Positions 1 through 13,019 of a DNA stretch of 13,019 bases are shown piece after piece. Numbering within the stretch: position 1 is the first letter of the stretch; the number at the start of each line of letters is the position of its first letter. Location: the NCBI GenBank assembly GCA_031425655.1, contig JANPJS010000323.1:1-13019 (forward strand), read 5' to 3'. The translations under genes and the position numbers were made by a program. Below the pieces are notes generated by a model. It had not been told where the DNA came from. It worked only from the letters and a program-made list of their open reading frames with translations, and searched no databases. The stretch is from Abditibacteriaceae bacterium (GTDB lineage: Bacteria > Armatimonadota > Abditibacteriia > Abditibacteriales > Abditibacteriaceae).

Positions 1-507
1 GCCAAAATGGTTCGGGTTCCGGCCCACATCGCCGAGCTGACCAAAACCGCCTATCGCACCATCGCGACCTTGGTTCAAAGTTTGGGGCGTCAACCAACCG
101 TGGAAGAGCTTGCGACCAAGCTGCAAGTCAACAAAGAAACCGCCGAATTAGTGTTGAAAAACATGGCGGAAACCTTCTCGCTCGATGATGAAATCGGCGA
201 CAGCGGCGACGGCGAAGATTTCGTCGATATGCTGCGCGATGTCGATGCCGTCGTGCCCGAAGAAGCCGCCGAAACCGCGATTCTGCGCGAAGAAGTGCGA
301 GAAGCCTTGAACGAACTCACCGACCGCGAACGCGAAGTCGTGAACCTGCGTTACGGCCTGCACGGCGGCAAAGCGCACACGTTGCAGGAACTGGGCGCTC
401 ACTTCAAAGTCAGCCGCGAACGCGTGCGCCAAATCGAAGGTCAGGCGCTGCGCAAGCTGCGTAAAAGCAGCCTGTCCAACGCCATCGGCAGCCTCGAAGA
501 CAAGTAA
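1..507 (+). CDS. Sigma-70 family RNA polymerase sigma factor (RpoD/SigA-like), C-terminal part covering regions 3-4; 5' truncated by the window edge
   Basis: The frame is open from base 1 (AKMVRVPAHI resembles RpoD ARTIRIPVHM). Region 3: LGRQPTVEELA...SLDDEIG. Region 4: LTDREREVVNLRYGL...HTLQELGAHFKVSRERVRQIEGQALRKLR. Stop TAA at 505-507. Primary versus group 2 sigma cannot be decided from this fragment. Confidence 0.95.
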   Translation, partial: AKMVRVPAHIAELTKTAYRTIATLVQSLGRQPTVEELATKLQVNKETAELVLKNMAETFSLDDEIGDSGDGEDFVDMLRDVDAVVPEEAAETAILREEVREALNELTDREREVVNLRYGLHGGKAHTLQELGAHFKVSRERVRQIEGQALRKLRKSSLSNAIGSLEDK

Positions 508-523
508 AACTGGGCCGCAGATG

Positions 524-562
524 AAAACAGCCGGAGCGAAGTTCGCTCCGGCTGTTCTCTTT
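524..562. terminator. Intrinsic terminator, probably bidirectional, between the convergent sigma and GIY-YIG genes
   Basis: Perfect 15-bp inverted repeat AACAGCCGGAGCGAA (526-540) / TTCGCTCCGGCTGTT (542-556), with an A-run on the left and TTCTCTTT on the right. Confidence 0.85.
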
Positions 563-580
563 GCACTAAAATTGAAAAAA

Positions 581-1324
581 TTACTTATCCTTGACGTTGA
601 CGTAAACGAACGGGCTTTGCACATTGCGTCCAAAGTAATGAACAACCGAGCCGTCAATATATTGTTTTCGAACCGTCTCGTCTGCGATTGTGCCAACAAA
701 CTCCCAACGCTCTGGGTCGCGCAAGTCGTCCTCTTCCGTCATCCGCGTCGAAAAAGAAGAGCCTGCCGGCATCCATTGCGAAACGCGGTAAACCTCTCGA
801 ACTACGCCCTGAAAAACAGCGAACGCTAATTCAACTTTCTCGCGGTCAGGACTGATTCGCCAAATGCCGCGTGTTGCGTCGTATAGTTCAATCGGTGTCA
901 TGCCAAATCGAAATAGCTGATTGATGCGAATCAAGAGGGACGGTTCTTTGATGTCAATCTGCTTCGGGTCATAAAGCGAAATAATTTCTTTCAATTCCAT
1001 ACGCCCAAACGCTTCACTTCTCCAACCTCGCACTCTATTCGTGAGTTTTTCGCGTTCGATCAAATCAATGACGGCGGCTTCAACTTGAAGCGCAGTCTCG
1101 GCAGTCGGTAGGCCATGAAGCAAAATATCAATGCGCGGTTCTAAACCACTGTCTCGAATGGCAGCAATCTTTTGGATTTTCTCGGTTTCACCTTCTTCTG
1201 TCAGATGTGTTAGGCAACGGCTACCACTGCCTTTGCCGACGTAAAAAACCGATTCGTCGCGCGGATCAACGTAAAGATAAACGTAATGCCTCAGCTTTTC
1301 GATAACTTTGCTCGATAAATCCAC
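581..1324 (-). CDS. LEM-3-like GIY-YIG domain protein (putative nuclease), about 247 aa
   Basis: N-terminal HYVYLYVDPRDESVFYVGKGSGSRCLTH (GIY/YIG motifs plus Arg) and ETALQVEAAVID...LTNRVRG (catalytic Glu, Asn). C-terminal domain LYDATRGIWRI...VFQGVVREVY...RWEFVG...SPFVY. Likely start is GTG at 1324, 5 nt after a GAGG RBS and just downstream of the upstream gene's TGA (1332-1334). Confidence 0.85.
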   Translation of the reverse strand: MDLSSKVIEKLRHYVYLYVDPRDESVFYVGKGSGSRCLTHLTEEGETEKIQKIAAIRDSGLEPRIDILLHGLPTAETALQVEAAVIDLIEREKLTNRVRGWRSEAFGRMELKEIISLYDPKQIDIKEPSLLIRINQLFRFGMTPIELYDATRGIWRISPDREKVELAFAVFQGVVREVYRVSQWMPAGSSFSTRMTEEDDLRDPERWEFVGTIADETVRKQYIDGSVVHYFGRNVQSPFVYVNVKDK

Positions 1325-1331
1325 ATTGACC

Positions 1332-1937
1332 TCACGATTGAAGAATCCACTGCATCCAAACATCCTGAGTTATAACGGACACTTGGTGATTTTCACAAAC
1401 CCGGATTGTATGTCCCGTTCCACCTTGCCCGGAATCTTGCGTGTTAACGTAAAAAATACCGACTTGCGCCGGTTGAAAATTGGCATCCTCAAAGCCGGTG
1501 ATTTTGAGCGTGTCGCGCAATAAGTAGTTGGCTTTAACTTTGAGTTGAGGGTGTCTTTTGCGCTCTTGCATCAGACTACGGTATTTTGGACTGGCCTTGA
1601 CGGTTTCAGCAGCCAACAATTCTTCTAAACCAGCGGAAACATCATCAAGCGAAAGAAAAGATGAAAGCTGGTTGCGGCTCCGCTGGCGCATGGTGCGATG
1701 TGGCAAAACGTATTCAAGTCGCAAAGGATCAATCTCCGCGACTCCGGCAGCGAACGCTTCGTCCGACCCTGATGCGTTGCCAGTGCGAAAACGAGCCTGT
1801 GGAAAAGCAATAGCCAACTGCCGGGCAAAACTTGTGAGCTTTGGTTTATCTTCGTCCGGCAACTGCCGCGTGCCTTCGAGCAAAATCACCGGCACGTCGT
1901 GACGAGCAACGAGATTCAAAAAATCTTCGTATTTCAT
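1332..1937 (-). CDS. SLOG-superfamily (DprA/Smf-like Rossmannoid) hypothetical protein, 201 aa
   Basis: Motifs ILLEGTR (strand plus G-T/S-R), FRTGNASGSDEAF (resembles SGxAxGxD) and GGTGHTIRVC (resembles GGTxxTI) in the order expected for SLOG/DprA-like folds. Compact ATG-start ORF coupled to the downstream gene. Confidence 0.65.
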   Translation of the reverse strand: MKYEDFLNLVARHDVPVILLEGTRQLPDEDKPKLTSFARQLAIAFPQARFRTGNASGSDEAFAAGVAEIDPLRLEYVLPHRTMRQRSRNQLSSFLSLDDVSAGLEELLAAETVKASPKYRSLMQERKRHPQLKVKANYLLRDTLKITGFEDANFQPAQVGIFYVNTQDSGQGGTGHTIRVCENHQVSVITQDVWMQWILQS

Positions 1938-1948
1938 ATTCGCCGCGA

Positions 1949-1957
1949 ATTATAACA
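1949..1957 (-). promoter_or_regulatory. Extended -10 promoter (TGnTATAAT) for the SLOG/GIY-YIG cassette
   Basis: The minus strand reads TGTTATAAT, ending 11 nt upstream of the ATG at 1937. No Shine-Dalgarno lies between, which implies a very short leader. Confidence 0.6.
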
Positions 1958-2041
1958 AGATGTTCTTCCTTCATGCCGCGCATTGGCGTCGCAGTGTGGC
2001 AAACTGAAATTCACCGCGTTGCATTTTCGAGGCGCCAACTC

Positions 2042-3280
2042 ATGTCCAAACTTCGCTTTTCTCTCGCTTTTGCTGCTCTTTCGCTCTTTCCCAGCGCCGC
2101 GCTCGCTCAATCGGGCGGCGGCGGCGCGATTGTCATTCCGCCGAGCACGCCGTCTGTGCCAACGGCGCCGACCGGGGCGCTCGCCAAATACGAGCCGAGC
2201 GGCGACCGCGTTTATCATGCGGCGAGTCTCAAAGGCACTTGGGACATTTCGCAATTGCGACAGCAGTCGCAGGAATTTCAGCGCGCGTCGGGGAAAAAGC
2301 TCGCTGTCGTGACGTGGTTCGCTTCGGCTTACGAAAACGGGCGCCTGACTTCGTGGCGCACGCAATACGTCGGGCAACTGGATCGCGTGCGGCAAATGGG
2401 TTCGCTGTCGCTGATTAAATTTTCCATTCAGGATTCCAACTTCGAGGCGACACGAAAAATCGCGCCGCTGAAACACATCGCGATGGGCGTTTACGATGCC
2501 TATTTCGAGGAAATGGCTGACACGATGCGCGATTTTGGCGCGCCGGTTTTTTTGTCCATTAATCACGAAATGAACGGCACCTGGTATCCCTTTAGCGAAG
2601 CCTATCCCGGCAGCGGCGTCACGGCGGCGGATTTCGTCGCATCGTGGAAGCGTGTTGTGGATGTATTTCGTCGCAAAGGCGCCAACAACGTGGCGTTCGT
2701 GTGGTCGCCCAATGTTCCTGATGTCGGCCCGGTGCCGTTTGCGCGCTATTATCCCGGCGACGACTATGTAGATTGGATTGGCGCCTCGTTTTATTCGGGC
2801 AATCCCGTGGAGAATTTGAGCCTGCTTTATCGCGCTTACGCCGCGAAAAAGCCATTTTTCATCACCGAATGGGCGACGGCGCCGGAGAAAAATCGTTATT
2901 ACCCCAGTTTTCCCGGCGAGGCGACGTGGGTTAAAGCGGTCATGGCTTCGCTTCAGAAAAACTATCCGCGCGTCAAGGGGATTTCGTGGTTTCAGTGGCA
3001 AAAAGACGACGGCAATTACCTTTTGCAACGCCTGCCCGACCAAGCGCAAGCCTACGCCGCCGGTGTCGCCAATCCGCGCTATCTCGAAGACGCCGGGCAA
3101 TTGCTCACTTTAGCGCCAGCGCCCGCAACGCCGCGCACGCAAGTCGTGCCGCGCGAAGTCGTGCTGAATGAGGCGCGTCCTGCGGAAGTTGTAAAAACCG
3201 AAACGATCAAATCCGAAGCACCTGCCGCTATTCCTGCCCGCGCGCCGCTCAAGTTGCAACTCCTGCCACGTGGCCCGTAA
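2042..3280 (+). CDS. Secreted glycoside hydrolase family 26 protein (beta-mannanase/glucanase-like), about 412 aa
   Basis: Signal peptide MSKLRFSLAFAALSLFPSAALA-Q followed by a Gly/Pro linker. GH26 motifs: HEMNGTWYP (acid/base Glu), FVWSPN, YYPGDDYVDWIG, KPFFITEW (nucleophile Glu), YPRVKGISWF. GAGG lies 9 nt upstream of the ATG at 2042. Confidence 0.9.
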   Translation: MSKLRFSLAFAALSLFPSAALAQSGGGGAIVIPPSTPSVPTAPTGALAKYEPSGDRVYHAASLKGTWDISQLRQQSQEFQRASGKKLAVVTWFASAYENGRLTSWRTQYVGQLDRVRQMGSLSLIKFSIQDSNFEATRKIAPLKHIAMGVYDAYFEEMADTMRDFGAPVFLSINHEMNGTWYPFSEAYPGSGVTAADFVASWKRVVDVFRRKGANNVAFVWSPNVPDVGPVPFARYYPGDDYVDWIGASFYSGNPVENLSLLYRAYAAKKPFFITEWATAPEKNRYYPSFPGEATWVKAVMASLQKNYPRVKGISWFQWQKDDGNYLLQRLPDQAQAYAAGVANPRYLEDAGQLLTLAPAPATPRTQVVPREVVLNEARPAEVVKTETIKSEAPAAIPARAPLKLQLLPRGP

Positions 3281-3287
3281 AAATTCC

Positions 3288-3337
3288 GAAACGTAGAGGC
3301 GCCTAGAAGAAATGTTCTTCTCGGCGCCTCTGTTTCT
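3288..3337. terminator. Hairpin/terminator between the convergent GH26 and OPT-like genes
   Basis: AGAGGCGCC-t-AGAAGAA (3295-3311), loop ATG, TTCTTCT-c-GGCGCCTCT (3315-3331), extended by GAAAC/GTTTC. Confidence 0.8.
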
Positions 3338-3352
3338 CAGCGGTGAATTCTT

Positions 3353-5398
3353 CTAAAAGGGCAGGCGTGAAACGCTCTTGGAAAGCAGAGCGAGCGAGAC
3401 GGCGCCCATGCCGATGAGGCCCATGCCGCAATAATAGCCTGCGACTAAAACCGGGGCATAAGAGCGCCAGTTTTCGACGCCGTAGCGTTTGGCGAAGTAA
3501 TAGTGGCCCAGCATCGCGCCGACGAACTGCAAAATGATGAACGCCGGCTGCGCGTGCGTGCCGCTGATGAGACCGTAGAAAAACAGGCTGGAAATGCCGG
3601 AGAAGTGAATGACTATGTAAGAAATGACCGCAATCAGGCCGCCGGCGCCGATGTATTCGGGCTTGATGCTTTTCAGCAAAAAGTTGGTTTCCGGGTCGCG
3701 GTTAGCAGTCATCCACAGCGCGCTCATCTGCGCGTGGGCGGGCCAAAACTTCGAGGCGTAAGGATAATTCGAGGACGGAATCGGCGCCAAACGCCAGATA
3801 AAGCTCCAGAACACAAACGAGCAAATCAGCATAATCGGCAGCATCATCATTTCGACTTTGAGAATCGAAACGAATTTGGTGCGCGTTAGCTCGACGGTGC
3901 GGAAGTGCTGCGCCATGCCGCCGTAATCGCCTAAAGGAATCGGCGCGAACCAGATGGCCGTGCTTTTATCGCCCGTCAGCACGAAGGACGCTTCCCGCAC
4001 GTAAGGAATCGAGAGATGCTGGCCCGCCATGCCCGCCATGCGCGCGTTAATGTAGGAAAATATCGGCGTCCAGATGAAGCCGAAGAACAGCAAAATCATC
4101 AGCGGAAACGCGGGCACCAAAACGCGGCACATGATGACGTAAGCCAATGTGCCGACAACCCACAGCCCCAGAGCAAACCAAATTGGCACGTCACCGCGTC
4201 CCGGAGGCGGCGTTAAGCGCGAGGCGCCACCTTCTTTGCGGTTTTTCTGCGCTTTCAAAACAGCCCCAACTACACTGCCGATACCGATAACCGCCACGAT
4301 AATCGAAGTGCCGATATTGAAAGAAATCCAGAAGTCCACGTTGTTGACAATCTGGGTTTGAATCAAGTCCACGCCCGGCGTCCAGGTGTGCAGAATTTTG
4401 TAATTATAGAGAATCGGCGGCGCGATAATATGAGCGGCGATAGCCGCGATAAACGAGCCGACCACAACCGGAAGCGGCAACACGAAGCCGACCAAAATCT
4501 GGCCGATGTCGGTGCCTAACCCGGAAAGTGCGGCGGGCAAAATTTTCTGCGTGTTTGGTGTCAGGTCAATGAACGGGTTGGAAACAATGACAATCGGCTG
4601 CGAAAAAACCAGTCCGGTAACGGCGGGCAGCAGGATGTAAATCGTGCCCCAACCGACGCCGAGCATGGCGCCAATCGAGAAGATGCGCCAGCGCCAGCCT
4701 TCTTTTTGCGCCGACGATTCGGCCAAAGCTGTTGCGCCTTCCGCGGCAATCGGCGCGAGGGGAAACGGCAAGCGCTCCACGTCGGACGTGATGCGAAACA
4801 TCACGTAGCCCAATCCCCACGAGTTCATGCGCCCGAAGACCTGATAAAACATCAGCAGGCCGATGGGCAGCAGCCAGTCTTTGTGGAAAAAGGTGCGCGC
4901 CGAAAGCGCCTCGGAAGTCGGCGGCGGCGCGACCCACGACGGCACGCCGCGCGTAATGCCCAGCGCCTGCGAAACCGGCGAGTTCACCACGTATTGCGTC
5001 ATGATGAGCGTGGCGAAGGCGCCGCCGGTTAAAGCCAGCGCGCCAACTTGAGAAGTCAGCGCCGAACCGACGTAATAAAGCAGATAGATTTCCTGCTTCT
5101 TGAGGGTTTGATAAGAGCGGCGCGACACCTCCATGAAGAGGATGATCGTCACCCACTCGGCAGCCGGCCCCATGCCCTGCCCGGCGATCAAGCTGAGATA
5201 AATGGCGCCCGGCATCATAATGAGGCCGATAAACAGCGCGCCGATCACGGTTTTCCAACTAAAACCGTCAATGAATTCTTCGGAGTCGCCGGCTACTACG
5301 TCATCATCGGGCGAGCCGCCGAGCGACGGGTCCACATTCAGTGGCCCGATGGGCTTTTCTTCTGGCGCCCGGTTGGAAGCGTCGGATTGCAATGCCAT
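3353..5398 (-). CDS. OPT/YSL-superfamily-like polytopic membrane transporter (peptide transporter-like), 681 aa
   Basis: Many hydrophobic helices (roughly 14-17 by eye). N-terminal FSWKTVIGALFIGLIMMPGAIYLSLIAG...LKKQE and ERLPFPLAPIAAEGATAL resemble the OPT 'LTxRA...Y..LK.G', 'QE' and 'LPFP.G.A.A' motifs. AAGGA RBS upstream of the ATG. Confidence 0.75.
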   Translation of the reverse strand: MALQSDASNRAPEEKPIGPLNVDPSLGGSPDDDVVAGDSEEFIDGFSWKTVIGALFIGLIMMPGAIYLSLIAGQGMGPAAEWVTIILFMEVSRRSYQTLKKQEIYLLYYVGSALTSQVGALALTGGAFATLIMTQYVVNSPVSQALGITRGVPSWVAPPPTSEALSARTFFHKDWLLPIGLLMFYQVFGRMNSWGLGYVMFRITSDVERLPFPLAPIAAEGATALAESSAQKEGWRWRIFSIGAMLGVGWGTIYILLPAVTGLVFSQPIVIVSNPFIDLTPNTQKILPAALSGLGTDIGQILVGFVLPLPVVVGSFIAAIAAHIIAPPILYNYKILHTWTPGVDLIQTQIVNNVDFWISFNIGTSIIVAVIGIGSVVGAVLKAQKNRKEGGASRLTPPPGRGDVPIWFALGLWVVGTLAYVIMCRVLVPAFPLMILLFFGFIWTPIFSYINARMAGMAGQHLSIPYVREASFVLTGDKSTAIWFAPIPLGDYGGMAQHFRTVELTRTKFVSILKVEMMMLPIMLICSFVFWSFIWRLAPIPSSNYPYASKFWPAHAQMSALWMTANRDPETNFLLKSIKPEYIGAGGLIAVISYIVIHFSGISSLFFYGLISGTHAQPAFIILQFVGAMLGHYYFAKRYGVENWRSYAPVLVAGYYCGMGLIGMGAVSLALLSKSVSRLPF

Positions 5399-5442
5399 GC
5401 TGCGTCCTTAATGCCTTCGGGCCGTTTGGGCCACAATTAGAA

Positions 5443-8400
5443 TTAAATGGTGCTGCTTCCCACGACGGTGCCGGGAGCTTCCAGCGGCGCGATTTGACCC
5501 GTCACATGAGCGCGTCCGGTCAGAATATATTCCTGCTGAGTTTCGCGCGGAATGGTGCGCCACAGCAAAAGCTGCTTGCGCAAATCGCTGATAAAACCGC
5601 GATTGACACGCTGCCAAGCCGCGATTTCGCCGCTTTGACGCGCTAATCGCAGTTGCAATTCGTAAAGTCCCGGTTCCGCCGAGGGCAGCAAAACGATGTC
5701 GCTGTCCTGCGAAACGCCCATATCGAAAGGTGCCAGCCAGACGCGCATGGAGATTCGATAAACCTCGGTGTCCGGCGGCGCGTTAATGCCCGACAAGTTC
5801 AGCAACACCGTTTCCGGCGGCGCGGCTTCTTCGGCTTTGCCGTTCGTCGCGTGGCCGTTCGATTCGCTCTTCGTCGCCGCAGCTTTGGCAGCTTTAGCAG
5901 CTGCGACTTCCGCAGCTTTGGCGGCAGCTTTAGCGGCAGCTTTGGCGGCGATTTTAGCCTCTTTGGCGGTCGGTGGAGGCATATCTTCGGGCATCAAAAC
6001 GCCTTCGTTCAGCACTTCTACGGCCTCGCGCAAACTGAGCGAGGTGAAATGCACTTTATCTGTGTAGAACTTGCCGACCGAGGTGTCGGTGTGCGTATTA
6101 AAGAAGTCGCAGAGGAACTGCGCCACGCCCAGCGGCTGCTGGCCCGAAACCGTGAAGGGGAATTGAAAACGCCAGATGTCGCCGATTGGCGCGCTCATTT
6201 TCCAGCGGCGCTCGATGTCCGGCTGCGACATCCGCGAGGCCGCCCACGCCGGATAAAGCGTCGAAAGCAGCACCGTCAGCATGACAATCAGCGTTGCAAT
6301 GACCGCCGACGACGACGAATAGTTGAGCGTGATGCCCGGCAGCAGATTATAAACCGTGAGAACTTTGGCCACAGCCTGCGCCACAAGGTAGCCGGAAATC
6401 GAGCCGAGCACAGCATAAACCACCGCCTCGGCGATAAACAACGCGGCGACGTGAATCGGCGCCAATCCGACCGACGAATAAATGCCGATTTCCCGCGTGC
6501 GCTCGTAAACCGAACCCAGCATCGTATTGGCGATAATCAACGCCGCGATGAGAATCGGAATCACAAGGGATGCGAAGCCTTCGTAACCGGCACTTTCGAC
6601 CGAAGAATAGAGTTTTGCAACTAAGGCTCCGTCTTTATCCTCGTCGGTGCCGAAGATGCCCAGAGCAGCACGGCCCATCAAATCTTTCAGTTCTTTCTGG
6701 CCTTTTTCGTTTTCGGAAAAGCTGGCGGCAAGGGAGCGCGTCGAGCCTCCCAAATCAAGCACGGTGCGATACGGCAAAATCAGCATGGCGTTGGCGTCCA
6801 TGTGCTGATAACGCTGCACCTGAACTTCCTCGCCCTTCTGGCCAGACAGCGAATTCTGTTGCTGCGCTTGCTTGTTTTGGTCGTTGGAATAGTCCACGGG
6901 CGTGAACTCTTCGCCATCAATATCATAAAGCGGCTCGGCTTTGGCTTCGCGCGCTGCTTCGTCGGGATACCATTTGCTGTCGTCAAAAACGCCGATGATT
7001 TGCAATTGCTGACCAGCGACCTGCACCCATTTTCCGACCGCATTTTCGGGAGTGAGTGCCAACGGCGGGCCGGTGTTTTCGAGCGTTGCGTCGGCGGGCG
7101 CCACGGTGCCGGCTTTCTGTTTGGGCGCTTGCAACTGCGAAAGCGGCATCAGACACACGTCGCGGCGGTTGTCTTTTTGAAACCAGTTGCCGGCGACGAG
7201 GGTTTTCGTGATCGGCGAGCCGAGTTTTCCAAGTTCCGCTTCTTCGGGCGTGAGTCCGAGCAGGGCCGGAGCGTGGAAAAACTTGGCCGGATTTTCGACG
7301 TTGCTGACGCGAAGCTGCAACGCTTCGCCTTGATCACGCGATAAATACCACGCACGCCGCGCCACGACATCGAAGCTCTGCGTGAACTCGTTGGCCATCG
7401 AGTTCACCGCCGCCTGCTGCATCGCGCCCCAGTCGGGTTGGCGCACCAAAACGCCCTGATATTGCGGCGTATGATCGCCCCACGTTTTGGCGAAGTTGCT
7501 GATGTTGGCCGTGACCGACGTGAACGAAAGCACGGTAAAGGTCAGCAGAACTAAGGTAACGCAAGTCAGCGCGGTGCGCGTCGGACGGCGCCGCATATTG
7601 GCGATGCCCAATCCGAACGCCGCGCCCAAAGCCGAAAGGCGTCCCACGTCGGCGAAGTGAACGCCTTGTTTCAAACGCTTGATTTCCGCCTCGAATTTGC
7701 CGGACAGGAACGACGTAACGACAACAGTCAGCGCCAGAATGATGAAGGCCAGCAAGATGATAAACGGCGTCAAAGCCAGCTCAAAGGCCGGATGCACGTA
7801 GCGAATTCCCAGAAAAATGAGGCCGAACGCCAGCGACGTGCCCATAATTTGCTTTCGCACGTCGGGGAAGCCAAAAAGCAGGCGTTCGAGGAAGAACGAA
7901 AACGGCAGCAGCAGCGCCAGATAGAAAATGATGCCTTTAAGCACGTCTTGCGAGGTCGCTTCCACATCGGGATAAGCGCGCGATTCGAGGCCGAAAGCGC
8001 GCCGCGCTGCCAGATAAAACTGGTCGTATTTCAGCGCAGCCAGTGCCTCGTCGGCTTGTGTGAGGGCGTTTTTACGGCCCGTTTCAGCCAGAGGACTGTC
8101 ATCGGGCACGCCGCTCGGCTTCATTTTGCCTTTGGCGTCAATGCCACCGCCCGCCGCTGAGTGCAAAGCGTCCACGCGCTCGTTGTTGATGCCGAAACGC
8201 TTTAAAAGACCGATGCGCATCTGATCCAGCGCCCACAAATCGCGCGCGGTTTGATACGCGACGTGGATGACCGGATTCGGCATCTGGTCGTCTTCGGGCA
8301 CGAAAACGCCGTTGCCTTCGGGATAAACCTCTTTTTGCGCCGTGGTAGGCGCCGGCTTTCCGGTGTCGGCGGCCAACGCTTCCAATTCATGCTGTGCGCG

Positions 8401-11046
8401 CGGCTGCGTATGCACGACAACCAAGCGTTTTCCCAGAAGACCCGCCGCCATGATGAGTTTAAAGGTGGCGTTGGGCCGCGAATAAACGATGCCAATCGGC
8501 TCTTTCCAAGCCGCGCCGCCGCCCGGCGACATCGGCGCCATAAACCCGTATTCGACCGGCCCGGCGTCGGTTGACGCATCGAGAACCGTCATTTCGCTGA
8601 GGACGGAAAAGTAGCGCTGATCTAATGTGTCGTGCAGCGCCGTGCCCCGGCATTCAAAGCAAATCGTCGAGGCGTCAACGGCCAATTCCCCCGTCGCTTC
8701 GTTTTTGTAGTTGAGAGCCGGGTTGGTCTTCTTGAACTTCGGCGAAAAGCGTCCGCGTTCGGAACCCATGTCGGGCGCGAAAATCACGCGACCGGCGCTG
8801 TTGACCGAGAAGTTTTCGATTTCGGCGTCGGGTGTGCCGCCGCCTTTGGGGTCGCCGACGCGCGGGCCGACGAAGACGAATTCGGCCAATGGCGGTGTGC
8901 CTCTGGAAAACTGAGCGCGCTCGATAAAGGCGCCGCGCACGCCCGAATACGATTTATAATCCCCGCTGCGGTTGAGAATATGGCCCAGCGCCATCGTGCC
9001 TTTGAGGCTGCGCTGGTCGTCTAATCGCTGCGCTTCGCGTTCTTTTCTGCGGTCGAGTTTTTCCTGTTCCAACTTTGCTTTCAGCGGGCTGCTGCCCTGC
9101 AAAGCGGCGATCTCGGTTCGCATCCTCTGTTCTTCCGTCGCCGTGATGATCGGCTTCGACAGCGGCATATTTTCATCGGGAATCGGGGTGTCGGGCAGAA
9201 ACGACGAACCCATTTTCACGTTGCGATAAATCGCGCGTCCTACGGCGTAGCCGAAATTGAGCGAAAACAACGAGGAGTCCGGCAGCAAATCGAAGCCGAC
9301 GACCTTGTCTTTGGTCGCCTTTTCGTCGGGCAAGGGGCCGAACGCTTTGTTCATCACCCATGTGATGGTGCCGACTTGGCGCGCGAGGTTTTTGGTGTCT
9401 ACAAACTGCGGCAAATCGAAGGGCGTATCTTGCAGATTGCGCGCGTCGTTGGCGGTCACGAACGAGATGCCGGGCTTTTGCGCCATCGTCGCGGCCTCGC
9501 TGTCCATCGCCACCAGCGACGGCAGATAACTGCGCCACGAACGGCCATCTTTGCCGGTCACGCCGTTCACGTAAAAAGTTTCCGGCTGGACTTTGCGCAC
9601 GGCGGCTTCGTCTTCGACCCAATCGTCGAGTTGCTTGGCGAAATCCGCGAACTGGTTCAGCAAAATGTTCTCGGAGCCGGCGCCCATCTGGTTGTAAAAA
9701 ACCGATTTGGCGAACAAGCCGACGGTTGCGGTGCGCGAGGTTAAATCGAGGCCGATAAAGCCTTTATAAAACGCCGGCTCTTTGATGTCTTTGTTGTCTT
9801 TATCTTTTTTGGTCGGGCTTGCGCTGCCCGGAATTTCCTTGCCTTTAGCGTCTTTTTTCGCAGCCCTTTCGAGGAAGTGCTGCGCCAGAAAATTGCGAAC
9901 GCCCGCCAGCGCGATGTGATGCGCGCCGTTGGCCACGAAAAGCAAGGAATAGCGCTGCGGCTTAGCTCCGAAGGTGCGCGCAATTTCGAGCAGCGCGGCC
10001 ATGTTGCCGGCGGGTTCGGCGCCCGGCGCCAAATCGGGCGCGATGGACATCGAATCGAAATACGCGTCTATGACGAGCGTGTCGCCCGGCTTTTTGGCGA
10101 GCGCGGCATCGGTGCCCGGCACTTCGCCCAAAATGTTGCGGCCTTGCACGCGCTCCCATTTCACCAGAGAAAGCAGCGAAACCGCAGCCGGTTTTTGCGC
10201 CGCGCGCTGTGCGGGCGTGATAGGCTGGACAAGTTTTCCACCCGCCGCGATCAACTTTTTGTAGTCTGCCTCGGTGCCAACTCCGGCTACGTTTGCAAGC
10301 GGCAACCCCAACGTGCCCATCATGGCGTTCACTGTGGCTTTCGGTGCGTAAAAGCGGGGGAATTCGACGGGCAGATTCGAGAACTTGGTTTCAGCCTCGT
10401 TGCGCGCCGCAGGCGTGTCAGGTTCGAGGAAAATGACGGCCCGCGCGCCCAAATCGGCGGCGACCGTCCAGTTCATCGCGGAATCGAAGTCGAGCGCAAC
10501 GATGGAATTTTTGACGACTAAACCGTTGTAATCCGCAGGCCGTCCGGCGCCGCCGTAAATGAGCTGGCCGTCCAGCCCTTTTTCGGGCGTGCAGGGCGGA
10601 ATTACGCCATTGGGATACAGCGGCAAGAGCGGCATGGTGCGCCCGCCGATGGTGATCTGGCACTTTTTAGTAACCGGCACCGTGACGGGAAACTCTTCGT
10701 GGCGCACGTTTTTCAAGCCGAGCGCGCGAAAGCGATTTTCGATATGCTCTGCGGCTTTGATGTAATCCGCAGTGCCGGGCACGCGCGATTTAAACGCGGT
10801 CAGCGCCATGATGTCGGCTTTGATGCGGGCTTCAACGGCGGGGTCGAACGGCACGCCCTGCGCGAAGTTGGCAGTGTAAGCGACGGGCTTTTTGGTCGGA
10901 GCAGGTGCGGCGGAAGATTTAGCAGCCGGAGCAGGCGCCTGGGCGCTGGCTACGTTCGCATGATTGAGTGAGCGGCCTAAAAAGACCGTCACGCAAAGCA
11001 GTAAAAACAACGGCAAAAAGATAAAGCGGCGGGAGCCTGCCTTCAT
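5443..11046 (-). CDS. Giant multidomain membrane protein: signal peptide/anchor, PA domain, degenerate M28 peptidase-like domain, long extracytoplasmic region, TM block, MacB-like periplasmic domain and FtsX-type permease domain; 1867 aa
   Basis: N-terminal hydrophobic helix. M28-like SRVPGT..AAEHIENRFRALGL and NILGEVPG...LVIDAYFDS..APGAE..AALLEIAR..SLLFVANG. PA-like GQLIYGGAG..VKNSIVAL..AADLGARAVIF. MacB N-terminal motif ANMRRRPTRTALT. FtsX motif IANTMLGSVYERTREIGIYSSVGLAP..LFIAEA..LYPAWAASR. GAGG RBS at 11054-11057. Confidence 0.85.
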   Translation of the reverse strand: MKAGSRRFIFLPLFLLLCVTVFLGRSLNHANVASAQAPAPAAKSSAAPAPTKKPVAYTANFAQGVPFDPAVEARIKADIMALTAFKSRVPGTADYIKAAEHIENRFRALGLKNVRHEEFPVTVPVTKKCQITIGGRTMPLLPLYPNGVIPPCTPEKGLDGQLIYGGAGRPADYNGLVVKNSIVALDFDSAMNWTVAADLGARAVIFLEPDTPAARNEAETKFSNLPVEFPRFYAPKATVNAMMGTLGLPLANVAGVGTEADYKKLIAAGGKLVQPITPAQRAAQKPAAVSLLSLVKWERVQGRNILGEVPGTDAALAKKPGDTLVIDAYFDSMSIAPDLAPGAEPAGNMAALLEIARTFGAKPQRYSLLFVANGAHHIALAGVRNFLAQHFLERAAKKDAKGKEIPGSASPTKKDKDNKDIKEPAFYKGFIGLDLTSRTATVGLFAKSVFYNQMGAGSENILLNQFADFAKQLDDWVEDEAAVRKVQPETFYVNGVTGKDGRSWRSYLPSLVAMDSEAATMAQKPGISFVTANDARNLQDTPFDLPQFVDTKNLARQVGTITWVMNKAFGPLPDEKATKDKVVGFDLLPDSSLFSLNFGYAVGRAIYRNVKMGSSFLPDTPIPDENMPLSKPIITATEEQRMRTEIAALQGSSPLKAKLEQEKLDRRKEREAQRLDDQRSLKGTMALGHILNRSGDYKSYSGVRGAFIERAQFSRGTPPLAEFVFVGPRVGDPKGGGTPDAEIENFSVNSAGRVIFAPDMGSERGRFSPKFKKTNPALNYKNEATGELAVDASTICFECRGTALHDTLDQRYFSVLSEMTVLDASTDAGPVEYGFMAPMSPGGGAAWKEPIGIVYSRPNATFKLIMAAGLLGKRLVVVHTQPRAQHELEALAADTGKPAPTTAQKEVYPEGNGVFVPEDDQMPNPVIHVAYQTARDLWALDQMRIGLLKRFGINNERVDALHSAAGGGIDAKGKMKPSGVPDDSPLAETGRKNALTQADEALAALKYDQFYLAARRAFGLESRAYPDVEATSQDVLKGIIFYLALLLPFSFFLERLLFGFPDVRKQIMGTSLAFGLIFLGIRYVHPAFELALTPFIILLAFIILALTVVVTSFLSGKFEAEIKRLKQGVHFADVGRLSALGAAFGLGIANMRRRPTRTALTCVTLVLLTFTVLSFTSVTANISNFAKTWGDHTPQYQGVLVRQPDWGAMQQAAVNSMANEFTQSFDVVARRAWYLSRDQGEALQLRVSNVENPAKFFHAPALLGLTPEEAELGKLGSPITKTLVAGNWFQKDNRRDVCLMPLSQLQAPKQKAGTVAPADATLENTGPPLALTPENAVGKWVQVAGQQLQIIGVFDDSKWYPDEAAREAKAEPLYDIDGEEFTPVDYSNDQNKQAQQQNSLSGQKGEEVQVQRYQHMDANAMLILPYRTVLDLGGSTRSLAASFSENEKGQKELKDLMGRAALGIFGTDEDKDGALVAKLYSSVESAGYEGFASLVIPILIAALIIANTMLGSVYERTREIGIYSSVGLAPIHVAALFIAEAVVYAVLGSISGYLVAQAVAKVLTVYNLLPGITLNYSSSSAVIATLIVMLTVLLSTLYPAWAASRMSQPDIERRWKMSAPIGDIWRFQFPFTVSGQQPLGVAQFLCDFFNTHTDTSVGKFYTDKVHFTSLSLREAVEVLNEGVLMPEDMPPPTAKEAKIAAKAAAKAAAKAAEVAAAKAAKAAATKSESNGHATNGKAEEAAPPETVLLNLSGINAPPDTEVYRISMRVWLAPFDMGVSQDSDIVLLPSAEPGLYELQLRLARQSGEIAAWQRVNRGFISDLRKQLLLWRTIPRETQQEYILTGRAHVTGQIAPLEAPGTVVGSSTI
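5872..5968 (-). repeat. Ala/Lys low-complexity coding repeat (AKEAKIAAKAAAKAAAKAAEVAAAKAAKAAA) inside the giant permease
   Basis: Imperfect tandem GCAGCTTT(G/A)GC units on the + strand, in frame with the minus-strand CDS. Confidence 0.8.
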
Positions 11047-11108
11047 GCGTGAACCTCGTTGGGAAGTGCCATTAAACTTATCATAATGTCAAGCAGAGGC
11101 ACAAGACA

Positions 11109-11365
11109 TTAATGCAGCAGGGCAAACGCATACGACACAAAATAGGGTTTTGGGTGTTGGGTAGTGGGTGTTGGGTAGTGGGTGTTGGGTAGTGGGTGCG
11201 GACATGATCGTCTCGGTTCAGAATCCACAATCTAATGCAGGTTCGCAGGAGTTGTTGTTGGATAGCGGGGCTTTCACATTCTGAACAACAGCTCCTGCAA
11301 AGAGACGCTAACACCCAAAACCCAAAACCCTATTTGTGTCGTATGCGTTTGCCCTGCTTAATGCA
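11109..11365. mobile_element. MITE (non-autonomous element, about 240 bp, 11117/11118-11356/11357) with ISAs1-like termini and target-site duplication
   Basis: Inverted arms GCAGGGCAAACGCATACGACACAAA(A)TAGGGTTTTGGGT(G/T)TTGGGT at 11117-11162 and 11313-11357, differing by one bulge and one mismatch. Flanked by direct repeat TTAATGCA at 11109-11116 and 11358-11365. No transposase inside. Confidence 0.8.
11144..11198 (+). repeat. G-rich heptamer tandem array: (TGGGTGT TGGGTAG)x3 plus flanking partial units
   Basis: GGG tracts start at 11145, 11152, 11159, 11166, 11173, 11180, 11187 and 11194, an exact 7-nt period. Confidence 0.95.
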
Positions 11366-11408
11366 GTCTTCGCGCCCATCACCATTTCACCGCAAGCGAT
11401 TCGGGCAT

Positions 11409-11436
11409 TTGTTGCCTCACGCCTTTCGGTTAGAAT
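11409..11436 (+). promoter_or_regulatory. Putative sigma-70 promoter (TTGTTG-16 nt-TAGAAT) for the membrane protein/pilT operon
   Basis: TAGAAT at 11431-11436 ends 7 nt before the GTG at 11444; weak -35 TTGTTG at 11409-11414. Confidence 0.4.
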
Positions 11437-11443
11437 AATTGCC

Positions 11444-11914
11444 GTGCTGCCCGCATCCCCGACTTCCTCGCCGCCTCAAAACGCCAATCCTGCCGCCGAC
11501 CGTTTGCTGACCGGTTTAATCGTCGCTTCGATGCTCTACACGCTTCTGCTCGGCTGGGGCGTGCTGGCGAACGTGGTGCCGTTTCAATCGGCTTATTTGC
11601 TGATGGCTTTGCCTTGTCTGGCCCCGATTATTTGGTATGGCTACGGATTCGTAAAGGTCAACGAAGCCACACAAGATTTTGGACTGCTTTTATCGGCGCT
11701 GGGCTGGAGCTTCATCGCCATTTCGCTGCTGGTGCGGCACACAGCCCTCAACGCCGATTTACTGGCCTATCAACAGGGCGCGCAGATTGATAATCTGGGC
11801 GAGTCCACAGCCGCGAAGATTTGCACTTTAATCGGCCTGCTTTGCATCGCCGTCGGGGCAATCATGGCGTTTCAAGCGTGGTCGCGCGAAATGCGGCGCA
11901 ATTCGAGATTTTAG
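11444..11914 (+). CDS. Hypothetical membrane protein, about 4 TM helices, about 156 aa
   Basis: Four hydrophobic segments (LLTGLIVASMLYTLLLGWGVL; AYLLMALPCLAPIIWYGYGF; FGLLLSALGWSFIAISLLV; ICTLIGLLCIAVGAIMAF) and a basic C-terminal tail. Stop is 11 nt before pilT. The start (GTG 11444) is inferred. Confidence 0.7.
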   Translation: MLPASPTSSPPQNANPAADRLLTGLIVASMLYTLLLGWGVLANVVPFQSAYLLMALPCLAPIIWYGYGFVKVNEATQDFGLLLSALGWSFIAISLLVRHTALNADLLAYQQGAQIDNLGESTAAKICTLIGLLCIAVGAIMAFQAWSREMRRNSRF

Positions 11915-11925
11915 AAGGTTTCATC

Positions 11926-13002
11926 ATGGCGACAATAGACGTGGACGGCCTGCTCAAATTCGCATCCGAACAAAACGTGTCCGACGTGTTCTTCAAGGAA
12001 GGCGCGCCACCGGTTTTGCGTGTCAACGGCAGTATTCGCAAGCTCGATTTCGCGCCGCTGACGGCTGAAGACGTGGAAGGCGTGGCGCAGCACATCATGC
12101 CGCCCAAGCGTTGGGAAGAGTTTCTCGAACATCCCGATCACGACTGCGCTTACGTCATTCCCGGCATCGCGCGATTTCGCGTCAATGTTTATCGCCAGCG
12201 CGGCTCGGTAGCGATGTGCCTTCGCATCGTGCAGCTTAAAATCCGCACGTTTCAAGACCTCGGCCTGCCCGAAATCATCGCCGACTTAACGCGCCACAAA
12301 GATGGCTTAGTGCTGGTCACCGGGCCGACCGGTTCGGGCAAATCCACCACTTTGGCCGCGATGATTGACCTTTATAATCAGGAAAAGCGCGGCCACATCG
12401 TCACCATCGAAGACCCGATTGAATATGTGCATCCCGACAAAGGCTGCATCGTTTCGCAGCGCGAAGTCGGCATGGATACCGAAAAATTCGGCGATGCTTT
12501 GCGCGCTGCGCTGCGTGAAGCGCCCGACTTGATTCTGGTCGGAGAGTTGCGCGATCAGGAAACGATGGGCATCTGTTTGCAAGCGGCGGAAACCGGTCAC
12601 CTTGTGTTTTCCACGCTGCACACCGCGTCCGCCGCCGAATCGCTCGAACGCATTCTTTCGATGTTCCAGCCGCACGAAAAAGCCCTGGTGCAGCAACGCT
12701 TAGCCAAAACCCTGCGCGGCATTTTGTCGCAAAAGCTGGTGCCGACTATTGACGGCAAAGGCCGTCGCTGCGCCGTCGAAATCCTCAACGTCTCGCCGAC
12801 CGTCGCGCAATATCTGGAAGAAGGCCGCAGCGGCGCGATTTACACGGCCATCAAAGAAGGCGGCGCGCAGTGGAAAATGCAAACCATGAACATGGCGCTG
12901 GATGCGTATTACAAAGAAGGCGTGATTTCCGAGGAAGTCGCTTTGGAAAATGCCGGTTTGCGCTCCGAACTGCGCCAAATGCTACGCCGAACGACAGAAT
13001 GA
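11926..13002 (+). CDS. pilT: PilT/PilU-family type IV pilus retraction ATPase, 358 aa
   Basis: N-terminal SDVFFKEGAPPVLRVNG and RFRVNVYRQRG. Walker A GPTGSGKST, Asp box TIEDPIE, QREVGMDT, ALREAPD, Walker B LILVGE, His box TGHLVFSTLH, MQTMN. AGAAGG RBS upstream of the ATG at 11926. Confidence 0.93.
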   Translation: MATIDVDGLLKFASEQNVSDVFFKEGAPPVLRVNGSIRKLDFAPLTAEDVEGVAQHIMPPKRWEEFLEHPDHDCAYVIPGIARFRVNVYRQRGSVAMCLRIVQLKIRTFQDLGLPEIIADLTRHKDGLVLVTGPTGSGKSTTLAAMIDLYNQEKRGHIVTIEDPIEYVHPDKGCIVSQREVGMDTEKFGDALRAALREAPDLILVGELRDQETMGICLQAAETGHLVFSTLHTASAAESLERILSMFQPHEKALVQQRLAKTLRGILSQKLVPTIDGKGRRCAVEILNVSPTVAQYLEEGRSGAIYTAIKEGGAQWKMQTMNMALDAYYKEGVISEEVALENAGLRSELRQMLRRTTE

Positions 13003-13019
13003 GTTTTGAGTTTTGAGTT
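13000..13019 (+). repeat. Heptamer tandem repeat (TGAGTTT)n, truncated by the window edge
   Basis: TGAGTTT TGAGTTT TGAGTT begins at the pilT stop codon. Confidence 0.7.

Follow-up and report, generated by a model that had tools for sequence, protein, structure and literature searches.

A type VII ABC-like gene set with a pseudo-peptidase ectodomain and OPT-fold membrane partners: a possible shared motor for exchangeable subunits in Armatimonadota and other phyla

Introduction

Type VII ABC systems such as LolCDE, MacAB-TolC, FtsEX-EnvC and YbbAP-TesA are built from FtsX-type permeases and an LolD-like ATPase. Type VII systems are described as typically acting through a partner that defines their function, by mechanotransmission without a translocation path (PMC12646458). 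The permeases LolC and LolE form an asymmetric pair, and in YbbAP-TesA the motor is paired with a hydrolase fold.

The OPT/YSL transporters are represented by barley YS1 (PDB 7WSR/7WST), in which D446, D490 and D494 are the proton-coupling aspartates. YS1 is a proton-driven elevator transporter whose protomers dimerise via a scaffold domain (PMC9691689). A different gene arrangement is known from group I and group II ECF transporters, which have dedicated operons in some lineages, and one energizing module with scattered subunits in others (PMC4245157). The transferrin receptor, nicalin and a GPI transamidase subunit each have an M28 fold that lacks the canonical zinc set and is tethered to a membrane complex. 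The canonical M28 set consists of the dizinc ligands His, Asp, Glu, Asp and His, together with a catalytic Glu.

Here, we describe a locus that has likenesses to all of these systems. It lies in a 13,019-nt stretch of DNA from an Abditibacteriaceae genome, which is referred to as the window. The original prediction for this locus was a two-gene unit joining a peptidase-like ectodomain and an FtsX-type permease to an OPT-like carrier. Based on genes and predicted folds, P0001 and P0002 are proposed to be the fixed membrane core of a seven-component system that serves as a shared ATP-driven motor for exchangeable OPT-fold subunits, a reading to which we give slightly less than an even chance.

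Layout of the locus

The coordinates confirm two real open reading frames, P0001 ("GIANT") and P0002, separated by a short gap, with a divergent gap of 289 nt upstream of P0001 and a convergent GH26 gene that ends at 3280 (Table 1). A convergent terminator had also been predicted between the GH26 gene and P0002, but in a terminator scan the gap at 3281-3352 is empty, and the scan's only site in this area is a weak minus-strand one inside the end of P0002. The source genome, which is 97% complete, has one copy of P0001 and one of P0002. The nearest named homologues are from Abditibacteriota, and the cultured Abditibacterium utsteinense has homologues of both P0001 and P0002.

Other genes in the window were also noted. 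A divergent 192-aa membrane protein and a PilT-family ATPase (11336-13002) are outside the conserved gene set. Between the end of a sigma-70 gene and the GH26 gene, a stretch of lower GC content (581-1937, GC 47-50%) holds a LEM-3-like GIY-YIG nuclease gene and a family-less 201-aa gene, and looks like a small acquired island.

Table 1. Features of the P0001/P0002 locus and of partner genes on other contigs (C) of the source genome
Feature	Coordinates	Strand	Basis
P0001 "GIANT", 1867 aa	5443-11046	-	ORF call
P0001 N-terminal hydrophobic segment, aa 3-28, signal peptide or anchor	10963-11040	-	Hydropathy
P0001 PA/M28 aminopeptidase fold, aa ~66-590	9277-10851	-	Model and profile
P0001 beta-rich domains and helical stalk, aa ~591-1033, confidently modelled	7948-9276	-	Model
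P0001 extra three-helix membrane unit, aa ~1034-1120, highly conserved	7687-7947	-	Hydropathy and model
P0001 MacB/FtsX module, aa ~1140-1607: TM1, periplasmic domain, TM2-4	6226-7629	-	Pfam and hydropathy
P0001 conserved C-terminal domain, probably cytoplasmic, with low-complexity Ala/Lys insert	5446-6225	-	
P0001-P0002 intergenic gap, 44 nt	5399-5442	n/a	
P0002, 681 aa, YS1/OPT-fold membrane protein, full-length DUF6785 homologue	3353-5398	-	ORF call and model
LolD-like ATPase	C95:4108-4911		412 bits, next match 277
Small FtsX	C91:6283-6924		E 5e-82
PqqD-like protein	C91:6936-7331		Profile match
X330	C45:70964-72082		Profile match

P0001 joins a peptidase-like fold to an FtsX-type permease

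Hydropathy analysis of P0001 indicates an N-terminal segment, helices at ~1034-1120, one helix at 1157-1183 and three at 1486-1604. The AF2 model of residues 55-1125 has a pLDDT of 87.9 and a pTM of 0.87. The top structural matches of the ectodomain are PA-M28 aminopeptidases, the transferrin receptor and GCPII (Foldseek E 3e-19), and the Aeromonas aminopeptidase aligns well with the model (VIA Z 25.6, rmsd 3.0, 261 aligned), in agreement with the predicted PA/M28-like ectodomain. A GPI-transamidase chain also matches the ectodomain (Z 17.3), and the P0001 family profile matches nicalin (E 5e-7). Active aminopeptidases outscore both of these proteins, and the matches point to no special kinship with any one of the inactive M28 ectodomains; the P0001 ectodomain differs from them in being fused to an ABC permease, in bacteria and, from one partial locus, in archaea.

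The M28 residues were located in 86 GIANT sequences by motif register, not by superposition. The position of the first zinc-ligand His is occupied by Y or F in 83 of the 86, and Asp is not among the six commonest residues at the position of the first ligand Asp. All 86 sequences have His in place of the catalytic Glu, and F, H, Y, G or C in place of the ligand Glu; D replaces the last ligand His in 81. The second ligand Asp is retained in every sequence (86/86). D331, H376 and D434 never vary, and E517 and D540 hardly do. This conservation pattern suggests that the ectodomain is a re-tooled binding pocket rather than a peptidase. Nearly all 86 sequences have other residues in place of the canonical zinc and catalytic ones, which makes it unlikely that the ectodomain processes a peptide, as the original prediction had it.

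The predicted FtsX-type permease is supported by a match to PF02687 at residues 1494-1607, scoring 57.8 bits against a cut-off of 25.5. Approximately 300 residues separate TM1 from TM2, in the position of a MacB-type periplasmic domain; PF12704 is annotated in 11 of the 120 listed homologues and has no match in P0001. A single full coupling-helix motif, recognized by reading the sequence, is found at residues 1515-1528 of P0001, in the last FtsX unit. Since P0001 has only one such motif, a second permease is implied. The C-terminal domain of GIANT, which is also present in an archaeal-type copy (L144), matches no Pfam family in the 37 members scanned.

P0002 has the fold of barley YS1

P0002 has no Pfam match at all and does not reach the cut-off of the OPT family (PF03169). 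Sequence and profile searches of P0002 against the PDB likewise gave no match, and the fold search alone succeeded. Barley YS1 is the sole fold match of the P0002 model (pLDDT 89.8; Foldseek E 4e-10, TM 0.61-0.67), with a Z of 21.1, an rmsd of 4.2, 554 aligned residues and 13% identity, whereas the next chain has a Z of 5.3. The match covers the whole P0002 fold, which has the core-plus-scaffold architecture of YS1, and P0002 was thus correctly predicted to be OPT-like despite lacking a Pfam match. Among 43 P0002 relatives scanned, 15 pass the OPT Pfam cut-off. Four relatives of 920-1080 aa (P0244, P0245, P0253 and P0261) have an inserted beta-propeller-type repeat or PDZ domain.

The GIANT/P0002 pair is conserved across genomes

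The P0002 family is found in 209 of 251 Armatimonadota genomes, mostly in one copy, and in all 22 family relatives of the source genome. A total of 120 loci were fetched, with some genomes represented twice, leaving 101 distinct loci after the removal of three without upstream DNA. The distance from GIANT to the OPT-like gene downstream of it is at most 400 nt in 74 of these 101 loci, and at most 3 kb in 92. GIANT is absent upstream in the other nine, four of which have <2.3 kb of upstream DNA. On one 3.5-kb metagenome contig, GIANT is followed by the OPT-like gene with a 0-nt gap, and the OPT-like protein clusters with Bathyarchaeia records. At one locus (L015:6422-13888), GIANT and the OPT-like protein form one 2488-aa ORF with a 94-residue junction. 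The genes are unfused in G242, from the same genus; because the fusion is from a single locus, it may reflect a recent stop loss or an assembly error. A second candidate fusion (G315) was rejected due to a stop between the genes, and a search of proteins of 1237-3530 aa found no fusion, which is weak evidence. Together, the upstream positions, the Bathyarchaeia-like contig and the L015 fusion support the prediction that the two genes are a conserved unit.

In Abditibacteriaceae, the pair stands alone at 13/13 loci (L002-L014). Outside Abditibacteria, the common gene order is GIANT, OPT-like, X330, PqqD-like, minimal FtsX (~205 aa) and ABC ATPase, and these six genes form one operon in most of the Armatimonadota loci examined. 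GIANT is far from the four-gene block in family f12, too. Several additional genes were observed near the pair. At L002-L014, the pair often has a folC-like gene beside it, identified by eye (17 loci in the cluster). A TatA-like ORF, likewise identified by eye, separates the OPT-like gene from X330 in nine clustered loci (L028, L029, L038, L069-L071, L074 and L075 among them). Chthonomonadales-type operons have one or two single-TM proteins just before X330, in a DUF1559-like cluster in most loci (L035, L062-L064, L072, L076, L077, L082-L091; L142, L143). The operon at L217, from Planctomycetota, encodes PqqD-like, DUF6785, a large second FtsX, ATPase, GIANT, OPT-like and a second ATPase-containing ORF.

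Four partner genes are located elsewhere in the source genome

Profiles built from the operonic genes of other genomes were used to search the source genome contigs, and identified one clear orthologue per partner at three other loci (Table 1). The original prediction of a system with no ATPase holds for the P0001/P0002 locus itself and fails genome-wide; of its two options for the ATPase, "elsewhere or absent", the first is correct, with the gene on contig C95. The motifs of the C95 ATPase (Walker A/B, signature and H-switch) are intact as read from the sequence. Its best NCBIfam match is LolD, below the LolD equivalog cut-off. In a tree, it groups with the operon ATPases with a support of 88/89 and a long branch, in weak agreement with the profile assignment. 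The small FtsX matches PF02687 at 68.8 bits. X330, for which a PsbP/DcrB-like repeat is at most a guess, has no match among Pfam, NCBIfam or Atlas families. A gene for a secreted-looking protein of 590-800 aa follows X330 in the source genome (C45:68249-70663), where it has no Pfam family, and in 5/5 other Abditibacteria loci (L136-L140); it is possibly a further component.

The genes for the PqqD-like protein and small FtsX lie directly behind rnpA-yidD-yidC-jag, beside dnaA (L001, C91:6283-10811). In all six Abditibacteriaceae loci (L124-L129), yidC-jag is followed by PqqD-FtsX-ATPase; in the source genus, the ATPase is on a separate contig, in an ATPase-gmk-coaBC block. This arrangement raises the possibility of an assembly or export machine, in which the complex inserts, folds or checks DUF6785 or other clients and the PqqD-like protein and X330 are cytoplasmic chaperones. 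PqqD/RRE domains bind peptides, and nicalin and the GPI transamidase subunit, whose dead M28 folds the ectodomain resembles, are parts of protein-handling membrane complexes. A TatA-like ORF within the operon is also consistent with this model. However, three other Abditibacteria examined (L130-L132) lack the yidC linkage, so it is family-specific and probably reflects one rearrangement. Moreover, the higher scores of active aminopeptidases argue against a particular relationship to nicalin or the transamidase chain, and 42 of 251 Armatimonadota genomes, many of them 98-100% complete, lack the system, as would not be expected of an essential insertase. We consider an assembly or export function distinctly improbable.

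The core genes are co-inherited with P0002

Co-inheritance was assessed in 80 Armatimonadota genomes, comprising 38 P0002-positive genomes (of 208 other positives) and all 42 negatives; the kin genomes among them do not count as independent. Thresholds against generic paralogues were set by us at 1e-30 for FtsX, 1e-95 for the ATPase and 1e-40 for GIANT. GIANT is present in 38/38 P0002-positive genomes and 1/42 negatives. None of the 42 negatives has the small FtsX, the ATPase or X330, which are found in 37, 37 and 36 of the 38 positives, respectively. The core genes are single-copy in 22/22 family relatives; in Planctomycetota and Latescibacterota, the core is often present in several copies. 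Profiling for co-occurring ATPase and accessory genes, as originally suggested, links P0002 to the ATPase, small FtsX, X330 and, as described below, DUF6785.

These data bear on the possibility that the two genes alone make up a unit, perhaps working without ATP, whose ectodomain supplies the OPT carrier with peptides by capturing or trimming them. While the tight pairing of the genes, the L015 fusion and the presence of a peptidase fold beside an OPT fold are consistent with such a pair, a cognate ATPase accompanies P0002 in nearly every positive genome and no negative one, the catalytic set is lost, and five further components are co-inherited. A peptide-trimming pair is therefore very hard to credit.

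DUF6785 is a proposed seventh component

The source genome has eight DUF6785 genes on eight contigs, with 28-55% mutual identity, and no canonical OPT. The DUF6785 and P0002 families align end to end by HHalign (99.1%, E 9e-19, 583 columns), suggesting that DUF6785 has the same fold as P0002, given that the profile alignment spans 583 columns. DUF6785 is found in all 38 P0002-positive Armatimonadota genomes (1-19 matches each), in 2/42 negatives and in 0/14 control genomes. Of the two exceptions, G184 is an 80% complete genome that encodes GIANT, and G209 lacks every core gene and gives four weak DUF6785 matches. The association was also observed in 151 Planctomycetota genomes, where 26/27 P0002-positives and 0/124 negatives have DUF6785; the one DUF6785-less positive (G261) has only a distant P0002 relative. 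All 22 family relatives have 2-19 matches per genome, whereas five family-f12 genomes and G078 have a single DUF6785. DUF6785 often adjoins the core in Planctomycetota and Latescibacterota (L080, L092, L101, L104, L114, L217 and L220). Such coexistence of dedicated operons with subunits dispersed about a single module matches the gene arrangement of group I and II ECF transporters (PMC4245157). Since genomes with a single DUF6785 and genomes with multi-copy cores both exist, the pattern of one shared core is not universal.

Neighbours were compared for 20 DUF6785 loci from four genomes (12 loci from one genome), with two genes considered on each side. The test used a threshold of E 1e-6 and the control one of E 1e-10, and every match counted in the test is below 1e-10. 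Degradative CAZymes account for 11 of 80 proteins near DUF6785 and 2 of 79 at arbitrary control positions in these four genomes (Fisher p 0.017). Counted by locus, the difference is not significant (8/20 DUF6785 loci vs 2/20 control loci; Fisher p 0.065). The neighbours are GH13, GH66, GH32 (2), GH43 (2), GH2, GH51, GH78, a glucuronoyl esterase and a pectate-lyase-like protein, and two loci (L146 and L147) have the order LacI, DUF1559, DUF6785, glycoside hydrolase. DUF1559 prepilin-like genes were considered as partners and rejected, with no enrichment near DUF6785 (3/80 vs 2/79 in the control). At 12 of the 20 DUF6785 loci, none of the neighbours is a CAZyme, and several loci lie among housekeeping genes. 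At the informative loci, the neighbours give a modest hint of glycan-derived solutes over peptides.

Models for the function of the system

The folds, gene content, co-inheritance and copy numbers described above are established; the later steps of the mechanism proposed here are inferred from genomic links. An asymmetric type VII dimer would be formed from the minimal FtsX and the P0001 FtsX module, each of which has one coupling-helix motif, and two molecules of the LolD-like ATPase would drive it. P0002 would dock on P0001 as the constant OPT-fold subunit. Its partner, bound via the scaffold domains in the manner of YS1 protomers, would be one of the DUF6785 paralogues, which would set the substrate specificity. 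Powered by ATP, the periplasmic domain and stalk would move and so drive or gate the elevator stroke, leading to import of solutes that may include glycan breakdown products. The dead peptidase fold could serve as a lid or docking platform, and the PqqD-like protein and X330 may perhaps function in subunit exchange or assembly. Type VII systems typically pass no substrate across the inner membrane (PMC12646458), which argues against the motor model. In addition, solute import leaves the PqqD-like protein and X330 unexplained.

The energy source is a further difficulty for the motor model. YS1 is driven by protons (PMC9691689), and conserved acidic residues are retained in both the P0002 and DUF6785 families, so proton coupling is possible. 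The type VII module could then be a gate rather than a motor: P0002/DUF6785 dimers would be proton-driven elevators, which the type VII module and its pseudo-peptidase head open or lock upon sensing an outside cue. Allosteric regulation of partners by FtsEX-type systems (PMC12646458) provides a precedent, and a gate accounts for co-inheritance equally well. On the other hand, the loci examined show no regulator or kinase accompanying the core, and up to 19 permeases on one gate would be less economical than shared energization. We regard a gating function as unlikely.

If the motor model is correct, the system may be a new class of primary active importer, in which a type VII ABC mechanotransducer drives the elevator stroke in heterodimers with the OPT fold, made of constant P0002 and one of up to ~20 exchangeable, substrate-specific DUF6785 subunits. 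The ECF shared-module principle would then have been invented a second time, independently, and Armatimonadota, many Planctomycetota and Latescibacterota would use the system as a main route of uptake; Bathyarchaeia would have a version of it. This broader proposal is tentative, with a chance clearly short of even.

Comparison with known systems

The system shares its FtsX-type permeases and LolD-like ATPase with type VII ABC systems, its asymmetric permease pair with LolC/LolE, and the pairing of a motor with a hydrolase fold with YbbAP-TesA. It differs from type VII systems in having a fused pseudo-peptidase ectodomain of ~1000 aa, a second permease nearly without a periplasmic domain, obligate OPT-fold membrane partners and two cytoplasmic partners, and in a conserved set without an adaptor or TolC. 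By analogy with those systems, the type VII partner here would be the channel. With respect to OPT/YSL proteins, P0002 has the whole fold and DUF6785 is a full-length homologue by profile, but P0002 diverges to below the Pfam OPT cut-off, and two divergent families are co-inherited with an ABC motor here, whereas YS1 is a proton-driven homodimer. The likeness to group II ECF transporters is confined to the gene pattern of one energizing module and many scattered membrane subunits. The permeases are of type VII rather than EcfT, and the OPT-fold subunits are ~650 aa, in contrast to the small S components; the membrane parts share no homology, and the likeness is one of analogy rather than membership.

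A literature search, with most subscription journals outside its coverage, found no paper on the system and no match for DUF6785, which is a large family. The folds are known, and their combination and the pattern of one core with many subunits match no known system that we found. If the motor model is true, type VII ABC systems would gain a role beyond those known for them, the powering of uptake through a separate channel, an OPT-fold protein would be driven by ATP, and a function would be assigned to DUF6785. The genes around each DUF6785 copy could then serve as labels of its substrate, and the model would suggest, in testable form, how phyla that degrade polysaccharides and are mostly uncultured obtain their food.
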